Part shown: piece after piece, positions 1 through 5,486 of the stretch | How the letters are laid out: every line of letters begins with the position of its first letter | How positions within the stretch are numbered: the first letter of the stretch is position 1 | Origin: Enterobacteria phage ID18 | Direction: 5' to 3' (one strand) | DNA: 5,486 nucleotides | Sequence record: NC_007856.1 | Made by a program: the position numbers and the translations under genes | Notes under the pieces: generated by a model | What the model saw: the letters and a program-made list of their open reading frames with translations, nothing else | Databases searched by the model: none | Told to the model about the DNA's origin: nothing

Positions 1-3
1 TGT

Positions 4-30
4 TTGACTAACTATCTCTTCACTTAACAT
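4..30 (+). promoter_or_regulatory. Candidate promoter pA (gene A promoter) in the H-A intergenic region
   Basis: -35-like TTGACT at 4-9; weak -10-like TAACAT at 25-30 with a 15-nt spacer. Position matches where phiX174 carries a TTGACA-containing promoter just upstream of the gene A hairpin. The -10 is poor, so the call is tentative. Confidence 0.3.
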
Positions 31-56
31 GCCTCCAAATCAACGGAGGCTTTTCT
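31..56 (+). terminator. GC-rich hairpin (GCCTCC / 8-nt loop / GGAGGC) followed by a TTTTCT run; candidate intrinsic terminator that also contains the gene A Shine-Dalgarno
   Basis: Seen directly: 31-36 GCCTCC pairs perfectly with 45-50 GGAGGC (6-bp stem, loop 37-44), followed by TTTTCT at 51-56. As I recall it, phiX174 has a near-identical GCCTCCAAATCTTGGAGGC-TTTTTT element immediately before the A start codon. Confidence 0.5.
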
Positions 57-58
57 AC

Positions 59-1729
59 ATGCAACAACACTTAACCGCTTCGGACTTCTACCGCAAACCA
101 ATAATCGACGCTATCAAACCTCTTGTCGAAACTGCTGGTATGTCTGTGCTAACTCAATCTCCTAACCTCCGTATCTGGAAACAGTGCAACACTCGCGTAA
201 AACTGCTGGAAGAAATTCTAAATCATTACACTAACGGTATTCGCCGTGATGATAATGGTGACTTCTTTCTCAACCCTGAATGCCAACTCGCCACTACAAT
301 TGCTTATCGTGCTCACAAAAAGGGCCATAACCCTCGCTTTAAACAATACCCTGAGTCATTCACTCTGGACGATATTATTACTGGCAAACCAATTCCTCAG
401 ACTGCCCCTTCTGAGCTTCAACTTACTGATGAAATCGGTGAGGATTACCGCCTTACTGTACTCTCCATAATCGAAGAGTTAGACGAATGCTACAACGTGC
501 TCGGACAACTTGATATTAATAACACTATAGACCACAAACCTATCGGTAACGCCAAATGGGACTTAATGTATGAAAAACCTGTCTATAAACACTGGTATGA
601 ACTGGTATCAAAACGACCCCTTAAATCAATCAGAGAGGACTACAACTATGCAAAGGCTAAGGGTACTAAAGATGAGTGCTCGAAAATCCTTGAGGAATCC
701 ACCATGAAATCCCGCCGTGGCTTTACCGTTCAGAGATTGATGAATGCTATGCGTACTGCCCACACTGATGGCTGGTATGTTGTATTCGATACTCTCACCT
801 TAGCTGATGATCGTATTAAGGACTTCTATGCTAACCCCAATGCTCTTCGTGACTATTTCCGTGATATTGGCCGTATGGTTCTCACTGCCGAGGGTCGTTC
901 GGTCCATGATTCATCTTCGGACTGCTATCAGTACTTTTGTGTGCCTGAGTATGGCACCCAGCATGGCCGTTTACACTTTCACGCAGTGCATCTTATGCGC
1001 ACACTTCCTTTGGGTTCTCTCGACCCTAACTTTGGTAAGCTGGTGCGTACTAATCGGCAAATAAATAGCTTGCAAAACACATGGCCTTATGGTTACTCTA
1101 TGCCCATCGCAGTCCGGTATTCTCAGGATGCTTTCTCTCGCGCTGGATGGCTCTGGCCTGTCGATACAAAGGGTGAACCCCTTAAATCCACCTCGTATAT
1201 GGCTGTAGGCTTCTACGTTGCTAAATACGTTAATAAAAAATCTGATGTTGACATAGCCGCAAAAGGCTTAGGGAATCAAAAATGGAACGCTACATTAAAA
1301 ACGCAGATGGCTCTTTTACCAAAGAAACTATTTCGAATTCGAATGAGCCGCAACTTCGGGATGAAACTACTCCCAATGACGACGCTGACCGCGGAGTGTT
1401 TAATCCAACTGACCCAAGTGGGTTACGACGTGACCCCGTTCAACAACATCTTGAAGCAGAACGCCAAGAAAGAGCTACGATTGAGGCTGGCAAAGCAATC
1501 TGTAGCCGACGTTTTGGAGGCGCAACCTGTGACGACCAATCTGCTAAAATTCATGCGCAATTTGACCCGAACAATCGGAGCGTCCAGCCTACAGAGTTTT
1601 ATCGCTTCAATGACGCAGAAATTAGCAAATACGGATATTTCTGATGAAACTAAAAACTACGTTACTAATGCAGGAATTGCTGTTGCTGACTTACGACTTA
1701 AATCGAAGTGGACTGCTGGTGGAAAATGA
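59..1729 (+). CDS. A: Replication initiation protein A (rolling-circle HUH endonuclease; viral-strand nickase/ligase)
   Basis: Long ORF (frame 2) strongly similar along its C-terminal two thirds to phiX174 protein A as recalled. HUH motif HFHAVH is encoded at about 974-991 and the catalytic YVAKY tyrosines at 1214-1228. Start placed at ATG 59, which has a GGAGG Shine-Dalgarno at 45-49 with 9-nt spacing; the track's ATG at 29 has none. Stop TGA at 1727-1729. Confidence 0.85.
506..535 (+). other. Viral (+) strand origin of rolling-circle replication (30-nt ori core, protein A nick site)
   Basis: Sequence CAACTTGATATTAATAACACTATAGACCAC is identical to the conserved phiX174/G4 origin 30-mer as recalled. 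Protein A is expected to nick between G512 and A513. It lies inside gene A, as in all phiX-like phages. Confidence 0.85.
704..1729 (+). CDS. A*: Protein A* (in-frame internal initiation product of gene A; 341 aa)
   Basis: In-frame ATG at 704 encoding MKSRRGF..., the same N-terminus as phiX174 A*, preceded by GAGG at 692-695. The predicted length of 341 aa equals the phiX174 A* length as recalled. Expression is inferred by homology. Confidence 0.65.
1070..1099 (+). promoter_or_regulatory. Candidate promoter pB (inside gene A, upstream of gene B)
   Basis: -35-like TTGCAA at 1070-1075 and a weak -10-like TACTCT at 1094-1099 (18-nt spacer), about 180 nt upstream of the B start. Position and sequence resemble the phiX174 region TTGCAAAATACGTGGCCTTATGGTTACAGT. 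Weak -10, so low confidence. Confidence 0.3.
1282..1644 (+). CDS. B: Internal scaffolding protein B (120 aa), encoded entirely within gene A in a different frame
   Basis: 120-aa ORF in frame 1 nested in A. The product has the conserved [20 protein letters not shown] and EFYRF...GYF C-terminal motifs of phiX174 protein B. Stop TGA at 1642-1644. Confidence 0.9.
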
Positions 1730-1814
1730 AGAACTTCAATCTCAACTTAAAGAACTCGAGGGCGTCTTACTTCGCAACCTTTCGCCATCATCTCAACGTG
1801 GTAGCAAAGACTGA
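1644..1814 (+). CDS. K: Protein K (56 aa; small membrane-associated protein modulating burst size)
   Basis: Not in the ORF track (short). ATG at 1644-1646 overlaps the B stop (TGATG). Hand translation gives [56 protein letters not shown] (56 aa), closely matching phiX174 K (QELLLLVYELNRSGLLAENE). Frame 0, overlapping the end of A and the start of C; stop TGA at 1812-1814. Confidence 0.8.
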
Positions 1815-1995
1815 CGCGCTTGATGAAGAAAAATGGCTCAATATGATGGGCGCTCTTCTTAAGGACTGGTTCCGCTATGAACAACATTTCGTACATGGCA
1901 AAGAATCAATGCTTGACATTCTAAATGAACGTGGCCTATTATCCACCTTGCCAAATGGCTTAACTTACAAAGGAATCAAAAATGAAAGCAAATGA
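1726..1995 (+). CDS. C: Protein C (89 aa; switches stage II to stage III DNA synthesis and assists ssDNA packaging)
   Basis: ATG at 1726-1728 overlaps the A stop TGA at 1727-1729 (ATGA). The product [21 protein letters not shown]...[13 protein letters not shown]...[13 protein letters not shown] matches phiX174 protein C. The track ORF 1708..1995 begins at an upstream GTG and is probably over-extended. Confidence 0.85.
1913..1942 (+). promoter_or_regulatory. Candidate promoter pD (inside gene C, driving D-E-J-F-G-H)
   Basis: Perfect -35 TTGACA at 1913-1918 and -10 TATTAT at 1937-1942 with an 18-nt spacer, about 40 nt upstream of the D start. The homologous phiX174 sequence GCTTGACATTTTAAAAGAGCGTGGATTACTATC is the known pD location. 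Confidence 0.55.
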
Positions 1996-2443
1996 GAACG
2001 CAGTAGCCTTTCAAACCGCTATTGCCTCCATCAAACTTATTCAGGCATCTTCTGTTCTTGACCTGACTGAGGACGATTTCGAATTCTTAACTCGTGACCG
2101 TGTATGGATTGCAACTGACCGCTCCCGTGCTCGCCGCGCTATTGAGGCTTGCGTTTATGGAACTCTGGACTTTGTGGGATACCCTCGCTTTCCTGCTCCT
2201 ATTGAGTTTATTGCTGCCGTCATTGCTTATTATGTTCATCCCGTTAACATTCAAACGGCATGTCTTATTATGGAAGGCGCTGAATTCACCGAAAACATCA
2301 TTAATGGTGTCGATGCCCCGGTTAAAGCCGCTGAACTCTTCGCGTTTACCTTGCGTGTACGCGCCGGAAACACTGAGCTTATTACTTACGCAGAAAACAA
2401 TGCGCGTGAAAAACTGCGCGCTCAAGGAGTGATGGATGTCTAA
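1982..2443 (+). CDS. D: External scaffolding protein D (153 aa)
   Basis: ORF with AAGGA at 1970-1974 about 7 nt before the ATG. The product is nearly collinear with phiX174 protein D (FQTAIASIKLIQAS..VLDLTEDDF, YGTLDFVGYPRFPAP, IAAVIAYYVHPVNIQTACLIMEGAEFTENIINGV). The start overlaps the C stop at 1993-1995. Confidence 0.92.
   Translation: MKANENAVAFQTAIASIKLIQASSVLDLTEDDFEFLTRDRVWIATDRSRARRAIEACVYGTLDFVGYPRFPAPIEFIAAVIAYYVHPVNIQTACLIMEGAEFTENIINGVDAPVKAAELFAFTLRVRAGNTELITYAENNAREKLRAQGVMDV
2157..2432 (+). CDS. E: Lysis protein E (91 aa; single-gene lysis, MraY inhibitor), nested in gene D in the +1 frame
   Basis: ATG at 2157 with GAGG at 2144-2147. The product MELWTLWDTLAFLLLLSLLLPSLLIMFIP... 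has the hydrophobic N-terminal transmembrane segment with the conserved Pro21 and the ...RLPCVYA... C-terminal region of phiX174 E. The track ORF starts at an upstream GTG (2094) and is over-extended. Confidence 0.85.
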   Translation: MELWTLWDTLAFLLLLSLLLPSLLIMFIPLTFKRHVLLWKALNSPKTSLMVSMPRLKPLNSSRLPCVYAPETLSLLLTQKTMRVKNCALKE

Positions 2444-2516
2444 AAAATCTATTCGCCGCTCTGGTGGCAAATCTAAAGGTGCTCGCCTCTGGTATGTTGG
2501 CGGCACACAATTCTAA
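2436..2516 (+). CDS. J: DNA-binding/packaging protein J (26 aa; small basic core protein)
   Basis: Not in the ORF track (short). AGGAG at 2425-2429, 6 nt before ATG 2436. Hand translation gives MSKKSIRRSGGKSKGARLWYVGGTQF (26 aa), highly basic with the C-terminus GARLWYVGG.QF shared with phiX174 J. The short length is G4-like (phiX174 J is 38 aa). Stop TAA at 2514-2516. Confidence 0.8.
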   Translation: MSKKSIRRSGGKSKGARLWYVGGTQF

Positions 2517-2522
2517 TCTCTA

Positions 2523-2544
2523 AGGGGCTTCGGCCCCTCTATTT
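2523..2544 (+). terminator. J-F intergenic hairpin AGGGGC-TTCG-GCCCCT followed by CTATTT; candidate intrinsic terminator / mRNA-stabilising stem-loop
   Basis: Perfect 6-bp GC-rich stem (2523-2528 with 2533-2538) closed by a TTCG (UUCG-type) tetraloop, followed by a T-containing tail. The analogous position in phiX174 carries the post-J terminator. Confidence 0.55.
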
Positions 2545-2555
2545 AAGGATACAAA

Positions 2556-3836
2556 ATGTCTAACGTACAAACTTCCGCTGAACGTATTCCGCATGACCTC
2601 TCACATCTGGTATTCGAAGCTGGTAAAATCGGACGCCTTAAAACTATCTCCTGGACTCCTGTTGTCGCTGGTGATTCTTACGAAACTGAAATGGTAGGCG
2701 CTATTCGTCTTTCTCCTCTCCGTCGTGGTCTGGCTGTCGACTCTCGCGTCGACGTCTTTACTTTCTATATCCCTCATCGTCATGTCTATGGTCAACAATG
2801 GATTGACTTTATGAAGACTGGCGTTAACGCTACTCCTCTGGCTCCGGTAACTTGTTCCTCTGGCTGGGATTCTGCTGCCTATCTTGGCACTATCCCGTCA
2901 ACTAATTTGAAGGTTCCTAAATTCCTTCATCAATCTTATCTCAATATTTACAACAACTACTTTAAGCCGCCGTGGTCTAATGACCTCACCTATGCTAACC
3001 CATCTAATATGCCCGCTGAGGATTACAAATGGGGCGTTCGTGTCGCTAACTTAAAATCTATCTGGACCGCGCCCCTTCCTCCTGATTCATTAACTAAGCA
3101 GGATATGACTACTGGCGCTACCACTATCGATATTATGGGCCTACAAGCTGCCTATGCTAAACTCCACACTGAACAGGAACGTGACTATTTCATGACTCGC
3201 TACCGCGATATTATGAAAGACTTTGGCGGTCACACCTCCTACGACGGTGATAACCGTCCTCTGCTCCTGATGCGCTCTGAATTTTGGGCCTCTGGCTATG
3301 ACGTCGACGGTACTGACCAAACTTCATTGGGTCAGTTCTCTGGTCGCGTCCAACAAACCTTTAATCATAAAGTGCCTCGCTTCTATGTTCCTGAGCATGG
3401 CGTAATTATGACTTTATCTGTTACTCGCTTCCCTCCTACTCACGAAATGGAAATGCACTATCTCGTCGGTAAGGAATCTCTGACTTATACTGACATTGCC
3501 TGTGACCCTGCTCTTATGGCTAACCTGCCTCCGCGTGAAATTGAGGTAAAAGACCTCTTTCACTCTGCTGGTACTGGTAAATTCAAAATTGCCGAAGGTC
3601 AATGGTATCGTACTCAGCCTGACCGCGTTGCCTTCCCTTATAACGCTCTTGACGGCTTCCCTTTCTATTCTGAACTGCCGTCTAATGATATTCTCGAACG
3701 TGTACTTGTTCGAACTGATAACTATGATGAAATCTTCCAGTCTATGCAACTTGCACACTGGAACATGCAAACTAAATTTAACACTACTGTATATCGTCAT
3801 ATGCCTACCACTCGTGATGGCATCATGACGTCATAA
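2556..3836 (+). CDS. F: Major capsid protein F (426 aa)
   Basis: AAGGA at 2545-2549, 6 nt before the ATG. The product is collinear with phiX174 F along its full length (MSN.QT.AER.PHDLSHL, RLSPLRRGLA.DS, IDIMGLQAAYA.LHT.QERDYFM.RY, GTDQTSLGQFSGRVQQT, LPPREI, FKIAEGQWYR, TTRD.IMTS). Confidence 0.95.
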   Translation: MSNVQTSAERIPHDLSHLVFEAGKIGRLKTISWTPVVAGDSYETEMVGAIRLSPLRRGLAVDSRVDVFTFYIPHRHVYGQQWIDFMKTGVNATPLAPVTCSSGWDSAAYLGTIPSTNLKVPKFLHQSYLNIYNNYFKPPWSNDLTYANPSNMPAEDYKWGVRVANLKSIWTAPLPPDSLTKQDMTTGATTIDIMGLQAAYAKLHTEQERDYFMTRYRDIMKDFGGHTSYDGDNRPLLLMRSEFWASGYDVDGTDQTSLGQFSGRVQQTFNHKVPRFYVPEHGVIMTLSVTRFPPTHEMEMHYLVGKESLTYTDIACDPALMANLPPREIEVKDLFHSAGTGKFKIAEGQWYRTQPDRVAFPYNALDGFPFYSELPSNDILERVLVRTDNYDEIFQSMQLAHWNMQTKFNTTVYRHMPTTRDGIMTS

Positions 3837-3845
3837 AACAAAACG

Positions 3846-3881
3846 TTGAACGGGTACAAATTTTAATTTGTGCCTGTTCAA
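3846..3881 (+). other. F-G intergenic imperfect hairpin (about 13-bp stem including G-T/G-U wobble pairs, AT-rich loop)
   Basis: 3846-3858 (TTGAACGGGTACA) pairs with 3869-3881 (TGTGCCTGTTCAA) around the loop AATTTTAATT. It sits in the 92-nt F-G untranslated region, which in phiX-like phages holds the post-F terminator and complementary-strand priming signals. Confidence 0.4.
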
Positions 3882-3928
3882 GGTTGAACAAGCGAAGCGC
3901 GTTAGCTAACTTACTTAAGGAAATTCTC

Positions 3929-4462
3929 ATGTTTCAAACTTATCTCTCTAAACATAATTCTCCGTTAACTTCTCTGTCTATTACTGCTACAAAAACACCT
4001 GCGGCTGCTGCTCCGATTATTTCTACACCGGAGCTTAGCCGCTCTACTATTTTCGCTGGCTTAACTCTGACTGCTGCCACTACTCATTCTGGTGTCGCTC
4101 ATGTCGTTCGTATTGACGAAACCAATCCTACTGACAATCAGGTCTTATCGGTCGCCGCTTCTTTATCTGGCGTACCGTCTGATGCTATTGCTATTGCTAT
4201 TCGCTTTGAGGTCGCTGACGGTACCGTCCCTACTGCTCTCCCTGCTCTCTACTCTGCTTATCCGGTGGAATTCTTCACTTCTGGCGCTGCTCTGTCTTGT
4301 AAGGATGCCGTATCTATTCCGACGCATCCTGTTACTGCTGGTAATGATGTATATGCTGGTATTCTTATCTGGTCCAAATCTTGGTCCGCTGGTGTCGTCT
4401 CCGGCCTCTTATCTGTTAATCAGGTAAACCGTGAAACTACCGTACTCCAACCTCTTAAATAA
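3929..4462 (+). CDS. G: Major spike protein G (177 aa)
   Basis: ATG at 3929 preceded by TAAGGA at 3916-3921. The product begins MFQTYLSKHNS (phiX174 G begins MFQTFISRHNS) and ends ...SLNQVNRETTVLQPLK (phiX174 ...SLNQVIKEIICLQPLK). The track ORF starts at an upstream TTG (3884) and is over-extended. Confidence 0.88.
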   Translation: MFQTYLSKHNSPLTSLSITATKTPAAAAPIISTPELSRSTIFAGLTLTAATTHSGVAHVVRIDETNPTDNQVLSVAASLSGVPSDAIAIAIRFEVADGTVPTALPALYSAYPVEFFTSGAALSCKDAVSIPTHPVTAGNDVYAGILIWSKSWSAGVVSGLLSVNQVNRETTVLQPLK

Positions 4463-4472
4463 GGTCTAATCT

Positions 4473-5486
4473 ATGTTCGGTGCAATCGCTGGCGGTATCG
4501 CCTCCTCTCTCGCTGGTGGACTCCTGAACAAAGCATTCGGGGGCGGTTCTTCCGCTCCCCAATCTGGCGTTCAAGGTAATGTCCTCGCTACTGACAATAA
4601 TGTAATCGGTGCTAATGATGCTGGTATCAAATCCGCTATTCAGGGTTCTAATCCTCCCAATGGTCAACAAGCTGCTCCCAATGCTATATCGGGCGTTCTT
4701 GCCGATACTGGCAAAGACGCCCTATCTTCAATCACTGGCGCTGGCGTTAATAAACTTATGGAAAAAATCGGACTCTCTAAAGATGCTGCTGCTAAAGGTA
4801 AGGATACGAAAGATTATCTTGCTTCTGCGTTCCCCGAACTCAACCCGTGGGAACGTGCTGGCGCTGGTGCTTCTTCTGCTGGAATGGTTGATGCGGGATT
4901 CCAAAACCAAAAGGAATTAACTCGCATGCAGCTTGACAATCAAAAAGAAATCGCTAAGATGCAAAACGACACTCAAAAGGATATCGCTGGTATCCAGTCT
5001 GTTACTTCTCGGCAAAATACTAAGGACTCTGTGTATGCTCAAAACGAAATGCTCCAATACAACCAAAAAGAATCTATGTCACGCGTTGGCGCTATTCTCG
5101 AAAACACAAGCCTCACCAAACAACAACAAACTTCTGAAATTATGCGGCAAATGCTTACTCAGGCTCAAACCTCAGGTCAACACTTTACAAATGACCAAAT
5201 CCAAGAACTTACTCGAAAGGTCGGCGCTGATATTGATGCTGTTCGTGCTAACACTGAACGTACACATGTAGAAACGGACCGCTCTAAGCAGGAGGTCCAA
5301 AACTCTCGTTACGCTTCCTCACAAGTCGGTAAAACCGCCAAGGATGTATCAAATGTCATTAGTGACGCATCTTCTGGTATTGTTGATTATTTTCGTGGCG
5401 TTGATAAAGCTGTCGCGGATACTTGGAACAATTATTTCAAAGATGGCAAATCGGATGGGATAAGCTCAAACCATCGTACCAAATAA
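4473..5486 (+). CDS. H: Minor spike / DNA pilot protein H (337 aa)
   Basis: AAGG at 4461-4464, 8 nt before the ATG. The product is collinear with phiX174 H ([132 protein letters not shown]). Stop TAA is the last three bases of the window. Confidence 0.93.

Follow-up and report, generated by a model that had tools for sequence, protein, structure and literature searches.

A very probably complete, circular G4-like genome in the sequence record of Enterobacteria phage ID18

The window, which is the whole 5,486-nt stretch of DNA recorded for Enterobacteria phage ID18, was analyzed for its genes, spacers, and regulatory elements. Gene positions were taken from the list of open reading frames (ORFs) and the annotation of the related phage WA14. 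The features are as follows:

1..58, + strand, H-A intergenic region, following the H stop (5484-5486) in the closed circle (aligns with the WA14, EMCL318, ID2, G4, and phiX174 spacers)
4..30, + strand, pA promoter homologue (-35 TTGACT at 4-9, 15-nt spacer, -10-like TAACAT at 25-30; phiX174 alignment)
31..54, + strand, T_H terminator-like hairpin (GCCTCC, 8-nt loop, GGAGGC at 31-50, then TTTT; top terminator-like site)
59..1729, + strand, gene A, rolling-circle replication initiator, 556 aa (Pfam Phage_GPA, E = 1.8e-57)
506..535, + strand, viral (+) strand origin, 30-mer CAACTTGATATTAATAACACTATAGACCAC (exact match, none expected by chance)
704..1729, + strand, gene A*, 341 aa (in-frame internal start of A; WA14, G4, and ID2 annotations)
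1070..1099, + strand, pB promoter homologue inside gene A (TTGCAA at 1070-1075, TACTCT at 1094-1099)
1282..1644, + strand, gene B, internal scaffolding protein, 120 aa (Pfam Phage_B, E = 8e-51; exact ID18 gpB)
1644..1814, + strand, gene K, 56 aa (Pfam Protein_K, E = 6e-15)
1726..1995, + strand, gene C, DNA maturation/switch to ssDNA synthesis, 89 aa (Pfam Phage_C, E = 2e-37)
1913..1942, + strand, pD promoter homologue (TTGACA, 18-nt spacer, TATTAT)
1982..2443, + strand, gene D, external scaffolding protein, 153 aa (Pfam gpD, E = 4.5e-83)
2157..2432, + strand, gene E, lysis protein, 91 aa (Pfam Microvir_lysis, E = 2.6e-16; exact ID18 gpE)
2436..2516, + strand, gene J, DNA-binding packaging protein, 26 aa (Pfam Microvir_J, E = 2.3e-16)
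2523..2545, + strand, T_J terminator-like hairpin GGGGCTTCGGCCCC, then TCTATTT (RNA fold; in the 39-nt J-F spacer)
2556..3836, + strand, gene F, major capsid protein, 426 aa (Pfam Phage_F, E = 6e-158)
3842..3885, + strand, long hairpin of 19 pairs in the F-G spacer (homologue of the phiX174 T_F terminator/ori(-)/PriA-binding hairpin)
3892..3900, + strand, mini-hairpin GCGAAGCGC, just 3' of the long hairpin (invariant in 8/8 aligned phages)
3929..4462, + strand, gene G, major spike protein, 177 aa (Pfam Phage_G, E = 1.7e-32; exact ID18 gpG)
4473..5486, + strand, gene H, DNA pilot/minor spike protein, 337 aa (Pfam Microvir_H, E = 2.6e-136; exact ID18 gpH)

The initial annotation had described eleven canonical phiX-like genes, complete and in canonical order on one strand, and the ORF list and the WA14 annotation bore this out. 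All eleven genes are open on the + strand, with an ATG start and a purine-rich ribosome-binding motif upstream, and each of the ten distinct proteins scored above the gathering threshold of its Pfam family. Genes B and E are nested out of frame in A and D, respectively, K overlaps A and B at their 3' ends and C at its 5' start, C overlaps D by 14 nt, and D overlaps J by 8 nt. Compared with phiX174 and ID2, a deletion of 1 nt has displaced the D stop. The C protein, 89 aa in ID18, is 84 aa in G4 and ID2 and 86 aa in phiX174. The F protein was 100% identical to that of WA14, and G was the most divergent gene relative to ID2 (48%) and G4 (67%). All genes and the four spacers of the genome were accounted for, with a coding share of 96.4%.

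The protein translated from ATG 59 was identical to ID18 gpA (AAZ49368.1/YP_512788.1), and this start is preceded by GGAGG at a distance of 9 nt. The mechanical ORF of 566 aa begins at another in-frame ATG, at 29, which was rejected as the A start, as it lies inside a hairpin, has no Shine-Dalgarno sequence, and is unused in annotated relatives. The A* start is preceded by GAGG, and its product is 341 aa in all relatives. The ori(+) 30-mer within gene A was identical in G4, ID2, WA14, EMCL318, and phiX174 (rep_origin annotated at 4306 in phiX174), with the nick site of gpA between G512 and A513.

Two further promoter homologues were located within genes. The pB block was near-invariant when six genomes were aligned over phiX174 4855-4905, within which a phiX174 transcription start site (TSS) is annotated at 4899; by this homology, pB would act as a promoter in ID18 with a start at approximately 1106. 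The pD site was the best promoter-like site in the genome (11/12 matches) and aligns with TTGACA...TACTAT of phiX174, downstream of which lies what we take to be the phiX174 pD transcription start, nt 358. The ID18 start is expected at approximately 1949-1950. The T_J sequence was identical in phiX174, ID2, WA14, and EMCL318, and T_J is listed among the non-coding elements of phiX174 (preprint 10.64898/2026.07.25.740675).

The window had been described as starting 58 nt upstream of A and ending on the H stop, and both ends were confirmed: A begins at 59, and the last three bases of the record (5484-5486) are the TAA stop of H. Joining the ends recreates the predicted H-A intergenic region, of 58 nt, and circular contigs of relatives span this junction. 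The phiX174-like order of H stop, TTGAC-containing promoter, hairpin, and A start was likewise recovered, with TTGAC at 4-8 and the hairpin at 31-50. The pA elements align with TTGACA (3927-3932) and TTTCAT (3950-3955), the pA elements of phiX174 (preprint 10.64898/2026.07.25.740675), for which a TSS is annotated at 3962 (NC_001422). The assignment as a promoter of ID18 rests on this homology, and transcription would be expected to start at approximately 37-39, in the hairpin loop. With its 15-nt spacer, the TTGACT site was passed over by a generic promoter scan limited to spacers of 16-18 nt. The pA spacer is 15 nt in ID18 and WA14 and 18 nt in relatives, being 3 nt shorter than in all nine other close relatives in which it could be read or inferred. 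In these nine the H-A spacer is 61 nt; it was read directly in EMCL318 and in six metagenome contigs and was measured by called gene positions in two more contigs. The 3-nt difference could conceivably reflect an omission common to the two 2006 records (ID18 and WA14). The T_H hairpin was kept in all six genomes aligned, and GGAGG (45-49), the ribosome-binding site of gene A, lies in its 3' arm; in phiX174, the T_H 3' stem similarly overlaps the GGAGG of gene A (preprint 10.64898/2026.07.25.740675).

The long hairpin in the F-G spacer folds as DNA at -16.7 kcal/mol (z = -3.9), and its region was approximately 80% identical to phiX174 2308-2371. Across eight phages, 9 of the 19 pairs showed compensatory changes, and 98.9% of cells were paired, as against 38-53% in slid controls. 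The phiX174 F-G hairpin is the T_F/ori(-)/PriA site, and a short phiX174 hairpin at 2353-2373, part of which matches the mini-hairpin GCGAAGCGC, is mutation-sensitive (preprint 10.64898/2026.07.25.740675). The long hairpin is thus probably the complementary-strand origin of ID18. The F-G spacer of G4 is an origin that depends on primase and for which an RNA primer is annotated, and in the comparison of the F-G spacers this G4 hallmark was absent from the ID18 genome. We infer that complementary-strand priming in ID18 would be of the phiX174 type (PriA primosome) and not of the G4 type (primase alone).

Among the relatives, WA14 (DQ079909.1) was the closest, with 98.4% identity, the same length of 5,486 nt, zero indels, and identical gene coordinates; most of its 86 substitutions were silent in the main frames, although B, K, and E were altered. 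EMCL318 (MG563770.1; 5,489 nt) was 97.5% identical, with 3 extra nt in the pA spacer. Both share with ID18 the gene order, an identical F-G spacer, the lengths of C (89 aa) and D (153 aa), and the C/D and D/J overlaps. G4 (NC_001420.2), the type of Gequatrovirus, has the same eleven genes, linearization, 58-nt H-A spacer, and ori(+). Its whole-genome identity to ID18 was only 78-80%, its A and J are 554 and 25 aa (556 and 26 aa in ID18), and it is 91 nt longer, with approximately 44 nt extra in F-G and 47 nt between D/E and J. phiX174 (NC_001422.1) has the same overall layout, homologues of pA, T_H with the ribosome-binding site of A, pB, pD, and T_J, an identical ori(+) 30-mer, and a homologous F-G hairpin; its H-A spacer is 63 nt and its pA spacer 17 nt.

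A place for ID18 in the phiX174-like or alpha3-like clade would suit the phiX174-type F-G spacer, protein E (75.8% to phiX174 vs 55.2% to G4), positions 2301-2400 (86% to phiX174 vs 75% to G4), and a 26-aa J close to the 24 aa of alpha3 J. The probability of such a placement is nevertheless negligible, given a whole-genome identity of 78-82% to G4 and ID2 vs 64% to phiX174. The A, F, and H proteins were 83-88% identical to those of G4 (83-90% across G4 and ID2), compared with 62-68% for phiX174 and 40-64% for alpha3. A is 513 aa in phiX174 and 494 aa in alpha3, and alpha3 has an H-A spacer of 758 nt in a genome of 6,087 nt. Taxonomy places ID18 in the genus Gequatrovirus, and the G4-like label is right as judged by phylogeny and taxonomy. 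The lengths of A and J had both been taken to fit the G4 lineage. The length of A holds up, but that of J (38 aa in phiX174) does not discriminate because of the alpha3 J; G4-like and alpha3-like genomes are told apart by A length, genome size, and the short H-A spacer.

Within the G4-like clade, WA14 (98.4%) was the best nucleotide match in the phage collection, which lacks the ID18 accessions and gave no match of 100%, and the assembly index lists no contig for the exact ID18 H protein. Such results would be expected if the sequence came from a new, unpublished relative of WA14 isolated separately from ID18. This is very unlikely, as gpA, gpB, gpE, gpG, and gpH were exact matches to ID18 protein entries, each on one 5,486-nt contig. 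The E and B among them are set apart from those of WA14 and EMCL318 by 9 and 5 residues. ID18 (NC_007856.1) likewise has 11 genes and 5,486 nt, with no difference detected; nucleotide identity to that record is deduced from the length, the number of genes, and the exact match of five proteins. It is also extremely unlikely that the record represents an incomplete, mis-closed, chimeric, or host-embedded fragment, despite its lack of a terminal overlap of its own and an H-A spacer 3 nt off that of the nine measured relatives. The genome, with every gene and spacer present, is colinear over its full length with the circular, complete records of WA14 and EMCL318, of equal size, and more distantly with those of ID2 and G4. 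Five circular metagenome contigs of relatives from Logan and JGI (L010, L019, L023, L024, and L025; terminal overlaps of 30-79 nt, circular units of 5,489-5,501 nt) each crossed the ID18 end-to-start junction unbroken as a single HSP, and the H-A region was contiguous with the 3' end of H in independent contigs. No integrated copy or similar sequence was found in E. coli (5,426 complete genomes; 20,395 records searched), and no host chromosome flanks were seen. The closest relatives carry H-A spacers of 58 or 61 nt, with WA14 of the same length as ID18.

The record is therefore considered to be the complete circular ssDNA genome (viral + strand) of phage ID18 itself, a G4-like phage, opened right after the H stop, with a probability of roughly 0.97, in agreement with the initial annotation. 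Closure of the ID18 circle is supported through relatives 92-97% identical, and the ID18 sequence itself has no terminal redundancy; the absence of missing bases at the junction is less secure for the 3 nt of the pA spacer. Base 1, directly 3' of the H stop, follows the G4 numbering convention, and the G4 record is opened at the same point (A at 59, H stop as the final base). Rokyta et al. in 2006 (J Bacteriol 188:1134) reportedly provided the source study for this phage. Coliphage ID18 is described with 11 genes and 5,486 bp (PMC3135560), NC_007856.1 is grouped with G4 microviruses (PMC6883844), and EMCL318, ID18, and WA14 form one cluster inside the G4 clade (PMC6316680). The genome is thus already published and the finding ordinary, as anticipated for a well-described kind of genome.

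Established knowledge of the phiX174/G4 family, transferred by homology, would give the following life cycle. The incoming + strand would be converted to duplex by host enzymes starting at the F-G hairpin origin, and host RNA polymerase would start at pA, pB, and pD and read past the leaky terminator hairpins that follow J, F, G, and H. Protein A would nick the 30-nt origin in its own gene (512/513), leading to rolling-circle replication, and protein C would switch replication to packaging. The B and D scaffolds would direct the assembly of F, G, and H, with J entering with the DNA, and protein E would block MraY, resulting in cell lysis.

Between ID18 and WA14, 74 synonymous and 6 nonsynonymous differences were counted in A, C, D, F, and H, and these genes are under purifying selection.

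The window is a known, published and complete microvirus genome, that of phage ID18; its initial annotation as a complete G4-like genome was correct, ordinary and not new. When 50,697 phage records were compared with the whole window by megablast, 568 microvirus records were retrieved. The top match was coliphage WA14 (DQ079909.1, 5,486 nt), which aligned from 1-5486 to 1-5486 with 98.4% identity, followed by EMCL318 (5,489 nt) with 97.5%; every other match was at or below 90%. By exact-sequence look-up, five window proteins (A, B, E, G, and H) were identical to gpA, gpB, gpE, gpG, and gpH of Enterobacteria phage ID18, each recorded on one 5,486-nt contig, and the window is concluded to be ID18. 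Coliphage ID18 was tabulated at 5,486 bp with 11 genes (PMC3135560) and as NC_007856.1 among the G4 microviruses (PMC6883844), and WA14, ID18, and EMCL318 were reported as one cluster inside the G4 clade (EMCL318 paper, PMC6316680). The genome is thus published as well as being of a well-described kind, as had been stated, and its identity serves mainly as the frame for every other observation on the window. The features are best read as parts of a fully annotated published genome, with the biology of phiX174 and G4, which is unchanged by these findings, as the reference. The residual interest is minor and comparative, comprising the type of complementary-strand (-) origin relative to the clade label, a 3-nt difference in the spacer of promoter pA, and a D/E segment leaning toward phiX174.

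The window and WA14 differed by 86 substitutions and 0 indels. In the primary frames, the differences were almost all synonymous (synonymous:nonsynonymous, A 38:3, C 6:0, D 12:0, F 8:0, and H 10:3), and the nested genes were altered (B 2:6, K 0:3, and E 2:9). As nine residues of E and five of B differed from those of both WA14 and EMCL318, these two proteins are diagnostic. The differences from WA14 were clustered (e.g., 13 within 715-811), which hints at patchy exchange among close relatives.

The WA14 annotation was carried to the window with zero shift, giving the following gene coordinates.

Genes of the window
59-1729, + strand: gene A, 556 aa
704-1729, + strand: gene A*, 341 aa
1282-1644, + strand: gene B, 120 aa, nested in A
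1644-1814, + strand: gene K, 56 aa, at the end of A
1726-1995, + strand: gene C, 89 aa, at the end of A
1982-2443, + strand: gene D, 153 aa
2157-2432, + strand: gene E, 91 aa, nested in D
2436-2516, + strand: gene J, 26 aa
2556-3836, + strand: gene F, 426 aa
3929-4462, + strand: gene G, 177 aa
4473-5486, + strand: gene H, 337 aa

The initial annotation had described eleven phiX-like genes in canonical order on one strand, and this was borne out by the WA14 annotation, by the six-frame ORF list, in which the canonical phiX174-type set (A, B, K, C, D, E, J, F, G, and H) lay entirely on the + strand, and by Pfam, for which all 10 distinct window proteins exceeded the gathering score of the expected family. 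Each gene has an ATG start, a purine-rich upstream motif, and an open frame, and 831 nt of the window belong to at least two genes. Several traits of Bullavirinae were found, namely the eleven genes listed above, in that order on one strand and in nested or overlapping frames, proteins D (Pfam gpD, E = 4.5e-83) and G (Phage_G, E = 1.7e-32), the 30-nt gpA recognition/nick site within gene A (exact at 506-535), and a size of 5,486 nt within the range of about 5.4-6.1 kb for circular genomes, the nearest records being flagged as circular. Gokushoviruses are not known to have the external scaffolding protein D or the major spike protein G. The + strand is T-rich and G-poor (T 28%, G 20%), which is typical of, but does not prove, single-stranded virion DNA. 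An Rfam scan of the window matched no family.

The designation "G4-like" is correct because the identities of the A, F, and H proteins (83-90% to G4 and ID2, 62-68% to phiX174, and 40-64% to alpha3) and of the whole genome (81.6% to ID2, 78.1% to G4, and 64.2% to phiX174) favour G4 and ID2. By genome and by these three proteins, the nearest phages are thus G4-like, as expected of Gequatrovirus, and the window also has the sizes of this genus (A of ~554-556 aa, J of 25-26 aa, H-A spacer of ~58-61 nt, and genome of 5.47-5.58 kb). A 26-aa J and an A of about 556 aa had been taken as signs of the G4 lineage. The length of A held as such a sign, since 556 aa versus 513 aa in phiX174 and 494 aa in alpha3 rules out those clades, whereas the length of J did not separate the window from alpha3 (25-26 aa in G4-like phages, 38 aa in phiX174, and 24 aa in alpha3). 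The genome size and the H-A spacer, which is 758 nt in alpha3, likewise set the window apart. ID18 and WA14 are placed under the species Gequatrovirus G4 in the NCBI taxonomy. Under the ICTV criterion, members of a phage species have genomes 95% or more identical to that of the exemplar, and the window has about 78-80% to G4 and ~82% to ID2 (G. talmos); the group of ID18, WA14, and EMCL318 would be its own species under the usual 95% rule.

As had been noted from the sequence, the window starts 58 nt ahead of the A start and ends on the H stop codon as its last three bases. The G4 reference record was opened at the same point, with gene A starting at 59 and the record ending on the H stop, and thus the window follows the linearisation convention of G4. 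As the two ends of the window are not redundant, closure was examined in independent assemblies of relatives. No contig was recorded in the assembly index for the exact ID18 gpH, and contigs from public sequencing runs whose H proteins were near-identical to it were used instead. Five of these Logan and JGI contigs (L010, L019, L023, L024, and L025) had exact terminal overlaps of 30-79 nt, which makes them circles of 5,489-5,501 nt. Each of the five aligned to the doubled window as one HSP across the 5486-to-1 junction with 92-97% identity. An integrated or chimeric context with host flanks had been named as an alternative; it is excluded, as is a contaminating context, because a search of 5,426 complete genomes of E. 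coli found no similar DNA. The exact junction-spanning pattern had no match in IMG/VR, and a looser junction 19-mer retrieved four contigs, which were chance matches without BLAST similarity to the window. Circular contigs of relatives, with 92-97% identity to ID18, came from several public sequencing runs and metagenomes unrelated to one another (SRR26885031-33, SRR21112064, SRR26638132/142/148, ERR2001096/116, and JGI 3300045988), and thus the lineage is common in the sampled environments.

The predicted control sites of the window, named after their phiX174 counterparts, were located as follows.

Predicted control sites of the window
4-9, + strand: pA -35 hexamer TTGACT, aligned with TTGACA of phiX174
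25-30, + strand: pA -10-like hexamer TAACAT, aligned with TTTCAT of phiX174
31-50, + strand: T_H-type terminator hairpin followed by TTTT at 51-54, the top terminator-like site in a generic scan
45-49, + strand: ribosome-binding site GGAGG of gene A, in the position of the hairpin 3' stem by alignment with phiX174
506-535, + strand: 30-mer of the viral-strand origin, without mismatch and identical in all relatives
1070-1075 and 1094-1099, + strand: pB block, TTGCAA and TACTCT, aligned with its phiX174 counterpart
1913-1918 and 1937-1942, + strand: pD block, TTGACA and TATTAT, aligned with its phiX174 counterpart, the top promoter-like site of the whole window

From its alignment with phiX174, in which the rep_origin is at 4306, the viral-strand origin would be nicked by gpA between G512 and A513. 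The J-F spacer contains GGGGCTTCGGCCCC, the same sequence as in phiX174.

The H-A junction was aligned for six genomes, and three conserved blocks were observed downstream of gene H, namely TTGAC, a hexamer that resembles a -10 element and abuts the hairpin, and GCCTCC...GGAGGC with a run of T behind it. In phiX174, pA consists of the -35 hexamer TTGACA (3927-3932) and a degenerate -10 hexamer TTTCAT (3950-3955), and the 3' stem of the T_H hairpin holds the ribosome-binding site GGAGG of gene A (saturation-mutagenesis preprint, 10.64898/2026.07.25.740675); the transcription start is annotated at 3962, inside the hairpin loop. The proposed layout of H stop, TTGAC promoter, hairpin, and A start therefore agrees with the six-genome alignment, with the qualification that the hexamer spacer is short. 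ID18 and WA14 have 15 nt, phiX174 has 17 nt, and EMCL318, G4, and ID2 have 18 nt, as do the six metagenome relatives that were read directly; because of the 15-nt spacer, pA was not called by a generic promoter scan. Correspondingly, the H-A spacer is 58 nt in ID18 and WA14 and 61 nt in EMCL318, in six metagenome contigs read directly, and, from called gene positions, in two more contigs. This 3-nt indel is the sole irregularity in the closure; the extra bases of the relatives fall at window position 10/11, and the junction would read TGACTAACTATC with the 58-nt spacer and TGACTAAAATCTATC with 3 more nt. The short pA spacer (10-24) is either a real 3-nt deletion, which should weaken or shift pA, or an omission common to the two 2006 records. 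The reading frame of A is lengthened to 566 aa by an ATG at 29, which is in frame and lies at the base of the T_H hairpin. This ATG was not accepted as the start of A, being without a ribosome-binding site, within the hairpin, upstream of the expected pA start, and unannotated in relatives; translation from it could occur from read-through transcripts only.

Two types of (-) origin were considered for the F-G spacer (3837-3928). The G4 spacer (3884-4019) is annotated as the RNA primer and origin of complementary-strand synthesis, and 365 records contained it with at least 90% identity, among them G4, ID11, WA5, NC19, and NC6. When searched against the window, it gave no significant match anywhere, and the three stem-loops and primer start of the G4-type primase-only origin were not found in the window F-G spacer; WA14, EMCL318, and the ID2 group were also absent among 60 sampled matches of the G4 origin (listed genomes of 5,529-5,577 nt). 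The 92-nt spacer of the window matched instead WA14 and EMCL318 (100%), the ID2 group (~79%), and phiX174 2308-2371 (~80%), the last being the T_F terminator and (-) origin hairpin bound by PriA, with a short hairpin downstream (10.64898/2026.07.25.740675). A 19-pair hairpin was found at 3842-3885 (-16.7 kcal/mol, z = -3.9), and its covariation was evaluated in eight aligned phages using a slid partner and 500 shuffles as controls. Nine of the 19 pairs had compensatory changes on both sides, 98.9% of cells were paired versus 38-53% with the slid partner, and none of the 500 shuffles attained the observed values. As read from the alignment, the 5' arm of phage Lilleto has a 2-nt insertion, which pairs with the bulge, likewise 2 nt long, on the 3' arm of the ID2 type. 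The window F-G spacer thus contains a covarying homologue of the phiX174 PriA-site hairpin.

This hairpin and the lack of a G4 origin suggest that ID18 would convert its ssDNA through a phiX174-type, PriA-dependent site. A G4-type origin was located in the G-H spacer of alpha3 (4959-5091, 77% identity), and hence the type of origin does not track the clade; judged from these sequences, the (-) origin may be a module that has moved among the clades. We give a probability of roughly 0.6 to the reading that ID18, WA14, EMCL318, and the ID2 group prime at the phiX174-type PriA hairpin and not at the G4 primase-only origin, with the (-) origin as a swappable cassette. If this is true, G4 carries the G4-type cassette in its F-G spacer, alpha3 carries it in its G-H spacer, and ID18 carries it nowhere. 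Literature searches yielded no relevant account of (-) origin types in the G4 clade; Rokyta et al. 2006 may already contain this reading.

The only G4-origin match in the window lies at 4216-4236, inside gene G, where CCGTCCCTACTGC at 4224-4236 is an exact copy of 13 bases at the G4 primer start (G4 3987-3999) and is preceded by the 12-nt palindrome GACGGTACCGTC. Position 4225 is T, a mismatch to the 13-mer, in WA14 and three metagenome relatives, and gene G of G4 itself has a similar string at the matching place (...TTCCTACTGC). The 13-mer was rejected as an origin on these two grounds and is probably a coding coincidence.

Coordinate arithmetic on the WA14 and G4 annotations, together with alignment, was used to account for the 91 nt by which G4 is longer than the window. 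The excess comprises ~44 nt in the F-G spacer and ~47 nt between D/E and J, the rest being small J-F and F changes; it is offset by 6 nt that the window gains over G4 in the interval from A to the D start, where A is two codons longer. At the D/J junction (2430-2443), the window reads ATGGATG, a 1-nt deletion relative to ATGTAATG of phiX174 and ID2. The deletion removes the D stop, and D therefore gains two residues and overlaps J by 8 nt. Gene C encodes 89 aa versus 84-86 aa elsewhere, with a C/D overlap of 14 nt (1982-1995). The longer C and the D/J overlap are common to WA14 and EMCL318.

The 3' part of D with the nested E (2100-2400) is as close to phiX174 as to other G4-like phages, or closer. 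For example, the window at 2301-2400 is 86% identical to phiX174, 80% to ID2, and 75% to G4, compared with 72% between G4 and phiX174, and protein E is 75.8% identical to E of phiX174 and 55.2% to E of G4. The 2100-2400 segment is a possible tract of inter-clade recombination.

Follow-up and report, generated by a model that had tools for sequence, protein, structure and literature searches.

The window analysed here is the complete genome of the G4-like microvirus ID18 (Gequatrovirus; 5486 nt), and the region of interest lies between genes H and A, an order of genes also found in G4, phiX174 and alpha3. All features described are on the plus strand. Gene H ends in a TAA codon at 5484-5486 which, across the circular genome, is 30 nt upstream of a hairpin at 31-50; this hairpin is situated between the H stop and the start of gene A, which encodes the replication initiator gpA (59-1729). 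An in-frame TGA at 5-7 closes the A reading frame upstream and sets position 8 as the 5' limit of the ORF. Two ATG codons follow in this frame, at 29-31 and 59-61, separated by 30 nt with no intervening stop. The codon at 29 is the one nearer the TGA, and the mechanically called ORF runs from 29 to 1729 and encodes 566 amino acids; translation from ATG 59 gives 556.

The hairpin is composed of a 5' arm, GCCTCC (31-36), an 8-nt loop, aaatcaac (37-44), and a 3' arm, GGAGGC (45-50), and it is followed by a T-rich tract, ttttctac (51-58). Folding and comparison of stems among relatives both identify the 6-bp stem, in which CCTCC (33-37), a sequence resembling an anti-Shine-Dalgarno, faces GGAGG (45-49). 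The predicted folding energy is -11.7 kcal/mol (z = -4.25), and none of 200 shuffled sequences was as stable. A terminator-like call was obtained at 31-50 with the tail TTTTCTACAT, in which 5 of 8 residues are T. With its six pairs (five of them G-C), 8-nt loop and U-rich tail, the structure falls within the definition of an intrinsic (Rho-independent) terminator used here, namely a GC-rich stem with 5 bp or more, a loop of 3-8 nt and a U-rich 3' tract. The tract at 51-58 would serve both as the terminator U-tract and as the spacer between the Shine-Dalgarno sequence and ATG 59. Since the H stop lies only 30 nt upstream, the hairpin is best regarded as a post-H terminator and the homologue of the phiX174 terminator T_H. 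Searches of positions 1-300 with the Rfam 15 covariance models gave no match at E-values up to 1.

Immediately 5' to the hairpin is a putative σ70-type promoter, the homologue of the phiX174 promoter pA. Its -35-like hexamer, TTGACT (4-9), contains the TGA at 5-7, and its -10-like hexamer, TAACAT (25-30), directly adjoins the stem. Both hexamers are at positions homologous to those of related phages. The G4-like and phiX-like phages, Lilleen and nearly all alpha3-like sequences have TTGAC(A/T) in the corresponding place; the exceptions were TTGGCA in sequence L040 and the metagenomic relative L011, in which no -35 hexamer was found. The corresponding -10 hexamers are TTTCAT in phiX174, TAATAT in G4, TATCAT in ID2 and TATATT in alpha3. 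The spacer between the hexamers is 15 nt in ID18 and WA14, 17 nt in phiX174, and 18 nt in EMCL318, G4, ID2 and alpha3. A consensus promoter scan that allowed spacers of 16-18 nt made no call at TTGACT/TAACAT, where the spacer is 15 nt, and given this short spacer the pA promoter of ID18 may be weak. If so, a larger share of A mRNA in ID18 would be read-through RNA, which contains ATG 29.

In the phiX174 RefSeq record, a transcription start is placed at 3962, where the loop has its first A. The distance of this start from the -10 hexamer TTTCAT (3950-3955) is 7 nt, and the upstream ATG of phiX174, at 3954, lies 8 nt before it. By homology, the pA transcript of ID18 is predicted to start at about A37, 7 nt past the -10 hexamer; it would begin AAAUCAACGGAGGCUUUUCUACAUG and would contain neither ATG 29 nor the 5' arm of the hairpin. 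A leaderless mRNA initiated at A29 was considered and ruled out, as A29-T30 lies inside the -10 hexamer. In its GC-rich stem, short loop and 3' U-rich tract, and in having a Shine-Dalgarno sequence inside the stem, the ID18 structure resembles generic intrinsic terminators and hairpins that sequester ribosome-binding sites, and the last of these features is shared with many translational operators. Unlike a generic terminator, it has a promoter that is predicted to fire into the loop, so that the same DNA would yield one RNA with the hairpin and another without the 5' arm.

The two candidate start codons were compared by the pairing of the 20 nt upstream of each ATG with the 3' end of 16S rRNA. 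ATG 59 is preceded by GGAGG (45-49) and a 9-nt spacer, cttttctac (50-58), and its pairing energy of -9.5 kcal/mol is the best among the 133 plus-strand ATGs of the genome. Directly 5' of ATG 29 is the sequence cttcacttaac (18-28), for which the calculated value is +2.0 kcal/mol, that is, no pairing, and essentially the worst of the same set. These values bear out a reading made earlier from the sequence alone, which had judged ATG 29 to have no Shine-Dalgarno sequence, had placed GGAGG at exactly these coordinates and spacing, and had preferred ATG 59, from which it calculated a protein of 556 amino acids. That length is correct. The product coincides exactly with the gpA deposited for phage ID18 (AAZ49368.1 / YP_512788.1) and is 99.5% identical to the gpA of EMCL318. 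No match to the 566-aa form was found among about 15 billion public proteins.

The same start is used in the annotation of related phages. As the sequence-only reading had proposed, the A records of the G4 group were compared, and all of them (ID18, WA14, EMCL318, G4 and ID2) start at the ATG that follows the hairpin: at 59 in WA14 (gene A, 59-1729) and G4 and at 62 in EMCL318 and ID2. The A gene of phiX174 starts at 3981, likewise after the hairpin; in alpha3 and WA13 gene A is annotated from 759, the homologous codon; and the downstream ATG is also the annotated start in ID8, NC2, NC10, ID204, FL68 and NC16. Every line of evidence obtained favors 59 over 29. The choice of ATG 59 is, however, no correction of the annotation, as the earlier reading would have had it, for the deposited record already uses this codon. 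The start of gene A at ATG 59 is the existing annotation of this genome and was already known.

Relatives for a wider comparison were gathered from annotated records and by searching IMG/VR with an alignment of A proteins, and they were not selected on the presence of a hairpin. The first 1200 nt of ID18 are 97% identical to WA14 and EMCL318, and ID18 is identical over 3226 nt to IMG/VR UViG 638275834. The more distant Mimer, PG19 and L044-L048 have no such hairpin and are uninformative about the start. The hairpins were aligned on their own; when the 48-nt upstream regions were aligned with MAFFT, the 5' arm of alpha3 was misplaced. In the 10 distinct sequences obtained, from three genera and two outliers, the six stem pairs were intact in all 60 cells, a degree of conservation that exceeds chance. 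Two compensatory changes were found in the alpha3 clade, one from U-A to C-G and one from C-G to U-A, and the alpha3-like loci show additional covariation in an inner extension of the stem. The T-rich tract is conserved in all lineages with the element. In each of these lineages the 3' arm is purine-rich and 6-9 nt from the A start, despite the compensatory swaps that convert GGAGG to GAGGG.

The H-A region of the alpha3 group (Alphatrevirus), just upstream of gene A, has the parts of the ID18 element with some differences. There is a promoter, TTGACA-18 nt-TATATT, a hairpin with a Shine-Dalgarno sequence in the 3' arm, a T-run and an ATG. The stem, GCCCTC/GAGGGC, differs from that of ID18 by the two compensatory swaps and by the inner extension of 3-4 bp, and some 700 nt separate the element from the H stop, compared with about 30 nt in ID18. 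The upstream ATG is missing altogether; its place is taken by TTG or GTG, out of frame with the A start at a distance of 34-35 nt, and in-frame stops are present at most of the loci.

This absence of the upstream ATG can be understood from the way in which promoter and hairpin are joined. Wherever the element occurs, the -10 hexamer adjoins the stem or is within one base of it, and where the two adjoin, the triplet at the junction consists of the final two hexamer bases and the first G of the stem. ATG 29 is this triplet in ID18. An ATG arises at the junction only if the -10 hexamer ends in AT, as in the G4-like (TAACAT, TAATAT, TATCAT, TATTAT) and phiX-like (TTTCAT) phages, and the triplet is TTG or GTG in alpha3-like sequences, where the hexamer is TATATT or TATAGT. 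In Lilleen there is one extra base between hexamer and stem (TCTAAT-A-GCCTCC), which gives TAG, and in L011 the sequence is TGA-ATC-GCCTCC, so that ATC is the triplet in the frame of the start, with an in-frame TGA directly before it. The distance from junction to start, measured in the same way as the 34-35 nt of the alpha3-like sequences, is 28 nt in Lilleen and 26 nt in L011. In all three of these lineages the junction is out of frame or blocked, with in-frame stops in Lilleen as well as in most alpha3-like loci; nonetheless, all retain the hairpin, the purine-rich 3' arm, the T-rich tract and the A ATG although the upstream ATG is absent. The conservation of ATG 29, which the sequence-only reading had proposed as a check, is partial: the codon is kept in frame in the G4-like and phiX-like phages and is missing in alpha3-like sequences, Lilleen and L011.

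The peptide that would be added by initiation at the upstream ATG is not conserved. The extensions read MPPNLGGFF, MPPIKRRLF, MPPNHRRLSY and MPPNQRRLFY, and the differences arise from the frame in which the invariant GGAGGC falls: in phiX174 it is translated as Gly-Gly, whereas in the G4-like phages it lies within Arg-Arg. Conservation of ATG 29 and its residues as protein, which the earlier reading had named as evidence that would count against ATG 59, is thus not seen. A test of codon position or dN/dS on 29-58 is unsuitable, there being few variable sites and half of the codons being fixed by the stem. Judged from these alignments, what is conserved is the architecture of RNA and DNA signals and not a peptide. 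In the G4-like and phiX-like lineages that have it, the upstream ATG is always in frame and free of stops, in three geometries (a 7-nt loop with a 7-nt spacer, an 8-nt loop with a 6-nt spacer and an 8-nt loop with a 9-nt spacer) with 27, 27 and 30 nt between the two ATGs, the 27 nt of G4 contrasting with the 30 nt of ID18. This is mildly more than expected by chance, at roughly p = 0.1 for about three semi-independent geometries.

The arrangement in ID18 is closely similar to that of phiX174. The sequence-only reading had ascribed such an arrangement to phiX174, and it is present there, as tcATGCCTCCaaatcttGGAGGCttttttATG, with A annotated from 3981. The order of parts is the same in both phages: -35 and -10 hexamers, putative in ID18, then G-CCTCC-loop-GGAGG-C, T-run and A ATG. 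The stems are identical, the upstream in-frame ATG is the same, and both elements are placed after the H stop and before A. The differences are small; relative to phiX174, the loop of ID18 is 8 rather than 7 nt, the distance from the Shine-Dalgarno sequence to the ATG is 9 rather than 7 nt, the U-tract is interrupted (TTTTCTAC as against TTTTTT), the spacer between -35 and -10 is 15 rather than 17 nt, and the -10 hexamer is TAACAT rather than TTTCAT. The start and the termination of transcription are taken from the database record and the literature for phiX174, whereas the ID18 element is known from its sequence.

In phiX174, the combined pA-T_H element produces a net 0.29-fold change in transcription (Logel & Jaschke, bioRxiv 10.1101/2020.03.05.979765). 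According to the legend of Fig. S2 of that paper, adapted from Godson et al. 1978, the pA elements are upstream of the T_H stem-loop, and the stem-loop contains both the transcription start site and the ribosome-binding site of gene A; the pA sequence is credited there to Sanger 1977 and Sorensen 1998. Among the four terminators of phiX174, it is T_H that forms the most stable hairpin (Zhao et al. 2012). The underlying element is already known, its description dating back to the phiX174/G4 comparisons of 1978. The sequence-only reading had treated the hairpin as the context of the Shine-Dalgarno sequence, and this much holds, the Shine-Dalgarno sequence being in the 3' arm; but the structure is more than that, as it is the known terminator T_H overlapping the promoter pA. 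We consider it very probable that positions 4-61 as a whole are the ID18 version of the phiX174-type pA-T_H composite element and that gene A starts, within it, at ATG 59. The assignment of the start follows from the deposited ID18 product, the annotation of relatives, the anti-Shine-Dalgarno pairing, the phiX174 transcription start downstream of the upstream ATG, and the unconserved extension peptide. ATG 29 is not the start of gene A; it is a by-product of the known hairpin that combines promoter, terminator and ribosome-binding site.

The way in which such an element would operate in ID18 can be outlined. The putative promoter (TTGACT, 4-9; TAACAT, 25-30) directly adjoins the 6-bp GC-rich hairpin (31-50) and its T-rich tract, and polymerases could traverse this DNA in two ways. 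For those arriving from the upstream late genes, the hairpin would act as an intrinsic terminator after gene H, and most would stop there. For those that start at pA, transcription would begin inside the loop, at about A37, and the resulting mRNA, without ATG 29 and the 5' arm, would leave GGAGG free as the Shine-Dalgarno sequence of ATG 59. In read-through RNA, the hairpin would form and the Shine-Dalgarno sequence of gene A would be sequestered. Folding calculations are consistent with this scheme: the cost of opening the ribosome-binding site is about 3 kcal/mol in RNA that starts at A37 and 9.4-13 kcal/mol in read-through RNA, and it is this gap that leads us to propose a free Shine-Dalgarno sequence in pA RNA and a locked one in read-through RNA. 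Opening energies were used for this comparison; the mean unpaired probability of the Shine-Dalgarno sequence discriminated poorly between the two RNAs, because of weak alternative pairing in the loop-initiated RNA. The calculated energies suggest that translation would differ between pA-initiated and read-through RNA.

It could be argued instead that the hairpin acts only as a terminator and as a stabilizer of the 3' ends of late transcripts, and that gene A is not regulated through the Shine-Dalgarno sequence that it contains. T_H is documented as a terminator, GC-rich CCUCC/GGAGG stems are common in terminators, and the idea of differential translation is drawn entirely from computed energies. 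This reading has more difficulty with the 3' arm, which in every lineage with the element stays a purine-rich Shine-Dalgarno sequence at the same 6-9 nt from the A start in spite of the swaps in the stem, and with the transcription start documented inside the loop in phiX174. We regard it as rather improbable.

Use of both starts is a second alternative. A minority of ribosomes might initiate at ATG 29 on read-through RNA from the late promoters, for example through re-initiation once they have terminated at the H stop 28 nt upstream, and so produce A protein with 10 additional residues while melting the hairpin. Read-through of T_H does occur in phiX174, the Shine-Dalgarno sequence of ATG 59 is sequestered in read-through RNA according to the folding calculation, the 15-nt spacer may weaken pA in ID18, and all lineages that possess an upstream ATG have it in frame and free of stops, in all three geometries. 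Against this, the frame signal is statistically weak with so few semi-independent geometries, and most lineages of the Bullavirinae do without an upstream ATG. ATG 29 itself has no Shine-Dalgarno sequence, the 5' arm of the hairpin begins 2 nt after its A, and opening the footprint around it costs about 12 kcal/mol. Use of both codons, with ATG 29 as the minor start, is quite unlikely.

No direct N-terminal sequence, toeprint or ribosome-profiling data for protein A of these phages were found in the literature searched. In Jaschke et al. (2019), the only formyl-Met peptide assigned to A is fMQGVEFDNGDMYVDGHK. This peptide maps to Met62 (nt 4164) of the phiX174 A protein, where it is preceded by Arg; it was rejected as support for an A start, as it has no bearing on the choice between 3954 and 3981. 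That ATG 29 is the true main start of a 566-aa protein is scarcely credible, even though, counted from the TGA at 5-7, it is the first ATG in frame and is conserved in frame in the G4-like and phiX-like genomes, for it has no Shine-Dalgarno pairing (+2.0 kcal/mol), its phiX174 counterpart is upstream of the mapped start of A mRNA, the alpha3-like sequences, Lilleen and L011, which retain everything else, do not have it or have the junction out of frame or closed off by a stop, its extension peptide is unconserved, and its product is not in the databases; the comparative data have already effectively refuted it.

Gene A of ID18, then, starts at ATG 59, and this is unchallenged by the small probability that we leave for occasional use of ATG 29, which reflects the outcome of the literature search for N-terminal data, the 15-nt spacer and the in-frame, stop-free upstream ATG. 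There is a slim chance that the junction ATG of the G4-like and phiX-like phages is kept in frame and free of stops by occasional use on read-through transcripts, for instance through re-initiation after the H stop, giving an extended A protein. If that were true, translation through the 5' arm could melt the hairpin shared by T_H and the Shine-Dalgarno sequence, and it could couple the translation of late genes to expression of A or to anti-termination; the 15-nt spacer might then make the ATG 29 route relatively more important in ID18 and WA14.

For annotation, the locus is a caution. It shows how a -10 hexamer that ends in AT, placed beside the first G of the stem, gives rise to a spurious, conserved and in-frame ATG that can mislead gene callers. 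Calling ORFs from the first ATG puts the start of gene A of ID18 10 codons too early. The deposited annotation is correct; the present result is of value mainly as quality control, and what is known of the Microviridae is unchanged by it. The locus is nevertheless a compact textbook example of a single 60-nt stretch of phage DNA that serves as promoter, terminator and ribosome-binding site.

In ID18, an in-frame TGA at positions 5-7, lying inside the -35 hexamer TTGACT, closes the gene A frame upstream, and any N-terminal "extension" of A is therefore restricted to 10 codons from the ATG at 29. Jaschke et al. (2019) reported a single formyl-Met peptide for protein A, fMQGVEFDNGDMYVDGHK, which was detected from the kleenX174 template only. 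This peptide was put forward as support for the annotated A start; it provides none, since it begins at internal Met62 of phiX174 gene A (nt 4164), where the preceding residue is Arg. It could be the product of internal initiation in a recoded genome. At the position aligned to phiX174 Met62, the A protein of ID18 has no Met.

Pectobacterium phage Mimer has a promoter-like sequence upstream of gpA, at about 500-520, in which TTGACG and TATCAT are separated by 18 nt and the second hexamer is followed by G. The junction of the -10 hexamer with this G yields an ATG, but the frame thus opened (ATG CGC ATA AAT TAA) stops after four codons. The Mimer site is a further case of a -10 hexamer creating a spurious start codon.

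An alpha3-like genome (IMGVR_UViG_2974698941_000001) was the sole lineage seen without the composite element pA-T_H, the gene A promoter with its hairpin terminator. Through a deletion of ~29 nt in the region of about 655-732, this genome has lost the hairpin's 5' arm together with the -10 hexamer, leaving the junction TTGACAG|ATAGTTTTACTACGAGGACTTTTTCGTATG, and the Shine-Dalgarno region is placed in another small hairpin instead. The record of Escherichia phage Lilleen (MK629526; 6 genes only annotated) is a linear deposit of 5342 nt whose first base is that of the gene A ATG. The A-leader promoter and hairpin are found in its final 60 nt, which shows that the deposit is a circular genome opened at the A start.

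The -35 TTGACT and -10 TAACAT hexamers of the ID18 gene A promoter (4-30) are separated by 15 nt, as in WA14. In contrast, the spacer is 17 nt in phiX174, 18 nt in G4, ID2 and alpha3, and also 18 nt, 3 nt longer than in ID18, in EMCL318, which is 97% identical. The normal range of sigma-70 spacers excludes 15 nt and, because the spacer falls outside this range, pA may be unusually weak in the ID18/WA14 lineage.

Follow-up and report, generated by a model that had tools for sequence, protein, structure and literature searches.

A predicted hairpin between genes H and A of phage ID18 and its relation to the phiX174 pA-T_H composite

In bacteriophage phiX174, the intergenic region separating genes H and A contains an intrinsic terminator, T_H, and the promoter of gene A, pA, is directly followed by the stem of this terminator (Logel & Jaschke). 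According to RNA-seq data, T_H blocks about 70% of transcription, and the net change across pA-T_H is 0.29-fold (Logel & Jaschke). The stem-loop holds both the transcription start site and the ribosome-binding site (RBS) (Logel & Jaschke, legend of Fig. S2, adapted from Godson et al., 1978). The -35 (3927-3932) and -10 hexamers of pA have been validated by mutagenesis, and the 3′ stem of T_H overlaps the RBS, GGAGG at 3969-3973 (2026 complete-mutagenesis preprint). Detrimental stem mutations amounted to 63% in the 3′ stem versus 13% in the 5′ stem, an asymmetry ascribed by the authors to the presence of the RBS in the 3′ stem (2026 complete-mutagenesis preprint). Since so few mutations of the 5′ stem are detrimental, loss of the pairing costs little in terms of laboratory fitness. 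In the RefSeq record of phiX174, the start of transcription is annotated at nt 3962. The sequence of this region reads TTTCAT, GCCTCC, AAATCTTGGAGGC, TTTTTT and ATG in succession, and nt 3962 corresponds to the first A past the 5′ arm. A text search of the literature with the phiX174 start-site sequence AAATCTTGG returned only unrelated papers.

Concerning the H/A hairpin of G4, Logel and Jaschke cite a comparison of this phage with phiX174 that Godson and colleagues reportedly made in 1978. The RefSeq record of G4 carries neither a start-site nor a terminator annotation. More generally, hairpins that act on translation by sequestering a Shine-Dalgarno (SD) sequence exist, for instance in the RNA phage MS2.

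The window considered here, that is the whole stretch of DNA that was analysed, is the complete circular genome of ID18 (5486 nt), a G4-like microvirus of the genus Gequatrovirus. Over its full length, it is 98.4% identical to coliphage WA14; identity to EMCL318 is 97.5%, and positions 1-3226 match an IMG/VR isolate record exactly. The list of open reading frames and the WA14 annotation give the gene order A, A*, B, K, C, D, E, J, F, G, H. The ID18 record begins at the first base past the stop codon of gene H (TAA, 5484-5486). Positions 1-58 therefore represent the H-A intergenic region, and its upstream context must be taken across the circular junction, the hairpin being located 30 nt downstream of the H stop. 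Gene A starts at 59 in the WA14 record and at the equivalent ATG in G4. The features of the region are as follows.

4-9, plus strand: putative -35 hexamer of pA, TTGACT, aligned with the TTGACA/TTGACT of G4, ID2-like phages, PJNS002 and phiX174
25-30, plus strand: putative -10 hexamer of pA, TAACAT, adjoining the 5′ arm; function assigned by homology
31-36, plus strand: 5′ arm of the hairpin, GCCTCC, preceded by the -10 hexamer and followed by the predicted start site; invariant in alignment A3
37-44, plus strand: loop of the hairpin, AAATCAAC, 8 nt; from homology to phiX174, pA is predicted to start at A37
45-50, plus strand: 3′ arm of the hairpin, GGAGGC, holding the SD GGAGG (45-49); invariant columns in alignment A3
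51-56, plus strand: T-run, TTTTCT, candidate terminator U-tract and part of the spacer between SD and ATG, from comparison with the tails of homologues
59-1729, plus strand: gene A, replication initiator, start codon ATG at 59-61 (WA14 and G4 annotation, list of open reading frames)
4473-5486, plus strand: gene H, minor spike/pilot protein (list of open reading frames; annotated as H 4473-5486 in WA14)

From sequence comparison, the H-A hairpin of ID18 is the orthologue of the pA-T_H composite of phiX174. The first-pass annotation presented it as a lead. The element is in fact already annotated in the phage family, where the composite of pA, T_H and RBS is known from phiX174 and G4, and we consider the ID18 hairpin as ordinary because its phiX174 counterpart has long been described. 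Both elements lie between H and A. They share the succession of -35, -10, stem, loop, SD-holding 3′ arm, T-run and ATG, the core arms GCCTCC/GGAGGC, and a loop opening with AAATC. However, the stem is made of 6 bp in ID18 versus 8 bp in phiX174, the loop has 8 nt versus 3 nt, and the T-run is TTTTCT instead of TTTTTT. Moreover, 9 nt separate the SD from the ATG in ID18 versus 7 nt in phiX174, the promoter spacer has 15 nt versus 17 nt, and the extended -10 motif TATG, present in phiX174, is absent. In G4, also a Gequatrovirus, the H/A hairpin has identical arms, an 8-nt loop and gene A starting at 59; in G4, however, the pA spacer is longer (18 nt), the -10 hexamer (TAATAT) is better, and the tail, with TTTTC directly before the ATG, is shorter.

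Two broader classes of elements are also to be compared with the ID18 locus. Like the Rho-independent terminators of E. coli, the hairpin associates a GC-rich stem-loop with an immediate U-run, on the sense strand and downstream of a coding region. Unlike generic E. coli terminators, it has a short stem and a short, interrupted U-tract. In addition, this U-tract doubles as the spacer between SD and ATG, and a promoter start is predicted inside the element. As in the MS2 type of SD-sequestering hairpins, the SD is entirely engaged in a stable local stem-loop. In ID18, however, the occluding arm would be absent from the transcript issued from the gene's own promoter. Occlusion would then discriminate among RNA isoforms, instead of being a response to a ligand, to a protein or to upstream translation.

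In ID18, positions 31-56 read GCCTCC, AAATCAAC, GGAGGC and TTTTCT. The arms form six perfect Watson-Crick pairs, five of which are G-C, and enclose a loop of 8 nt. The hairpin RNA has a calculated minimum free energy of -11.7 kcal/mol, and its structure accounts for 85-93% of the ensemble. Compared with dinucleotide shuffles, z ranges from -4.2 to -4.9, and none of 200 shuffled sequences folds as well. The hairpin is retained in folding contexts of 90 and 150 nt, as well as after addition of 120 nt of gene H across the circular junction. It is the first-listed terminator-like match in the consensus scan. Using a strict search (six or more perfect pairs, five or more of them G-C, a loop of 3-8 nt and a T-rich tail) over the whole ID18 genome, the H-A hairpin alone was retrieved on the plus strand, and no hairpin of this kind was found on the minus strand. 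The mean number expected by chance is 0.009 per strand, as estimated from 2000 first-order Markov genomes. Comparison of the whole genome with the covariance models of Rfam 15 gave no match at E <= 1.

The U-tract, TTTTCTAC, comprises four U before its interruption. It passes the criterion of the scan (at least 5 T in 8), and its tail score is 3.5, versus 4.7 for the TTTTTT of phiX174, indicating a weaker U-tract in ID18. The hairpin is placed past the end of the transcription unit, out of the reach of the terminating ribosome. The view of the first-pass annotation, in which these bases form a terminator-like hairpin facing transcripts that leave H, agrees with the 6-bp stem and with the orthology to T_H, the T-run being short and interrupted; the RNA folding that had been proposed as a check also agrees. 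The 3′ arm had further been equated with the SD of gene A. The GGAGG sequence (45-49) indeed lies inside the arm and is separated from the ATG at 59 by nine bases (50-58), an arrangement slightly unlike the one implied.

Two other hairpins are observed in the ID18 genome. The J-F gap holds a GGGGCUUCGGCCCC tetraloop hairpin with a U-rich tail (2523-2536), and a long perfect hairpin is present in the F-G gap, at about 3846-3881. Their positions are like those of T_J and T_F in phiX174 and that of the complementary-strand origin annotated between F and G in G4. Unlike the H-A hairpin, neither of them overlaps the SD of the next gene.

The promoter of gene A deserves separate consideration. Its -10 hexamer ends at the base preceding the stem, whether it reads TAACAT as in ID18, TAATAT as in G4, TATCAT as in ID2-like phages, TTTCAT as in phiX174 or TATATT as in alpha3-like phages. 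The pA spacer has 15 nt in ID18 and WA14, and 18 nt in EMCL318 and G4. Alignment A3 shows that the spacer of ID18 and WA14, within positions 4-30 (4-33 in EMCL318 and G4), lacks three nucleotides, which read AAT in EMCL318. The consensus scan calls pA both in EMCL318 (TTGACT-18-TAACAT) and in G4 (TTGACT-18-TAATAT). It leaves pA uncalled in ID18 because a spacer of 16-18 nt is needed, the ID18 spacer having 15 nt. Given this short spacer, pA may be weak in the ID18 lineage, and the start site could shift. Because the promoter ends exactly where the stem begins, pA transcripts of ID18 should begin near A37, inside the hairpin and past its 5′ arm.

An in-frame ATG at 29 was also envisaged as the start of gene A. 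It was rejected, as no SD precedes it and as it stands upstream of the predicted start of transcription. This triplet lies where the -10 hexamer meets the 5′ arm, and it is absent in PJNS002, Lilleto, L007 (a metagenomic relative) and the alpha3-like phages. The same ATG (29-31) makes the ORF tool begin the gene A reading frame at 29. The junction ATG is also in frame in G4, in ID2-like phages and in phiX174; in WA11, with its seven T's, it is not. That the ATG at 29-31 of ID18 is in frame is probably a coincidence. On the minus strand, a promoter-like site extends from 129 to 101 (TCGACA, 17-nt spacer, GATTAT). It is located inside the 5′ end of gene A, points toward the H-A region and is found in EMCL318 too. 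An antisense promoter near pA has been reported in phiX174 (Logel & Jaschke).

Two classes of RNA have to be distinguished when the accessibility of the gene A RBS is considered. In phiX174, the annotated start lies directly past the 5′ arm, and the -10 hexamer abuts this arm in every clade. For these reasons, RNA initiated at pA would be devoid of the 5′ arm, and occlusion of the SD would therefore be confined to RNA reading through from H. In ID18 read-through RNA, the unpaired probability of bases 46-50 of the 3′ arm is about 0 and the SD is paired with a probability of about 1. In RNA starting from A37, the same bases are unpaired with probabilities of 0.3-0.7 as far as short RNAs are considered. 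Likewise, the predicted cost of opening the RBS is 9.4-13 kcal/mol in the read-through RNA of ID18 and 8.8-11.7 kcal/mol in that of phiX174. It is 3.5-7.4 kcal/mol in ID18 RNA starting at A37 and 1.8-4.7 kcal/mol in phiX174 RNA starting at nt 3962. Folding of longer RNAs from A37 gives the SD other, weaker partners; the open state must therefore be regarded as relative and not absolute.

One potential partner is CCTCCGT, at 166-172 of ID18, within the Asn-Leu-Arg codons of gene A. It is a perfect 7-nt complement of ACGGAGG (43-49), that is the SD plus two bases, and RNAfold pairs 166-172 with 43-49 in an RNA spanning 37-200. Every G4-like genome examined, PJNS002 among them, has retained this heptamer, which phiX-like genomes and L007 lack. 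Its conservation could result from coding constraint or chance.

The proposal that comes next to the one we favor, which is that of the first-pass annotation, is that the hairpin forms on the mRNA of gene A itself and keeps translation of A low in a general manner, through sequestration of the SD. We regard it as unlikely. The 3′ arm does contain the whole SD, any RNA carrying both arms pairs the SD with a probability of about 1, and A and A* are needed at low levels only, their overexpression being harmful (Logel & Jaschke). However, such a general throttling conflicts with the start of phiX174 pA transcripts at 3962, past the 5′ arm, and with the -10 hexamer abutting this arm in all clades. 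It also fits poorly with the phiX174 mutagenesis, in which mutations of the 5′ stem are rarely detrimental. The same considerations bear on the suggestion of the first-pass annotation that one structure would both terminate upstream transcription and hold A translation low. The first part is sustained by the termination measured for the phiX174 orthologue. The second part has to be restricted, pA RNA being predicted to lack the 5′ arm and occlusion to occur on read-through RNA only.

Comparative data were gathered from the regions upstream of gene A in G4-like phages (ID18, WA14, EMCL318, G4, WA3, ID12, an ID2-like genome and ID204), in the PJNS002/Lilleto lineage, in seven phiX-like isolates, in about 15 alpha3-like genomes and in L007, whose gpA identity is 52%. 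In all groups, the order is the same: -35, -10, 6-nt GC-rich arm, A-rich loop, SD arm, T-run and ATG. Alignment A2 contains 19 sequences, 18 of them distinct, which cover the G4-, phiX- and alpha3-like groups plus L007. Over these 18 sequences, the six core pairs are standard pairs in 108 of 108 cells. Three pairs are invariant, one varies only to U-G, and two have changed on both sides. The two-sided changes, U-A to C-G and C-G to U-A, convert GCCTCC/GGAGGC into GCCCTC/GAGGGC in the alpha3-like phages. Changes on a single side, which concern three sequences, give U-G wobbles only. As such wobbles pair on the plus sense only, they fit a role at the RNA level. Not one of 500 shuffled controls reaches the observed pairing or covariation score, and sliding one partner by 1-3 columns leaves 34-66% of the cells paired only. 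RNAalifold independently returns the same 6 pairs.

Alignments A2 and A3 also show that the arms and the first T's are invariant and that the flanks can be aligned, while loop and flanks diverge freely, with loops ranging from 3 to 13 nt; extra stem pairs are found in the phiX- and alpha3-like clades. Conservation with phiX174 in spite of diverging surroundings, as announced by the first-pass annotation, is thereby observed, and the search for compensatory mutations it recommended gave the two swapped pairs just described. Pairing has thus been kept through compensatory changes in the relatives of ID18, and the independent events may be few. In particular, both compensatory pairs may have arisen in one ancient event, when the alpha3-like clade diverged. 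The G4-like phages have a weaker U-tract than phiX174, and, next to an intact stem, the T-run is degenerate in PJNS002 (TTTCTC) and nearly lost in Lilleto (TCTTTC). Considering these tails together with the short U-tract of ID18, termination is possibly weaker than in phiX174. In the PJNS002/Lilleto lineage, which comprises Salmonella and E. coli phages, conservation is stronger in the hairpin than in the tail of the terminator.

These alignments make it possible to evaluate a less demanding explanation, which we hold to be quite improbable. The complementarity of the arms would be a by-product, the 5′ arm being kept as the GC stretch from -10 to start and the 3′ arm as the SD, without any function of their pairing. 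Each arm would then have an independent reason to be conserved. The tolerance of the phiX174 5′ stem to mutation goes in the same direction, as does the natural loss of the 5′ arm in one alpha3-like genome, L015. This explanation is nevertheless difficult to reconcile with two pairs that changed on both sides and still pair, the other, single-side changes being U-G wobbles. It also leaves aside the T-run that follows the hairpin throughout, although degenerate in Lilleto and PJNS002, and the drop in transcription measured across the phiX174 element.

The genome just mentioned, L015 (IMG/VR 2974698941, 6039 nt), carries a clean deletion of 29 nt at about 700-730. The deletion takes with it the spacer of the promoter, its -10 hexamer and the 5′ arm located before gene A. 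The SD and the T-run are retained, the sequence left being GAGGAC, a T-run and the ATG. L015 represents a naturally occurring knock-out of the A-proximal hairpin, in which the copy located after H is intact. In the alpha3-like phages (alpha3 itself, L009, at 1-70 and 717-764; L010, L012-L024), the architecture indeed occurs twice, in an H-A interval of about 760 nt. The first copy, right after the H stop, forms a stronger hairpin, GAGACUCUUGCUUC...GAAGUAGGAGUCUU, of about -20 kcal/mol. It has TTGACA upstream and an SD in its 3′ arm, followed by a T-run and by the ATG of a conserved reading frame. The product of this frame begins with MKPAHRL and has 47 aa in alpha3 and 121 aa in ID21. The second copy directly precedes gene A.

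Finally, a role of the hairpin mainly at the DNA level, in the single-stranded genome, appears very improbable. The hairpin would then be part of the H-A 'reduction sequence', for which binding of a host factor present in limiting amounts has been proposed, in connection with complementary-strand synthesis or with inhibition of superinfection. In favor of such a role, infecting phage is inhibited by a cloned segment of phiX174 (3705-4200) that spans the intergenic region, H-A substitutions were found in chemostats in excess of expectation and a replication role was raised about them (Brown et al., 2013), and the hairpin is also predicted in DNA (-5.9 kcal/mol, z = -3.1). However, the inhibiting fragment is 495 nt long and the determinants mapped in recent work are residues of protein H, and two of the chemostat substitutions fall in the predicted terminator according to Brown et al. 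themselves. Moreover, G4 has its complementary-strand origin in the F-G region, and G-T wobbles with an obligatory T-run and SD better suit an RNA.

Taking these data as a whole, we favor a model in which the 58 nt separating H from A are the orthologue of pA-T_H in the G4 clade, where terminator, promoter and RBS would be packed together so as to insulate gene A. We assign to it a probability of roughly 0.8. In this model, RNA coming from the upstream promoters pB and pD and leaving H would encounter the hairpin (31-50) and its U-run, acting as a leaky intrinsic terminator, as judged from orthology. The hairpin would probably stabilize the resulting 3′ ends as well. Termination after H would reset transcription before gene A, and the promoter of gene A (-35 at 4-9, -10 at 25-30) would start new transcripts at about A37, between the arms, with the 3′ arm serving as the SD of the gene. 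Read-through RNA would have both arms and a closed RBS, while promoter-A RNA, lacking the 5′ arm, would have a much more open one. Gene A would in this way be insulated twice, first by termination of most of the read-through and second by closure of the RBS on the remainder. According to the present analysis, the own mRNA of gene A would stay translatable and unthrottled. Isoform-specific occlusion of the RBS was not found stated in the phiX174-family literature searched. For ID18, we infer the start site, the efficiency of termination and the class-specific translational occlusion from these comparisons and calculations.

A broader idea may be put forward, on a tentative basis and with less than even confidence. 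A 'split hairpin' of this kind might be a conserved device of the Bullavirinae, yielding two RNA isoforms from one sequence and insulating the toxic, cis-acting A from strong late promoters. It would have been maintained by compensatory change and duplicated in the alpha3-like phages, and, in the G4 clade, the anti-SD CCTCCGT at 166-172 might close promoter-A RNA again.

As a discovery, the ID18 hairpin carries little weight. It is a feature of phiX174 and G4 dating from the textbook era, recently quantified by RNA-seq and complete mutagenesis, and only the count of covariation across clades and the model of isoform-specific occlusion bring mildly new angles. The mechanism is nonetheless corrected with respect to the one first proposed, in that transcription would start between the arms and occlusion of the RBS would be possible only on read-through RNA. 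The alignment across clades, the natural deletion of the 5′ arm and the variant with a short promoter spacer may serve as guides to how microviruses keep protein A scarce.

Follow-up and report, generated by a model that had tools for sequence, protein, structure and literature searches.

The window, by which we mean the whole stretch of 5486 nt that was analysed, is the genome of a G4-like microvirus (Microviridae, Bullavirinae, Gequatrovirus), circular and complete. An IMG/VR entry (IMGVR_UViG_638275834_000001, the same as L042) has the identical sequence, and coliphage WA14 (DQ079909) matches it at 98.4% from end to end; the genes annotated in WA14 (A, A*, B, K, C, D, E, J, F, G and H) have the same order and coordinates as in the window. 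G4 and ID11 are about 83% identical to it, and phiX174 and the alpha3 group match it in parts only. The features in and around the 30-mer considered here all lie within gene A:

59-1729, + strand: gene A, encoding the HUH rolling-circle initiator gpA and containing its own origin (Pfam PF05840; gpA is annotated there in WA14)
506-535, + strand: almost certainly the viral (+) strand rolling-circle origin, the 30-nt 'icosahedral phage origin' or ori+ (exact match to phiX174 and G4)
506-515, + strand: putative recognition/cleavage module CAACTTG^ATA (all five origin variants share positions 3-10, ACTTGATA)
516-522, + strand: AT-rich spacer TTAATAA (variable sequence, fixed length of 7 nt)
523-534, + strand: distal module CACTATAGACCA, the putative duplex-binding 'key' sequence (invariant in lineages retrieved by protein similarity)
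704-1729, + strand: A*, with an in-frame internal start 3' of the origin (WA14 annotation)
974-982, + strand: HUH motif, H306-F-H308 in GRLHFHAVH (H306 and H308 are invariant columns in the gpA alignment)
1214-1228, + strand: catalytic tyrosine pair Y386-V-A-K-Y390 (both tyrosines invariant in the gpA alignment)

The identification of gene A, which the first-pass annotation had anchored on the origin, now stands independently of it on the PF05840 match, the WA14 annotation and the sequence motifs of the product. The gpA of the window scores 195.2 bits against Pfam PF05840 (Phage_GPA; E = 1.8e-57), well above the curated cut-off of 31.4, and carries both hallmarks of Phage_GPA initiators, the HUH motif and a tyrosine pair with Y-x-x-x-Y spacing. 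Y386 and Y390 correspond, with an offset of 43 residues, to Y343 and Y347 of phiX174, whose catalytic role has been described (bioRxiv 10.64898/2026.07.25.740675).

Just 5' of gene A, a hairpin (GCCTCC-N8-GGAGGC, 31-50) followed by TTTT resembles the H-A intergenic terminator, and GGAGG (45-49) in its 3' stem is the ribosome-binding site 9 nt 5' of the ATG at 59, where gene A starts in the WA14 annotation; a like overlap between terminator and ribosome-binding site has been described in phiX174 (bioRxiv 10.64898/2026.07.25.740675). The ATG at 29 reported by the ORF finder abuts the 5' stem of this hairpin, its G being the first base of the stem, and is probably unused. Further downstream, the top sigma-70-like site of the genome, TTGACA-18-TATTAT (11/12), spans 1913-1942 within gene C and lies 40 nt upstream of gene D, which is the place expected for the D promoter known in phiX174 (bioRxiv 10.64898/2026.07.25.740675).

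A 30-mer shared with phiX174 and G4

Positions 506-535 of the + strand read CAACTTGATATTAATAACACTATAGACCAC, and the same sequence is found letter for letter in phiX174 (NC_001422.1, 4299-4328) and in G4 (V00657.1, 500-529). The exact match to these origins that the first-pass annotation had claimed is therefore borne out at 30 of 30 positions, with no mismatch to the canonical origin. When the window was compared directly with 17 annotated genomes, the 30-mer was unchanged also in S13, NC1, ID2, ID204, ID41, NC2, MG1, vB_1081, EMCL318 and WA14; in alpha3, phiK, St-1, WA45 and NC29 (the alpha3 group) it has two mismatches and reads CAACTTGATAATAGTAACACTATAGACCAC. The match at 506-535 is the single one on both strands of the window when up to three mismatches are allowed, and 0 of 200 shuffled sequences held a match. 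Searches of the window with the 30-mer (up to three mismatches) and with its 10-mer core (up to two mismatches) gave no second, better origin-like site beyond chance, the core recurring at two other sites against 5.6 expected.

The 30-mer lies on the + strand within gene A, 5' of the A* start (704), at codons that are homologous across the codon alignment described below. Position 506 is a first codon position in the gene A frame, and the ten residues encoded by 506-535 are 150-159 counted from the ATG at 59. In the phiX174 RefSeq record the 'origin of viral strand synthesis' (rep_origin) is placed at 4306, the base after G4305 and base 8 of the 30-mer, so that by transfer of this annotation the nick in the window would map between G512 and A513, where the first-pass annotation had also expected it.

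From these comparisons we regard it as nearly certain that 506-535 is the viral-strand (+) rolling-circle replication origin of this G4-like microvirus, and none of the data speak against it. An origin of the phiX174/G4 type at this place is an already known textbook feature, a 30-nt origin common to the icosahedral ssDNA coliphages having been known since about 1980, and the call itself adds nothing to microvirus biology. For the ID18 genome it would settle which gene is A, which strand is packaged, and where rolling-circle replication starts and ends (G512^A513).

Nucleotide-level constraint on the origin

Conservation of the origin was compared with that of the rest of gene A in a codon alignment of 18 genomes from Gequatrovirus, Sinsheimervirus and Alphatrevirus. 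Its columns are invariant at 28 of 30 positions, which ranks it first among the 1393 segments of 30 nt in gene A, and the runner-up, directly upstream of the HUH motif, reaches 23 of 30. None of the ten third codon positions of the origin varies, although each could change synonymously; in the rest of gene A 75 of 464 (16%) are invariant, and at most five of these follow one another. Fitch parsimony steps were also counted for 21 gpA genes on a neighbour-joining tree from whose construction the origin columns had been left out. The origin accounts for 8 steps, compared with a median of 51 for the 30-nt segments of gene A and 23 for the lowest of the others, and its ten third positions together for 2 steps, compared with about 3 per third position elsewhere (the Poisson P is about 2e-15 when all sites are counted and about 5e-11 when only third positions are). 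The comparison of synonymous sites that the first-pass annotation had proposed thus comes out in its favour by both counts.

The divergence of the flanking gene A sequence, which had likewise been claimed, is seen in the pairwise comparisons. Between the window and phiX174 the flanks (±150 nt) are 50% identical and the remaining N-terminal part of gene A 53%, with the origin identical at 30/30, and by simple arithmetic 30 matches in a row at a background identity of 50% have a P of about 1e-9. The corresponding flanks are 80% identical to those of G4, with the origin again at 30/30, and 39.5% identical to those of alpha3, with the origin at 28/30. In BLAST searches with positions 400-640 of the window, the alpha3-group alignments cover 506-535 alone and the phiX174 alignment ends exactly at 535. 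These data demonstrate that the origin is under purifying selection at the nucleotide level.

It could be argued that the 30 nt are conserved solely as an essential peptide motif of gpA, the DNA itself having no cis-acting function, and Q150, L151, D152, N155, T156, I157, D158 and H159 are indeed invariant in the gpA alignment. This explanation is hardly credible, however, given that ten third positions capable of synonymous change are all invariant across three genera, against 16% elsewhere, and that the substitutions which do occur alter amino acids (I->N, N->S, Q->R and H->Q). Both changes seen in the alpha3 group, T11A and A14G, fall in the spacer at second codon positions and are non-synonymous (I->N and N->S), so that the DNA is conserved more than the protein, the reverse of the outcome of selection at the protein level. 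Experiments on phiX174 also speak against a constraint on the peptide alone, since complete mutagenesis found synonymous changes in these codons, from Q107 to D115, to be harmful and to colocalise with ori+ (bioRxiv 10.64898/2026.07.25.740675); H116 is missing from the list of harmful codons, which fits the freedom of position 30 seen in the comparison of genomes.

Residues also change at the places where the DNA can vary (positions 2, 11-17 and 30), with Q or R at codon 1, INN, NSN, NTC, ILG or IKY over the spacer and H or Q at codon 10, and a frozen stretch of DNA necessarily fixes the peptide that it encodes. Across 506-535 both remaining forward frames carry stops (TGA, TAA and TAA in one, TAG in the other), so that the origin can be passed in one frame only, which is the frame found in every lineage. 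What coding demands of the stretch therefore seems mainly to be that it stay open in the sole stop-free frame. Of the dual constraint put forward in the first-pass annotation, the part acting on the DNA is upheld by the frozen third positions, whereas a separate constraint on the peptide is not, as residues change where the DNA is free. As a cis-acting DNA signal within a coding sequence, with synonymous sites frozen while the surrounding protein diverges, the viral-strand origin makes a clean teaching example.

Microvirus genomes are rich in overlapping genes and embedded signals, but it is extremely improbable that the conservation stems from some other overlapping element (a hidden gene, an RNA or DNA structure or a promoter), given that no ORF of at least 30 aa other than gene A crosses 506-535 and both other forward frames hold stops there, that the folded single strand leaves the 30-mer unpaired, with no hairpin at the origin (MFE -3.2 kcal/mol, z +0.86), that the whole window has no match in Rfam, and that no promoter- or terminator-like consensus site was found at 506-535.

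Just 5' of the origin, GTGCTC (within 497-505) is conserved in the G4-like and phiX-like genomes and not in those of the alpha3 group, and in Gequatrovirus 13 consecutive third positions, from 499 onwards, are invariant. The conservation of 497-505 may reflect a slight 5' extension of the origin constraint, or it may be due to chance.

Modules and spacer in distant relatives

When IMG/VR was scanned with the gpA alignment as protein seed, 22 loci were returned. Among these, L024 has a gpA 52% identical to that of the window and the exact 30-mer; in L039 and L040, whose gpA is 32-34% identical and whose GC content is about 0.53-0.55, the homologous codons read CGACTTGATAATACATGCACTATAGACCAT, again in the same frame. 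The variant CAACTTGATATATTAGGCACTATAGACCAA occurs in L060, the contig of L038, and CGACTTGATATAAAATACACTATAGACCAG in L063, which came from a scan with the DNA pattern; all metagenomic origin variants are located within gpA homologues. Across the five origin variants, positions 3-10 (ACTTGATA) and 18-29 (CACTATAGACCA) are constant, whereas positions 11-17 vary while remaining AT-rich; A or G is found at position 2, and any of C, T, A and G at position 30 (nt 535). The spacer between the putative cleavage and binding modules, which in the window is TTAATAA and thus A/T at 7/7 positions, takes the forms ATAGTAA, ATACATG, TATTAGG and TAAAATA in the other variants.

The distal module CACTATAGACCA is invariant in L024, L039, L040 and L060, all of them retrieved by protein similarity. 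The bipartite origin pattern has one match per contig, and when spacers of 2-14 nt were allowed the scan returned the same 23 contigs, in every one of which the spacer is 7 nt. Because the pattern required both modules, L063 wholly and L060 partly do not count as independent evidence of module invariance; L024, L039 and L040, which were seeded by protein, do. L045 and L062 provide an independent replicate, their ±150-nt flanks being 77-81% identical and their own origin variant 30/30.

These distant relatives bear on another explanation, according to which the identity of the 30-mer would result from a recent patch of recombination or gene conversion, or from contamination or chimerism with a phiX174 spike-in, instead of long-term selection. 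Horizontal transfer among microvirid coliphages is documented, to go by the title of Rokyta et al. (2006); sequencing data are commonly contaminated with phiX174, and records bearing the names of Mycolicibacterium and Protaetiibacter phages appear among the BLAST matches. Even so, we give this explanation next to no probability. The 30 nt form a sharp island whose frame and location are unchanged across all genomes of the three genera and across the uncultivated lineages, the flanks in the window are G4-like and not phiX-like, and the tree-based step count of the origin is far under that of every other part of gene A. Moreover, the divergent lineages keep the two modules only and have spacers of their own, which a recent patch would not yield. 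As a separate observation, the Mycolicibacterium phage J1 and Protaetiibacter phage records contain gene A sequence identical to that of phiX174, which probably stems from spike-in contamination of those assemblies.

Long-term selection on a replication origin is thus the reading that we retain, and it is extended modestly by the finding that metagenomic relatives with very divergent initiators keep both modules and the 7-nt spacing while having new spacers. It is possible, although we would put it at somewhat less than an even chance, that the origin is a frozen bipartite code, ACTTGATA-N7-CACTATAGACCA, unchanged across GC-richer uncultivated Bullavirinae-like lineages with gpA of 32-35% identity, while the spacer sequence and positions 2 and 30 drift; the spacer variants could then serve for lineage-specific tuning or determine specificity, and the stops would lock the frame of gene A throughout the group.

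The five IMG/VR genomes L045/L062, L060, L063 and L061 belong to uncultivated Bullavirinae-like phages, measure 4.9-5.5 kb at a GC content of 0.40-0.55 and encode a gpA that is 32-52% identical to that of the window. New spacer variants are present in four of the five (L045/L062, L060 and L063); L061, with a gpA of 52% identity, has the exact phiX174 30-mer.

Predicted course of replication and comparison with known origins

By homology with phiX174 and G4 we infer where exactly the nick lies (G512^A513), that the intermediate is covalent and what each of the three sub-modules does, the last also from the comparative pattern. In such a scheme gpA would bind to CACTATAGACCA (523-534), the distal module, on supercoiled replicative-form DNA, after which the 7-nt AT-rich spacer (516-522) would melt. 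Either Y386 or Y390 would then cut the + strand at G512^A513 in CAACTTG^ATA and become linked to the 5' phosphate of A513, and the 3'-OH of G512 would prime leading-strand synthesis by the host polymerase with Rep helicase. After one turn the regenerated origin would be cut by the second tyrosine and the old strand ligated into a circle, which could go back to the replicative form or be packaged.

The division of the phiX174 origin into cleavage, spacer and binding parts is said to come from work of the 1980s by Baas, Jansz, Heidekamp, Fluit and van Mansfeld, and in the same decade Fluit, Baas and Jansz reportedly found that the 30-nt phiX174 origin suffices in cis for rolling-circle replication and its termination as well as for packaging. 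Gene A of phiX174 contains the ori (PMC3606162), and cleavage and religation take place at G4305/A4306, inside the 30-nt ori+ (bioRxiv 10.64898/2026.07.25.740675). The scheme as a whole, with binding and nicking sites, two tyrosines and termination coupled to reinitiation, has been reviewed (PMC5714925).

The phiX174 ori+ (4299-4328; nick at G4305/A4306) agrees with that of the window in all 30 positions and in strand, frame and encoded peptide; in both genomes it lies in the N-terminal part of gene A, 5' of the A* start, and the initiator has the HUH and Y-x-x-x-Y motifs. The two differ in the surrounding gene A, which is about 50-53% identical at the nucleotide level, and as the N-terminus of gpA is 43 residues longer in the window, the peptide is 150-159 there and not 107-116. 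The origin of the alpha3/St-1/phiK group, CAACTTGATAATAGTAACACTATAGACCAC, has both modules, a 7-nt spacer and the same frame, but differs from the window by T11A and A14G in the spacer (I->N and N->S) and in its flanks, which are about 40% identical.

In the double-strand origins of other HUH-initiator replicons, such as pT181/pC194-type plasmids and CRESS-DNA viruses, the nick site is typically located in the loop of a hairpin or cruciform. As in the window, these origins have binding and nick sites, the latter cut by a tyrosine of an HUH Rep, and in these systems Rep remains attached to the 5' end until it closes the circle when replication terminates (PMC5714925). Unlike them, the window origin has no predicted hairpin and lies inside the coding sequence of its own initiator.

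The G4 origin (V00657, 500-529) matches that of the window at 30/30, within the same genus (Gequatrovirus), with the same gene order and with flanks about 80% identical. The genome of the window is 91 nt shorter than that of G4, and its F-G intergenic region (3837-3928) is of the ID2/MG1 type and not of the G4 type. This region is without about 45 nt that are found in G4, whose annotation places the primer RNA and the complementary-strand origin there (3970-3998), and for this reason the complementary-strand origin of the window may differ from that of G4. The F-G intergenic region of the window also contains a 21-nt imperfect hairpin at 3842-3885.

Follow-up and report, generated by a model that had tools for sequence, protein, structure and literature searches.

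The window analysed here is the complete 5486-nt genome of ID18, a G4-like microvirus of the genus Gequatrovirus. Over the full genome length it is 98.4% identical to coliphage WA14 (DQ079909), a record filed under Gequatrovirus G4; identity to phage EMCL318 is 97.5%, and that to the remaining G4-like genomes is 82–85%. The differences from WA14 and EMCL318 are scattered and mostly synonymous. The gene map of WA14 (A, A*, B, K, C, D, E, J, F, G, and H) corresponds to the ID18 open reading frames at the same coordinates, and by both genome relatedness and gene order ID18 is a G4-type phage.

Gene A (59..1729, plus strand) is a single unbroken open reading frame encoding the 556-residue rolling-circle replication initiator, an HUH endonuclease, as assigned by PF05840, PHROG 713, and the WA14 annotation; it is annotated at 59..1729 in WA14 and at 59..1723 in G4. 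In the profile search, PF05840 (Phage_GPA) covers residues 140–397 and scores 195.2 bits, above its curated cut-off of 31.4, and PHROG 713 matches the protein with E = 5.7e-215. The HUH motif in the alignment is formed by H306-F307-H308, and two tyrosines, Y386 and Y390, are situated downstream with the spacing Y-x-x-x-Y. Both histidines are invariant and both tyrosines nearly invariant across the aligned A proteins, and these residues correspond to His263/His265 and Tyr343/Tyr347 of phiX174 with an offset of 43. The motif and both tyrosines are thus intact on the 3' side of the region preceding the origin, and the origin itself is exact. Its profile match, its HUH and two-tyrosine arrangement, and the origin located inside its own gene place the protein among the Phage_GPA (PF05840) initiators of the Bullavirinae. 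An internal in-frame start at residue 216 opens the A* reading frame (704..1729, plus strand), which is annotated in WA14 at the same coordinates and in G4, ID2, and EMCL318 at homologous positions. Residues 1–215 are the portion exclusive to full-length A, without a counterpart in A*.

The 30-nt viral-strand origin, CAACTTGATATTAATAACACTATAGACCAC, is located inside gene A at 506–535 (plus strand), with no mismatch to the phiX174 and G4 origins. By homology, the nick would fall between G512 and A513; the phiX174 cleavage site is given as G4305/A4306 in a 2026 preprint, and the phiX174 rep_origin is annotated at 4306. Origin mapping and alignments delimit a pre-origin N-terminal coding region of residues 1–149 (59..505, plus strand). 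Gene A was extracted from ID18 and ten relatives, and the origin was located in each. The number of codons in front of it is 149 in ID18, WA14, and EMCL318, 147 in G4, 146 in ID2, 137 in Lilledu and Lilleen, 106 in phiX174, and 81 in alpha3, WA13, and St-1.

The first-pass annotation had described this N-terminal region as longer than that of phiX174, for which it gave about 110 residues, with patchy similarity before the origin and near-collinear proteins after it. The phiX174 count is 106, and the description is otherwise accurate. Before the origin, 102 of the 149 codons can be aligned with phiX174, at 38% amino acid identity; from the origin onward, all 407 of 407 codons align without a gap, at 76% identity. 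The latter value suggests that ID18 A is a putative origin-specific nicking and joining enzyme that would act in cis, as the phiX174 A protein does (PMC3606162). The conserved islands that had been pointed out are also real, with SVLTQSPNL facing STLSQSPML of phiX174 and a counterpart of the phiX174 NRIKLLEEIL being present. These differences in length and divergence are measured directly between homologous genes, a comparison to which chance does not apply. Residues 1–127 match no Pfam or PHROG family, and a PDB sequence search with ID18 protein A returns no related chain.

The region in front of the origin is composed of four parts. The N-terminal tip (residues 1–12) varies in length among the G4-like phages; in Lilledu, the same hairpin and Shine-Dalgarno sequence precede a protein A whose start lies 12 residues further on. 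Conserved module 1 (residues ~13–72; 95..274, plus strand) holds the LTQSP and R(V/I)KLLEEIL islands and aligns with phiX174 and with distant relatives; over residues 8–72 it is 44.6% identical to phiX174 (tblastn), and Q42, R46, L49, and L50 are invariant in all clades of the alignment. Next comes a G4-type block (residues ~75–122, boundaries ± ~3 residues; 281..424, plus strand), defined by multiple alignments and absent from phiX174, with an overall pI of 9.0 and a basic front half. The last part is an acidic helix (residues ~125–149; 431..505, plus strand), identified by structure prediction and alignment, which has a pI of 4.05 and precedes the origin-encoded residues; it can be aligned in all clades and is only 28% identical to phiX174. 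The whole surplus of 43 codons over phiX174 resides in the single internal block of about 45 residues, which is flanked on both sides by segments alignable with phiX174. The length difference is one internal block and not a diffuse expansion.

Upstream of the gene, a promoter-like region (4..30, plus strand) contains a −35 element TTGACT at 4–9 and a −10 element TAACAT at 25–30, separated by 15 nt; its phiX174 counterpart in the alignment reads TTGACA, 17 nt, TTTCAT. A consensus promoter scan makes no call at 4..30, and homology suggests that the region corresponds to the promoter of gene A in phiX174. It is followed by a hairpin, GCCTCC-N8-GGAGGC, at 31–50 (−11.7 kcal/mol, z = −4.75 in the RNA fold) and by TTTT at 51–54. 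This element (31..54, plus strand), a match in the terminator-like scan, looks like a terminator after gene H. Simultaneously, the Shine-Dalgarno sequence of gene A (GGAGG, 45–49) is situated in the 3' arm of the hairpin. The layout of hairpin, Shine-Dalgarno sequence, and ATG is kept in G4, ID2, Lilledu, phiX174, and alpha3, and the annotated phiX174 transcript start at 3962 aligns within the hairpin loop.

A second in-frame ATG lies further upstream (29..31, plus strand) and opens the longest open reading frame, 29..1729. This ATG, which we judge not to be the start codon, shares bases with the −10-like hexamer and with the first position of the hairpin's 5' arm; Lilledu and Lilleen have ATA in its place, the alpha3 clade lacks it, and, to judge from the alignment with phiX174, it would lie upstream of the gene A transcript start. 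The start at nt 59 is the annotated one in WA14 and G4, and a homologous ATG (nt 62 in their own records) is used in ID2 and EMCL318. Homology with phiX174 A begins within about 8 residues of this codon (ASDFY versus HADYF), and the gene A frame is uninterrupted in ID18 and the 10 compared relatives.

The pre-origin segment is widely distributed. A nucleotide search with the 447-nt interval matches 380 phage records, 379 of which cover at least 80% of it. In a tblastn search with the 149 amino acids, identity is at least 99% in 2 records, 80–90% in 365, and 60–80% in 13; ID11/ID12 and G4 are 87.5–88% identical over residues 1–149. For phiX174-like records among the matches listed, the similarity is limited to residues 8–72, at 41–45% identity. 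The block is 87% identical to that of G4, 71% to that of ID2, and 75% to that of Lilledu, with 52 of 52 codons aligned. With a pre-origin part in the range of about 146–149 codons and a block carrying FTLDDII..KP.PQ.AP.EL, ID18 A is a G4-type long form.

The closest relatives share this form almost unchanged. WA14 protein A (AAZ49379.1) also has 556 residues, the same coordinates, and 149 pre-origin codons, and its residues 1–149 are 99% identical to ID18 in the global alignment, with H94Y as the single difference. In EMCL318 (AUG88354.1; 556 residues, 149 pre-origin codons), the first 149 residues are 100% identical. G4 protein A (YP_009497836.1, 554 residues), from the type member of the Gequatrovirus, has the same architecture, including the block of about 45 residues, and an identical 30-nt origin; its 147-codon pre-origin part is 85% identical to ID18, and its N-terminal tip is two residues shorter and differs in sequence (MFKVHSDYF). 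Synonymous divergence between the two is close to saturation (dS 0.9). The long N-terminus is therefore the usual form throughout the genus and appears in existing annotations: as a difference from phiX174 the reported extra length stands, but as a peculiarity of ID18 it does not, since about 380 G4-like records share the segment. It is a known genus-level trait and an ordinary difference from phiX174. The difference in gene A length between G4 and phiX174 has been visible since the G4 genome sequence of 1978, and Rokyta et al. in 2006 reportedly tabulated clade-specific gene lengths.

More distant A proteins show what is variable. In phiX174 (NP_040703.1, 513 residues), the HUH endonuclease, the in-gene origin, the internal A* start, and the hairpin-embedded Shine-Dalgarno sequence are all shared, and module 1 is about 45–46% identical to ID18; however, the block at ~75–122 is missing, leaving 106 pre-origin codons versus 149. 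In alpha3, WA13, and St-1 (494 residues), the family and the core are the same, but the origin has 2 mismatches in 30 positions, and alignment of the N-terminus is limited to a few invariant residues (Q42, R46, L49, and L50). An exhaustive HMMER search with residues 1–215 gives 707 hits, the best 150 of which are mostly fragments that look phiX174-like; among these 150, the informative distant relatives are P0132 and P0104. The latter, an incomplete protein, has a phiX174-like pre-origin length of about 104 residues. P0132 (551 residues) derives from a complete, unclassified metagenomic bullavirus-like genome (locus L011, 5491 nt) and is long like ID18, with 143 pre-origin codons, an origin identical at 28 of 30 positions, and an overall protein identity of 44%. 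Its module 1 is homologous (39% identity, E = 1e-10), whereas no significant match to the G4 block is seen in its middle segment (E = 0.19). From this comparison, the segment between the conserved modules varies in length and sequence from lineage to lineage and is a fixed feature of the G4-like phages. Word-indexed protein searches with residues 1–215 and with an 8-sequence profile return only 2–3 fragments and add no diversity.

Selection acts on the whole region. For the block, dN/dS comes to 0.10 in the comparison with G4 and to 0.11 in that with Lilledu, at a dS of at least 1, and the flanks of the block have values of 0.07 and 0.09 against G4. In the pre-origin part, amino acid replacements accumulate faster than in the core (dN against G4 of 0.109, versus 0.031 for residues 216–407 of the catalytic core), yet this part is under purifying selection, with a dN/dS of 0.12. 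The block is real coding sequence, maintained by selection and passed down throughout the G4-like phages.

Two alternative explanations carry very little weight. The extra length might be an annotation artefact, produced by a start placed too far upstream or by non-coding sequence joined to the gene through a frameshift or assembly error. The longer mechanical reading frame from the ATG at 29 makes the choice of start less than trivial, but the surplus is internal, the alignment with phiX174 runs from about residue 8, the frame is open in ID18 and ten relatives, start 59 agrees with four independent annotations, and the dN/dS of 0.10 in the block is maintained across lineages whose synonymous sites are saturated. 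Given the internal surplus, the early homology, the open frame, the shared annotated start, and the context of the ATG at 29, a start or frameshift artefact, which the first-pass annotation had named as what would overturn its claim, is ruled out by the pairwise and multiple alignments, and we give it practically no weight. The gene A start is confirmed as correctly called, and the length difference from phiX174 is located to one conserved block. Alternatively, the block could be conserved through an overlapping gene in another frame or strand, or through a cis-acting DNA or RNA structure, rather than through protein A. Overlapping genes are well known in microviruses, the +2 frame contains open stretches of 82 codons in ID18 and 68 in G4, and a small terminator-like hairpin is present at 241–261. 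The open stretch is not conserved in extent, however, being 48 codons in ID2, and the T-run of the hairpin is missing in G4 and ID2. Furthermore, the comparison with G4 gives a dS of 1.08 for the block, and those with ID2 and Lilledu give 1.36–1.37 for the pre-origin part, compared with only 0.05–0.44 in the parts of gene A that overlap B and K. The high dS and the non-conserved open stretches argue against a hidden overlapping gene, and the high dS also argues against a cis-acting structure, so that an explanation of this type is very improbable. As a terminator, the hairpin at 241–261 is rejected, its T-run not being conserved.

In the AlphaFold2 model of residues 1–215 (mean pLDDT 74.8, pTM 0.64), the N-terminal region is predicted to contain a helix at 35–58, a β-hairpin at 61–71, a strand at 120–122, and a helix at 124–153, the last with a pLDDT of 87–91. 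Inside the block, a helix at 76–85, short strands, and a small helix at 103–107 are predicted. Across residues 31–150, the 10-residue bins have mean pLDDT values of 70–91, and the block bins have values of 70–84. The model of full-length A, from a 10-sequence alignment, is poor (pLDDT 55, pTM 0.37), and its N-terminal secondary structure is identical to that of the 1–215 model; all of these structural models rest on alignments of only 8–10 sequences. With moderate confidence, the models suggest that the block is an ordered insertion in a helical scaffold and not a disordered linker. A fold search with the N-terminal model gives nothing significant, the best E-values being 0.19 in the PDB and 0.28 in BFVD, with TM below 0.35. 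According to a 2026 preprint, no structure of the A protein has been determined; the preprint models phiX174 A with AlphaFold 3, and the residues named there for a duplex-DNA wedge are C-terminal (Phe455 and Phe471). The PDB search likewise turned up no solved protein A structure, and the block therefore offers a clean natural insertion/deletion for probing the A-only N-terminal domain.

The function of this domain can be approached through phiX174. Published work assigns initiation at the duplex origin and contact with the host Rep helicase to the N-terminal third of phiX174 A, phiX174 A*, which lacks the first 172 residues of A, supports neither rolling-circle initiation nor DNA packaging, and two thirds of the chemostat-adaptive gene A substitutions fall within this N-terminal third (PMC3606162). 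Taking this literature together with the A-only extent of residues 1–215, the flagged region would form the front of a duplex-origin/Rep domain. We consider it likely that 59–505 is the front half of the A-only part in its G4-type long form, carrying a genuine genus-wide block and serving, by homology with phiX174, in duplex-origin initiation and work with Rep. In this proposal, a variable N-terminal tip, a helical module (~13–72), a folded block (~75–122), and an acidic helix (~124–153) running into the origin-encoded residues would build the domain; residues 1–215 would give A its rolling-circle start on the supercoiled duplex and its cooperation with Rep, and the catalytic HUH/tyrosine core lies downstream, collinear with phiX174. 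The block would most likely be a surface insertion in the helical scaffold that tunes a protein or DNA contact. The first-pass annotation had proposed that the N-terminal domain determines host or replication-factor specificity and that lineage-specific function would sit there. The literature does place helicase contact and initiation in the N-terminal third of phiX174 A; for the block itself, a lineage-specific function is plausible, and the analyses here gave no result linking it to Rep, SSB, protein C, or DNA. Phages with long, medium, and short N-termini are all coliphages; phiX174 lacks the block and alpha3 is shorter still, yet both replicate in the same host species, and the basic mechanism can thus proceed without it.

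The block may be a tolerated spacer without a function of its own, the length between the modules varying freely among lineages: the pre-origin part takes lengths of 81, ~104, 106, 137, 143, and 146–149 codons, the middle segment of P0132 is similar in length to the block without significant similarity to it, and phiX174 and alpha3 manage without any block. Within the genus, however, the constraint on the block equals that on its flanks, its exact length is kept in G4, ID2, and Lilledu, and it is modelled as ordered, all of which make a mere spacer quite unlikely. At the other extreme, the pre-origin segment could be a cassette for host or replication-factor specificity, in which the block would fit the G4-like phages to another Rep variant or another partner than that of phiX174. 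The helicase contact and the concentration of adaptive substitutions in phiX174, the more than threefold higher dN of the pre-origin part relative to the core, and the separate phylogenetic history of the segment (described below) speak for such specificity. Against it, the long- and short-form phages have listed hosts in common (E. coli C and K-12), the region is under purifying selection with no diversifying signal, and none of the present results ties the block to a partner; the idea is possible but doubtful.

The pre-origin segment and the adjacent core have different histories, with a boundary at or near the invariant origin, as judged from four genomes only. Among three-taxon informative sites at nt 59–470, 46 group ID18 with G4, 19 group ID18 with ID2, and 50 group G4 with ID2; at nt 536–1100, the corresponding counts are 17, 55, and 25. 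The two regions are heterogeneous (Fisher P = 3e-8), and the phylogenetic switch lies between about nt 476 and 525. With Lilledu added as a fourth taxon, the quartet sites at nt 59–505 number 16 for (ID18,G4), 3 for (ID18,ID2), and 10 for (G4,ID2), and those at nt 536–1100 number 6, 28, and 1, respectively. On the basis of these four genomes, the switch fits recombination at or near the origin, which is a known pattern: the origins of rolling-circle circular ssDNA viruses are recombination hot-spots, and natural patterns are similar in microviruses (PMC3187698). The phylogenetic switch seen here adds one minor case to that pattern. A stronger version, in which the pre-origin segment is an exchangeable cassette with its downstream boundary at or near the origin and such modules are shuffled between co-infecting phages, appears unlikely. 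Were it true, the block of about 45 residues would travel with the module as a lineage-specific partner-contact element; and if breakpoints do cluster at the origin, the nick-and-join chemistry of the initiator, or the release of genomes from concatemers, would shuffle N-terminal modules. Horizontal transfer among these coliphages was reportedly described by Rokyta et al. in 2006.

An origin of the block by duplication of other ID18 sequence was also considered and rejected, the only similarity being an in-frame stretch of 36 nt shared with gene F. This similarity exceeds that of codon shuffles; the gene F segment is variable in relatives, and the resemblance is probably due to chance.

Along gene A (59–1729, + strand), the grouping of the window with its relatives switches at the 30-nt viral-strand origin (506–535), the region 59–505 being compared with 536–1100. 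In 59–505, no grouping of the window with ID2 is seen, and the quartet sites of the four genomes (Lilledu being the fourth taxon) number 16, 3, and 10 for the pairings window–G4, window–ID2, and G4–ID2, respectively. In 536–1100, the window groups strongly with ID2, and the corresponding four-genome counts are 6, 28, and 1. The three-taxon site heterogeneity between the pre-origin and post-origin regions is significant (P = 3e-8). Such a phylogenetic flip suggests a recombination breakpoint in or close to the origin (506–535).

P0001 (159 aa) is the called protein of a near-identical relative from Logan; the longest contig that carries it has 5447 nt. P0001 matches the protein A of the window over residues 1–154 and then diverges, the divergence point lying within the origin-encoded residues, where GQLD is followed by TSSYQCL. 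The gene call or the assembly of P0001 seems to be broken at the origin. L011 (1–5491, Logan contig of SRR22420307) is a divergent bullavirus-like genome that looks complete; its origin differs from the window origin at 2 of 30 positions, and the two A proteins share only 44% identity. L011 encodes homologues of A, C, D, F, and H, with one unassigned ORF at the place where G would be, and apparently represents an uncharacterised lineage.

Within the pre-origin region, part of the G4-type block of gene A (350–385) shows an in-frame 36-nt similarity to gene F (3081–3116), with 28 of 36 nucleotides identical and the gene F peptide PDSLTKQDMTTG paired with 12 residues of the block. This similarity exceeds that of all 200 codon shuffles; however, because the gene F segment varies in G4, ID2, and phiX174, it is probably a coincidence. 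Upstream of the block, a terminator-like hairpin (TCGCCGT...ATGGTGA) with a T-rich tail is situated at 241–261 inside gene A. Its stem is retained or stronger in ID2 and its T-run is absent from both G4 and ID2; the hairpin is probably without function.

At the gene A start (29–58), the Shine-Dalgarno sequence GGAGG (45–49, + strand) constitutes the 3' arm of a terminator-like hairpin downstream of gene H, while an in-frame ATG at 29 (+ strand) lies within a -10-like hexamer and the hairpin 5' arm. Homology with phiX174 predicts a promoter-proximal transcript that begins in the hairpin loop, so that the Shine-Dalgarno sequence of gene A would be free, and read-through transcripts would sequester it.

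At the 3' end of gene A, dS falls to approximately 0.4 in the A/B overlap (1282–1644) and to approximately 0.05 in the A/K overlap (1645–1729), where the apparent dN/dS of gene A exceeds 1 against G4, ID2, and Lilledu. The low gene A dS over K and B is the expected signature of overlapping frames.

Follow-up and report, generated by a model that had tools for sequence, protein, structure and literature searches.

The overlapping arrangement of genes A, B, K and C has been known since 1977–78; K was recognised in G4 by comparison with phiX174, and Bullavirinae genomes measure about 5.4–6.1 kb. Overlapping genes were first described in the A/A*/B/K/C block of phiX174 (Barrell 1976; Sanger 1977, cited in PMC8227390). 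In phiX174 (NC_001422), as in ID18, B is nested in A, TGATG lies at the B/K junction, ATGA lies at the A/C junction, and K is 56 aa long; it differs in its genus (Sinsheimervirus), in the length of A (513 aa vs 556 in ID18), and in an 86-aa C whose junction with D is ATGA. G4 (NC_001420) shares with ID18 the gene order, the frames, the TGATG and ATGA junctions, the 120-aa B and the 56-aa K, at about 87% nucleotide identity over positions 704–1950, but its C is 84 aa long and ends before D (TGA-A-ATG), whereas C of ID18 overlaps D by 14 nt, and the N-terminal third of G4 B is largely unlike that of ID18. In alpha3 (NC_001330), too, B lies inside A and TTTCTGATGA forms the B/K junction, as in ID18; however, A stops 27 nt ahead of the C start, which leaves neither an ATGA junction nor triply read bases, and the 53-aa K is similar to ID18 K over its first 21 residues only.

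Gene layout of ID18 and its relatives

The window analyzed here, 5486 nt in total, is the complete genome of the G4-like microvirus ID18, whose best relative is coliphage WA14 (98.4% identity, full-length alignment). The interval 1282–1995 very probably represents, inferred expression included, the canonical overlapping early-gene block of Bullavirinae (phiX174/G4-type) in a WA14-like Gequatrovirus. The A/A*/B/K/C overlap arrangement itself is already known and is usual for this virus family. The genes and their junctions are as follows.

59–1729, plus strand: gene A, replication initiator (Pfam PF05840, 1.9e-57; WA14 annotation 59–1729)
704–1729, plus strand: A*, in-frame internal start within A (WA14 annotation; Shine-Dalgarno pairing −6.2 kcal/mol, 3.8th percentile)
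1282–1644, plus strand: gene B, internal scaffolding protein, 120 aa, wholly inside the 3′ third of A/A* in another frame (Pfam PF02304, 8.3e-51; WA14 annotation; Shine-Dalgarno pairing −6.0 kcal/mol)
1642–1646, plus strand: B stop/K start, TGATG (B TGA 1642–1644, K ATG 1644–1646)
1644–1814, plus strand: gene K, non-essential accessory protein, 56 aa, over the end of A and the start of C (Pfam PF12283, 6.3e-15)
1726–1729, plus strand: A stop/C start, ATGA (C ATG 1726–1728, A TGA 1727–1729)
1726–1995, plus strand: gene C, DNA maturation/switch to single-strand DNA synthesis, 89 aa (Pfam PF12025, 2e-37; WA14 annotation)
1982–1995, plus strand: C/D overlap of 14 nt with the D start within the C tail, specific to the WA14/EMCL318/ID18 clade

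C sits between A and D, whose product matches Pfam PF02925 (4.5e-83); the matches for A, B, K, C and D are all well over their curated cut-offs, and the A, B, K and C ORFs contain no internal stops. The initial annotation had placed the end of A at 1729, B at 1282–1644, K at 1644–1814 and C at 1726–1995, and the WA14 GenBank annotation has the same coordinates. Position modulo 3 bears out its frame assignment (A in frame 2, B and C in frame 1, K in frame 0), with all three forward frames in use. TGATG and ATGA were found at the positions it had claimed, and the codon read-out at 1726–1729 agrees that A, K and C all overlap there, these bases being read as AAA/TGA in A, AAT/GAA in K and ATG/AAG in C. 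It remarked that two genes were missing from the ORF track; in a mechanical ORF list at a 60-aa threshold, K alone is missing within 1282–1995, and C is present as a 95-aa ORF from GTG 1708. The ORF of gene A is open already from ATG 29 (29–1729); the predicted start is likely ATG 59, where Shine-Dalgarno pairing amounts to −9.5 kcal/mol vs +2.2 at ATG 29.

The same A/B/K/C architecture is annotated in EMCL318, ID2, G4, phiX174, ID204, WA3, FL68, ID8, NC2, ID12 and ID11. The full-length alignment with WA14, which has 11 annotated genes, extends the synteny to the whole genome (A-A*-B-K-C-D-E-J-F-G-H, one strand), and the viral-strand origin 30-mer has an exact match at 506–535. WA14 (DQ079909) and EMCL318 (MG563770; 97.5% identity to ID18), both Gequatrovirus, have genomes of 5486 nt, as ID18, and 5489 nt, respectively, and agree with ID18 in the coordinates of A*, B, K, C, D, E, J, F, G and H, in the 14-nt C/D overlap, and in the 89-aa C. 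ID18 and WA14 are separated by 86 substitutions, with synonymous/nonsynonymous differences of 38/3 in A, 6/0 in C and 12/0 in D, and of 2/6 in B, 0/3 in K and 2/9 in E. The protein differences are P18S, P20S, H36D, L40F and Q97N in B and P3L, K51Q and G54S in K, and the C protein is identical. No record with the exact ID18 B or H protein sequence was found in the public assemblies searched.

The 14-nt C/D overlap at the end of the interval 1282–1995 was absent from the initial annotation. Among G4-like phages, the C/D junction takes three forms, namely this overlap (WA14 clade), ATGA (ID2 clade) and TGA-A-ATG (G4 clade). The C tail of the WA14 clade holds the Shine-Dalgarno site and the start of D, a form not seen in G4, ID2 or phiX174.

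An 85-aa alternative-frame ORF inside A (807–1064) was considered as an extra overlapping gene and rejected, because 7 of 12 relatives carry a stop at its fourth codon and its length falls inside the range obtained from shuffled sequences.

Sequence constraint across the overlaps

The overlaps had been taken to imply very strong sequence constraint. We examined pooled dN/dS, diversity and variable columns over 12 G4-like genomes; dN/dS is pairwise Nei-Gojobori, which is approximate for overlapping frames, and segments of 26–27 codons have wide bootstrap intervals. Strong constraint was found in one part of the block.

1414–1641, plus strand: doubly constrained core, the C-terminal 76 codons of B over A (variable columns, dN/dS)

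Variable columns make up 9.6% of this core and 19.2% of A-only sequence; for gene A, the synonymous difference drops here from 0.28 to 0.08, and positions 1424–1476 form a 53-nt invariant run. In the other overlaps, conservation was no greater than in single-coding sequence: variability peaks where the N-terminal half of B lies over A (42% of columns variable, diversity 0.19), and diversity is 0.074 in A/K and 0.082 in K/C vs 0.077 and 0.100 in single-coding sequence. The per-frame analysis across the same genomes found conservation of both A and B in 1414–1641 (dN/dS 0.35 and 0.50), but not of the N-terminal half of B (B 4.0, A 0.17) or the C-terminal half of K. In the A/K overlap, K has a dN/dS of 0.24 and A of 2.6; in the K/C overlap, C has 0.15 and K 6.9, with 7.1 in the same frame just beyond the K stop. 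The value for A-only sequence is 0.04 and that for gene C is 0.09–0.15. Judged by these measures, the overlaps are constrained unequally: one frame dominates and its partner absorbs the amino-acid changes, except in 1414–1641, where conservation extends to both A and B. The pattern agrees with published overprinting models, which treat K and the extended parts of A and C as more recent additions (Pavesi 2021, PMC8227390).

Applied to ID18 alone, the T-at-third-position test of Fiddes and Godson gave a clear signal in the A/B overlap (B frame 0.32–0.39, A frame 0.14–0.16) and in the A/K overlap (A 0.46, K 0.15), and gave no information for K/C because the codons are too few.

Gene K and the start of gene C

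Codon shuffles of A yield an ORF of the size of B (at least 120 aa in an alternative frame) in 0.75% of cases (P = 0.0075) and ORFs of at least 56 aa in 35%, so the K ORF alone is weak evidence for a gene. The identity of K, B and C rests instead on homology (Pfam matches of 6e-15, 8e-51 and 2e-37, respectively). The 56-aa K translated by hand in the initial annotation proved to be a real gene, matching Pfam Protein_K (PF12283) with 55.6 bits against a cut-off of 25 and resembling K of both phiX174 (54% identical, E = 1e-17) and G4 (81% identical in BLASTP, over 37 aligned residues only). K-like translations were found by tblastn in 383 phage records; since the low-complexity filter masked residues 1–19, the coverage of these matches is unusable as a test of whether the K frame is open. 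Among the 12 G4-like genomes, the frame is open over 56 aa in 11, and in ID204 K is shortened to 50 aa, so the expectation of an uninterrupted frame in close relatives held with this one exception.

It is very improbable, in our assessment, that K is non-functional, an open frame arisen by chance across A and C whose annotation was inherited from phiX174/G4. Such a frame would be consistent with the 35% of codon shuffles mentioned above, the evolution of the C-terminal half of K in the manner of a non-coding control frame (dN/dS 6.9 vs 7.1), the 50-aa K of ID204, the nonsynonymous nature of all three K differences from WA14, and the record of phage Lilleto, which has no K annotation. Additionally, phiX174 tolerates K nonsense mutations, and no single-ORF K mutation caused a fitness loss (bioRxiv 10.64898/2026.07.25.740675). 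However, chance hardly accounts for a Protein_K match 30 bits over the cut-off, for a K start position and TGATG kept in all three genera, or for a 56-aa frame open in phiX174 as well as in 11 of the 12 G4-like genomes, and within the A/K overlap it is K that is the conserved frame (0.24), while A yields (2.6). K protein is also said to affect burst size, in work attributed to Gillam in 1985 and to Tessman in 1980.

More tentatively, functional K could comprise only about the first 28 residues and, separately, the C stop of the WA14 clade could have moved 14 nt into D; this joint reading is possible, although we hold it rather doubtful. The first part of it derives from the purifying selection in the K frame, which is seen in the N-terminal part only, and the functional portion may be the leucine-rich N-terminal portion encoded over the end of A. 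If so, the C-terminal half of K would be an unconstrained read-out of gene C sequence, truncatable as in ID204.

That C starts at the in-frame GTG 1708 instead of ATG 1726, which would leave ATGA without a role as a start/stop junction, is scarcely credible. This GTG is the first start codon of the mechanically listed ORF, recurs in frame at an equal offset in G4 (1702) and phiX174 (115), and lies inside the invariant run 1698–1719, but such invariance is expected from the double coding by A and K. C begins at ATG in every annotated relative, the sole Shine-Dalgarno-like element (GGTGG) sits between the GTG and the ATG, and the alignment to the Pfam Phage_C model begins at residue 6 of the ATG-started protein.

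Initiation signals and translational coupling

Two predicted promoters bear on how the block may be expressed.

1070–1099, plus strand: predicted homolog of phiX174 PB, TTGCAA ... TACTCT, inside gene A (by-eye alignment with phiX174 4863–4892)
1913–1942, plus strand: predicted promoter-like homolog of phiX174 PD, TTGACA, 18 nt, TATTAT, inside gene C (sigma-70 match 11/12)

PB and PD of phiX174 lie at positions equivalent to these homologs, and by homology we infer promoter function for both in ID18. The phiX174 record gives a transcription start at 4899, equivalent to position ~1106 in ID18. The PB homolog is located in the invariant runs 1052–1077 and 1088–1110 and was missed by the consensus scan owing to its weak −10 hexamer. 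The PD homolog is the top sigma-70 match of the whole ID18 genome, and its position equals that of TTGACA 320–325/TACTAT 344–349 upstream of D in phiX174.

Anti-Shine-Dalgarno pairing is at background level for K (−3.3 kcal/mol, 22.6th percentile of all positions) and weak for C (−4.3 kcal/mol, 13.5th percentile, with a GGUGG element), compared with −6.0 for B, −5.6 for D, −8.0 for J and −9.5 kcal/mol for A (59). Folding of 1600–1760 gave no signal for RNA structure masking the K and C starts (z = −0.20), and thus no sign that an upstream ribosome is required to expose these starts.

The initial annotation had also read the overlaps as translational coupling. Stop and start codons are in contact in both pairs (UGAUG at B/K, AUGA at A/C), and coupling of K to B is plausible, given the invariant junction and the background-level pairing of K. 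B and D would initiate on their own Shine-Dalgarno sites, whereas K, which has no recognisable site, would most likely be read by ribosomes that finish B at UGAUG and re-initiate right there, a mechanism that would link low K output to abundant B translation. B is likely translated on the same mRNA as K, because both lie downstream of the predicted PB homolog. Coupling of C to A as the main route for C is questionable and the weaker case, because most transcripts probably begin at PB, past both the A start (59) and the A* start (704); given the predicted position of PB, A and C share only PA or read-through transcripts. In phiX174, pB increases transcription 2.5- to 6.4-fold, and with PB transcripts beginning at ~1106, this boost suggests that most mRNAs spanning C would carry no A-frame ribosomes. 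C probably initiates chiefly at its own weak GGUGG site, and re-initiation after A/A* termination (AUGA) would assist it only where a transcript contains the starts of A and A*, as a minority would. A direct demonstration of either coupling was not found in the literature searched.

Alternatively, the stop/start overlaps may be by-products of genome compaction or overprinting without regulatory coupling, each gene initiating independently, which we consider possible but unlikely. In its favour, a Shine-Dalgarno site precedes each of B, D and A*, a GGUGG element precedes C, PB transcripts are predicted to begin beyond the starts of both A and A*, and decompressed phiX174 is viable. The varied C/D junction among G4-like phages and the gap between A and C in alpha3 indicate that the junction type is not essential, and ATGA and TGATG are the commonest short gene overlaps in prokaryotes generally. 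Both junctions are invariant across the 12 G4-like genomes, but this is also explained by protein constraint, namely the conserved YGYF C-terminus of B and the double or triple coding there. Independent initiation fits K poorly: its Shine-Dalgarno pairing does not exceed background, yet all three genera place its start right on the B stop. The B/K junction TTTCTGATGA is common to ID18, phiX174 and alpha3; ATGA at A/C is present in phiX174 and absent from alpha3. Moreover, removal of the overlaps from phiX174 lowered protein C (Wright et al., bioRxiv 10.1101/2020.06.10.143693) and fitness, and a gene-expression model in which genes were moved at unchanged ribosome-site strengths failed to reproduce the expression changes.

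As a discovery, the block carries little weight: it is the example with which the study of overlapping genes began, and the WA14 record, the closest in GenBank, already gives these coordinates. Its value is that of a calibration case, in which a 56-aa gene and all junctions were correctly recovered from raw sequence alone. It also provides a corrective: overlap per se does not amount to extreme constraint, as about 230 nt of the block are doubly constrained and elsewhere one frame takes the change.

Organization and identity of the overlapping genes

The sequence was inspected together with a mechanical ORF list, and every string was then confirmed by script. The block at 1282-1995 involves the replication initiator A/A*, the internal scaffolding protein B, the small accessory protein K, and the DNA maturation protein C.

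Genes and junctions of the block
29-1729, + strand: open reading frame of A; position mod 3 = 2
1282-1644, + strand: B, 120 aa; position mod 3 = 1
1644-1814, + strand: K, 56 aa; position mod 3 = 0
1726-1995, + strand: C, 89 aa; position mod 3 = 1
1642-1646, + strand: B/K junction, TGATG
1726-1729, + strand: A/C junction, ATGA

The frames in the initial annotation (A in 2, B and C in 1, K in 0) were reproduced from position mod 3, both junction strings were confirmed, and codon listing bore out its triple overlap at 1726-1729, which is read as AAA/TGA in A, AAT/GAA in K, and ATG/AAG in C. The initial annotation put two genes outside the ORF track; at a 60-aa threshold, K alone is absent from the ORF list within 1282-1995, and C is listed as a 95-aa ORF beginning at GTG 1708.

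In a whole-window megablast against GenBank phage records, the closest was coliphage WA14 (DQ079909), which matched in one full-length piece (98.4% identity) with the same length (5486 nt) and register, followed by EMCL318 (97.5%) and several hundred further G4-like records (80-90%). This match and the classification of WA14 (Microviridae, Bullavirinae, Gequatrovirus) indicate that the window is a complete WA14-like genome of a G4-type relative of phiX174. All sequence-testable defining features of the Bullavirinae A/B/K/C block were present: the four protein families, B nested in A, the two junctions, whole-genome synteny, and the 30-nt viral-strand replication origin, exact at 506-535 inside gene A (CAACTTGATATTAATAACACTATAGACCAC). 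phiX174 (4299) and G4 (500) likewise carry the exact origin within gene A, whereas alpha3 has no exact copy. According to PMC8227390 and the Logel and Jaschke preprint, descriptions of this arrangement in phiX174 date from 1976-77, and K was discovered by comparing G4 with phiX174.

Junctions and homology across relatives

We compared the window, as the 12th G4-like sequence, with eleven annotated G4-like genomes, phiX174, and alpha3. TGATG (B/K) and ATGA (A/C) occurred in 12/12 G4-like sequences, window included, and in phiX174; in alpha3 the B/K junction is TTTCTGATGA, but A ends 27 nt ahead of the C start. The K frame, predicted to be open in close relatives, keeps its full 56 aa in 11/12 G4-like sequences; the exception is ID204, in which an early stop leaves 50 aa (ID204 coordinates 1638-1790) and C is intact.

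When A codons were shuffled 2000 times and alternative-frame ORF lengths counted, ORFs of at least 120 aa arose in 0.75% of shuffles and those of at least 56 aa in 35%; the B ORF is therefore unusual by itself but the K ORF is not, and the case for K is homology. Pfam recovered Phage_B (8.3e-51), Phage_C (2e-37), Phage_GPA (1.9e-57), gpD (4.5e-83), and, on K, Protein_K (6.3e-15; 55.6 bits, cut-off 25). The proposed alignment of hand-translated K gave 54% identity to phiX174 K across all 56 residues (E=1e-17) and 81% to G4 K in a 37-residue BLASTP alignment, and alpha3 K resembles it in the first 21 residues only. A K-like translation was found in 383 phage records (tblastn; the complexity filter masked residues 1-19, which are rich in leucine). 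An 85-aa hydrophobic ORF in the K frame inside A (807-1064) was rejected as a chance ORF, because its codon 4 is a stop in 7/12 G4-like relatives and it lies within the shuffled-sequence range.

K is a real, conserved family member, yet weakly selected. In a 2026 preprint on phiX174 saturation mutagenesis, K is reported as the only protein tolerating nonsense variants, and none of the single-ORF K mutations lowered fitness under the assay used (bioRxiv 10.64898/2026.07.25.740675).

Uneven constraint among the frames

Window positions 704-1950 aligned without gaps across 12 genomes, the relatives being 87-97% identical to the window here.

Pooled pairwise Nei-Gojobori dN/dS with codon bootstraps (12 genomes; approximate where frames overlap, with wide intervals for 26-27-codon segments) and variable columns
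A-only, 704-1281: A frame 0.04; columns 19%
A/B N-half (B N-terminal 44 codons): B frame 4.0, A frame 0.17; columns 42%
A/B C-half (B C-terminal 76 codons): B frame 0.50, A frame 0.35, with A synonymous difference falling from 0.28 to 0.08; columns 9.6%
A/K: K frame 0.24, A frame 2.6; columns 18%
K/C: C frame 0.15, K frame 6.9 (same frame just beyond the K stop, 7.1); columns 20%
C-only: columns 24%

Column variability and dN/dS agree in pattern, and 53 consecutive nt of the A/B C-half (1424-1476) are invariant. The asymmetry recurs among the 86 differences from WA14, with synonymous/nonsynonymous counts of 38/3 in A, 6/0 in C, 12/0 in D, and 8/0 in F versus 2/6 in B, 0/3 in K, and 2/9 in E. 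Therefore, the "very strong sequence constraint" first attributed to these overlaps holds for about 230 nt, but not for overlaps in general. Such moderate, uneven constraint matches phiX174, in which mutation-sensitive substitutions are in modest excess in overlapping coding sequence (56.3% vs 51.7% in single-coding sequence; bioRxiv 10.64898/2026.07.25.740675).

The most variable part of the alignment is 1282-1413, the first 44 B codons over A residues ~408-452, where A synonymous difference is 0.47 (A-only, 0.28); this stretch behaves as a hypervariable linker in both A and B. In the window alone, a T-at-third-position test favoured the B frame where A and B overlap and the A frame where A and K overlap. 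The frame asymmetry fits the published proposal that overprinting gave rise to K and to extensions of A and C (Pavesi 2021, PMC8227390).

Outside the block, the D/E overlap (E 2157-2432 inside D) has an asymmetry like that of A/B and C/K. The substitutions relative to WA14 are also unevenly placed (62 in nt 1-2500, 24 in nt 2501-5486); F and G may be under stronger constraint, or the genome may have a history of recombination.

Expression signals and the C/D junction

Anti-Shine-Dalgarno pairing energy, 17 nt upstream of each start, ranked against all 5486 positions
A at 59: -9.5 kcal/mol, percentile 0.4
J: -8.0 kcal/mol
A*: -6.2 kcal/mol
B: -6.0 kcal/mol
D: -5.6 kcal/mol
C: -4.3 kcal/mol, percentile 13.5
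K: -3.3 kcal/mol, percentile 22.6 (background)

K and C have the two weakest sites of the block and are also the two starts overlapping an upstream stop, an expected signature of termination-reinitiation. Three observations counsel caution. RNA 1600-1760 showed no unusual structure (z = -0.20). A putative homolog of the phiX174 promoter PB (TTGCAA 1070-1075, TACTCT 1094-1099) corresponds position for position, placing phiX174 transcription start 4899 at window 1106. According to the Logel and Jaschke preprint, pB increases phiX174 transcript levels 2.5- to 6.4-fold. PB transcripts would include B, K, and C and exclude the A and A* start codons, so that B→K coupling would be possible on all relevant mRNAs and A→C coupling only on a minority, from PA or read-through. 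Most initiation of C is probably independent, at its own weak GGUGG site. In phiX174, removing the overlaps of C with A and K lowered protein C (Wright et al. preprint), and a gene-expression model in which genes were only repositioned did not reproduce the changes (PMC11527146), which together lend indirect support to native junctions mattering. We found no direct test of coupling in this phiX174 literature (Wright et al.; PMC11527146; Logel and Jaschke).

At the 5' end of A, the ORF opens at ATG 29 without Shine-Dalgarno pairing (+2.2 kcal/mol), and ATG 59, from which WA14 annotates A, is preceded by GGAGG. A hairpin at 31-50 (GCCTCC...GGAGGC) and then a T-run lie between them, a layout matching phiX174, where terminator T_H overlaps the gene A ribosome site. 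The F-G spacer (3837-3928) is 92 nt, versus 136 nt in G4, and did not align with the G4 primase-dependent complementary-strand origin (G4 primer region 3970-3997); by eye, it has an extended hairpin of its own near 3846-3882 (TTGAACGGGTACAAA ... TTTGTGCCTGTTCAA). This clade may have a complementary-strand origin unlike that of G4.

The best sigma-70-like site of the whole window lies inside C at 1913-1942 (TTGACA, 18 nt, TATTAT; 11/12 matches), where phiX174 has its PD promoter ahead of D; this putative promoter would be a further layer of overlap. D starts at 1982, giving a 14-nt C/D overlap at 1982-1995 (ATGAAAGCAAATGA) that the initial annotation overlooked within its own interval. The form of this junction varies among G4-like genomes: the window, WA14, and EMCL318 have in common the 14-nt overlap and an 89-aa C whose tail differs, whereas ATGA occurs in the ID2 clade and TGA-A-ATG in the G4 clade, where one spacer nucleotide separates D from an 84-aa C. 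Both the end of C and its junction with D are evolutionarily labile.

The overlap block as first described is correct and already known, with identical coordinates annotated in the nearest GenBank record (WA14: B 1282-1644, K 1644-1814, C 1726-1995); its sole local particulars are a few B and K amino-acid differences from WA14 and the clade-specific 14-nt C/D overlap.

Follow-up and report, generated by a model that had tools for sequence, protein, structure and literature searches.

A candidate pB promoter inside gene A of a G4-like microvirus, at the place homologous to pB of phiX174

The locus raises the question of whether a pair of hexamers within gene A, TTGCAA followed by a poor -10 element TACTCT, is the promoter of gene B in the G4-like phages. 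The window, i.e., the whole stretch of DNA that was analysed (5486 bases), is the complete genome of a G4-like microvirus (Bullavirinae, Gequatrovirus). A full-length identity of 98.4% was found with the genome of coliphage WA14 (DQ079909), the identity with EMCL318 was 97.5%, and the contig IMGVR_UViG_638275834_000001 from IMG/VR was identical across the 2026 bases compared. The gene coordinates of the WA14 annotation are the same as those of the analysed genome (Table 1). Genes K, C, D, E, J, F, G and H are located downstream of gene B on the same strand. The site in question lies within gene A between the sequences encoding the HUH motif (LHFHAVH, ~972–995) and the catalytic-tyrosine motif (YVAKYVNK, ~1215–1238).

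Table 1. Genes and promoter-related features of the analysed genome; the elements of pB, its start and its leader are predicted.
Feature	Position	Strand	Sequence, basis or comment
pA homologue	4–9, 25–30	+	TTGACT + TAACAT; phiX174-homologous place
Hairpin with T-run	31–56	+	GCCTCC...GGAGGC; directly after the pA -10
Gene A	59–1729	+	WA14 annotation, translation, codon alignment; hosts the candidate promoter
A*	704–1729	+	WA14 annotation, same coordinates
A-rich block	1052–1069 (-54 to -37)	+	AATCGGCAAATAAATAGC; directly 5' of the -35 hexamer
-35 hexamer	1070–1075	+	TTGCAA; 4/6 to TTGACA, TTG triplet intact
Spacer, 18 nt	1076–1093	+	sequence
-10 hexamer	1094–1099	+	TACTCT; 3/6 to TATAAT; T-12, A-11 and T-7 kept
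Discriminator	1100–1105	+	ATGCCC; sequence, phiX174 alignment
Predicted transcription start	1106	+	A of ATCGCAG; aligned to phiX174 4899, by homology
Predicted pB transcript leader, 176 nt, inside gene A	1106–1281	+	1282 - 1106 = 176
Gene B, internal scaffolding protein	1282–1644	+	ORF list and WA14 annotation; predicted first gene served by the promoter
K	1644–1814	+	WA14 annotation
C	1726–1995	+	WA14 annotation
pD homologue	1913–1942	+	TTGACA-18-TATTAT; 11/12, best site in the genome
D	1982–2443	+	WA14 annotation
E	2157–2432	+	WA14 annotation
J	2436–2516	+	WA14 annotation
F	2556–3836	+	WA14 annotation
G	3929–4462	+	WA14 annotation
H	4473–5486	+	WA14 annotation

The hexamers of the original prediction, TTGCAA and TACTCT separated by 18 nt at 1070–1099, were found in the sequence as described. 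The distance to gene B, which had been put at about 180 nt, is 183 nt when counted from the end of the -10 hexamer to the B ATG at 1282. With regard to the features of sigma-70 promoters, the -35 hexamer resembles TTGACA (4/6), and the -10 hexamer contains A at position 2 and T at position 6, though TACTCT as a whole reaches only 3/6. The spacer of 18 nt falls within the range of 16–18 bp and the predicted start is a purine (A1106, 7 nt past the -10). In total, 7/12 positions of the site match the consensus.

The strength of the motif was compared with chance. A consensus scan did not report the TTGCAA/TACTCT site, its -10 being under the 4/6 cut-off. Scores were then obtained with a simple sigma-70 position-weight matrix of approximate textbook base frequencies, and 100 dinucleotide-preserving shuffles were used as the chance baseline. 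The site scored 7.0 bits and ranked 25th on the + strand, where 25 sites reached at least this score versus 23.9 ± 4.9 in the shuffles, i.e., not above chance. Thus, the claim of a promoter needs support other than the motif. With the same matrix, pB of phiX174 scored 9.7 bits and was 7th in its genome. Its -10, TACAGT, matches the consensus at 4/6 positions versus 3/6 for TACTCT, and by this simple matrix the whole site of the analysed genome lies ~2.6 bits below phiX174 pB; the earlier description of the -10 as weak was therefore correct. What stands above chance at this locus is not the motif but its homologous position and the way in which invariant synonymous sites are distributed.

A BLAST comparison revealed an ungapped alignment of positions 963–1288 with positions 4756–5081 of phiX174, in which the genome position equals the phiX174 position minus 3793. 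The phiX174 pB is tabulated at 4863..4899 (PMC11527146), and the record NC_001422 has a 'transcription start site' feature at 4899. Given the ungapped offset of 3793, the phiX174 pB maps to 1070..1106 of the analysed genome, which agrees with the homologous position assumed in the original prediction. The interval 1100–1115, in which a transcription start had been expected, contains the predicted A1106 aligned to the phiX174 start. Table S1 of Logel & Jaschke gives the sequence TTAAATAGCTTGCAAAATACGTGGCCTTATGGTTACAGTATGCCC under the name pB2 (Sanger 1977), and the core of this sequence appears there as pB (Sorensen 1998).

The phiX174 pB occupies the same place inside gene A/A*, in an alignment without gaps, and most of its elements are shared. 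Its -35 (4863–4868) is TTGCAA, identical to that of the G4-like site, its spacer is also 18 nt long, ATGCCC-ATCGCAG is identical to the discriminator and start sequence and the leader to the gene B ATG has the same length (5075 - 4899 = 176 nt). The -10 at 4887–4892 is TACAGT instead of TACTCT, with 4/6 positions identical (TAC..T), and the 12 nt upstream of AAATAGC differ from those of phiX174, being more A-rich in the analysed genome. Transcripts for up to nine of the eleven phiX174 genes are known to originate from the promoter that precedes gene B (PMC3003669). The transcript step-up across pB was 2.0–2.5-fold according to RNA-seq of phiX174 and 6.4-fold according to qPCR (Zhao 2012, as cited).

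The difference from phiX174 in the -10 hexamer is a synonymous switch between the TCT and AGT codon families of serine, which changes positions -9 and -8. All G4-like genomes have TCT and the phiX-like ones have AGT; both codons end in T and T-7 is thereby preserved. The same codon position is occupied by Thr, namely ACG in the alpha3 clade and ACT in L023, a divergent metagenomic relative, so that each serine codon is one step away from ACT. A synonymous change of TAC to TAT would improve the -10 and was never seen in the 17 G4-like genomes, thus giving no sign of selection for promoter strength.

The conservation of the site was evaluated in a set of 17 G4-like genomes that are 81–98% identical to the analysed genome in gene A. 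TTGCAA-18-TACTCT was present in 17/17 of them. The site and its flanks are identical in G4, ID2, ID11, WA3, NC2, ID12, WA5, NC13, NC19, ID41, NC6, PJNS002, WA14, EMCL318 and the IMG/VR contigs, and the G4-like genomes differ from each other there only at synonymous spacer and downstream positions. The one variant seen in the discriminator was a change of CCC to CCA in NC19. The -35 hexamer TTGCAA is also invariant in both phiX-like genomes, though Leu and Gln codons vary elsewhere. Scans of IMG/VR with protein A yielded only five G4-like contigs, one of which was identical to the analysed genome, and a metagenome scan with a clade-specific 22-mer gave two contigs only, neither of them related to microviruses. 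Lab-evolved clones of ID11 carried mutations at 1003 and 1033, outside the promoter.

Synonymous variation among the 17 genomes affects 61% of the degenerate codons with an invariant amino acid in non-overlapped gene A. Against this background, the locus is divided into blocks. The codons at 1034 and 1040–1048 are variable, and the eight codons of 1052–1075, which cover the A-rich block and the -35 hexamer, are all invariant, including all six informative codons of the A-rich block. The informative codons of the spacer at 1076, 1079 and 1085 are all variable. The four codons of 1088–1099 are again invariant and comprise the -10 hexamer and the 3' part of the spacer, TATGGT (-18 to -13, with G at -14; codons 1088 and 1091). 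Further downstream, the informative codons of 1103–1135 are essentially all variable.

The phiX174 coordinates determined a priori which four codons belong to the hexamers; given their amino acids, these codons would jointly be invariant with P = 0.016. All twelve invariant codons gave a joint P of 6e-6, with boundaries picked after seeing the data. A succession of eight invariant codons, three free ones and four invariant ones was seen nowhere else in the gene and was reproduced in 29/20,000 label permutations; these footprint tests involve few codons and related genomes and ignore phylogenetic non-independence. The invariant run of 1052–1073 is the second-longest in non-overlapped gene A, the longest being 497–533, which we take to contain the viral-strand replication origin. 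A comparison between the clades was less telling: for conserved degenerate amino acids, synonymous codon identity between the analysed genome and phiX174 across the promoter was 8/11 versus a background of 0.52 in the rest of non-overlapped gene A, which is not significant, and the promoter ranked 102/346 among 13-codon windows. The codon alignment also revealed that the pB stretch encodes the same 16 residues of protein A in the G4-like and phiX-like clades, so the protein explains most of the nucleotide conservation. The bases of pB are under synonymous-site constraint beyond the need of the protein, and since the between-clade test was not significant, this within-clade constraint is counted as moderate support only.

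Other causes of the invariance were also considered. The region 1040–1130 folds worse than shuffled sequences both as RNA (z = +1.35) and as DNA (z = +1.74), and an Rfam search of the genome gave no match. Small ORFs overlap the site on the + strand (1081–1176 and 1089–1208) and on the - strand (971–1075 and 979–1080). The upstream invariant block lies outside those of the + strand, and the overlapping ORFs were rejected as the cause because the codons downstream of 1103 vary freely.

These results have to be weighed against the assumption that the site is a non-functional look-alike, in which the sequence is kept only for an essential, conserved part of protein A and gene B is transcribed by read-through from pA or from another start. 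A motif score no better than chance, a -10 poorer than that of phiX174, the same amino-acid sequence in both clades and the non-significant between-clade synonymous test would all agree with it. In addition, TTCCGT ... TTCACG stands in place of the hexamers in the alpha3 clade, which means that a promoter at this position is not universal in the subfamily. However, the hexamer codons are synonymously invariant in 17 genomes in which nearly all their neighbours vary, the invariant and variable blocks follow the anatomy of a promoter although protein conservation is uniform across the stretch, and in phiX174 the corresponding site, which shares the -35 and the spacer length, is active. We therefore consider a mere resemblance to be rather unlikely.

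The real promoter of gene B could also lie elsewhere upstream of B, and several other proposals for pB have been made for phiX174 (Logel & Jaschke Table S1; Zhao 2012). The places to be considered are the homologue of Sanger's pB1, the homologue of the sigma-32-like site that Zhao 2012 proposed downstream of pB, and the site at 804–832. The pB1 homologue (~1020–1049) is degraded: TCGACC at 1020–1025 replaces TTGACC, and TGCGTA replaces TACGCA with the loss of A-11. The best candidate of the alpha3 clade, TTGACA-17-CAGAGT, is located 93 nt before the B ATG and is the third-best site in the genome, and it is only in this clade that a strong candidate was found at the position of the Zhao site. 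The aligned site of the analysed genome (~1158–1194) reads TCGATA ... AAATCC and is outside the best five scores within 500 nt upstream of B. The site at 804–832 (CTGATG-17-TATGCT) scored 7.5 bits versus 7.0 for the pB site, but its hexamers differ in G4 and ID2, and we know of no start mapped at its phiX174 counterpart. It is thus highly improbable that gene B is served from one of these places instead. As a separate observation, a promoter-like site ~450 nt upstream of B occurs in all three lineages compared, namely at 804–832 here, at 801–829 in G4 and at 4597–4625 in phiX174, with differing hexamers.

Sigma-32 promoters contain CTTGAAA-like and CCCCATNT-like boxes located ~13–17 nt apart. 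The nearest counterparts at this locus, CTTGCAA (1069–1075) and GCCCATCG (1102–1109), are ~26 nt apart, beyond the usual spacing, so the arrangement of boxes differs from that of a sigma-32 promoter. Nevertheless, a sigma-32 promoter overlapping pB, with a temperature-responsive expression of gene B, has been proposed for phiX174, where 85% more gene B mRNA was found at 42 °C and sigma-32-like motifs overlapping pB were conserved in 16 phiX-clade phages (Zhao et al. 2012). The overlapping sequence is largely shared by the analysed genome, but the similarity to the consensus was called low by Zhao et al. 2012 themselves. Such a promoter is quite improbable here, and its use would be compatible with that of sigma-70.

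Thus, the site is probably the G4-clade orthologue of phiX174 pB, i.e., a host sigma-70 promoter inside gene A/A*. This assignment is based on a homologous position that matches exactly, on the conservation of the site and on the constraint at its synonymous positions, and the interpretation as pB in the original prediction is supported by the homology together with hexamers that are invariant in 17 G4-like genomes amid varying synonymous sites. The activity of phiX174 pB was measured, while for the G4 clade we infer from the sequence that polymerase initiates at the site, with A1106 as the predicted start base. The poorer -10 suggests that the G4-clade pB would be somewhat weaker than that of phiX174.

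In the double-stranded replicative form, the polymerase would recognise TTGCAA and TACTCT across their 18-bp spacer, the DNA would open at the -10, which retains A-11 and T-7, and initiation would occur at about A1106. The resulting transcript would comprise the 176-nt leader and gene B followed by K, C, D, E, J, F, G and H and would be thinned at leaky terminators, as in phiX174. The messages from pB (B and later genes) would add to the read-through from pA, as established for phiX174.

The A-rich block directly upstream of the -35 hexamer may be a proximal UP-element-like contact. Its positions 1060–1068 (AATAAATAG) agree at 7/9 with the proximal UP consensus AAAAAARNR, and the block is not conserved in phiX174, which has CGCCGCCAGTTAAATAGC there. 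One could suppose that the block of 1052–1069 compensates for the degenerate -10, either by an UP-element-like contact with the alpha subunit or by binding of a host factor, and we regard this as unlikely; if it were true, the expression of B and later genes would depend on a host factor or on the growth rate in a clade-specific manner.

In the literature on G4 transcription, no transcript mapping was found for any G4-like phage, and no promoter feature was present in any of the examined GenBank records of these phages. The comparison of G4 and phiX174 by Godson and colleagues in 1978 reportedly already aligned the promoters. The pB described here is a known kind of element in its expected place, and the understanding of microvirus transcription is unchanged by it. 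Its value is in annotation, namely the placement of pB at 1070–1099 with a predicted start at 1106. It is also a small and clean example of what appears to be a regulatory signal embedded in the codons of a protein gene: no synonymous change is seen in the -35 and -10 although the intervening spacer drifts, and the -10 tolerated the AGT/TCT serine switch with the critical T-7 kept.

A comparison with the other promoters of these phages indicated that the homologues of pA (with its hairpin, 4–50) and pD are both located in the places homologous to those of phiX174 (Table 1), a further point in favour of the assignment of pB. Both the phiX174 pD and its homologue in the analysed genome represent a sigma-70 promoter that lies within the coding sequence of gene C at a conserved position and has an 18-nt spacer, and pB would be embedded likewise. 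However, the pD homologue is near-consensus (11/12), whereas pB is weak (7/12). In the alpha3 clade, which is without TTGCAA/TACNNT at the pB position, the candidate promoter of gene B is predicted to serve the same purpose, i.e., a start inside gene A that feeds B and later genes, but it is located ~90 nt further downstream than pB and has other hexamers. Since alpha3 is without the pB hexamers at the homologous place, the position of the promoter has probably shifted within the subfamily, which suggests promoter turnover.

The proposed gene B promoter (pB) lies within gene A, and its -10 hexamer includes a serine codon (window 1097-1099) that is TCT in the G4-like genomes and AGT in the phiX-like genomes. 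This switch of serine codon family separates the two clades, and the T at -7 is preserved in both of these promoter-carrying groups. The aligned codon encodes threonine in the alpha3-like genomes (ACG) and in a divergent metagenomic relative, L023 (ACT).

In the alpha3-clade genomes, the pB hexamers are absent at the homologous position. A strong candidate promoter was found in alpha3 93 nt upstream of the gene B ATG, and ID62, NC28 and St-1 carry it at the corresponding position. In alignment, this candidate coincides with the downstream 'PB' site that was proposed for phiX174 as an alternative to pB (Zhao 2012). The counterpart of this site in the window (about 1160-1190) is degraded.

Another promoter-like site, located approximately 450 nt upstream of gene B, is common to all three lineages (the window, G4 and phiX174). 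In phiX174 it ranks fifth in the genome, with a score higher than that of the phiX174 pB. The site falls within a conserved region of protein A. To our knowledge, no transcription start has been mapped at this site.

Promoter and promoter-like features in the window and related genomes
Feature	Genome	Position	Strand	Motifs and remarks
pA/T_H (promoter pA with hairpin)	window	4-56, wrapping from 5486	+	TTGACT (4-9), TAACAT (25-30)
Promoter-like site	window	804-832	+	CTGATG-17-TATGCT
Its counterpart	G4	801-829
Its counterpart	phiX174	4597-4625		CTGACG-17-TATGAT
pD-like promoter	window	1913-1942	+	TTGACA-18-TATTAT; 11/12 consensus match
Candidate gene B promoter	alpha3 (L012)	1684-1712		TTGACA-17-CAGAGT; strong candidate

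The longest invariant run of gene A is 497-540 (+), where no variation was found over 44 nt among the ten G4-like genomes compared; its codons are also invariant across all 17 G4-like genomes, and it forms the highest peak of synonymous conservation between the window and phiX174. The origin of viral-strand replication that protein A recognises is presumably located in this run. Further short runs, invariant at the nucleotide or synonymous level in G4-like genomes, were observed at 164-184, 641-657 and 905-926 (+), all in the non-overlapped part of gene A.

A search with a 22-mer query revealed an exact identity longer than the query (27 nt, encoding PFNNILKQ) between window 1435-1461 and positions 1606-1632 of the metagenome contig Ga0134122_10106970, a 2.2-kb sequence of high GC content that is otherwise unrelated to the window. 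No repeats flanking the match were found in the contig, and its interpretation as a CRISPR spacer was therefore rejected.

The hairpin GCCTCCAAATCAACGGAGGC (31-50), followed by a T-run, is located directly 3' of the TAACAT hexamer, and the whole arrangement aligns with the pA-T_H overlap of phiX174. Note that an in-frame ATG at 29, upstream of the annotated gene A start (59), gives a longer ORF. The pD-like promoter, the top-ranking promoter match of the whole window, is located within gene C, about 40 nt upstream of the gene D ATG (1982), and aligns with the phiX174 pD, TTGACA-18-TACTAT.

Follow-up and report, generated by a model that had tools for sequence, protein, structure and literature searches.

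Regulatory element candidate within gene C

The question raised by this locus is whether a TTGACA and a TATTAT hexamer, lying inside gene C of a phage genome and directly upstream of gene D, form the promoter (pD) of the transcript that begins with D. The window, by which is meant the whole stretch of DNA analyzed (5486 nt), is a complete genome of a phiX174-type microvirus other than phiX174 itself (Microviridae, Bullavirinae; Gequatrovirus, G4-like). Alignment gave 98.4% identity over the whole window with coliphage WA14 (5486 nt), 97.5% with EMCL318 and approximately 83% genome-wide with G4 and ID11, placing the window in a WA14/EMCL318 sub-lineage, and phiX174 was only approximately 75% identical across the promoter region. 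A 2859-nt IMG/VR record was identical to a 2859-nt stretch of the window. Open reading frames together with WA14 annotation gave the gene order A-B-K-C-D-E-J-F-G-H, as follows:

To 1729: gene A
1282–1644: gene B
1644–1814: gene K
1726–1995: gene C (annotated thus in the 98.4%-identical WA14 record)
1982–2443, + strand: gene D, encoding the external scaffolding protein; first gene of the pD transcript
2157–2432: gene E
Between E and F: gene J
2556–3836: gene F
To 4462: gene G
4473–5486: gene H

Public records of G4 and WA14 carry no promoter or transcription start annotation, and the phiX174 RefSeq record marks the A and B starts only.

Sigma70 promoters are defined by a TATAAT -10 and a TTGACA -35 hexamer separated optimally by 17 nt, with transcription starting approximately 6–9 nt after the -10. 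Upstream of D the following elements were located:

1913–1918, + strand: -35 hexamer TTGACA, 6/6 consensus; C codons 63–65 (cTT GAC Att; L63-D64-I65)
1919–1936, + strand: spacer TTCTAAATGAACGTGGCC, 18 nt, one base over the optimum
1937–1942, + strand: -10 hexamer TATTAT, 5/6 consensus; C codons 71–73 (cTA TTA Tcc; L71-L72-S73)

This TTGACA-18-TATTAT arrangement matches the consensus at 11 of 12 positions and was the best site in a consensus scan of the window and in a simple weight-matrix scan of both its strands. An earlier note on this DNA had reported these hexamers and their 18-nt spacer inside C, with coordinates and strand that proved correct; its placement of the site about 40 nt before D also agrees with the 39 nt measured from the end of the -10 to the D ATG at 1982. 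The hexamers occupy the 3' third of gene C, in a part overlapping neither K nor D. The -35, a -10 retaining A2 and T6, and a spacer within the 16–18 nt range are those of a sigma70 promoter, albeit with a suboptimal spacer, and the location on the viral-sense strand, in the 3' part of C and directly upstream of D, is that of pD. Neither an extended -10 TG nor a clear upstream A/T tract or UP element was found at the 1913–1942 site.

Comparison with the D promoters of phiX174, S13, G4 and ID11

Three canonical promoters are present in phiX174, before A, B and D, and the D promoter lies wholly inside gene C. The phiX174/S13 pD (Sinsheimervirus) has been mapped by footprinting and in vivo assays, work for which Arquint and Spencer (1987) and Sorensen et al. 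(1998) are cited. Its TTGACA -35, 18-nt spacer, placement at C codons 63–65 and 71–73 and distance of 39–40 nt to D are the same as in the window, and both the downstream gene order and the terminator hairpins also match. Alignment and codon register are identical with those of the mapped phiX174 hexamers (320–325 and 344–349), which makes the site orthologous in position to the D promoter of phiX174/S13. Besides the approximately 75% identity of the surrounding DNA, differences were observed at two points: the phiX174 -10 is TACTAT (4/6), leaving that of the window one base closer to consensus, and the C/D overlap is 14 nt in the window, which has a longer C tail, as against 4 nt in phiX174. 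The claim that the site matches the known phiX174 pD location therefore holds for the codons, -35, spacer and distance to D, but by homology rather than identity because the genome is G4-like.

Experimental data from phiX174 bear directly on these positions. Substitutions at 319, 321, 323 and 324, in or adjoining the -35 and two of them silent in C, all lower the D transcript, with -35 mutants ranging from no D-promoter transcript to roughly gene B's amount; a later paper puts the loss of D transcript in such mutants at 75–80%. A 2026 saturation-mutagenesis preprint found synonymous changes at C codons V63, D64, L71, L72, S73 and S75 to be detrimental and assigned this effect to pD. The first five of these codons (63, 64, 71, 72 and 73) are those holding the motif in the window.

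Within the genus, a D-promoter has been named in experimental-evolution studies of G4/ID11 (PMC4958007). ID11 and G4 share both hexamers and the spacer length with the window (TTGACA-18-TATTAT). Four of the 18 spacer bases are different, the sequences diverge downstream in the leader and C tail, and in G4 gene C stops before D rather than overlapping it. ID11 mutations at 1909–1935, corresponding by alignment to window 1915–1941, were called D-promoter mutations and formed the main adaptive target, present in 91% of evolved wells; lysis comes later in phages with either of the two common mutations, 1910 A>G and 1911 C>T. The deposited ID11 wild type carries TTGACA-18-TATTAT at 1907–1936, and deposited evolved clones carry TTGGCA (1910 A>G) or TTGAAA (1911 C>A), equivalent to window positions 1916 and 1917. 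Weaker versions of the D-promoter were selected repeatedly in laboratory evolution, and the adaptation of ID11 mainly through down-mutations of pD implies that the site matters.

Distribution of the element across the Bullavirinae

To extend the comparison, 24 sequences were aligned over the 130 nt before D and a weight-matrix scan was run over the 400 nt before D. In every clade, and hence in all three Bullavirinae genera, the homologous site was the best sigma70-like site before D, with the following forms:

G4-like: TTGACA or TTGACT, 18 nt, TATTAT; -10 to D ATG 34–39 nt
phiX174 and Lilledu: TTGACA, 18 nt, TACTAT; -10 to D ATG 40 nt
Alpha3-like: TTGACG, 17 nt, TACATT; -10 to D ATG 29–46 nt

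TATTAT was the -10 of all G4-like sequences, and TTGAC was kept at the -35 position in 23 of the 24 aligned sequences. The exception, an alpha3-like sequence (L010; IMG/VR UViG_2974698926, 6259 nt), has approximately 190 nt inserted between the end of C and D (approximately 912–1176), and because of this insertion its TTGACG-17-TATATT is located 236 nt upstream of D instead of the usual approximately 45 nt. In alpha3-like phages (Alphatrevirus) the TTGAC -35 lies, as in the window, in the end of gene C. Unlike in the window, the end of C directly follows the -10, which leaves the leader in intergenic DNA. Alpha3-like protein C is only approximately 36% identical, and this divergence, together with the ending of the gene at the -10, indicates that the element has been retained independently of its coding context.

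Taken with the hexamers themselves, these comparisons very probably identify the site as the pD of this G4-like microvirus, a constitutive promoter recognized by host sigma70 and situated inside gene C. Promoter activity has been shown in phiX174 and is implied in ID11, and by analogy is expected in the present genome. The interpretation of the site as pD for the D-onward transcript, also proposed in the earlier note, is supported by the phiX174/S13 orthology and the naming of the ID11 D-promoter, with read-through from the B promoter contributing as well.

Contribution of pD relative to the B promoter

How much of the late message would originate at pD is a separate matter, as part of the phiX174 D–H message derives from the B promoter by read-through. 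It could be argued that RNA polymerase binds the site but that its role is minor or conditional, most D–H message being B-promoter read-through. RNA-seq of phiX174 shows transcript flux rising only 2 to 2.5-fold across pD, the 18-nt spacer is suboptimal, and Sorensen et al. (1998) are cited for the finding that cloned phiX174 pD gave no detectable signal in one reporter context, from which it follows that its activity is context-dependent. Against this, point mutations in the phiX174 -35 cut the D transcript (by 75–80% in the summary cited above), fitted models place pD as the strongest of the three phiX174 promoters, ID11 adapts chiefly through down-mutations of pD, and the -10 of the window is nearer consensus than that of phiX174. 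A merely minor role for the site is accordingly very unlikely.

The description of the promoter as strong in the earlier note stands as a statement about consensus match (11/12) and is limited to it, because the spacer is suboptimal and auxiliary elements are lacking; the authors of the phiX174 RNA-seq study moreover regarded the phage promoters as weak relative to common ones.

Synonymous constraint within the pD hexamers

The hexamers coincide with codons for L-D-I and L-L-S, and the motif might simply be a coding by-product of protein C with no role in transcription. Protein C of G4-like and phiX-like phages conserves residues D64, L72 and S73, and the window holds no excess of promoter-like sites overall (11 in the scan compared with 8.7 ± 2.6 in shuffles). 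The entire genome was shuffled 2000 times with dinucleotides preserved; 5.6% of the shuffled genomes contained a + strand match of 11/12 or better, the average being 0.06 such matches per genome. When protein C was instead held fixed and synonymous codons were redrawn from the phage's own usage, many codon choices were possible and only 0.4% of 20,000 recodings produced an 11/12 match at any position within the free part of C; the observed hexamers themselves have a probability of approximately 0.004 given the protein C sequence and phage codon usage. The -10 is built on rare leucine codons, CTA and TTA representing 4% and 15%, respectively, of Leu codons in the genome, and their third bases never vary.

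Conservation was analyzed in 14 distinct G4-like, Lilledu-like and phiX174 sequences over the non-overlapped part of C (codons 31–75). The third base varied in 35 of 43 degenerate codons and was invariant in only 8, and four of these eight were codons 63, 64, 71 and 72, all with their third base inside the hexamers. Hexamer third positions were thus invariant in 4/4 cases versus 4/39 for other degenerate codons (hypergeometric 70/123,410 = 5.7e-4, a value based on four sites and related sequences). Outside the hexamers, variation was observed in the adjoining first bases of codons 63 and 71 and at synonymous sites of the spacer. Inside them it fell on position 6 of the -35 and position 3 of the -10, the least critical hexamer positions. 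These data demonstrate that selection acts on synonymous sites of C inside the pD hexamers. Together with the persistence of the element in alpha3-like phages, where C differs and ends at the -10, and the reduction of D transcript and fitness by silent mutations in the phiX174 hexamers, they largely refute an origin of the motif in coding alone, which we regard as slightly less probable still than a minor promoter.

Use of an overlapping promoter-like site on the minus strand (1945 to 1918, 9/12) is a weaker alternative, and this site was rejected as a chance match because it is not conserved, its -10 (ATTCTA on the + strand, 1918–1923) being ATACTG in G4/ID11.

Other promoter-like sites in the window

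Two further sites scoring 10/12 were rejected as promoters. The first, TTAACA-16-TATTAT at 2244–2271 in D/E, is restricted to the WA14/EMCL318 and ID2-like lineages, the remaining relatives carrying TCAACA and/or TCATCA or TTATCA. RNA-seq of phiX174 has recorded an unexplained increase of reads mid-gene E. The second, TTGACA-16-TAAGAT at 4933–4960 in H, is not conserved: the bases aligned with its hexamers in phiX174 are CTGGAC and CGAGAT. At both sites the synonymous positions vary freely in relatives; the two look like chance matches and provide internal controls for the conservation of pD.

Three additional sites were observed. At 1820–1847, 93 nt upstream of pD, TTGATG-16-TATGAT overlaps the conserved C motif LDEEKWLNM. 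G4, phiX174, Lilledu and ID2-like phages have weaker counterparts at the same location, but with variable synonymous sites, and the site is distinct from the putative phiX174 btss49, 157 bp upstream of pD. In the H–A gap (window 1–58), TTGACT (4–9) and TAACAT (25–30) are followed directly by a hairpin at 31–56, resembling the phiX174 pA/TH arrangement. A perfect TTGACA at 1247–1252 lies 30 nt before the start of gene B (1282), and the -10 candidate that follows it at a distance of 17 nt, GGGAAT, is poor; it is unlikely to be the B promoter, because the phiX174 record annotates the B transcript start approximately 176 nt upstream of B.

Predicted start, leader and extent of the pD transcript

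In the proposed mechanism, host sigma70 RNA polymerase would bind both hexamers on the double-stranded replicative form and initiate near G1950, 8 nt after the -10. The phiX174 D mRNA starts approximately 9 nt past its -10 by classical mapping, and the prediction rests on this and on sigma70 geometry. The relevant features are:

1949–1951, + strand: predicted start, most likely G1950
1950–1981, + strand: predicted 32-nt D mRNA leader, also encoding the variable C-terminal tail of C
1968–1974, + strand: Shine-Dalgarno AAAGGAA within the predicted leader
2524–2537, + strand: GC hairpin GGGGCTTCGGCCCC in the J–F gap, equivalent to the TJ partial terminator of phiX174; first exit for pD transcripts
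31–56, after H: hairpin GCCTCC...GGAGGC with T-run, final terminator in the proposed read-through

Codon S75, at which synonymous changes are detrimental in phiX174, adjoins the position equivalent to the predicted start. An AAAGGAA or GGAG motif before the D ATG was conserved in every locus compared. The fold of 1950–2010 was no more stable than that of shuffles (z = +1.07), which predicts an accessible ribosome site, and a leader hairpin or attenuator was rejected since no structure beyond chance was found in this interval. Scanned in full against Rfam at gathering threshold, the window matched no family, which places the pD site outside any catalogued RNA element. Within gene C, length and sequence vary most in the C-terminal tail (1943–1995), C being 84–89 aa, and this variability is consistent with a region shaped mainly as D mRNA leader.

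The pD message, with its short unstructured leader, would carry D, E and J and, by read-through of partial terminators after J, F and G, would extend to F, G and H, as in phiX174, where TJ, TF, TG and TH are partial and generate nested transcripts. A long imperfect hairpin (TTGAACGGGTACAAATT / AATTTGTGCCTGTTCAA) in the F–G gap at 3845–3881 is a likely post-F terminator; the G4 F–G gap also holds the complementary-strand origin. The pD message would add to read-through from the upstream B promoter, and through the two sources combined the scaffolding, lysis and capsid genes are proposed to receive most mRNA.

Significance of the D promoter in G4-like phages

The D promoter has been known for decades in phiX174 and S13 and is recognized in G4-like phages, and its presence here is not unexpected. 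Its value for annotation is that it marks the expected start of the main late transcript in this genome. Codons 63–73 of C carry a second, non-coding layer of information, and nominally silent changes there are therefore not neutral, a point relevant to recoding, refactoring or attenuating such phages and to the reading of mutations from evolution experiments. A more speculative suggestion, which we consider unlikely, is that the near-consensus TATTAT of G4-like phages could make their pD stronger than that of phiX174 and that natural selection holds it above the laboratory optimum, a reading prompted by the repeated sweeps of down-mutations in ID11 cultures. If true, promoter strength, acting via gene E on lysis timing, would be a tuned ecological trait differing between microvirus genera.

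Follow-up and report, generated by a model that had tools for sequence, protein, structure and literature searches.

The stretch of DNA considered here (the window, meaning the whole sequence analysed, 5486 nt) is a complete G4-like microvirus genome. In megablast searches of GenBank phages, its nearest match is coliphage WA14, classified as Microviridae, Bullavirinae, Gequatrovirus, with 98.4% identity over 100% of the window, followed by EMCL318 with 97.5% and other G4-group phages with 82-85%. A 5486-nt IMG/VR genome shows no difference from the window across positions 1582-2840. The locus of interest is a pair of overlapping genes on the + strand. The host frame is gene D (1982-2443), which encodes the external scaffolding protein of 153 aa (Pfam gpD PF02925, 4.5e-83) and carries the same coordinates in the WA14 annotation. 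Entirely within D lies gene E (2157-2432, + strand), a single-gene lysis protein recognized by Pfam, PDB and exact-protein matches. Its frame runs from an ATG at 2157 to a TGA at 2430-2432, a total of 91 codons specifying MELWTLWDTLAFLLLLSLLLPSLLIMFIPLTFKRHVLLWKALNSPKTSLMVSMPRLKPLNSSRLPCVYAPETLSLLLTQKTMRVKNCALKE, and its offset of 175 nt from the D start places it in the +1 frame of D. The original prediction of a 91-aa lysis gene lying out of frame inside D is borne out both by re-reading the ORF and by the WA14 annotation, which gives E the same coordinates. An exact-sequence look-up further identifies all 91 residues as gpE of Enterobacteria phage ID18 (YP_512794.1 / AAZ49373.1); the two do not differ at any position and represent the same gene. 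Gene E of ID18 has already been deposited, annotated and understood, and is in that sense ordinary.

The same +1-frame-in-D arrangement occurs in 12 annotated relatives, and E is annotated at corresponding coordinates in WA14, EMCL318, phiX174, G4, ID2, ID204, ID11, NC2, WA3, ID32 and ID62. Pfam assigns the neighbours of E in the window, namely D, J, C and K, to the same virus family. Gene J (2436-2516, + strand, 26 aa) matches Pfam Microvir_J at 2.3e-16 and is likewise annotated in WA14. The E stop codon, the J start codon (ATG, 2436-2438) and the D stop codon (TAA, 2441-2443) all fall within 14 nt, with J beginning 3 nt past the E stop in E's own frame and overlapping the end of D by 8 nt. 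E and J are thus separated by TGA-TGG only, and read-through of the E stop would yield an E-J fusion. In phiX174, by contrast, E and J occupy different frames. The D protein of the window ends in GVMDV rather than GVM and thereby exceeds the D proteins of phiX174 and G4 by two C-terminal residues (153 versus 152 aa overall). While E extends beyond the end of D in G4 and WA3, that of the window is fully embedded, like that of phiX174.

Upstream of D, a sigma-70-like promoter (TTGACA, 18 nt, TATTAT; 1913-1942, + strand) matches the consensus at 11 of 12 positions and ranks first among the sites in 1600-2700. Given where it lies with respect to D, it is probably the D promoter (P_D), which would transcribe D and E together. 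A second sigma-70-like site (TTAACA, 16 nt, TATTAT; 10/12) lies at 2244-2271 within the D/E overlap, directly after the stretch encoding the helix of E, and may be a chance match. Five promoter-like sites are seen in 1600-2700, compared to 1.5 expected from shuffles. Between J and F, a GC-rich hairpin with perfectly paired arms (AGGGGC-TTCG-GCCCCT, 2523-2538) is probably a transcript terminator or stabiliser; its position presumably matches that of the corresponding phiX174 hairpin. Farther downstream, the F-G intergenic region (3837-3928, 92 nt) contains a long hairpin (3842-3885) whose 21-nt arms pair imperfectly. It does not align with the 136-nt F-G region of G4, which carries that phage's annotated complementary-strand origin and primer site, and the complementary-strand priming site of this G4-like phage is not obvious.

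The start codon of E and the longer open frame

The mechanical ORF containing E reaches upstream to a GTG at 2094, which would give a product of 112 aa. The original prediction had nonetheless placed the true start at the ATG at 2157 and had assigned E a GAGG Shine-Dalgarno sequence of its own. Both choices hold up. The GAGG can be read directly at 2144-2147 (+ strand), 9 nt before the ATG, and ATG and GAGG alike are invariant in all 25 sequences of a conservation sample that comprises 18 distinct E proteins from Gequatrovirus, Sinsheimervirus and Alphatrevirus. The invariance of these signals depends on particular D codons, TAT for Tyr and GAG for Glu. The GAGG itself consists of D's Glu codon GAG and the first G of the next Ala codon, and the synonymous GAA is never used in any of the 25. 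Around the ribosome-binding site of E (2125-2185), predicted RNA structure does not exceed that of shuffled sequences (z=0.89). For phiX174 E, the classical work of Barrell et al. in 1976, cited in PMC4825663, is said to provide direct evidence for the start.

A longer protein initiated at GTG 2094, with 21 extra N-terminal residues, is nevertheless worth weighing, as the frame is open from that codon, GTG is found at -21 in 17 of the 25 sequences, and the stretch upstream of the ATG is mostly open, with the in-frame stop lying at -23 codons in 21 of the 25 relatives. Several observations argue against it. In the remaining sequences the -21 codon is GCG (7 sequences of the G4 group) or GTA (phiX174), and two alpha3-like genomes carry an in-frame stop five codons upstream of the ATG. 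Nothing purine-rich and no Shine-Dalgarno sequence precedes GTG 2094 (GAATTCTTAACTC), in contrast to the invariant GAGG and ATG downstream. E starts at the ATG in every database record examined, alignments with the E chains that were expressed for structure determination begin at residues 3-5 of the shorter protein, and strong conservation of D in the upstream stretch accounts for the open frame. Due to the frame being open to the -23 stop in most relatives, the longer product is disfavoured but not refuted, and we consider it very improbable. The E start is one of several that the mechanical ORF track misplaces in this genome. For instance, gene A begins at ATG 29 in the track and at ATG 59 in the WA14 annotation, the latter preceded by GGAGG at 45-49, and gene G begins at TTG 3884 in the track and at ATG 3929 in the annotation.

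Membrane topology and the proposed route to lysis

E matches the Pfam family Microvir_lysis (PF04517) over residues 35-73 with 59.7 bits against a cut-off of 25 (E=2.6e-16). Among PDB chains it matches 8G02_B, the 'Lysis protein E' of phiX174, at 6.9e-34 and 8G01_B, the E protein of phage ID21, at 1e-21. Both entries are described as E chains of the cryo-EM MraY-E-SlyD 'YES' complex (PMC10914600). By these sequence matches, E is a member of the Microvirus lysis protein E family, the family of phiX174 E. A tblastn search with E reached a coverage of 67% as the low-complexity filter masked the helix, and the identity bands obtained in this way refer to residues 31-91 only. Across the sample, E proteins measure 76, 91, 96, 103 or 105 aa. 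At the nucleotide level, about 80 nt (roughly 2166-2244) are nearly invariant from phiX174 to the alpha3-like phages.

Three segments can be distinguished along the protein. Residues 1-9 (MELWTLWDT, 2157-2183, + strand) are acidic, with no K/R and two D/E, vary between lineages, and are predicted to be periplasmic. They are followed by a predicted transmembrane helix, residues 10-29 (LAFLLLLSLLLPSLLIMFIP, 2184-2243, + strand), which is unchanged in 22 of the 25 sequences. The best 19-residue Kyte-Doolittle window covers residues 10-28 with a mean of 2.79, and the same scale applied to all 91 residues detects no second strongly hydrophobic segment. Within the helix, Pro21 is encoded by CCG at 2217-2219 (+ strand). 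Residues 33-91 (2253-2429, + strand), which include the PF04517 match, form a basic domain predicted to be cytoplasmic, with 11 K/R and one His as opposed to two D/E. This charge distribution fits an N-out, C-in topology under the positive-inside rule. The hydrophobic N-terminal helix, the proline at position 21 and the basic C-terminal tail had all been anticipated by the original prediction, which named loss of the proline or interruption of the frame in close relatives as grounds for abandoning it; all 25 sequences, spanning three genera, keep both the proline and the open frame. In the related ID52-E, replacement of this proline (P21A) abolished lysis (PMC11126076).

Together with the conservation described above, these features almost certainly identify 2157-2432 as gene E of ID18, a gene with its own ribosome-binding site whose product would bind MraY through the Pro21-containing helix, have its cytoplasmic domain held by SlyD, and lyse the host. 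In the proposed mechanism, E would lie on the same mRNA as D and be translated in the +1 frame, starting at a weak ribosome-binding site of its own (GAGG, 9 nt, ATG). The 91-aa protein would enter the inner membrane via the single Pro21-containing helix near its N-terminus (residues about 10-32), directing the short acidic N-terminus to the periplasm and the basic C-terminal domain to the cytoplasm. As judged from the homologous E proteins of phiX174 and ID21, the helix would then bind and block the lipid I synthase MraY while the host chaperone SlyD holds the cytoplasmic domain. The supply of peptidoglycan precursors would stop, and the growing cell would burst at the septum.

MraY as the target, the involvement of SlyD and lysis by this particular E are thus inferred from work on related proteins. 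PMC4825663 describes E as encoded inside D and as binding MraY through its transmembrane domain, with SlyD required for the protein to be stable. Expression alone is reported to cause lysis for the E proteins of phiX174, G4, alpha3 and ID52 (PMC11126076). A different mode of killing has been put forward, in which E is a real lysis protein that oligomerizes into a transmembrane tunnel through the envelope instead of inhibiting MraY. This model and the accompanying images are, according to passages of PMC11126076, still cited in the bacterial-ghost literature. However, the structures 8G01 and 8G02 are described as showing E bound to MraY and SlyD, a preprint lists E among the type I, MraY-inhibiting single-gene lysis proteins (bioRxiv 10.1101/2023.10.16.562596), and overexpression of mraY protects against ID52-E, itself a G4-group E (PMC11126076). 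A tunnel is therefore scarcely to be expected here, and inhibition of MraY is the preferred reading.

The place of SlyD in the preferred mechanism is less secure. ID52-E was found to lyse a slyD knockout (PMC11126076), which makes SlyD dependence unsafe as a defining feature of G4-group E proteins. By the same token, the slyD-suppression experiment suggested with the original prediction may fail for a genuine E. It is therefore not assured that the E protein of the window would depend on SlyD.

Selection on the E frame

An open frame is by itself a poor guide to an overlapping gene. When D was recoded synonymously 20,000 times with the codon usage of this genome's F, G and H genes, 6% of the recodings still gave a +1 ATG-initiated ORF of at least 91 codons (p ~0.06). 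The openness of the E frame is accordingly weak evidence for a gene and was left out of the case for E; this test on its own would have been unconvincing.

Variation at silent sites of D is far more informative. The third codon position of D is the second position of E, so that silent changes in D alter E. Third positions of D were compared across representatives of the three genera, a silent site being defined as one where the D residue is invariant and the position degenerate. In the 50 D-only codons upstream of E, mean pairwise identity at third positions is 0.52 and 3 of 28 silent sites are invariant. Under E residues 10-32, identity rises to 0.94 with 16 of 21 silent sites invariant, a marked difference from the D-only codons (Fisher p=4e-6). 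It then falls back to 0.58 under residues 33-64 and 0.53 under residues 65-91. For these two segments combined (residues 33-91), 5 of 38 silent sites are invariant, and no extra constraint is detected relative to the 3 of 28 in D-only codons (p=1.0). Since the suppression is confined to the helix, selection on E is concentrated there. This agrees with the account in PMC4825663 of the transmembrane region as the essential, MraY-binding part of the protein.

Suppression at synonymous sites is the best independent evidence for E that the sequence offers, and homology combined with suppressed D-synonymous variation under the helix goes far beyond what chance would be expected to produce. The idea that the ORF is a mere by-product of the D amino-acid sequence, open by chance and with no functioning gene here, can draw on the 6% of recodings that retain such a frame and on the unconstrained C-terminal half of E, yet its probability is negligible in view of the silent-site suppression under the helix, the retention of frame, ATG, GAGG and Pro21 in 25 of 25 sequences across three genera, the strong Pfam family and PDB matches, and the annotations of WA14 and EMCL318, both nearly identical to the window, whose 11 genes include no other lysis gene. 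For the functioning gene E, the silent-site test has the further merit of separating the truly selected part, the MraY-binding helix, from the remainder, which drifts along with D.

Such drift can be seen among the closest relatives. The gpE proteins of WA14 and EMCL318 (DQ079909, MG563770) have the same coordinates, length, frame, stop, helix and central region as E of the window and are identical to it at 82 of 91 residues. The nine substitutions from these phages to the window (H3L, S7W, A8D, I9T, N74S, T82M, H83R, Y87C and V88A) are all silent in D. Indeed, the D proteins of WA14 and the window are identical, while that of EMCL318 differs at two residues. Between the window and WA14, gene D shows 12 differences, none of which alters the D protein; 11 of these lie in E and 9 of the 11 change E. 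Likewise, a metagenomic relative (L014) encodes a D protein identical to that of the window and an E protein that differs at 15 residues. Many changes in E alongside an unchanged D protein are a consequence of the coincidence between the third codon position of D and the second of E.

Of the 86 differences between the window and WA14, four are packed into 19 nt at 2164-2182, where they account for H3L, S7W, A8D and I9T and leave D unchanged. The window shares GTGGGATACC with L014, phiX174 and ID32, while WA14 and EMCL318 have the G4-resembling GTCGGCTATC. This clustering suggests either recombination over a short stretch or recurrent change. The W7 of the window is also present in phiX174 and alpha3-type E proteins, and yet S7W abolished lysis in ID52-E (PMC11126076). 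The alternation of W7-D8-T9 with S7-A/G8-I9 in this periplasmic patch among close relatives, despite the lethality of S7W in ID52-E, hints at epistasis or at short recombined segments within the overlap.

With residues 33-91 free of extra constraint and variable relative to WA14 and L014, binding of SlyD is not readable from the sequence. One could go further and propose that E of this lineage is SlyD-independent, with a cytoplasmic half that is essentially a passenger of the silent sites of D. This is suggested by the absence of detectable selection on that half, by the 9-15 E residues that differ at identical D, and by the residue at position 3, which is Leu in the window, Arg in phiX174 E and His in R3H, a SlyD-bypass mutant of phiX174 E (PMC4825663). 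We regard such independence as possible but rather unlikely.

Comparison with related and analogous lysis proteins

The closest structural reference is phiX174 E (8G02 chain B), which also has 91 aa, occupies the +1 frame of D, has the same GAGGCTTGCGTTTATGG start context, and ends at the same TGA stop within the Val-Met codons of D. In the alignment with phiX174 and G4 E recommended along with the original prediction, residues 4-29 are identical between the window and phiX174, as are 31 of the 35 N-terminal residues and 69 of 91 overall. The window has E2/L3, L30, H35, L37 and L38 where phiX174 has V2/R3, S30, P35, S37 and S38, in addition to scattered C-terminal changes. G4, the type phage of the window's genus, shares the start context and Pro21, but its E protein has 96 aa, is encoded by a frame that reaches 10 nt beyond D, and carries F19 and T26 in the helix. 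Only 53 of 91 residues agree with G4 E. E of the window lies nearer to phiX174 E than to G4 E although the genome is G4-like.

Nucleotide identities vary along the D gene. In the D-only 5' part, the window is closer to G4 (0.87) than to phiX174 (0.74), while under E residues 33-91 it is closer to phiX174 (0.85 and 0.80) than to G4 (0.81 and 0.70). Such mosaic similarity in 1982-2443 would fit past recombination between genera.

Gene E within D is a textbook overlapping gene and the exact protein is already in RefSeq, so it carries little weight as a discovery. Comparable solutions are known from other phages. For instance, MS2 L, LysM of phage M and Sgl of PP7 are likewise small membrane proteins whose reading frames overlap an essential gene out of phase. 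Type I single-gene lysis proteins are characterized as blocking the supply of lipid II (bioRxiv 10.1101/2023.10.16.562596). For LysM and the PP7 protein the target is MurJ, while MS2 L is a type II protein and stands apart from the enzyme inhibitors. All three belong to RNA phages and their sequences are unrelated to E, making them analogues of E rather than relatives.

Follow-up and report, generated by a model that had tools for sequence, protein, structure and literature searches.

Introduction

In phiX174, G4, alpha3 and PJNS002, the J protein is a small component of the virion that is bound to both the single-stranded DNA and the coat protein F, and the solved structures of these phages contain 60 copies of it. 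J coats the replicative-form DNA, is packaged together with the single strand and guides the DNA between pockets near the five-fold axes (PMC13386984). Its basic domains tether the DNA, and its hydrophobic C-terminus attaches to the inner face of the capsid (bioRxiv 10.1101/2025.09.12.675911). The same study notes that G4 J, with 25 residues as compared with 38 in phiX174, is without parts of domains 0 and I, and that a designed genome tolerated G4 J; in earlier work, as cited there, the swap of G4 J into phiX174 was not viable. For the phages PJNS001 and PJNS002, models were built from 60 copies of an F-G-J monomer, and a 26-residue J was solved (PMC12328618). J is of current interest, as its length and N-terminal domains govern the compatibility of genome and capsid. 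Here we describe the J locus of phage ID18 and compare it with these systems.

Results

A 26-codon frame between genes D and F encodes the J protein

The window, that is, the whole stretch of DNA analysed, is the complete 5486-nt genome of Enterobacteria phage ID18 (NC_007856.1, DQ079908). The genome search matched 568 records, which reduce to a few dozen separate lineages. The window is colinear with its nearest records, WA14 (DQ079909, 98.4%) and EMCL318 (97.5%), and agrees at every base with the IMG/VR isolate genome IMGVR_UViG_638275834_000001 (5486 nt). The features around the frame of interest are as follows.

1982..2443, + strand: gene D, external scaffolding protein, 153 aa (Pfam gpD, 276.7 bits)
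2157..2432, + strand: gene E, lysis protein, 91 aa, nested in D (Pfam Microvir_lysis)
2424..2429, + strand: Shine-Dalgarno-like AAGGAG, read from the sequence, 6 nt upstream of the J ATG and inside the end of D
2436..2516, + strand: gene J, 26 codons plus TAA, encoding MSKKSIRRSGGKSKGARLWYVGGTQF, with 7 K/R and no D/E
2523..2538, + strand: J-F intergenic hairpin A-GGGGC-TTCG-GCCCC-T from fold prediction, with the core GGGGC-TTCG-GCCCC at 2524-2537
2545-2549, + strand: ribosome-binding site of F, AAGGA
2556..3836, + strand: gene F, major capsid protein, 426 aa (Pfam Phage_F, 527 bits), partner of the J C-terminus

The order D-(E)-J-F, all on the + strand, is canonical and is the same in annotated relatives; J is annotated between D and F in WA14, EMCL318, ID2 and G4. 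According to the ORF listing and its translation, the frame opens at ATG 2436 and closes at TAA 2514-2516, with the codons ATG TCT AAA AAA TCT ATT CGC CGC TCT GGT GGC AAA TCT AAA GGT GCT CGC CTC TGG TAT GTT GGC GGC ACA CAA TTC TAA. It is a known gene, annotated as gpJ of ID18 (YP_512795.1 / AAZ49374.1), and an exact protein look-up of its product returned gpJ of ID18, of WA14 (AAZ49386.1) and of EMCL318 (AUG88361.1). In the WA14 annotation gpJ has the same coordinates, 2436-2516, and the J DNA is identical. The same look-up with the E sequence returned gpE of ID18 only. Directly 5′ of the J ATG, the in-frame codons are TGG (2433-2435) and TGA (2430-2432), so that no longer form can arise from an upstream start.

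The original prediction, a hand translation, had proposed an open frame of 26 aa for J, and the same coordinates and translation were recovered here. It had also stated that the gene was invisible to the ORF track; this fits our listing, from which the J ORF was absent at the default 60-aa minimum and in which it appeared at a 20-aa minimum. At that setting, the listing shows 14 ORFs of 20 aa or more that overlap the 1 kb around J, so a 26-codon ORF by itself is no evidence of a gene; homology and context are.

We therefore turn to the homology. The Pfam profile Microvir_J (PF04726, gathering cutoff 30 bits) matched ID18 J with 60.5 bits (E 2.3e-16), residues 1-26 being aligned to profile positions 1-29 of 29. 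Among PDB chains, G4 J (1GFF) matched with E 4.4e-12 and 23 of 24 aligned residues identical, and further matches were PJNS002 J (9K3N, 26 aa), alpha3 J (1M06) and phiX174 J (2BPA/1RB8). The alignment to the solved J chains reaches the C-terminus, where the capsid-binding segment ARLWYVGG.Q[FY] is present, and the block KGARLWYVGG.Q (K14-G23 and Q25 of ID18 J) is invariant in all six aligned J proteins, as expected from the proposed retention of an LWYVGG.QF motif. The alignments with G4, alpha3 and phiX174 J proteins that had been suggested as a check bear out the identity of the frame as J, the protein being 96% identical to its G4 counterpart and 75% to that of alpha3. Neither an in-frame start further upstream nor a lack of resemblance to J proteins, the two findings named as speaking against the prediction, was seen. 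The basic N-terminal region of ID18 J is missing a block of 12-13 residues that phiX174 J has (the length depends on the alignment); the number of basic residues is 7 of 26 in ID18 (0 D/E), 7 in G4, 8 in alpha3 and 12 in phiX174. The claim that the extended basic region of phiX174 is missing thus agrees with both counts.

With ID18 as the reference, the differences in J at first, second and third codon positions number 0/0/3 in EMCL318, 0/0/6 in a metagenome relative and 0/1/6 in G4. As judged from these alignments, this third-position bias is the signature of purifying selection on the frame. Frame, homology, gene order, substitution pattern and conservation in relatives are all direct observations on J, and the segment 2436-2516 is almost certainly gene J, encoding the small internal DNA-binding and packaging protein of a G4-like bullavirus (Microviridae, Gequatrovirus).

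Wider searches gave few additional J sequences. A tblastn search of the phage collection with the 26-aa J peptide returned no matches, probably owing to the short query and the low-complexity filter. A profile search for J among 1.84 billion representative proteins returned 70 matches, of which 12 were read. Four of these were J-sized: a pair of 25-26 aa, a phiX174 variant of 38 aa and a fragment of 29 aa. In the remaining eight, phiX174 J was fused to unrelated sequence; no new J diversity was found among the 12. Many more matches, about 100 aa long, resemble these fusions in the geometry of their match. Like the eight, they appear to be artefacts, in which the phiX174 sequencing spike-in was assembled into chimeras, and not real proteins.

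In ID18 and phiX174 the initiating methionine of J is followed by Ser; in G4 and alpha3 this second residue is Lys, and in ID2 and PJNS002 it is Ala. Among the deposited structures, the J chain of phiX174 has 37 residues for a gene of 38 codons; the G4 and alpha3 chains have the full coded length. Because residue 2 of ID18 J is Ser, the rule for N-terminal methionine excision predicts that Met1 is probably removed, leaving a mature protein of 25 residues, the length of G4 J. Such a protein would be the same as G4 J except for the residue at each end.

The D/E/J junction has one base fewer than that of phiX174

The last 8 nt of D overlap J, and the D stop codon TAA (2441-2443) is made from J codons 2-3 (TCT AAA). 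The ID18 junction is GGAGTGATGGATG; within 2424-2443 of the window it has the form GGAGTGATGGATGTCTAA. The junctions of phiX174, ID2 and ID12, and the G4 sequence directly before the J start, read GGAGT(G/A/T)ATGTAATG, that is, the GGAGTnATGTAATG form. There is therefore a net loss of one base, from ATGTAATG to ATGGATG, in the lineage of ID18, WA14 and EMCL318; the ID18 junction is common to these phages and to a 92%-identical metagenome contig (L016). Because of the missing base, the usual TAA of D is lost, D is extended by Asp-Val and the 8-nt overlap is created: the D protein ends in ...GVMDV* in ID18 and in ...GVM* in phiX174, G4, ID2 and ID12. The missing base also places J in the frame of E, as TGA-TGG-ATG, with the E stop and J start separated by a single TGG codon. 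In phiX174, G4, ID2 and ID12, E and J are in different frames. Gene E runs 32 nt into J in ID12 and WA3.

The Shine-Dalgarno-like AAGGAG is present in five of six aligned genomes and in most of those tabulated, the exceptions being alpha3 (ATGGAC) and WA3 (AAGGTG); the conservation in relatives that had been named as worth checking is thus found in most of those compared. The 42-nt spacer between D and J in G4 (G4 2414-2479) has the look of an inserted segment bounded by copies of the D end, CAAGGTGTCATGTAA where D actually terminates and AAGGAGTTATGTAATG directly before J; the ID12 form is uninterrupted.

Since the TAA of D sits in J codons 2-3, the Ser2-Lys3 codons of J would be locked to the termination of D. 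We consider it conceivable, though rather unlikely, that the 8-nt overlap alters re-initiation on J by ribosomes finishing the very abundant D and would thereby represent a naturally occurring form of translational coupling by which the ratio of D to J is set. If true, the coupling might also explain why this lineage keeps an extra Ser codon that is absent from G4.

The flanking intergenic regions

The hairpin between J and F is paired in 11 of 11 bullavirus genomes (100% of cells), with compensatory changes, G-C to C-G and A-U, at two of its five pairs. A terminator scan did not report it as terminator-like; it misses the simple terminator pattern because its T tail is too weak. An Rfam search of the whole genome found no family.

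The F-G intergenic region of ID18 (3837-3928) showed no significant similarity to the F-G region of G4, the site of the annotated G4 complementary-strand origin. It aligns with the F-G region of phiX174, as do those of WA14 and ID2, and shares with phiX174 a predicted 16-bp hairpin around AAATTTTAATTT (3846-3881 in the window), with compensatory changes, and a conserved block GGTTGAnCAAGCGAAGCGCG. These features suggest that the G4-like ID18 has a phiX174-type origin and not one like that of G4. In phiX174, the region carries the PriA (n') recognition site. The G4-type origin, which ID18 appears to lack, is a property of G4 itself and not a formal criterion of the clade, and its apparent absence leaves the placement unaffected. 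Both the D/E/J junction and the F-G region of ID18 resemble phiX174 more than G4; ID18 thus descends with the G4-like phages without sharing all of their hallmarks.

Clade placement and alternative readings

The genome of ID18 aligns to those of G4, ID2, ID12 and WA3 with 80-83% identity over 96-99% of its length, to phiX174 with 71% over 82%, and to alpha3-like phages with about 70-74% over 43-49%. The F protein is 88-90% identical to those of G4, ID2, ID12 and WA3, about 80% to ID62 and WA13, 66% to phiX174 and 63-65% to alpha3 and St-1. Genome and capsid-protein identity thus support membership of ID18 in the G4-like clade (genus Gequatrovirus). The original prediction had made the same placement from the short J. 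The placement stands; the length of J excludes only the phiX174 group. The comparison value of 38 aa given for phiX174 J was correct, and the J proteins of G4 and alpha3 have 25 and 24 aa, respectively. Because alpha3-like J is even shorter, the assignment to the G4-like group rests on sequence identity, not on length. Within that group J has 25 aa in G4, ID12 and WA3 and 26 aa in ID2, ID204, WA14, EMCL318 and ID18.

A short J of this kind might instead mark an alpha3-like phage or a recombinant. Alpha3-like phages do have a short J, of 24 aa, and in ID18 the first nine bases of J (ATGTCTAAA), the terminus of E (...KE*) and the F-G region are of the phiX174 type and not the G4 type. However, J is far closer to G4 than to alpha3, F shows the same preference over alpha3, St-1, ID62 and WA13, nearly the whole genome aligns to G4-like genomes as compared with less than half to alpha3-like ones, and NCBI lists WA14 under Gequatrovirus G4. 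The phiX-like local features are common to ID2 and could equally be ancestral. We consider an alpha3-like or recombinant origin very improbable, and retain the G4-like assignment. Equally improbable is the production of J within a longer protein, by read-through of the E stop codon TGA (2430-2432) or from an upstream start. The shared frame of E and J in the ID18 lineage, which sets it apart from phiX174, G4, ID2 and ID12, speaks in its favour. Nevertheless, J begins at an ATG that follows an AAGGAG of its own at the canonical distance, and no start codon lies between the E stop and the J ATG. The arrangement is absent from all other clades, so the function of J cannot depend on it, and no evidence points to a fusion of E and J, which would tie a lysis protein of the membrane to a peptide of the capsid interior.

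The remaining alternative is that the 26-codon frame occurs by chance and that the true product of the region is, for example, the tail of D or E or one of two antisense ORFs from the ORF listing:

2087-2506, - strand: antisense ORF of 139 aa, across D and J
2382-2510, - strand: antisense ORF

Short ORFs are indeed abundant in the surrounding 1 kb, and the 139-aa antisense ORF overlaps the J region. Against this, the J frame scores twice the gathering score of Microvir_J and matches solved virion proteins, and substitutions are synonymous in the J frame; on the basis of this homology and substitution pattern we ruled out a chance ORF, to which we assign a practically negligible probability. 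The antisense stop-free stretch measures 141 aa in ID18, 108 aa in the 98.4%-identical WA14 and 82-96 aa in ID2 and G4, and in each of the relatives the + strand carries all of the annotated genes. The ORF at 2087-2506 is thus not conserved and, by this comparison, very unlikely to be a gene.

J length and genome length

The lengths of J and of the genome are inversely ordered, with a Spearman rho of -0.96 among 15 genomes that represent only three or four independent lineages:

J of 38 aa: genomes of 5370-5386 nt
J of 26 aa: genomes of 5475-5489 nt
J of 25 aa: genomes of 5529-5577 nt
J of 24 aa: genomes of 6051-6094 nt

PJNS002, with a 26-residue J and a genome of 5486 bp (PMC12328618), fits this order. 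The proposed covariation of J length with genome size thus holds as an ordering, its direction being inverse and the independent lineages behind it few. The contrast between 38 and 24-26 aa is possibly meaningful and has already been discussed in the field. As for the contrast between 26 and 25 aa, the phages with compact genomes and a 26-aa J may simply share ancestry; a link of this contrast to genome size was considered and rejected, one residue per subunit being negligible in mass.

Discussion

The family suggests how J of ID18 would act. Translation would start at ATG 2436, 6 nt after AAGGAG and within the tail of gene D, and transcription would run on into F past the conserved GC hairpin. 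By analogy with phiX174 and G4, the basic N-terminal half of J would bind the replicative DNA, and the protein would enter the procapsid together with the single strand at stage III synthesis, where it would neutralise part of the phosphate charge and tether the genome to the inner capsid surface. The hydrophobic C-terminal LWYVGGTQF would sit in a cleft of the coat protein F, with one J per F and 60 per virion. DNA binding, copy number and capsid contact are here carried over from the family. If 60 copies are assumed on the same grounds, J would contribute 60 x 7 = 420 positive charges for 5486 phosphates (~8%); the corresponding arithmetic for phiX174 gives 720 positive charges for 5386 phosphates (~13%).

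Gene J of ID18 itself adds little beyond its annotation: the sequence is catalogued and nearly identical to a structurally solved G4 protein. The case does illustrate that a 26-codon gene missed by length-filtered ORF tracks, as well as the clade of a microvirus, can be recovered by a reader without tools.

Among known systems, the gpJ proteins of WA14 and EMCL318 have the same amino acid sequence as that of ID18, and all share the D/J junction GGAGTGATGGATG. G4 J (25 aa; PDB 1GFF chain 3) has the same 7 basic residues, short N-terminal region and position between D and F. ID18 J differs from it in the extra Ser after ATG (MSKK versus MKK) and in a C-terminal Phe in place of Tyr, and G4 has its 42-nt spacer where ID18 has an 8-nt overlap. 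phiX174 J (38 aa; 2BPA, 1RB8) and ID18 J are alike in the C-terminal KGARLWYVGG.QF and the first codons ATG TCT AAA, and the two phages share the ribosome-binding context AAGGAGTGATG and an E stop just before J; the phiX174 protein has 12-13 more residues in the N-terminal basic region and 12 basic residues as compared with 7.

The J proteins of ID2/ID204 and of PJNS002 (9K3N) have 26 aa, as in ID18, with a small second residue (Ala) and genomes of 5475-5486 nt. They differ from ID18 J in their N-terminal halves (MAKGSRRRSPSRS and MAKSYRRGSSGKK), and ID2, unlike ID18, keeps the phiX-type one-base TAATG overlap of D and J. Salmonella phage PJNS002, with a genome of 5486 bp, a J of 26 residues and an F of 429, was described as a Sinsheimervirus (PMC12328618); its J length and genome size look more G4-like than phiX174-like. 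The J proteins of alpha3, St-1 and ID62 (24 aa; 1M06) are likewise short and carry the same C-terminal motif as ID18 J, from which they differ in their 75% identity, their 8 basic residues and their genomes of 6051-6094 nt.

What the first reader, a model, noticed from the sequence alone, without database searches (positions are those of the whole stretch)
2517..2555. J-F intergenic stem-loop with a UUCG-type tetraloop
AGGGGC-TTCG-GCCCCT is a perfect, very stable hairpin (UUCG tetraloops are exceptionally stable in RNA) sitting immediately after J and before the capsid gene F Shine-Dalgarno. It likely acts as a leaky terminator and/or 3-prime stabiliser that sets the ratio of J-terminated to read-through transcripts. 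The U-tract after it is imperfect (CTCTATTT), consistent with partial termination.
Basis: partly seen in the sequence, partly recalled or inferred. Interest (0 to 1): 0.35.

Follow-up and report, generated by a model that had tools for sequence, protein, structure and literature searches.

The report
Known T_J terminator hairpin of microviruses
The hairpin is real and conserved, but it is the already well-studied "T_J" leaky terminator and mRNA-stabilising stem-loop that sits between genes J and F in phiX174-type phages, so it is ordinary.

Summary
The window is a complete 5486-nt G4-like microvirus genome, 98.4% identical to coliphage WA14. The 39-nt J-F intergenic region (2517-2555) holds a perfect 6-bp hairpin, AGGGGC-TTCG-GCCCCT, at 2523-2538. 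It lies 6 nt after the J stop codon and 6 nt before the F Shine-Dalgarno sequence. The same 16 nt occur at the same place in phiX174, where the element is the canonical terminator T_J. Published work describes T_J as rho-independent and leaky, and transcripts ending there as the most stable. Across 21 distinct natural Bullavirinae sequences the stem is kept by compensatory changes in at least six stem versions. The closing C-G pair is invariant and the loop is UUCG in 18 of 21. The tail after the stem (CUAUUUAA) is weak and not conserved. The gap between stop codon and stem is always 4-8 nt, short enough for a terminating ribosome to hinder folding. At least ten laboratory phiX174 records lack the whole hairpin through a 27-nt deletion, so it tunes expression and is not essential. 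Nothing here is new. No transcript data exist for this particular phage.

The parts
2436..2516 (+). Gene J (26 codons plus stop; TAA at 2514-2516), the last gene before the element.
   Evidence: WA14 annotation at identical coordinates; sequence.
2517..2522 (+). 6-nt spacer (TCTCTA) between the J stop codon and the stem.
   Evidence: The gap is 4-8 nt in all 16 relatives measured.
2523..2528 (+). 5' arm of the stem, AGGGGC.
   Evidence: pairing probability 0.90-1.00.
2529..2532 (+). Tetraloop TTCG (UUCG in RNA), closed by C2528-G2533, giving the cUUCGg motif.
   Evidence: The loop is UUCG in 18 of 21 distinct natural relatives and the closing C-G is present in 21 of 21.
2533..2538 (+). 3' arm of the stem, GCCCCT.
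   Evidence: covariation with the 5' arm.
2539..2546 (+). Weak T/U tail, CTATTTAA (4 T in 8); predicted RNA release zone about 2544-2549.
   Evidence: The tool's terminator scan did not call it. TransTermHP-like tail score is -2.62, against -7.15 for an ideal tail and -2.72 for phiX174.
2545..2549 (+). Shine-Dalgarno sequence AAGGA of capsid gene F; it overlaps the end of the tail.
   Evidence: It lies 6 nt before the ATG; AAGGA/GAGGA is conserved in the alignment.
2556..3836 (+). Gene F (major capsid protein), the first gene reached by read-through transcripts.
1913..1942 (+). Best sigma-70-like site in the genome (TTGACA-18-TATTAT, 11 of 12), at the position of promoter P_D upstream of gene D. 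It is the likely source of the transcripts that meet the hairpin.
   Evidence: consensus match only. The position relative to D (1982) comes. The P_D to T_J transcript model is for phiX174.

Best explanation
This is the T_J element of the Bullavirinae, orthologous to T_J of phiX174 and G4.

Proposed mechanism:
1. Host RNA polymerase starts at the P_D-like (and P_B-like) promoters and transcribes D, E and J.
2. Once it has passed position 2538, the nascent RNA folds into a 6-bp G+C-rich hairpin capped by a cUUCGg tetraloop.
3. The following tract (CUAUUUAA) is U-poor, and the stem begins only 6 nt after the J stop codon. Only a minority of polymerases therefore release, at about 2544-2549. The rest read on into F, G and H.
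4. Transcripts that end there carry the hairpin at their 3' end, which blocks 3'-to-5' exonucleases and makes the D-E-J messages long-lived.

Together these effects step expression down from the scaffold and packaging genes (D, J) to the capsid and spike genes (F, G, H).

Shown here: the structure, its position, its identity to phiX174 T_J, its covariation and its dispensability. Inferred by orthology: termination and stabilisation in this phage.
For: - The hairpin is the MFE and centroid structure (-11.9 kcal/mol) and forms with probability near 1 in context.
- The window is a complete G4-like microvirus genome.
- The identical 16-mer AGGGGCTTCGGCCCCT sits at the same place in phiX174, NC16, NC51 and NC7.
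- In 21 distinct natural sequences from all three genera, the inner five pairs are paired in 104 of 105 cells. Five of seven pairs show changes on both sides. The covariation score is 0.298 against 0.090 in shuffles (0 of 500 reach it), and sliding the 3' partner lowers every measure but one: the count of further pair types is 9 at +1 against 8 in register.
- The stem versions seen are AGGGGC/GCCCCT, GGGGGC/GCCCCC, GTGGGAC/GTCCCAC, GGGCC/GGCCC, GGCCC/GGGCC, GAGCCC/GGGCTC and GGGCCC/GGGCCC.
- The loop and closing pair are conserved while the stem covaries. That is the signature of an RNA hairpin, not of a double-stranded DNA operator.
- Literature on the ortholog: T_J is rho-independent and leaky; T_J-terminated transcripts are the most stable and disrupting the structure accelerates decay.
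- The tail score equals that of phiX174.
- The strongest promoter-like site lies at the P_D position upstream.
Against: - There are no transcript data for this phage or for WA14.
- The tool's terminator scan does not call the site, and the tail is marginal.
- A mechanistic model fitted to phiX174 RNA-seq estimated near-zero termination at T_J (PMC11527146). RNA-seq coverage steps cannot separate termination from differential decay.
- At least ten laboratory phiX174 records lack the whole hairpin and were propagated on E. coli C and Salmonella, so its contribution to fitness is conditional.
- The covariation alignment was anchored on the loop, which favours the structure.
Confidence: 0.8

Rival explanations
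1. The hairpin is essentially only an mRNA-stability or processing element. Polymerase does not terminate appreciably. The 3' ends seen at T_J arise when exonucleases trim read-through or cleaved transcripts back to the hairpin, and the drop in downstream RNA abundance reflects faster decay of the F-G-H portion.
For: - The hairpin and the cUUCGg loop are strictly conserved, whereas the U-tail is not. Several alpha3-like phages have only UAUAAGGA after the stem, 2 T in 8.
- The stem is 4-8 nt from the stop codon, a position at which terminator tR2 is almost fully repressed (PMC4824070).
- Model fitting to RNA-seq gave near-zero T_J termination.
- Stabilisation by T_J is reported.
Against: - Published work classes T_J as a rho-independent terminator.
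- qPCR shows a temperature-dependent change in read-through from 68% to 34%, which the authors attribute to termination efficiency.
- Tail scores, though weak, are mostly at or beyond the usual -2.5 cutoff.
Confidence: 0.13
2. The hairpin acts at the DNA level. It would be a hairpin in the packaged or replicating single-stranded (+) DNA, or a site for the phage A/A* protein, which is reported to bind or cleave in the phiX174 J-F region and to modulate replication and packaging.
For: - The (+) strand is the viral strand, and the DNA hairpin is predicted stable (-6.9 kcal/mol, z = -2.55).
- phiX174 literature places an extra-origin A/A* cleavage site just downstream of T_J (PMC3606162) and A* binding in the J-F region.
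Against: - The window has its exact 30-nt (+) origin at 506-535, but nothing within 3 mismatches of the origin core occurs in the J-F region.
- The phiX174 ACTTGA motif is replaced here by ATTTAA.
- The stem covaries while the loop stays UNCG-type with a C-G closure, which is RNA-specific stabilisation (established knowledge on cUUCGg).
- Deleting the whole region is tolerated.
Confidence: 0.03
3. The hairpin serves translation of F. It would insulate the F ribosome-binding site from upstream structure, or become a protective 5' hairpin after endonucleolytic processing.
For: The hairpin always ends 2-7 nt before the F Shine-Dalgarno sequence in all 16 relatives measured.
Against: - In silico, the unpaired probability of the SD and AUG is almost unchanged when either arm is scrambled or the region is deleted.
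- The natural experiment, the 27-nt deletion that fuses the J stop codon to the SD, is viable.
- The close spacing is also explained simply by the extreme compaction of a 32-45-nt intergenic region.
Confidence: 0.03
4. The hairpin is a chance palindrome with no function.
For: Single-sequence statistics are weak: z = -1.53, and 31% of shuffled genomes contain a comparable hairpin somewhere.
Against: Its position in a 39-nt spacer, its conservation across three genera with compensatory changes, and the experimental literature on the ortholog.
Confidence: 0.01

Closest known systems
T_J, the J-F intergenic rho-independent terminator and mRNA-stabilising hairpin of phiX174 (also described for G4; Hayashi, Hayashi and Muller 1983, cited)
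   Same: - Same position, between the J stop codon and the F Shine-Dalgarno sequence.
- Identical 16-nt hairpin AGGGGCTTCGGCCCCT with a cUUCGg loop.
- Similarly weak tail score (-2.62 against -2.72).
- Same gene order and the same P_D-like promoter upstream.
   Different: - The tail is CTATTTAA here and TACTTGAG in phiX174. The phiX174 motif resembling the origin core (ACTTGA), reported as an A/A* extra-origin site, is absent here.
- The stop-to-stem gap is 6 nt against 4 nt.
- Activity has not been measured in this phage.
T_J of phage G4 proper (Gequatrovirus G4, ID11, NC2, WA3)
   Same: Same genus, same position, and the same tail and SD (TCTATTTAAGGATAC).
   Different: G4 has a different 7-bp stem and loop, GTGGGAC-CGCG-GTCCCAC. 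The window instead keeps the phiX174 and alpha3-like AGGGGC-UUCG version. This is the main source of the compensatory changes.
Canonical E. coli intrinsic terminators (for example lambda tR2)
   Same: G+C-rich short stem and a stable tetraloop, followed by a T-containing tract on the transcribed strand.
   Different: - Only 4 T in the 8 nt after the stem, so it is not called by the consensus scan.
- It is placed 6 nt from a stop codon, where tR2 is almost fully repressed by the terminating ribosome (PMC4824070).
- The tail overlaps the next gene's Shine-Dalgarno sequence.

Membership tests
Bullavirinae T_J (J-F intergenic terminator/stabiliser hairpin) | Lies in the intergenic spacer between the gene J stop codon and the gene F ribosome-binding site, on the transcribed (+) strand. 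| tested here: met
   J stop at 2514-2516, stem at 2523-2538, SD at 2545-2549, F ATG at 2556.
Bullavirinae T_J (J-F intergenic terminator/stabiliser hairpin) | Sequence orthology to the phiX174/G4 element. | tested here: met
   The 16-nt hairpin is identical to that of phiX174, NC16, NC51 and NC7. The flanking J C-terminus and F start align.
Bullavirinae T_J (J-F intergenic terminator/stabiliser hairpin) | The stem is maintained by selection (compensatory changes among relatives). | tested here: met
   Five of seven pairs have changes on both sides. The inner five pairs are paired in 104 of 105 cells. Covariation score 0.298 against 0.090 in shuffles, 0 of 500 reaching it. Caveat: the alignment was anchored on the loop.
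Bullavirinae T_J (J-F intergenic terminator/stabiliser hairpin) | Produces a fraction of transcripts with 3' ends at the site (partial termination). | not testable with these tools
   Known for phiX174 only. No data exist for this phage.
Bullavirinae T_J (J-F intergenic terminator/stabiliser hairpin) | Stabilises the upstream mRNA. | not testable with these tools
   Reported for phiX174 and G4 by Hayashi et al. 1983, as cited in PMC3335065. The primary paper is not held.
Canonical rho-independent (intrinsic) terminator | G+C-rich stem of 5 or more pairs with a loop of 3-8 nt. | tested here: met
   6 pairs, 5 of them G-C, loop of 4 nt.
Canonical rho-independent (intrinsic) terminator | U-rich tract immediately after the stem (5 or more T in 8). 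| tested here: not met
   CTATTTAA has 4 T in 8. The site is absent from the scan's 11 terminator-like sites. Tail score -2.62, borderline.
Canonical rho-independent (intrinsic) terminator | Far enough from the upstream stop codon to escape occlusion by the terminating ribosome. | tested here: not met
   The gap is 6 nt. tR2 is almost fully repressed at 8-9 nt and maximal beyond 30 nt (PMC4824070).
cUNCGg extra-stable RNA tetraloop hairpin | Loop UNCG closed by a C-G pair. | tested here: met
   C2528-UUCG-G2533. Among 21 relatives the loops are UUCG (18), UACG (1), CGCG (1) and UUUG (1), and the closing C-G is present in 21 of 21.
phiX174 A/A* extra-origin cleavage or binding site in the J-F region | Resemblance to the core of the (+) origin (ACTTGATATTAAT). 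| tested here: not met
   The only match with 3 or fewer mismatches is the true origin at 508-520; there is none in 2517-2555.
Any Rfam RNA family | A covariance-model match. | tested here: not met
   There is no hit in or near 2517-2555, even at E-values up to 10.

The most novel reading that the evidence does not exclude
The leakiness of T_J may be set largely by translation of J and not only by the weak U-tract. The stem begins only 6 nt after the J stop codon (4-8 nt in every Bullavirinae sequence sampled). A ribosome terminating on UAA would cover the 5' arm and prevent the hairpin from folding while polymerase is in the release zone. Termination would then report how tightly J translation is coupled to transcription. 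This would link the supply of F, G and H mRNA to J synthesis, and possibly to temperature.
Probability: 0.25. Interest if true: 0.3.

Novelty: already known. Interest (0 to 1): 0.08.

Why it matters
It matters little beyond annotation. The element can be labelled T_J in this and other G4-like genomes, none of whose records annotate it.

The comparative picture is a tidy textbook case of a weak, expression-tuning terminator/stabiliser squeezed into a 39-nt spacer:
- the cUUCGg loop and closing pair are invariant;
- the stem covaries;
- the tail varies;
- the stop-to-stem gap is fixed and short;
- loss of the element is tolerated in the laboratory.

This is useful for people who refactor or design microvirus genomes.

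Tried and rejected
- **Rfam at E-values up to 10:** nothing at the site.
- **Consensus terminator scan:** does not call the site. I kept the terminator reading only because of the literature on the ortholog.
- **A/A* origin-like site:** searched for and absent.
- **Role in exposing the F ribosome-binding site:** partition-function folding of wild type, two arm-scrambled mutants and a deletion showed almost no change in SD or AUG accessibility. I rejected this as a main function.
- **Wider sampling:** a peptide scan and a DNA-pattern scan of viral contigs, plus one metagenome scan, added only a handful of new variants.
- **Primary papers:** Hayashi et al. 1983 (PMC255335), van Mansfeld et al. 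1986 (PMC339577) and Crill et al. 2000 (PMC1460906) are not held, so their content is cited second-hand.
- **phiX174 deep mutational scan:** the stored per-nucleotide table is sorted as text and truncated before positions 965-999. Only position 1000 (tolerant) was readable.
- **Published description of the 27-nt deletion:** two literature searches found nothing.

Full report
**What the window is**

The 5486-nt window is a complete circular genome of a G4-like microvirus (Microviridae, Bullavirinae, Gequatrovirus).
- It is 98.4% identical over its full length to coliphage WA14 (DQ079909).
- Over 1356-5033 it is identical to IMG/VR contig UViG_638275834_000001.
- The WA14 annotation transfers at identical coordinates: A 59-1729, A* 704-1729, B 1282-1644, K 1644-1814, C 1726-1995, D 1982-2443, E 2157-2432, J 2436-2516, F 2556-3836, G 3929-4462, H 4473-5486.
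- The exact 30-nt (+) strand origin is at 506-535.

**The observation**

The reported range 2517-2555 is exactly the J-F intergenic spacer. Its layout is:

| Coordinates | Sequence | Role |
|---|---|---|
| 2514-2516 | TAA | J stop codon |
| 2517-2522 | TCTCTA | spacer |
| 2523-2528 | AGGGGC | 5' arm |
| 2529-2532 | TTCG | loop |
| 2533-2538 | GCCCCT | 3' arm |
| 2539-2546 | CTATTTAA | tail |
| 2545-2549 | AAGGA | F Shine-Dalgarno (overlaps the tail) |
| 2556 | ATG | F start |

- The hairpin is the MFE and centroid fold of the spacer: -11.9 kcal/mol as RNA and -6.9 kcal/mol as DNA.
- In a 205-nt context its pairs have probability 0.90-1.00.

**Is it more than chance?**

On this sequence alone the case is weak.
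- The z-score against dinucleotide shuffles is -1.53.
- In 31% of shuffled genomes a perfect 6-bp hairpin with 5 or more G-C pairs occurs somewhere.

Context changes the picture.
- Among all 24-nt windows it is the second most stable local fold.
- Ranks 2, 3 and 4 all fall in intergenic DNA, which makes up only 199 nt (3.6%) of the genome.

**Relatives**

I collected J-F regions from 53 loci: IMG/VR, JGI metagenomes and GenBank phage records.
- phiX174 and its natural relatives NC16, NC51 and NC7 carry the identical 16-mer at the same place.
- Other lineages keep a hairpin at the same place with different stems:
  - GGGGGC-TACG-GCCCCC (ID12 type)
  - GTGGGAC-CGCG-GTCCCAC (G4, ID11, NC2, WA3)
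  - GGGCC-TTCG-GGCCC
  - GGCCC-TTCG-GGGCC (alpha3)
  - GAGCCC-TTCG-GGGCTC
  - GGGCCC-TTCG-GGGCCC
  - AGGGGC-TTTG-GCCCCT
- On a loop-anchored alignment of 21 distinct natural sequences:
  - The inner five pairs are paired in 104 of 105 cells.
  - Five of seven pairs show changes on both sides.
  - The closing C-G pair is invariant.
  - The covariation score is 0.298 against 0.090 in shuffles (0 of 500 reach it).
  - Sliding the partner columns lowers every measure except the count of further pair types, which is 9 at +1 against 8 in register.
- Anchoring on the loop favours the structure. However, the unanchored MAFFT alignment places all hairpins between the conserved J C-terminus and the AAGGA/GAGGA motif.
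- The architecture is constant: a stop-to-stem gap of 4-8 nt, a stem of 5-7 bp with a tetraloop, a stem-to-SD gap of 2-7 nt, and an SD-to-ATG distance of 6-7 nt. The whole spacer is 32-45 nt.

**What it is**

It is the T_J element. Published work on phiX174 describes four rho-independent terminators, T_J, T_F, T_G and T_H, in the four intergenic regions, all below 100% efficiency.
- RNA-seq shows T_J, T_F and T_G each removing 20-40% of transcriptional current (bioRxiv 10.1101/2020.03.05.979765).
- qPCR gives 68% read-through at T_J at 37 C and 34% at 42 C (PMC3335065).
- Disrupting the T_J structure accelerates decay. PMC3335065 reports this citing Hayashi, Hayashi and Muller 1983, a study that covered both phiX174 and G4.
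- A 2026 mutational scan again lists T_J as a hairpin-dependent rho-independent terminator. It finds only 14.6% of terminator substitutions detrimental.

The strongest sigma-70-like site in the window (1913-1942) is at the P_D position. A P_D to T_J transcript of about 600 nt is therefore expected.

**How strong a terminator?**

It is probably weak.
- The tail has 4 T in 8, and the consensus scan does not call the site.
- A TransTermHP-like tail score is -2.62, against -2.72 for phiX174 and -7.15 for an ideal tail.
- The tail is not conserved. Some alpha3-like phages have only TATAAGGA after the stem.
- The stem starts 6 nt after the J stop codon. Terminator tR2 is almost fully repressed at 8-9 nt from a stop codon, because the terminating ribosome prevents hairpin folding (PMC4824070).
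- A mechanistic model fitted to phiX174 RNA-seq even estimated near-zero termination at T_J (PMC11527146).

These points keep alive the rival view that the conserved function is mainly 3'-end protection. They also motivate the translation-coupling idea given as the novel case. Both are inferences.

**Dispensability**

- At least ten phiX174 GenBank records of 5359 nt or 5339 nt carry a 27-nt deletion that removes the spacer and hairpin. These are AF176028, AF176030, AF176032, AF299300, AF299304, AF299310, AF299311 and HM775309-HM775311. The deletion fuses the J TAA directly to the GGA of the F Shine-Dalgarno sequence.
- Their isolate names and listed hosts suggest laboratory lines grown on E. 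coli C and Salmonella. No natural isolate sampled lacks the hairpin.
- One phiX174 isolate (EF380010) has a G-C to G-U change in the stem. One G4 isolate (JF719730) has an A-C mismatch.
- The element therefore tunes expression and is not essential.

**Rival functions**

- A DNA-level role as an A/A* site is reported for phiX174 just downstream of T_J. The origin-like ACTTGA motif is not present here.
- A conserved loop over a covarying stem is the opposite of what a double-stranded DNA operator would show.
- A role in exposing the F ribosome-binding site found no support in silico.
- Rfam has no family for the element.

**Verdict**

The feature is already known. Interest is low.

Noticed in passing
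window 4537-4560 (inside gene H): The most stable short local RNA fold in the whole genome is not intergenic. GGGGGCGG-UUCUU-CCGCUCCC folds at -16.3 kcal/mol and lies within the coding sequence of gene H. I did not check whether it is conserved or is a by-product of a Gly/Ala-rich coding stretch.
   Followed up: no
window 31-50 plus tail to 58 (H-A intergenic region): The hairpin GCCTCC-AAATCAAC-GGAGGC is followed by TTTTCT. It ranks third among local folds and is called by the terminator scan. Its 3' arm GGAGG is the Shine-Dalgarno sequence for gene A (ATG at 59). This is the same terminator/RBS overlap described for T_H in phiX174.
   Followed up: partly
window 3837-3928 (F-G intergenic region): There are two adjacent A+T-rich hairpins: 3852-3875 (10 bp, -10.2 kcal/mol) and 3875-3890. 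They are candidates for T_F and/or the complementary-strand origin. This genome is 5486 nt against 5577 nt for G4; I did not compare this spacer's length with G4's.
   Followed up: no
L029, L030 and hits H117-H125 (phiX174 records of 5359 or 5339 nt): At least ten phiX174 records carry a 27-nt deletion (TTGCAGGGGCTTCGGCCCCTTACTTGA) that removes the entire T_J hairpin and joins the J stop codon to the F Shine-Dalgarno sequence. The hairpin-less phage was propagated on both E. coli C and Salmonella.
   Followed up: partly
GenBank MZ417522.1 at 2271-2368 and MT947439.1 (hits H115, H93): Records named 'Mycolicibacterium phage J1' (24,953 nt) and 'Protaetiibacter phage SSC1' (5386 nt) match phiX174 J-F sequence: at 100% for MZ417522, while MT947439 hit only the window query at 73.9%, like the phiX174 records. 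This probably reflects contamination by the PhiX sequencing control or a chimeric assembly.
   Followed up: no
window 29-58: The mechanical ORF list starts gene A at ATG 29. The WA14 annotation starts it at ATG 59, just after the GGAGG of the H-A hairpin. The annotated start fits the ribosome-binding site better.
   Followed up: partly
L052 (metagenome contig NFYY01001704.1): This alpha3-like relative has a UUUG loop in place of UUCG and a different Shine-Dalgarno sequence (TAGGAG) 2 nt after the stem. It is the only natural loop variant outside the UNCG and CGCG types.
   Followed up: no
L013 (phiX174 HM753673) against the window tail: The recurrent laboratory substitution C987T in phiX174 changes the tail from TACTTGAGG to TATTTGAGG. 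That makes it resemble the G4-like tail found in this window (CTATTTAAGG) and raises the tail score from -2.72 to -3.37.
   Followed up: partly

Follow-up and report, generated by a model that had tools for sequence, protein, structure and literature searches.

The F-G intergenic spacer of the G4-like phage ID18 is probably a complementary-strand origin of the phiX174 type

G4 and phiX174 are the two textbook models of how a first primer is made on single-stranded phage DNA: primase acts alone in G4, and a PriA primosome is used in phiX174. Shlomai and Kornberg (1980) reportedly located the n' effector of phiX174 on a 55-nt fragment of the F-G spacer that contains a 44-nt hairpin. On SSB-coated phiX174 DNA, the primosome assembly site (PAS) is a hairpin at which PriA, PriB, PriC, and DnaT load DnaB (PMC5778457, PMC8246471), and a substitution in the F-G spacer, T2305G, was described as lying "within the primosome binding site" in an experimental-evolution study (PMC3606162). 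According to a 2026 saturation-mutagenesis preprint, the hairpin of the phiX174 terminator T_F (5' stem at nt 2308 to 2326) overlaps ori(-) and is a PriA binding site; mutations in both stems of a short hairpin at nt 2353 to 2373 were detrimental, and many 5' stem mutations raised laboratory fitness (bioRxiv 10.64898/2026.07.25.740675). In the G4 record, the F-G spacer is 136 nt long and has three hairpins, with the primer RNA at 3970 to 3997, the complementary-strand origin at 3998, and a single-stranded CTG start site at 3996 to 3998, directly 3' of stem-loop I. This origin module is well conserved among G4, WA3, and ID12, which have it in the F-G spacer, and alpha3, which has it in the G-H spacer.

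The window analyzed here is the whole 5,486-nt sequence of Enterobacteria phage ID18, the complete circular genome of a G4-like microvirus (Bullavirinae, Gequatrovirus). Its nucleotide identity is 98.4% to WA14, 97.5% to EMCL318, and 82% to 85% to ID2, ID204, WA3, ID8, and ID12, and the IMG/VR entry UViG_638275834 is base-for-base identical to it. Gene limits were taken from the WA14 annotation (F, 2556 to 3836; G, 3929 to 4462; H, 4473 to 5486). A first-pass annotation of this DNA had described the 92-nt F-G spacer as the largest untranslated region of the genome, and its limits proved right: F ends with the TAA at 3836, G starts at 3929, and the H-A, J-F, and G-H spacers measure 58, 39, and 10 nt, respectively. 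An Rfam search of the F-G spacer gave no match at E ≤ 1. The features of the spacer are listed in Table 1.

Elsewhere in the genome, positions 1301 to 1400 (A/B overlap) and 2251 to 2400 (D/E region) are closer to phiX174 (identity, 0.76 to 0.87) than to G4 (0.64 to 0.80), a departure from the rest of the genome that mosaicism or unusually strong conservation could explain. Gene G (3951 to 4350) is by far the most divergent gene, with identities of 0.60 to 0.68 to ID2, ID204, and the G4 type and 0.99 within the WA14/EMCL318 group, and gene H and a portion of gene A show far greater similarity to ID2 than to G4. Such a gene-wise pattern of divergence points to a recombinant history and possibly to differences in host range.

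Table 1. Sequence features of the ID18 F-G spacer, with positions in the window
Feature	Position	Strand	Basis and remarks
F-G intergenic spacer, 92 nt	3837..3928	+	From the F stop codon TAA (3834-3836) to the G start codon ATG (3929-3931); sequence and WA14 annotation
Long hairpin, 44 nt	3842..3885	+	Folds, covariation, and covariance-model match; counterpart of phiX174 nt 2308-2351 (PriA site / ori(-) / T_F hairpin)
GTTGAAC direct repeat, 5' copy (second copy, 3883-3889)	3845..3851	+	5' copy only in the WA14-type stem; 3' copy within the conserved block
Invariant upper stem and loop, AAATTTTAATTT	3858..3869	+	Same in every phiX-type spacer examined; alignments
Sole CTG of the spacer	3874..3876	+	Inside the 3' arm of the long hairpin; sequence
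Near-invariant 3' block, GGTTGAACAAGCGAAGCGCGTTAG, consensus GGTTGAMCAAGCG(C)AAGCGCGKTAG	3882..3905	+	Alignments
Short second hairpin, AAC(3887-3889) aa GCG(3892-3894) AAG CGC(3898-3900) GTT(3901-3903)	3887..3903	+	Counterpart of phiX174 nt 2353-2373
Perfect 10-nt palindrome GTTAGCTAAC	3901..3910	+	Sequence; comparison with ID2-type spacers
Putative ribosome-binding site of gene G, AAGGA	3917..3921	+	7 nt before the ATG at 3929; position conserved in alignments with G4 and phiX-type spacers

The long hairpin has a main stem of 16 contiguous pairs (3846 to 3861 with 3866 to 3881; 14 Watson-Crick and 2 G.T pairs) closed by the loop TTTA at 3862 to 3865. Below the stem, a G3845.G3882 mismatch is followed by the pairing of AAC (3842 to 3844) with GTT (3883 to 3885), giving 19 pairs over 44 nt in total. 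The stem-loop of about 13 bp previously proposed at 3846 to 3881 is real, being predicted in both DNA and RNA folds, but its size had been underestimated. The 44 nt reported for the hairpin of Shlomai and Kornberg agrees with the geometry computed in ID18. As DNA, the spacer folds with -16.7 kcal/mol (z = -3.9; none of 200 shuffled sequences was as stable), and as RNA it folds with -28.6 kcal/mol (z = -4.4). The hairpin is the longest local inverted repeat of the 5,486-nt genome, and the 92-nt segments that include it are the most stable folds of the genome (-20.3 kcal/mol versus a mean of -7.2 and a standard deviation of 3.3). The structure belongs to the plus strand, which is packaged and has the same sense as the mRNA, since the reverse complement folds about as well as shuffled sequence (z = -0.95 for the minus strand versus -3.9 for the plus strand). 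A structure prediction for the single-stranded DNA, which the first-pass annotation had proposed as a check, thus gives a stable 44-nt hairpin on the plus strand.

In a distant blastn search, matches of the phiX174 group extended across the whole spacer (ID18 positions 3773 to 3960), whereas those of G4 and ID11 ended at 3842. The genome-wide identity profile showed the same: identity to G4 is 0.75 to 0.95 in coding regions and falls to 0.45 to 0.51 in the spacer, and identity to phiX174 reaches 0.70 to 0.75 in the spacer, no lower than in the neighboring F sequence (0.60 to 0.67). An alignment of eight spacers (ID18, WA14, EMCL318, ID2, ID204, Lilledu, Lilleput, and phiX174) contains the loop block AAATTTTAATTT without change and the 3' block nearly so. 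A covariance model trained on phiX174, Salmonella phage PJNS002, ID2, and one metagenome contig, with ID18 and its close relatives left out, matched ID18 full-length at 3840 to 3907 (85.3 bits; E of about 4.5e-20), and the same model gave nothing at E ≤ 10 in five G4-type and eight alpha3-type sequences. The spacer is thus homologous to phiX174 nt 2306 to 2373.

The two hairpins, phiX174 nt 2308 to 2351 and ID18 3842 to 3885, have equal geometry, both being 44 nt long with the AAC, the G.G mismatch, 16 stem positions, and the TTTA loop. The loop block AAATTTTAATTT shows no difference between the two phages, and the 3' block GGTTGAMCAAGCGAAGCGCGKTAG, which includes the GCGAAGC hairpin, is nearly identical. 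Most middle and lower stem positions differ but are compensated (TTGAACGGGTAC in ID18 and CCGAAGCGGTAA in phiX174). One difference that counts against a phiX174-type assignment is in the 5' arm, which reads GAACGGG in ID18 and GAAGCGG in phiX174. The spacer had been annotated as a candidate complementary-strand priming site and/or post-F terminator, with the mechanism left unclear and alignment to the G4 and phiX174 spacers suggested as a check; the end-to-end homology to the phiX174 spacer supports that candidacy and settles the choice for the phiX174 type.

Stem versions were collected from the phage collection, IMG/VR, and one metagenome scan. Five were found (WA14 type, ID2 type, Lilleto type, PJNS002 type, and phiX174 type), and all keep the AAC, the G.G mismatch, the 16 stem positions, and the TTTA loop. 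In the alignment of these lineages, which are only five in number and from which the structure itself was derived, 98.4% of cells are paired and 10 of the 25 pairs change on both sides, a result reached by none of 500 shuffles. For the helix of the long hairpin alone, 9 of 19 pairs changed on both sides. When the partners were shifted by 1 to 3 columns as a control, pairing dropped to 33% to 49%. In addition, a CG insertion in the Lilleto 5' arm pairs with the CG that bulges from the ID2 3' arm. Because the mRNA is of viral-strand sense and G.T/G.U pairs are tolerated in the stems, such covariation could arise from selection at the RNA level alone, on a terminator or on mRNA stability. The conservation of pairing in nature sits awkwardly with the fitness gains of the phiX174 5' stem mutants in the laboratory.

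The IMG/VR search added one new spacer sequence. The metagenomic microvirus IMGVR_UViG_3300045988_000056 (L026 / L007, 5,580 nt) has a WA14-type spacer with one substitution (AGTTAAC for AGCTAAC). Its F protein is 93% identical to that of ID18, and the first ~30 nt of its gene G are closer to G4 than to ID18; the contig exceeds the ID18 genome by 94 nt, either through a terminal overlap or through a genuine difference in length. Of the 13 matches in the metagenome scan with the 3' block, only two (L027 and L039) are microviruses; the other 11 were discarded as unrelated, mostly GC-rich sequences that share a 20- to 21-mer by chance. Nine soil metagenome contigs (L028 to L032, L034, and L036 to L038), unrelated to microviruses, have the 21-mer GGTTGAACAAGCGGAAGCGCG in common, with a conserved GC-rich hairpin (CAGGAGCCGGCTCCGCCGGCTCCTT) upstream and an apparent lysine/arginine-rich coding region downstream. 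This 21-mer is a conserved element that matches the search pattern by chance.

The second, short hairpin had gone unnoticed in the first-pass annotation. It contains the mini-hairpin motif GCGAAGC at 3892 to 3898; its GCG/CGC core is predicted to fold in ID18, and the full form is predicted for PJNS002. The closing pair of this hairpin (pair 51-66 of the alignment) covaries, being A-T in ID18 and ID2 and C-G in phiX174 and PJNS002. The GTTGAAC direct repeat, which had been noted before together with alternative pairings, is present, and its copies extend to AACGTTGAAC and AAGGTTGAAC. The alternative pairing of GTTCAA (3876 to 3881) with 3884 to 3889 is possible too, but with the 5' arm held single-stranded it yields only -5.7 kcal/mol compared with -16.7 kcal/mol for the main fold, and neither the 5' GTTGAAC copy nor the alternative pairing is conserved in the ID2-, PJNS002-, and phiX174-type spacers. 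We therefore rejected the repeat and its alternative pairing as a functional switch. In ID2-type spacers (ID2, ~3899 to 3912), the arms of the palindrome are split by a 4-nt loop (GTTAG-CTGC-CTAAC), and a third small hairpin is predicted; the ID18 palindrome GTTAGCTAAC cannot fold in this way because the 4-nt loop is missing.

On the strength of structure, covariation, and homology, the ID18 F-G spacer is probably the ortholog of the phiX174 complementary-strand origin, that is, an n'/PriA primosome assembly site. Homology does not prove activity, because the determinants of PriA recognition in a PAS are poorly defined and largely structural. By analogy with phiX174, the 44-nt hairpin (3842 to 3885) and the GCGAAGC hairpin (3887 to 3903) would stay folded on the infecting, SSB-coated viral plus strand and be recognized by PriA. 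PriB, DnaT, DnaB-DnaC, and DnaG would then join to form a mobile primosome that primes the complementary strand. With such a site, ID18 would not use the G4 mechanism, in which DnaG alone acts at a CTG beside the three-hairpin origin. Since the mRNA has the sense of the viral strand, the transcript beyond gene F forms these hairpins too, and in RNA their probable role would be that of a weak T_F terminator or a 3' stabilizer, as in phiX174.

This double setting raises the main alternative, namely that the hairpins act only in RNA, as the post-F terminator T_F and/or as a 3' protection of the F mRNA, and that priming takes place elsewhere or without a dedicated site. In phiX174, T_F is assigned to the counterpart hairpin, and intrinsic terminators are placed at four sites, among them the F-G spacer; the ID18 long hairpin is very stable as RNA (-28.6 kcal/mol; z = -4.4), the aligned stems include G.U-compatible wobble pairs, and strand specificity cannot separate the DNA from the RNA level because mRNA and viral strand share one sense. 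A transcript hairpin orthologous to that of phiX174 T_F is indeed present downstream of gene F, as seen from the RNA fold, the alignment, and the covariance model. However, neither ID18 hairpin is followed by a T/U tract, the long one being followed by GGTTGAAC and the short one by AGCTAACTTACTT (TTTTCTGCTT in phiX174), and a scan of the spacer with a terminator consensus found no terminator-like site. A classical intrinsic terminator was rejected on these two grounds. Furthermore, a plain terminator would leave unexplained the invariant 12-nt loop block and the 24-nt 3' block, which are kept among lineages that differ by 30% to 35% in the flanking F sequence. Alpha3-like phages, whose origin is elsewhere, have just a simple 14-nt GC hairpin and a T-run in the F-G spacer, and the phiX174 counterpart of the ID18 hairpin has been described as a PriA site. 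We thus regard an exclusive RNA-level role as unlikely, and an additional one, as a weak terminator or an RNA 3' hairpin, as probable. Even in phiX174, T_F stops only 20% to 40% of transcription (RNA-seq; bioRxiv 10.1101/2020.03.05.979765). With no T-rich tract behind its short hairpin, the ID18 spacer looks like a weaker terminator than that of phiX174.

Two further terminator-like elements were seen among these genomes. The alpha3-like F-G spacer is ~33 nt long in alpha3 and similarly short in seven IMG/VR genomes (L011 to L017), in which a GC hairpin followed by a T-run (GGGGCTTCGGCCCCCTTT) lies about 20 to 45 nt after the F stop codon, with a covarying GGGCC/GGCCC variant in L012; this element is a plain terminator where other clades carry an origin. 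In the ID18 H-A spacer, a terminator-like hairpin, GCCTCCAAATCAACGGAGGC, is found on the plus strand at 31 to 50 and is followed by TTTTCT; it is probably the counterpart of phiX174 T_H. The 3' arm of this hairpin contains GGAGG, a possible ribosome-binding site for gene A. The start of gene A is at 29 in the mechanical open reading frame and at 59 in the WA14 annotation.

It is very improbable that the spacer is instead a shortened and divergent G4-type origin primed directly by DnaG, with the long hairpin standing for stem-loop III and the GCGAAGC hairpin for stem-loop I. The genome is G4-like, and a forced alignment does set the long hairpin at the position of G4 stem-loop III; the mini-hairpin motifs GCGAAAGC and GCGTTAGC occur in hairpin I of the G4, St-1, and alpha3 origins (PMC13037366) and can be compared with the GCGAAGC of ID18. 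However, the context of GCGAAGC at 3892 to 3898 is identical to that in phiX174, which is PriA dependent, and not to that in G4. Direct alignment revealed no counterpart in the ID18 spacer of G4 stem-loop II or of the ACTGCAAAGCC segment with the priming CTG, and the sole CTG of the spacer (3874 to 3876) is not placed like the single-stranded priming CTG of G4 because it is paired inside the long stem. An nhmmer profile of the origin module (G4, WA3, ID12, and alpha3) detected G4 (E = 1.7e-48) and alpha3 (E = 5.7e-37) but nothing at E ≤ 10 in ID18, ID2, or phiX174, and identity in the spacer is 0.45 to 0.51 to G4 versus 0.70 to 0.75 to phiX174. We therefore rejected a degenerate G4 origin, the profiles, the identity profile, and the covariance model showing no real homology behind the forced alignment. 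The first-pass annotation rightly remarked that the spacer falls short of the length expected for G4 (92 versus 136 nt), and the reason is that the primase-origin module of G4 is wholly absent rather than shortened. Homology to the G4 primase origin in another region of the genome, which that annotation had named as an observation that would speak against its proposal, was likewise looked for: profile and BLAST searches of the ID18 genome gave no convincing homology to a G4-type origin elsewhere.

The only notable match was an exact 13-mer in gene G, CCGTCCCTACTGC at 4224 to 4236, which equals the 3' arm of G4 stem-loop I plus the CTG; it was considered as an origin and judged a coincidence. 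On the plus strand at 4217 to 4236, the palindrome GACGGTACCGTC followed by CCTACTGC resembles a miniature stem-loop I and start site. This stretch encodes the conserved peptide D-G-T-V-P-T-A, and G4 gene G has TTCCTACTGC at the homologous site; the palindrome is broken in WA14, and the motif is missing in ID2. Given the coding context and the lack of conservation, the 13-mer is probably a chance match.

Equally hard to credit is some other route, either priming by RNA polymerase at a promoter-like hairpin, as in the filamentous Ff phages, or a site in the H-A spacer, with the F-G hairpin uninvolved: the priming signals of single-stranded DNA phages are diverse, the H-A spacer has also been connected with second-strand synthesis in work on phiX174, and the upper stem of the long hairpin is AT-rich, but a promoter scan of the spacer found no promoter-like match, the spacer is homologous to the phiX174 PAS and to nothing else, and the conversion of single strands to replicative form (RF) in the phiX174 group is rifampicin resistant.

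A phiX174-type priming site in a G4-like genome bears on how the two signals evolved. In neighbor-joining trees of F, A, and G, rooted on alpha3 (an assumed root), the phages with a G4-type origin (G4, WA3, and ID12) group together as a single subclade within the G4-like clade. Spacers of the phiX type occur in the WA14 and ID2 groups as well as in phiX174, which is the next outgroup, and the divergence of the ID18 spacer from phiX174 is proportional to that of the flanking genes. With few, recombining genomes and an assumed root, the simplest reading would be that the phiX-type site is ancestral to phiX174 and the G4-like phages and that the primase-origin cassette replaced it once, in the G4 subclade. 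On balance, we lean slightly toward a view in which the G4-like phages comprise two classes with respect to the first step of replication: the G4 primase origin would be derived, a cassette that took the place of an ancestral PriA-type site in one subclade (G4, WA3, ID12, ID11, and others) and that sits in the G-H spacer of alpha3-like phages, while the WA14/ID18, ID2, Lilledu, and PJNS002 lineages keep the phiX174 type.

If this is correct, phages in or next to the species "Gequatrovirus G4" need PriA, DnaT, DnaB, and DnaC to form the parental RF, unlike G4 itself. The G4 mode of replication should not be assumed for the whole genus. The dependence of the WA14-, ID18-, and ID2-type phages on these host factors is a testable prediction. 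On the two-class view, PriA would read a PAS at the positions that do not vary in nature: the G.G mismatch, the loop AAATTTTAATTT, and the GCGAAGC-containing 3' block. The data indicate that the two priming signals are interchangeable modules within one spacer and that the phiX174 signal is present in a sizeable part of the G4-like clade. A full-text literature search, which did not reach some earlier papers, found none that remarks on the phiX-type spacer of WA14 or ID2. The kind of element is already known and its importance is moderate; what makes it noteworthy is that genome type and origin type do not match and that natural lineages provide covariation data for a PriA site (five stems, an invariant loop, and an invariant 3' block), which complement the deep-mutagenesis map of phiX174.

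Among known systems, the primosome assembly sites of plasmids (the n' sites of pBR322 and ColE1) are, like the phiX174-type site, hairpin-type, PriA-dependent priming signals on single-stranded DNA. They share short AAGCGG-like motifs, which the AAGCGAAGCG block of ID18 resembles, but we know of no overall homology, and their setting is a plasmid lagging-strand origin, whereas that of the ID18 site is a phage genome. The G4-type origins (in the F-G spacer of G4, WA3, and ID12 and in the G-H spacer of alpha3, St-1, and phiK) and the ID18 site are viral-strand, non-coding clusters of hairpins between late genes, in the case of G4 even in the same spacer. Both have a mini-hairpin motif of the GCGNNAGC/GCGNAGC type, and both presumably keep SSB off the DNA. 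However, the ID18 site shares no sequence homology with these origins, it has two hairpins instead of three and no exposed CTG start site, and its predicted host factors are PriA, PriB, DnaT, DnaB, and DnaC rather than DnaG alone. The closest counterpart is the PAS of phiX174 at nt ~2301 to 2373, which lies in the same spacer and on the same strand. Compared with it, the ID18 stem is free of internal A.G/G.A mismatches, and the ID18 spacer lacks (i) 18 nt found in phiX174 ahead of the hairpin region and (ii) the TTTTCTGCTT tract after the short hairpin. The genome that carries the ID18 site is G4-like and not phiX174-like.

Follow-up and report, generated by a model that had tools for sequence, protein, structure and literature searches.

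The 10-bp palindrome before gene G of phage ID18 is probably an incidental, lineage-specific feature at the edge of a conserved phiX174-type spacer element

The DNA analyzed here, which we refer to as the window, is the complete 5,486-nt genome of the G4-like microvirus ID18. It is 98.4% identical to coliphage WA14 and identical to the IMG/VR UViG 638275834_000001. Gene limits taken from the WA14 annotation place gene F at 2556..3836 and gene G at 3929..4462, and the end of F at 3836 together with the start of G at 3929 defines an F-G spacer of 92 nt (3837-3928). Within this spacer lies GTTAGCTAAC (3901-3910), which occurs once in the window. A sequence-only reading of the same DNA had described it as a perfect 10-bp palindrome just upstream of the gene G ribosome-binding site, and had offered a protein-binding site, a small hairpin affecting G translation, or chance as explanations. 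The description is accurate: a sequence check confirms that the 10 nt are their own reverse complement, and the order at 3897-3931 is gcgc-GTTAGCTAAC-ttact-TAAGGA-aattctc-ATG, with 5 nt (TTACT) between the end of the palindrome and the gene G Shine-Dalgarno TAAGGA (3916-3921). The AAGGA and the ATG of gene G are conserved in the alignments of relatives. What had been missed is that the left half of the palindrome (3901-3905) is part of a deeply conserved, structured spacer element. Coordinates of this element and of its neighbors are collected in Table 1.

Table 1. Features of the F-G spacer and the start of gene G, in coordinates of the window
Feature	Coordinates	Strand	Description
Large imperfect hairpin	3842..3885	+	Pairs 3842-3844/3883-3885 and 3846-3861/3866-3881; AT-rich tip
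Block GGTTGAACAAGCGAAGCGCGTTAG	3882..3905	+	Alignments A1 and A2; 3' end is the left arm of the palindrome
Second hairpin, AAC-AA-GCG-AAG-CGC-GTT	3887..3903	+	Outer pairs 3887/3903, 3888/3902, 3889/3901; inner pairs 3892/3900, 3893/3899, 3894/3898
GCGAAGC mini-hairpin motif (GCGNAGC)	3892..3898	+	Invariant in all phiX-type spacers; the ID2/Lille type has GCGCAAGC
GCGTTAGC, second mini-hairpin motif (GCGNNAGC)	3899..3906	+	Abuts GCGAAGC; overlaps the palindrome at 3901-3906
Palindrome GTTAGCTAAC	3901..3910		Left arm GTTAG (3901-3905) conserved; right arm CTAAC (3906-3910) lineage-specific
Variable linker	3906..3915	+	From the conserved block to the gene G Shine-Dalgarno; holds the right arm of the palindrome; alignment A2 columns 96-107
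Gene G translation initiation region	3916..3931	+	TAAGGA 3916-3921, 7-nt spacer, ATG 3929-3931; WA14 annotation

Neither the number nor the location of the palindrome is unusual. Maximal perfect palindromes of at least 10 bp number five in the window (at 1332, 2821, 3825, 3901, and 4217), and 2,000 dinucleotide-preserving shuffles of the window contain 4.41 on average, with at least one in 99% of the shuffles and at least five in 44%. When the 92-nt spacer alone was shuffled in 20,000 trials, a palindrome of at least 10 bp appeared in 14.7% of them, and shuffling of the 43-nt tail alone (3886-3928) produced one in 10.2%. The tail segment GTTAGCTAACTTACTTAAGG is composed of TTA/TAA/CTTA units, so palindromes arise easily in it. 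The shuffled control that had been proposed along with the sequence-only reading was run here and places the palindromes of at least 10 bp in the window at chance frequency, which supports that reading's hedge that the palindrome may be chance.

The distribution of the palindrome among relatives was followed in 13 aligned sequences including phiX174 (alignments A1 and A2), a shallow sampling that comprises five lineages. The intact palindrome is restricted to one shallow lineage, consisting of the window, of WA14 and EMCL318, both with 97.5% or more identity to it, and of the metagenome fragment L030. L016, an IMG/VR contig 92-94% identical to the window genome-wide, reads GTTAGTTAAC at this position; the change C3906T breaks the central pair in a spacer that is otherwise unusually conserved (2 differences vs 7.4 expected, P = 0.022). 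The form GTTAG-CT(G/A/C)C-CTAAC is present in ID2, FL68, Lilledu, lillemer, Lilleto, SECphi17, MG1, Lilleput, and L018. The corresponding stretch is GTTAGCTACTTAAC in ID204, GGTAGGCTCTTAC in PJNS002, and GGTAGGTTTTCTG in phiX174, from each of which the palindrome is absent. Comparison with relatives, the second check proposed earlier, thus confines the palindrome to near-identical genomes and finds it broken in L016. The sequence-only reading had named non-conservation in relatives and chance frequency in shuffles, taken together, as what would speak against a functional palindrome, and both are observed.

The palindrome at 3825-3834, ATGACGTCAT, is also a perfect 10-bp palindrome; it lies just before the spacer, over the last gene F codons, and takes in one base, the first, of the stop codon. 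It is not conserved, the sequence being ATGACTTCTT in EMCL318, L016, and the Lille phages. A metagenome scan with the pattern GGTTGAACAAGCG(N)AAGCGCG returned 13 loci, and only L018 and L030 among them are homologues. The remaining loci, L019-L029, were rejected as unrelated GC-rich chance matches: L019-L023, L025, and L027-L029, from soil metagenome, belong to a GC-rich contig family that shares GGTTGAACAAGCGGAAGCGCG, is unrelated to microviruses, and carries a GGAGCCGGC...GCCGGCTCC hairpin about 35 nt upstream, and L024 and L026 are isolated matches, likewise unrelated. The alpha3 F-G spacer, at only 33 nt, was not comparable and was set aside.

How the right arm came to abut the left may be read from the alignment. 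MAFFT places no gap here and sets CTAAC of the window over CTGCC of ID2, and CTTAC of the window (3909-3913) over the CTAAC arm of ID2 and the Lille phages; CTTACT is common to the window and PJNS002. The right arm may have originated by deletion of a 4-nt loop. Given the gapless alignment and the CTTACT of PJNS002, an origin by few substitutions in loop or linker sequence appears at least as likely.

We find little to suggest that the palindrome forms a structure. In partition-function folding it pairs with itself with a probability of 0.012-0.016 as RNA and of about 0.08 as DNA; having no loop, it can form a stem of 3 bp at most. Across relatives, the palindrome columns self-pair at a level of 69%, on a par with shuffles (67%) and with slid controls. 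Randomizing the right arm 200 times gave a mean unpaired probability of 0.385 +/- 0.063 from the Shine-Dalgarno to the AUG, against 0.385 for the native sequence. A hairpin that controls translation would be stable, would change accessibility, and would covary, and the palindrome does none of these; the earlier suggestion of a small hairpin affecting G translation is therefore not borne out. Local RNA structure is not significant in the gene G initiation region (-3.4 kcal/mol, z = -0.58); a candidate hairpin at 3915-3968 that would sequester the ribosome-binding site was rejected on these values and on its absence from ID2 and G4. This candidate comes from a fold of 154 nt of RNA, where the Shine-Dalgarno and AUG of gene G pair with G codons 9-14 (TTAAGGAAATT with AATTCTCCGTTAA). 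An Rfam search gave no match.

The earlier suggestion of a protein-binding site fares no better. Such a site would lie on RF dsDNA, where a dimeric protein of host or phage would bind and thereby control gene G or replication, and the perfect dyad symmetry of the palindrome, its non-coding position, and its place next to a gene start would suit that role. An operator or dimeric site is recognized by conservation of both half-sites or by repetition in the genome; here, however, the right half-site is variable, the sequence is kept in near-identical genomes only, and its center is changed in L016. No second copy with at most two mismatches was found in the window, where the single match is the palindrome itself (2.2 expected), and palindromes of this length are as frequent as chance predicts. 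There is also no promoter upstream of G to regulate, as a consensus scan of the spacer (3837-3928) found no promoter-like or terminator-like site. Gene G of phiX174-type phages is expressed from upstream read-through transcripts, and these phages are not known to encode transcription regulators. Taken together, we regard regulation through such a site as very improbable.

The left arm of the palindrome ends a block (3882-3905) that is invariant in all 13 sequences, phiX174 included, the exceptions being a covarying pair (3888/3902) and, in the ID2/Lille type, one inserted C. The block corresponds to phiX174 2348-2371 and thereby to most of the phiX174 "shorter hairpin" (2353-2373), in which 16 detrimental mutations, distributed over both stems, are reported in a preprint (10.64898/2026.07.25.740675). 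In the window, palindrome bases 3901-3903 supply the 3' strand of the second hairpin, whose six pairs are paired in 100% of cells across the 13 sequences. At 3888/3902, 11 sequences have A-T, whereas phiX174 and PJNS002 have C-G; T3902 changes to G only together with the change of A3888 to C, and G3901, T3903, A3904, and G3905 are invariant in 13/13 including phiX174. Where 3902 is G, its downstream partner in a GTTAG/CTAAC stem stays A, and that pair is lost. The inner stem of the second hairpin is part of the DNA minimum free energy (MFE) structure with a probability of about 0.6. The outer AAC/GTT stem has a predicted probability of 0.005 as RNA and about 0.12 as DNA, and its support is a single co-substitution, possibly one event common to phiX174 and PJNS002. 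An alternative register (3887-3889 with 3905-3907), which fits phiX174 2353-2373, was rejected for the clade, its middle pair being unpaired in 10/13.

The large hairpin that precedes the second one is strongly maintained. Its DNA fold has an energy of -16.7 kcal/mol (z = -3.6), and its 19 pairs, nine of which show compensatory changes on both sides among the five lineages, are paired in 99.2% of cells; none of 500 shuffles did as well, and slid controls reached 33-51%. By blastn, window 3842-3905 matches phiX174 2308-2371 with 78-80% identity over 64-66 nt (E = 9e-7), and a 20-nt block of the spacer is 95% identical to phiX174. The window spacer accordingly shows what marks the phiX174 type: a location between F and G on the viral strand, homology to phiX174 2308-2373, and a long hairpin that evolution has preserved. 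Binding of PriA with activation of its ATPase, and SS-to-RF conversion that depends on the primosome, also belong to the type and are known from phiX174 only. The phiX174 counterpart of this hairpin acts as the T_F terminator, which overlaps ori(-) and the site bound by PriA (preprint 10.64898/2026.07.25.740675). T_F is a weak intrinsic terminator of the phiX174 F-G spacer. According to a review, the primosome assembly site is a fork-like hairpin at which PriA, PriB, PriC, and DnaT load DnaB. Judged by its sequence, the large hairpin is the homologue of this phiX174 F-G hairpin (T_F terminator, ori(-), and primosome assembly site of PriA, also called protein n'), and we infer PriA loading and transcription termination in ID18 by homology. 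An intrinsic terminator in the strict sense, a G+C-rich stem-loop directly before a T/U tract, was not found within 3837-3928.

We propose that the palindrome is probably an incidental and lineage-specific juxtaposition, in which the left arm comes from an ancient conserved element and the right arm from variable linker. The left arm GTTAG (3901-3905) would be the 3' end of an ancient phiX174-type single-strand element, made up of the large hairpin at 3842-3885 and then the GCGAAGC hairpin closed by AAC (3887-3889) and GTT (3901-3903). The right arm CTAAC (3906-3910) would lie in a fast-evolving linker to the G Shine-Dalgarno and would have become complementary by accident in one lineage. On this proposal the left half is conserved because it closes the ancient hairpin of the phiX174-type origin/terminator spacer, and selection would act on the conserved element, not on the palindrome. 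By homology, the element could load the PriA primosome of the host on viral-strand DNA coated with SSB, leading to complementary-strand synthesis, and downstream of gene F it could act as a leaky terminator of transcription or form mRNA 3' ends. The palindrome as such would then be without importance, and the gain would be the correct reading of the region as a phiX174-type T_F/ori(-)/PriA-site module.

Some observations run counter to an incidental palindrome. In the ID2/Lille type the arms GTTAG and CTAAC are invariant in nine sequences, and the third loop base is G, A, or C, as in a real stem-loop; the window lineage, for its part, retains complementarity to GTTAG. These observations raise the alternative that GTTAG...CTAAC is a genuine third small stem-loop, with a 5-bp stem and a tetraloop in ID2/Lille, of which the window holds a collapsed, loop-less version. 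Such a stem-loop could work in the mRNA, immediately 5' of the G ribosome-binding site, or within the terminator. The hairpin is present in the DNA MFE structure of ID2, and the sole arm change in ID204 leaves a G-T wobble. It is, however, missing from the ID2 centroid structure and absent from phiX174 and PJNS002, and none of its five pairs shows a compensatory change, departures being simply unpaired. The aligned window arm, CTTAC, is interrupted in its middle by a T-T mismatch (pairing probability 0.000), the abutting arms of the window are limited to 3 bp, and accessibility of the ribosome-binding site is indifferent to randomization of the right arm; in L016 the center is broken. The nine sequences are near-identical over the whole spacer, so the invariance of their arms carries little weight. 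We therefore consider a third stem-loop unlikely and retain the incidental palindrome as the preferred reading.

The kind of spacer found here also distinguishes ID18 from the namesake of its genus. A 136-nt F-G spacer is common to G4 (3884-4019), WA3, ID12, and ID11, with 96-98% identity among them, and the G4 record annotates it with primer RNA (3970-3997) and the complementary-strand origin. The window spacer is unrelated to it (48.6% global identity, no local match) and shows neither homology to hairpins I-III nor the CTG primer start 3' of hairpin I that define a G4-type primase origin; no homologue of the G4 origin was found anywhere in the window. Genes F and G of the window, on the other hand, stand at 81% and 69% to G4 vs 70% and 58% to phiX174. 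Since the spacer is phiX174-like while both genes are nearer G4, the genus holds two spacer types.

Across Gequatrovirus, these are an unrelated pair, the 136-nt G4-type primase origin and a 92-102-nt phiX174-type spacer, the latter carried by the window, WA14, EMCL318, ID2, ID204, FL68, the Lille phages, SECphi17, MG1, and PJNS002. In ID2 (L017), the middle part of the G protein is phiX174-like (DPKYIACLVRFE vs DPKFFACLVRFE in phiX174), whereas the window G resembles that of G4, a pattern suggesting that the ID2 lineage is mosaic around the F-G junction. If confirmed, the phiX174-type assignment would mean that closely related microviruses start the complementary strand by two host pathways, primase alone or the PriA primosome, by way of an exchangeable spacer, a point of relevance to host-range and priA-dependence experiments with these model phages.

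One stretch of gene G (4217-4236) recalls the G4 origin. There the 12-bp palindrome GACGGTACCGTC runs into CCTACTGC, and the resulting 13-mer CCGTCCCTACTGC equals G4 3987-3999, the 3' arm of origin hairpin I plus the CTG primer start. We rejected this candidate as a coincidence, because WA14 already lacks an intact palindrome and L016, L030, and G4 have none. The 13-mer, the only one in the window to match the G4 origin, is not conserved even in WA14, and the stretch encodes the conserved DGTVPTA.

A further alternative assigns a function to the left six bases of the palindrome, as part of GCGTTAGC. GCGNAGC is an extraordinarily stable DNA mini-hairpin motif (Tm 76.5 C), and the GCGTTAGC octamer occurs in hairpin I of the alpha3/St-1 primase origins (PMC13037366). 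With GCGAAGC at 3892 and GCGTTAGC at 3899, the window contains just two plus-strand mini-hairpin motifs, and they are adjacent (3892-3906). Such a motif may fold into a compact hairpin with a sheared G-A pair that withstands SSB and nucleases. Nearest-neighbour folding gives the first motif probabilities of 0.006-0.03, although such models do not capture the compact sheared G-A hairpin. On this alternative, the tandem motifs would be an SSB-resistant landmark on the viral strand that aids the complementary-strand origin. The single plus-strand motif of G4 likewise falls in origin hairpin I, as does the GCGTTAGC of alpha3. ID2-type spacers keep two motifs, GCGCAAGC and GCGTTAGC. The exact GCGTTAGC motif is found in 10/13 sequences, so that C3906 may be under some constraint, and the pairs of this motif are compatible in 96% of cells across the 13 sequences.

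Against this, no covariation was detected in the GCGTTAGC motif across the same 13 sequences. The pair 3899/3906 is G-C in 10/13, becomes G-T in L016, where the motif is lost (GCGTTAGT), and is unpaired in phiX174 and PJNS002, where the motif is absent (GCGGTAGG); phiX174 and L016 have the first motif only. The number of motifs in the window is at chance (2 vs 1.5 expected), no CTG primer start follows downstream, and the second motif competes with the CGC strand of the GCG/CGC stem. Moreover, the part played by mini-hairpins in priming at the G4, St-1, and alpha3 origins is itself only a proposal (PMC13037366). We give the tandem motifs an outside chance of being such a landmark, and it is just as doubtful that, together with the PriA-type hairpin, they would constitute an SSB-excluding origin landmark in those phages of the G4 genus that carry a phiX174-type spacer. 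If it were so, one genus would hold two interchangeable origin modules, both using mini-hairpins. Our preferred reading remains that of a phiX174-type element whose 3' end happens to meet a complementary linker.

Set against known systems, the window spacer shares some traits with two primase-dependent origins. Its GCGTTAGC matches letter for letter an octamer of alpha3 at 5048, in the alpha3 G-H spacer. In alpha3, however, this octamer caps an 8-bp hairpin, and the CTG start comes after it, whereas that of the window abuts another mini-hairpin, has neither an extended stem nor a CTG, and is lost in L016. The G4 complementary-strand origin occupies the same F-G slot in the same genus and holds a GCG(A)AAGC mini-hairpin motif. 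It is primase-dependent, has three hairpins with the primer start at the CTG after hairpin I, and spans 136 nt vs 92 nt in the window; lacking the arrangement of hairpin I and CTG, the window spacer is not a member of the G4 origin type.

The phiX174 F-G hairpin differs from that of the window in the sequence of most of its lower stem, and the window genes are G4-like. Unlike phiX174 (GGTAGGTTTT), the window has no T run, and no U/T tract, after either hairpin. Yet the two large hairpins share the slot between F and G and the same AT-rich tip, AAATTTTAATTT. For the phiX174 "shorter hairpin", the closing pair is C-G where the window has A-T, and the sequence that comes next is TTTT (2373-2376), read as part of the terminator, in place of which the window has CTAACTTACTT. 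The "shorter hairpin" nonetheless aligns base for base with window 3887-3907, with GCGAAGC and the closing stem in common, and it takes in palindrome bases 3901-3907.

What the first reader, a model, noticed from the sequence alone, without database searches (positions are those of the whole stretch)
4473..5486. H protein with Gly-rich N-terminus and a long Gln/Lys-rich helical region
The N-terminus ([27 protein letters not shown]) is glycine-rich and hydrophobic. The region encoded by roughly 4900-5300 is rich in Q, K, E and T with heptad-like spacing, consistent with the coiled-coil DNA-translocation tube that phiX174 H forms. This is expected biology, noted because low-complexity regions like this can be mistaken for repeats.
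Basis: partly seen in the sequence, partly recalled or inferred. Interest (0 to 1): 0.2.

Follow-up and report, generated by a model that had tools for sequence, protein, structure and literature searches.

The report
Gene H, DNA pilot protein, G4-like coliphage
The flagged stretch is the ordinary, well-known gene H of a G4-like relative of phage phiX174, coding for the protein that assembles into a ten-helix tube through which the phage pushes its DNA into E. coli; nothing here is new.

Summary
The window is a complete 5486-nt microvirus genome, 98.4% identical to coliphage WA14 (Gequatrovirus, G4-like clade) and with the same gene coordinates. The ORF at 4473-5486 (+) is gene H (337 aa). It is 99% identical to WA14 gpH and matches Pfam PF04687 (Microvir_H) at E=2.6e-136 and PHROG 1471 'pilot protein for DNA ejection' at E=6e-179. 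Residues 138-291 match the crystallised phiX174 H tube (PDB 4JPP) at E=7.6e-56. Residues 143-276 are 16% Gln, four times the level in the other phage proteins, with no Pro. Lys is not enriched there. The repeat pattern is not heptads throughout. By homology with the published phiX174 table it is three 11-residue hendecads (aa 146-178, a significant degenerate 33-nt tandem repeat), an 11-residue kinked transition, then heptads (aa 190-280). Heptad periodicity cannot be shown from this sequence alone. This predicts a tube about 20 Å longer than in phiX174. The verdict is a known gene, a correct interpretation and low interest.

The parts
4473..5486 (+). Gene H coding sequence (337 codons plus a TAA stop at 5484-5486), encoding the DNA pilot protein, also annotated as 'minor spike protein'
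   Evidence: ORF. Pfam PF04687 at E=2.6e-136 and PHROG 1471 at E=6e-179. The gpH annotation in WA14 has the same coordinates. Against WA14 there are 10 synonymous and 3 non-synonymous differences, and differences to ID2, G4 and phiX174 are concentrated at third codon positions.
4461..4464 (+). Weak Shine-Dalgarno-like AAGG, 8 nt upstream of the H start codon and overlapping the stop codon of gene G (4460-4462)
   Evidence: Read directly from the sequence. This is an inference and was not tested.
4473..4553 (+). N-terminal Gly/Ala/Ser-rich hydrophobic segment (aa 1-27), the putative membrane-inserting and oligomerising end of the tube
   Evidence: 30% Gly, 63% Gly+Ala+Ser, one charge, GRAVY +1.33 for aa 1-19. 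Conserved across the G4, phiX174 and St-1 clades. The literature describes both ends of H as Ala/Gly/Ser-rich likely membrane anchors (PMC4224467).
4815..4883 (+). The most conserved block of the family, [23 protein letters not shown] (aa 115-137), directly before the tube domain
   Evidence: Nearly every column is invariant across 13 H proteins, including Pectobacterium phage Mimer at 32% overall identity. Its function was not tested here.
4908..5006 (+). Three 11-residue hendecads (aa 146-178: [11 protein letters not shown] / [11 protein letters not shown] / [11 protein letters not shown]), forming the right-handed part of the coiled-coil tube
   Evidence: They align one to one with phiX174 hendecads 1-3 (Table 1 of PMC7354561; mapping). 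Lag-11 identity is 12 of 22, reached by 0 of 20000 shuffles, and the DNA units are about 64% identical.
5007..5039 (+). Kinked 'transition' segment (aa 179-189, [11 protein letters not shown])
   Evidence: Aligned to the phiX174 transition 184-194, SRQNTKDQVYA.
5040..5312 (+). Thirteen heptads (aa 190-280), forming the left-handed part of the coiled-coil tube. Heptad position 1 reads Q N R N Q R Q T L D N E E.
   Evidence: Mapped onto phiX174 heptads 1-11. The named inward-facing residues are conserved: Q236, T239, Q242, L246, K249, D253 and E274 correspond to phiX174 Q241, T244, Q247, M251, K254, E258 and Q265. Predicted helical.
5247..5288 (+). 14-residue segment (aa 259-272, [14 protein letters not shown]; the boundary can slide by a few residues) that is absent from phiX174 and St-1 H and equals exactly two extra heptads
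   Evidence: Alignments A1 and A2. The spacing between anchors N240 and S282 is 42 residues in all 10 G4-like or allied proteins, 28 in phiX174 and St-1, and 25 in Mimer. The segment has no Pro or Gly. AlphaFold2 continues the helix through it, but at low confidence (pLDDT 42-55).
5346..5483 (+). C-terminal region (aa 292-337) with strong amphipathic-helix periodicity, lying outside the crystallised domain
   Evidence: Hydropathy power at period 3.67 has z=5.3. Predicted helices 280-309 and 312-324 have low confidence. The role as second membrane anchor is taken from the literature, not tested here.

Best explanation
Window 4473-5486 is gene H of a G4-like coliphage (Microviridae, Bullavirinae, Gequatrovirus; a close relative of WA14). 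Its product is the DNA pilot protein. About ten to twelve copies are packaged inside the virion as monomers. After attachment to LPS, ten copies leave through a fivefold vertex and assemble into a decameric alpha-helical coiled-coil tube. The N-terminal part of that tube is right-handed (hendecads) and the C-terminal part left-handed (heptads). It spans the cell envelope, and its Gln/Asn/Arg-lined lumen conducts the circular ssDNA into the cell. The Gly/Ala/Ser-rich hydrophobic N-terminus and the amphipathic C-terminus are the probable membrane-anchoring ends. Shown here: gene identity, purifying selection, the repeat architecture by homology, and conservation of the lumen-lining residues. Inferred from phiX174 work: decamer formation, DNA passage and membrane anchoring.
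For: The whole window is 98.4% identical to WA14 over 100% of its length and has the canonical gene order A, A*, B, K, C, D, E, J, F, G, H. Family matches are Pfam Microvir_H at E=2.6e-136 and PHROG 1471 'pilot protein for DNA ejection' at E=6e-179. PDB 4JPP and 4JPN (phiX174 H 143-282) match aa 138-291 at E=7.6e-56. The unit-by-unit correspondence with the published phiX174 hendecad/transition/heptad table, and conservation of the seven named inward-facing residues, come. Gln is enriched four-fold and there is no Pro in the tube domain. AlphaFold2 predicts about 85% helix in aa 138-300 at mean pLDDT 68. Substitution patterns indicate purifying selection in this frame. The mechanism comes from the literature: PMC7354561, PMC4224467 and the 2026 phiX174 mutagenesis preprint.
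Against: Nothing contradicts the identification. There are three limits. Oligomeric state and DNA conduction were not and cannot be tested here. The AlphaFold2 monomer models are of low to moderate confidence (pLDDT 45 and 68) and fold the helix back on itself, as expected for an obligate decamer. Heptad periodicity is not significant from the sequence alone, probably because the lumen-facing positions are polar, so the coiled-coil assignment rests on homology to 4JPP.
Confidence: 0.97

Rival explanations
1. The Q/T-rich stretch is merely low-complexity or repeat DNA, or a chance ORF, rather than a structured coiled-coil domain.
For: The composition is biased. Simple hydropathy and Q/N/R periodicity tests at periods 3.5 and 7 are not significant.
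Against: The stretch is about 80% identical to a crystallised helical tube. The synonymous to non-synonymous ratio and third-position bias show selection on the protein. No DNA tandem or inverted repeats of note were found. The hendecad repeat is significant at protein level.
Confidence: 0.01
2. A second, overlapping gene is hidden inside H. Candidates are the frame +1 ORFs 4609-4920 (103 aa) and 4933-5271 (112 aa), or the minus-strand ORF 4455-4670 (71 aa).
For: The two frame +1 ORFs stay open in the window, WA14, ID2 and G4, and the first also in phiX174. Overlapping genes are common in this family.
Against: Shuffling synonymous codons while keeping the H protein and codon usage gives a longest frame +1 open run of 127 +/- 40 codons against 116 observed, and 55% of shuffles reach the observed value. 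The open frames are therefore a by-product of T/C-rich third positions. They are broken in St-1, and the second also in phiX174. The minus-strand ORF has a stop in ID2, G4 and St-1. Synonymous sites of H vary freely.
Confidence: 0.02
3. H acts only as a static 'minor spike' or adsorption protein, one copy per vertex as older database notes state, and not as a DNA-conducting tube.
For: Record annotations still say 'minor spike protein; adsorption' and 'one molecule of protein H is located at each of the 12 vertices'.
Against: The crystal structure shows a decameric tube, and tubes have been seen crossing the cell wall. Lumen mutants block genome delivery but not attachment or eclipse (PMC7354561). 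The lumen residues are conserved in this protein.
Confidence: 0.02

Closest known systems
gpH of coliphage WA14 (DQ079909, AAZ49389) and of Escherichia phage EMCL318 (MG563770)
   Same: Same length (337 aa) and same genome coordinates (4473-5486). The DNA is 98.7% identical and the protein 99% identical, and the whole genome is 98.4% identical to WA14.
   Different: There are 13 nucleotide differences in H: 10 synonymous and 3 conservative replacements (I99V, V177L, S234A).
G4 H protein (AF454431; Gequatrovirus G4) and ID2 H (NC_007817)
   Same: 337 and 335 aa, 83-90% identical, with the same 3 hendecads, transition and 13 heptads, including the 14-residue segment.
   Different: Scattered substitutions, mainly in the N-terminal third and the last 40 residues.
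phiX174 H protein (DNA pilot protein; PDB 4JPP/4JPN; Pfam PF04687)
   Same: 65-71% identical overall and about 80% in the tube domain. The hendecad and transition architecture is identical, the lumen-lining residues are conserved, and so are the Gly-rich N-terminus and the position as last gene after G.
   Different: phiX174 H has 328 aa and 11 heptads, while this protein has 13 heptads (+14 aa between phiX174 H263 and Q264). phiX174 has 5 extra residues in the N-terminal region (SAVS and one G), and Q265 is replaced here by Glu.
St-1 / alpha3-clade H protein and gpH of Pectobacterium phage Mimer
   Same: Same family and domain order. The FPELNPWER block and coiled-coil anchor residues are conserved.
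   Different: St-1 is 52-58% identical and has 11 heptads like phiX174. Mimer is about 30% identical and has one extra 11-residue hendecad but the short heptad region.

Membership tests
Microvirus H protein / phiX174-type DNA pilot protein (Pfam PF04687, PHROG 1471) | Full-length sequence match to the family profile above the curated threshold | tested here: met
   PF04687 scores 454.5 bits against a cut-off of 22.7, E=2.6e-136, covering profile positions 2-307 of 310. PHROG 1471 matches at E=6e-179 over residues 1-337.
Microvirus H protein / phiX174-type DNA pilot protein (Pfam PF04687, PHROG 1471) | Central domain homologous to the crystallised decameric coiled-coil tube (PDB 4JPP) | tested here: met
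   phmmer gives E=7.6e-56, aligning aa 138-291 to chain residues 1-140 with a single 14-residue gap.
Microvirus H protein / phiX174-type DNA pilot protein (Pfam PF04687, PHROG 1471) | Repeat architecture of three hendecads, a kinked transition, then a run of heptads | tested here: met
   Unit-by-unit mapping onto Table 1 of PMC7354561. The hendecad repeat is significant. The heptad count is 13 instead of 11, a variation in number and not in kind.
Microvirus H protein / phiX174-type DNA pilot protein (Pfam PF04687, PHROG 1471) | Lumen lined by amide or guanidinium side chains, with a conserved C-terminal 'bald spot' (T, M/L, K, E/D) | tested here: met
   Q236, T239, Q242, L246, K249, D253 and E274 align with phiX174 Q241, T244, Q247, M251, K254, E258 and Q265. 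Heptad position 1 reads Q N R N Q R Q T L D N E E. That these residues face inward is inferred from homology.
Microvirus H protein / phiX174-type DNA pilot protein (Pfam PF04687, PHROG 1471) | Gly/Ala/Ser-rich hydrophobic N-terminus | tested here: met
   30% Gly, 63% Gly+Ala+Ser, one charge in 27 residues, GRAVY +1.33. The segment is conserved across clades. The small-xxx-small spacing is no more frequent than the composition predicts.
Microvirus H protein / phiX174-type DNA pilot protein (Pfam PF04687, PHROG 1471) | Genomic context: last structural gene, directly after G, in a roughly 5.4-6.1 kb Bullavirinae genome | tested here: met
   The ORF map of the window and the annotated WA14 genome with identical coordinates.
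Microvirus H protein / phiX174-type DNA pilot protein (Pfam PF04687, PHROG 1471) | Ten copies oligomerise into a tube that conducts ssDNA across the envelope | not testable with these tools
   Only monomer structure prediction was available. The mechanism is taken from phiX174 experiments.

The most novel reading that the evidence does not exclude
The G4-like lineage, including this phage, builds a DNA-delivery tube two heptads (14 residues, about 20 Å) longer than the 170 Å phiX174 tube. More generally, bullavirus pilot tubes change length only in whole coiled-coil units: +2 heptads in G4-like phages and +1 hendecad in Pectobacterium phage Mimer. This might match differences in host envelope or capsid constraints. 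The inserted heptads would add N260/R263 and E267/R270 at heptad positions 1 and 4, which extends the amide/guanidinium lining. I could not check whether this natural length variation has already been described. The relevant paper on length-altering H mutations (Roznowski & Fane 2016) is not in the library. From my own recollection of it, engineered lengthened phiX174 H proteins are viable, so natural variation would be unsurprising.
Probability: 0.25. Interest if true: 0.3.

Novelty: already known. Interest (0 to 1): 0.08.

Why it matters
It matters little beyond annotation. The flagged region is a textbook gene in a phage 98.4% identical to a 2006 isolate. Two points are useful. First, the biased composition and degenerate 33-nt repeat should not be flagged as anomalous in future scans. 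Second, hydrophobic-heptad coiled-coil tests can miss this kind of tube because its lumen-facing positions are polar. The two-heptad length difference between G4-like and phiX174-like tubes is a natural experiment on how tube length relates to envelope width, but it is a clade-wide feature and not a property of this window.

Tried and rejected
(1) DNA repeats: Tandem Repeats Finder at minimum score 30 found nothing in 4400-5486, and the repeat finder gave only two short two-copy families and no inverted repeats. There is no repeat element. The only true repeat is the protein-level hendecad triplet.

(2) Periodicity: hydropathy Fourier analysis for period 3.5 or 7, and Q/N/R or hydrophobic indicator periodicity, were not significant in the heptad part. 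I could not confirm 'heptad-like spacing' independently of homology.

(3) AlphaFold2 of the full-length monomer from a 6-sequence alignment gave mean pLDDT 45, too poor for a fold search, so none was run. The central domain with 10 sequences reached pLDDT 68. It is mostly helix but folds back on itself, which is uninformative about the decamer.

(4) Overlapping genes in other frames were rejected by synonymous-codon shuffling.

(5) A sigma-70-like site inside H (4933-4960, 10 of 12 matches) is at chance level, with 11 sites found against 8.7 +/- 2.6 expected in the window.

(6) Small-xxx-small (glycine-zipper-like) spacing in the N-terminus is no more frequent than the composition predicts.

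(7) Papers: Sun et al. 2014 (Nature), Roznowski & Fane 2016 (J Virol) and Rokyta et al. 2006 are not held. One paper search for the N-terminus study returned only irrelevant hits.

Full report
WHAT THE WINDOW IS. The 5486-base window is a complete circular microvirus genome. Megablast against the phage collection finds coliphage WA14 (DQ079909, also 5486 nt; Microviridae, Bullavirinae, Gequatrovirus) at 98.4% identity over 100% of the window, then EMCL318 at 97.5%. The ID2/FL68 group and other G4-like phages follow at 82-85%. A gapless comparison with WA14 gives 86 mismatches. The WA14 annotation (A, A*, B, K, C, D, E, J, F, G, H) fits the ORF map of the window, and gene H is annotated at exactly 4473-5486.

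CHECK OF THE OBSERVATION. The ORF 4473-5486 (+) begins with ATG, ends with TAA and encodes 337 aa.
They are 30% Gly against 5.3% in the other phage proteins (p=6e-5) and 63% Gly+Ala+Ser. They carry one charged residue, and aa 1-19 form the most hydrophobic 19-residue window of the protein (GRAVY +1.33).
This is due mainly to Gln (16% against 3.9%, p=1e-8) and Thr (10%). The stretch has no Pro and 3% Gly.
- Lys is 7% there, as elsewhere in H, so 'Gln/Lys-rich' should read 'Gln-rich'.
- Tandem Repeats Finder and the repeat finder see no DNA repeat of note in 4400-5486.

IDENTITY OF THE PROTEIN.
- Pfam PF04687 (Microvirus H protein, pilot protein) matches at E=2.6e-136 over profile positions 2-307 of 310.
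- PHROG 1471 'pilot protein for DNA ejection' matches at E=6e-179 over the full length.
- tblastn finds 570 phage records, almost all coliphages. WA14 H is 99% identical, G4/ID11 H 83-84%, phiX174 H about 65% and St-1 H 52%.
- Against solved structures the only hits are the two crystal forms of the phiX174 H central domain. 4JPP (residues 143-282) matches at E=7.6e-56 and aligns with aa 138-291. 4JPN matches at E=1.2e-33.
- The frame is under purifying selection. Differences to WA14 are 10 synonymous and 3 non-synonymous. Differences by codon position (1st, 2nd, 3rd) are 26, 12, 81 to ID2 and 49, 27, 139 to G4.

ANATOMY OF THE COILED COIL. Roznowski, Fisher and Fane (PMC7354561) tabulate the phiX174 tube as three hendecads (151-183), an 11-residue kinked transition (184-194) and eleven heptads (195-271). 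[quoted passage not shown] A conserved 28 Å 'bald spot' (T244, M251, K254, E258) lies near the C-terminal end. Mapping through alignment A1 gives the following for this protein:
- hendecads at aa 146-178 ([11 protein letters not shown] / [11 protein letters not shown] / [11 protein letters not shown]; nt 4908-5006);
- transition at aa 179-189 (nt 5007-5039);
- heptads from aa 190 to 280 (nt 5040-5312).

The named lumen residues are conserved: Q236, T239, Q242, L246, K249, D253 and E274. The Q265-to-acidic change is the one the paper reports for the other clades.

The hendecad triplet is a real repeat. It has 12 of 22 identities at lag 11, which none of 20000 shuffles reach. The 33-nt DNA units are only about 64% identical, which explains why the DNA tools miss it.

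Heptad periodicity could not be demonstrated from this sequence alone. Hydropathy power at period 3.5 has z=0.7, and Q/N/R or hydrophobic indicators at period 7 give p of about 0.13. This is plausibly because the positions facing the lumen are polar rather than hydrophobic (inference). The 'heptad-like spacing' is therefore supported by homology to the structure and not by statistics. It applies only to the C-terminal two thirds of the domain.

STRUCTURE PREDICTION. AlphaFold2 on the full-length monomer with six sequences gave mean pLDDT 45. Helices were predicted at 142-210, 216-233, 240-271 and 280-309. The central domain alone (aa 138-300, ten sequences) gave mean pLDDT 68 and about 85% helix, but folded back at 211-215, 234-239 and 271-279. 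That is expected when an obligate decamer is modelled as a monomer. The models agree with a helical domain but add nothing to the 4JPP homology, so no fold search was run.

THE ONE DIFFERENCE FROM phiX174 WORTH NOTING. All G4-like H proteins examined carry 14 residues (aa 259-272, [14 protein letters not shown]; nt 5247-5288) that phiX174 and St-1 lack. These are the window, WA14, ID2, G4 and five further database lineages of 342-350 aa, including phage Lilleto.
- The spacing between the invariant anchors N240 and S282 is 42 residues in those proteins, 28 in phiX174 and St-1, and 25 in the distant Pectobacterium phage Mimer.
- Fourteen residues are exactly two heptads, so the register is kept and the protein has 13 heptads.
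- In that register the extra heptads ([14 protein letters not shown]) put N and E at position 1 and R and R at position 4, in keeping with the lumen chemistry.
- Scaling from 170 Å for 121 residues, the tube would be about 20 Å longer. This is an inference.
- Mimer has one extra hendecad instead (43 against 32 residues between Q146 and T178). Length may therefore change by whole repeat units.
- The short state in Mimer weakly suggests an insertion in the G4 lineage, but at 32% identity the alignment there is not secure.
- This is a clade-wide feature, not a peculiarity of the window. From my own recollection, engineered lengthened phiX174 H proteins are viable (Roznowski & Fane 2016, cited but not held). 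I could not check whether the natural difference has been described.

OTHER READINGS TESTED. Two frame +1 ORFs inside H (4609-4920, 4933-5271) remain open in the G4 clade. Synonymous-codon shuffles of the same protein give equally long open runs, 127 +/- 40 codons against 116 observed. They are therefore a by-product of the T/C-rich third positions. The minus-strand ORF 4455-4670 is interrupted in ID2, G4 and St-1. A promoter-like hexamer pair at 4933-4960 is within chance expectation.

MECHANISM. Steps taken from the literature are marked.
- H is packaged as monomers.
- After LPS binding and loss of a G spike, ten copies exit through the opened fivefold vertex.
- The Gln/Asn/Arg lining interacts with the passing ssDNA and is proposed to act as a controlled drag (PMC7354561).
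- Both termini are Ala/Gly/Ser-rich and are thought to anchor the tube in the two membranes (PMC4224467).
- Most detrimental mutations in phiX174 H that remain unexplained lie in these unresolved termini (bioRxiv 10.64898/2026.07.25.740675).

For the protein in this window, all sequence features needed for that mechanism are present. Oligomerisation and DNA passage are inferred and not shown.

VERDICT. The feature is already known: gene H of a WA14-like G4-clade coliphage. Interest is low.

Noticed in passing
window 31-50 (+): A terminator-like hairpin GCCTCC-(8 nt loop)-GGAGGC followed by TTTTCT. It lies just after the H stop across the circular junction and before the gene A start annotated at 59 in WA14. 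The longer 566-aa ORF from the ATG at 29 would run through it. The position fits a post-H transcription terminator like the one known in phiX174 (my own knowledge).
   Followed up: no
L006:187-1257 (Pectobacterium phage Mimer gpH), compared with window aa 146-178: Mimer's pilot protein has one extra 11-residue hendecad (NETALKATAMN / NETALQSTAMT), giving 43 instead of 32 residues between conserved anchors, but it has the short heptad region. Tube length seems to vary by whole coiled-coil units across bullavirus-like phages.
   Followed up: partly
proteins P0004, P0005, P0008, P0009 (phage Lilleto), P0011, compared with window aa 1-137: These 342-350-aa H proteins combine a phiX174-like N-terminal half (extra SAVQ and GG residues; P0005 even has the phiX174-like first 35 residues) with the G4-like 13-heptad C-terminal half. 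They are either a separate lineage or mosaics.
   Followed up: no
window 4815-4883 (aa 115-137): The block [23 protein letters not shown], just upstream of the crystallised domain, is the most invariant part of the whole family, even in Mimer at 32% identity. It lies outside any solved structure and I found no stated function for it.
   Followed up: no
whole window compared with WA14 (L001): Differences from WA14 are unevenly spread: 2.4-2.6% in A, C and D, 1.3% in H, but only about 0.6% in F and G, and none in J or the J-F and F-G intergenic regions. This could reflect different constraint or a recombinant history.
   Followed up: no
window 4609-4920 and 4933-5271 (+, frame +1 relative to H): Two long alternative-frame ORFs inside H stay open across the G4 clade, but synonymous-codon shuffling shows this is expected from codon usage.
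   Followed up: yes
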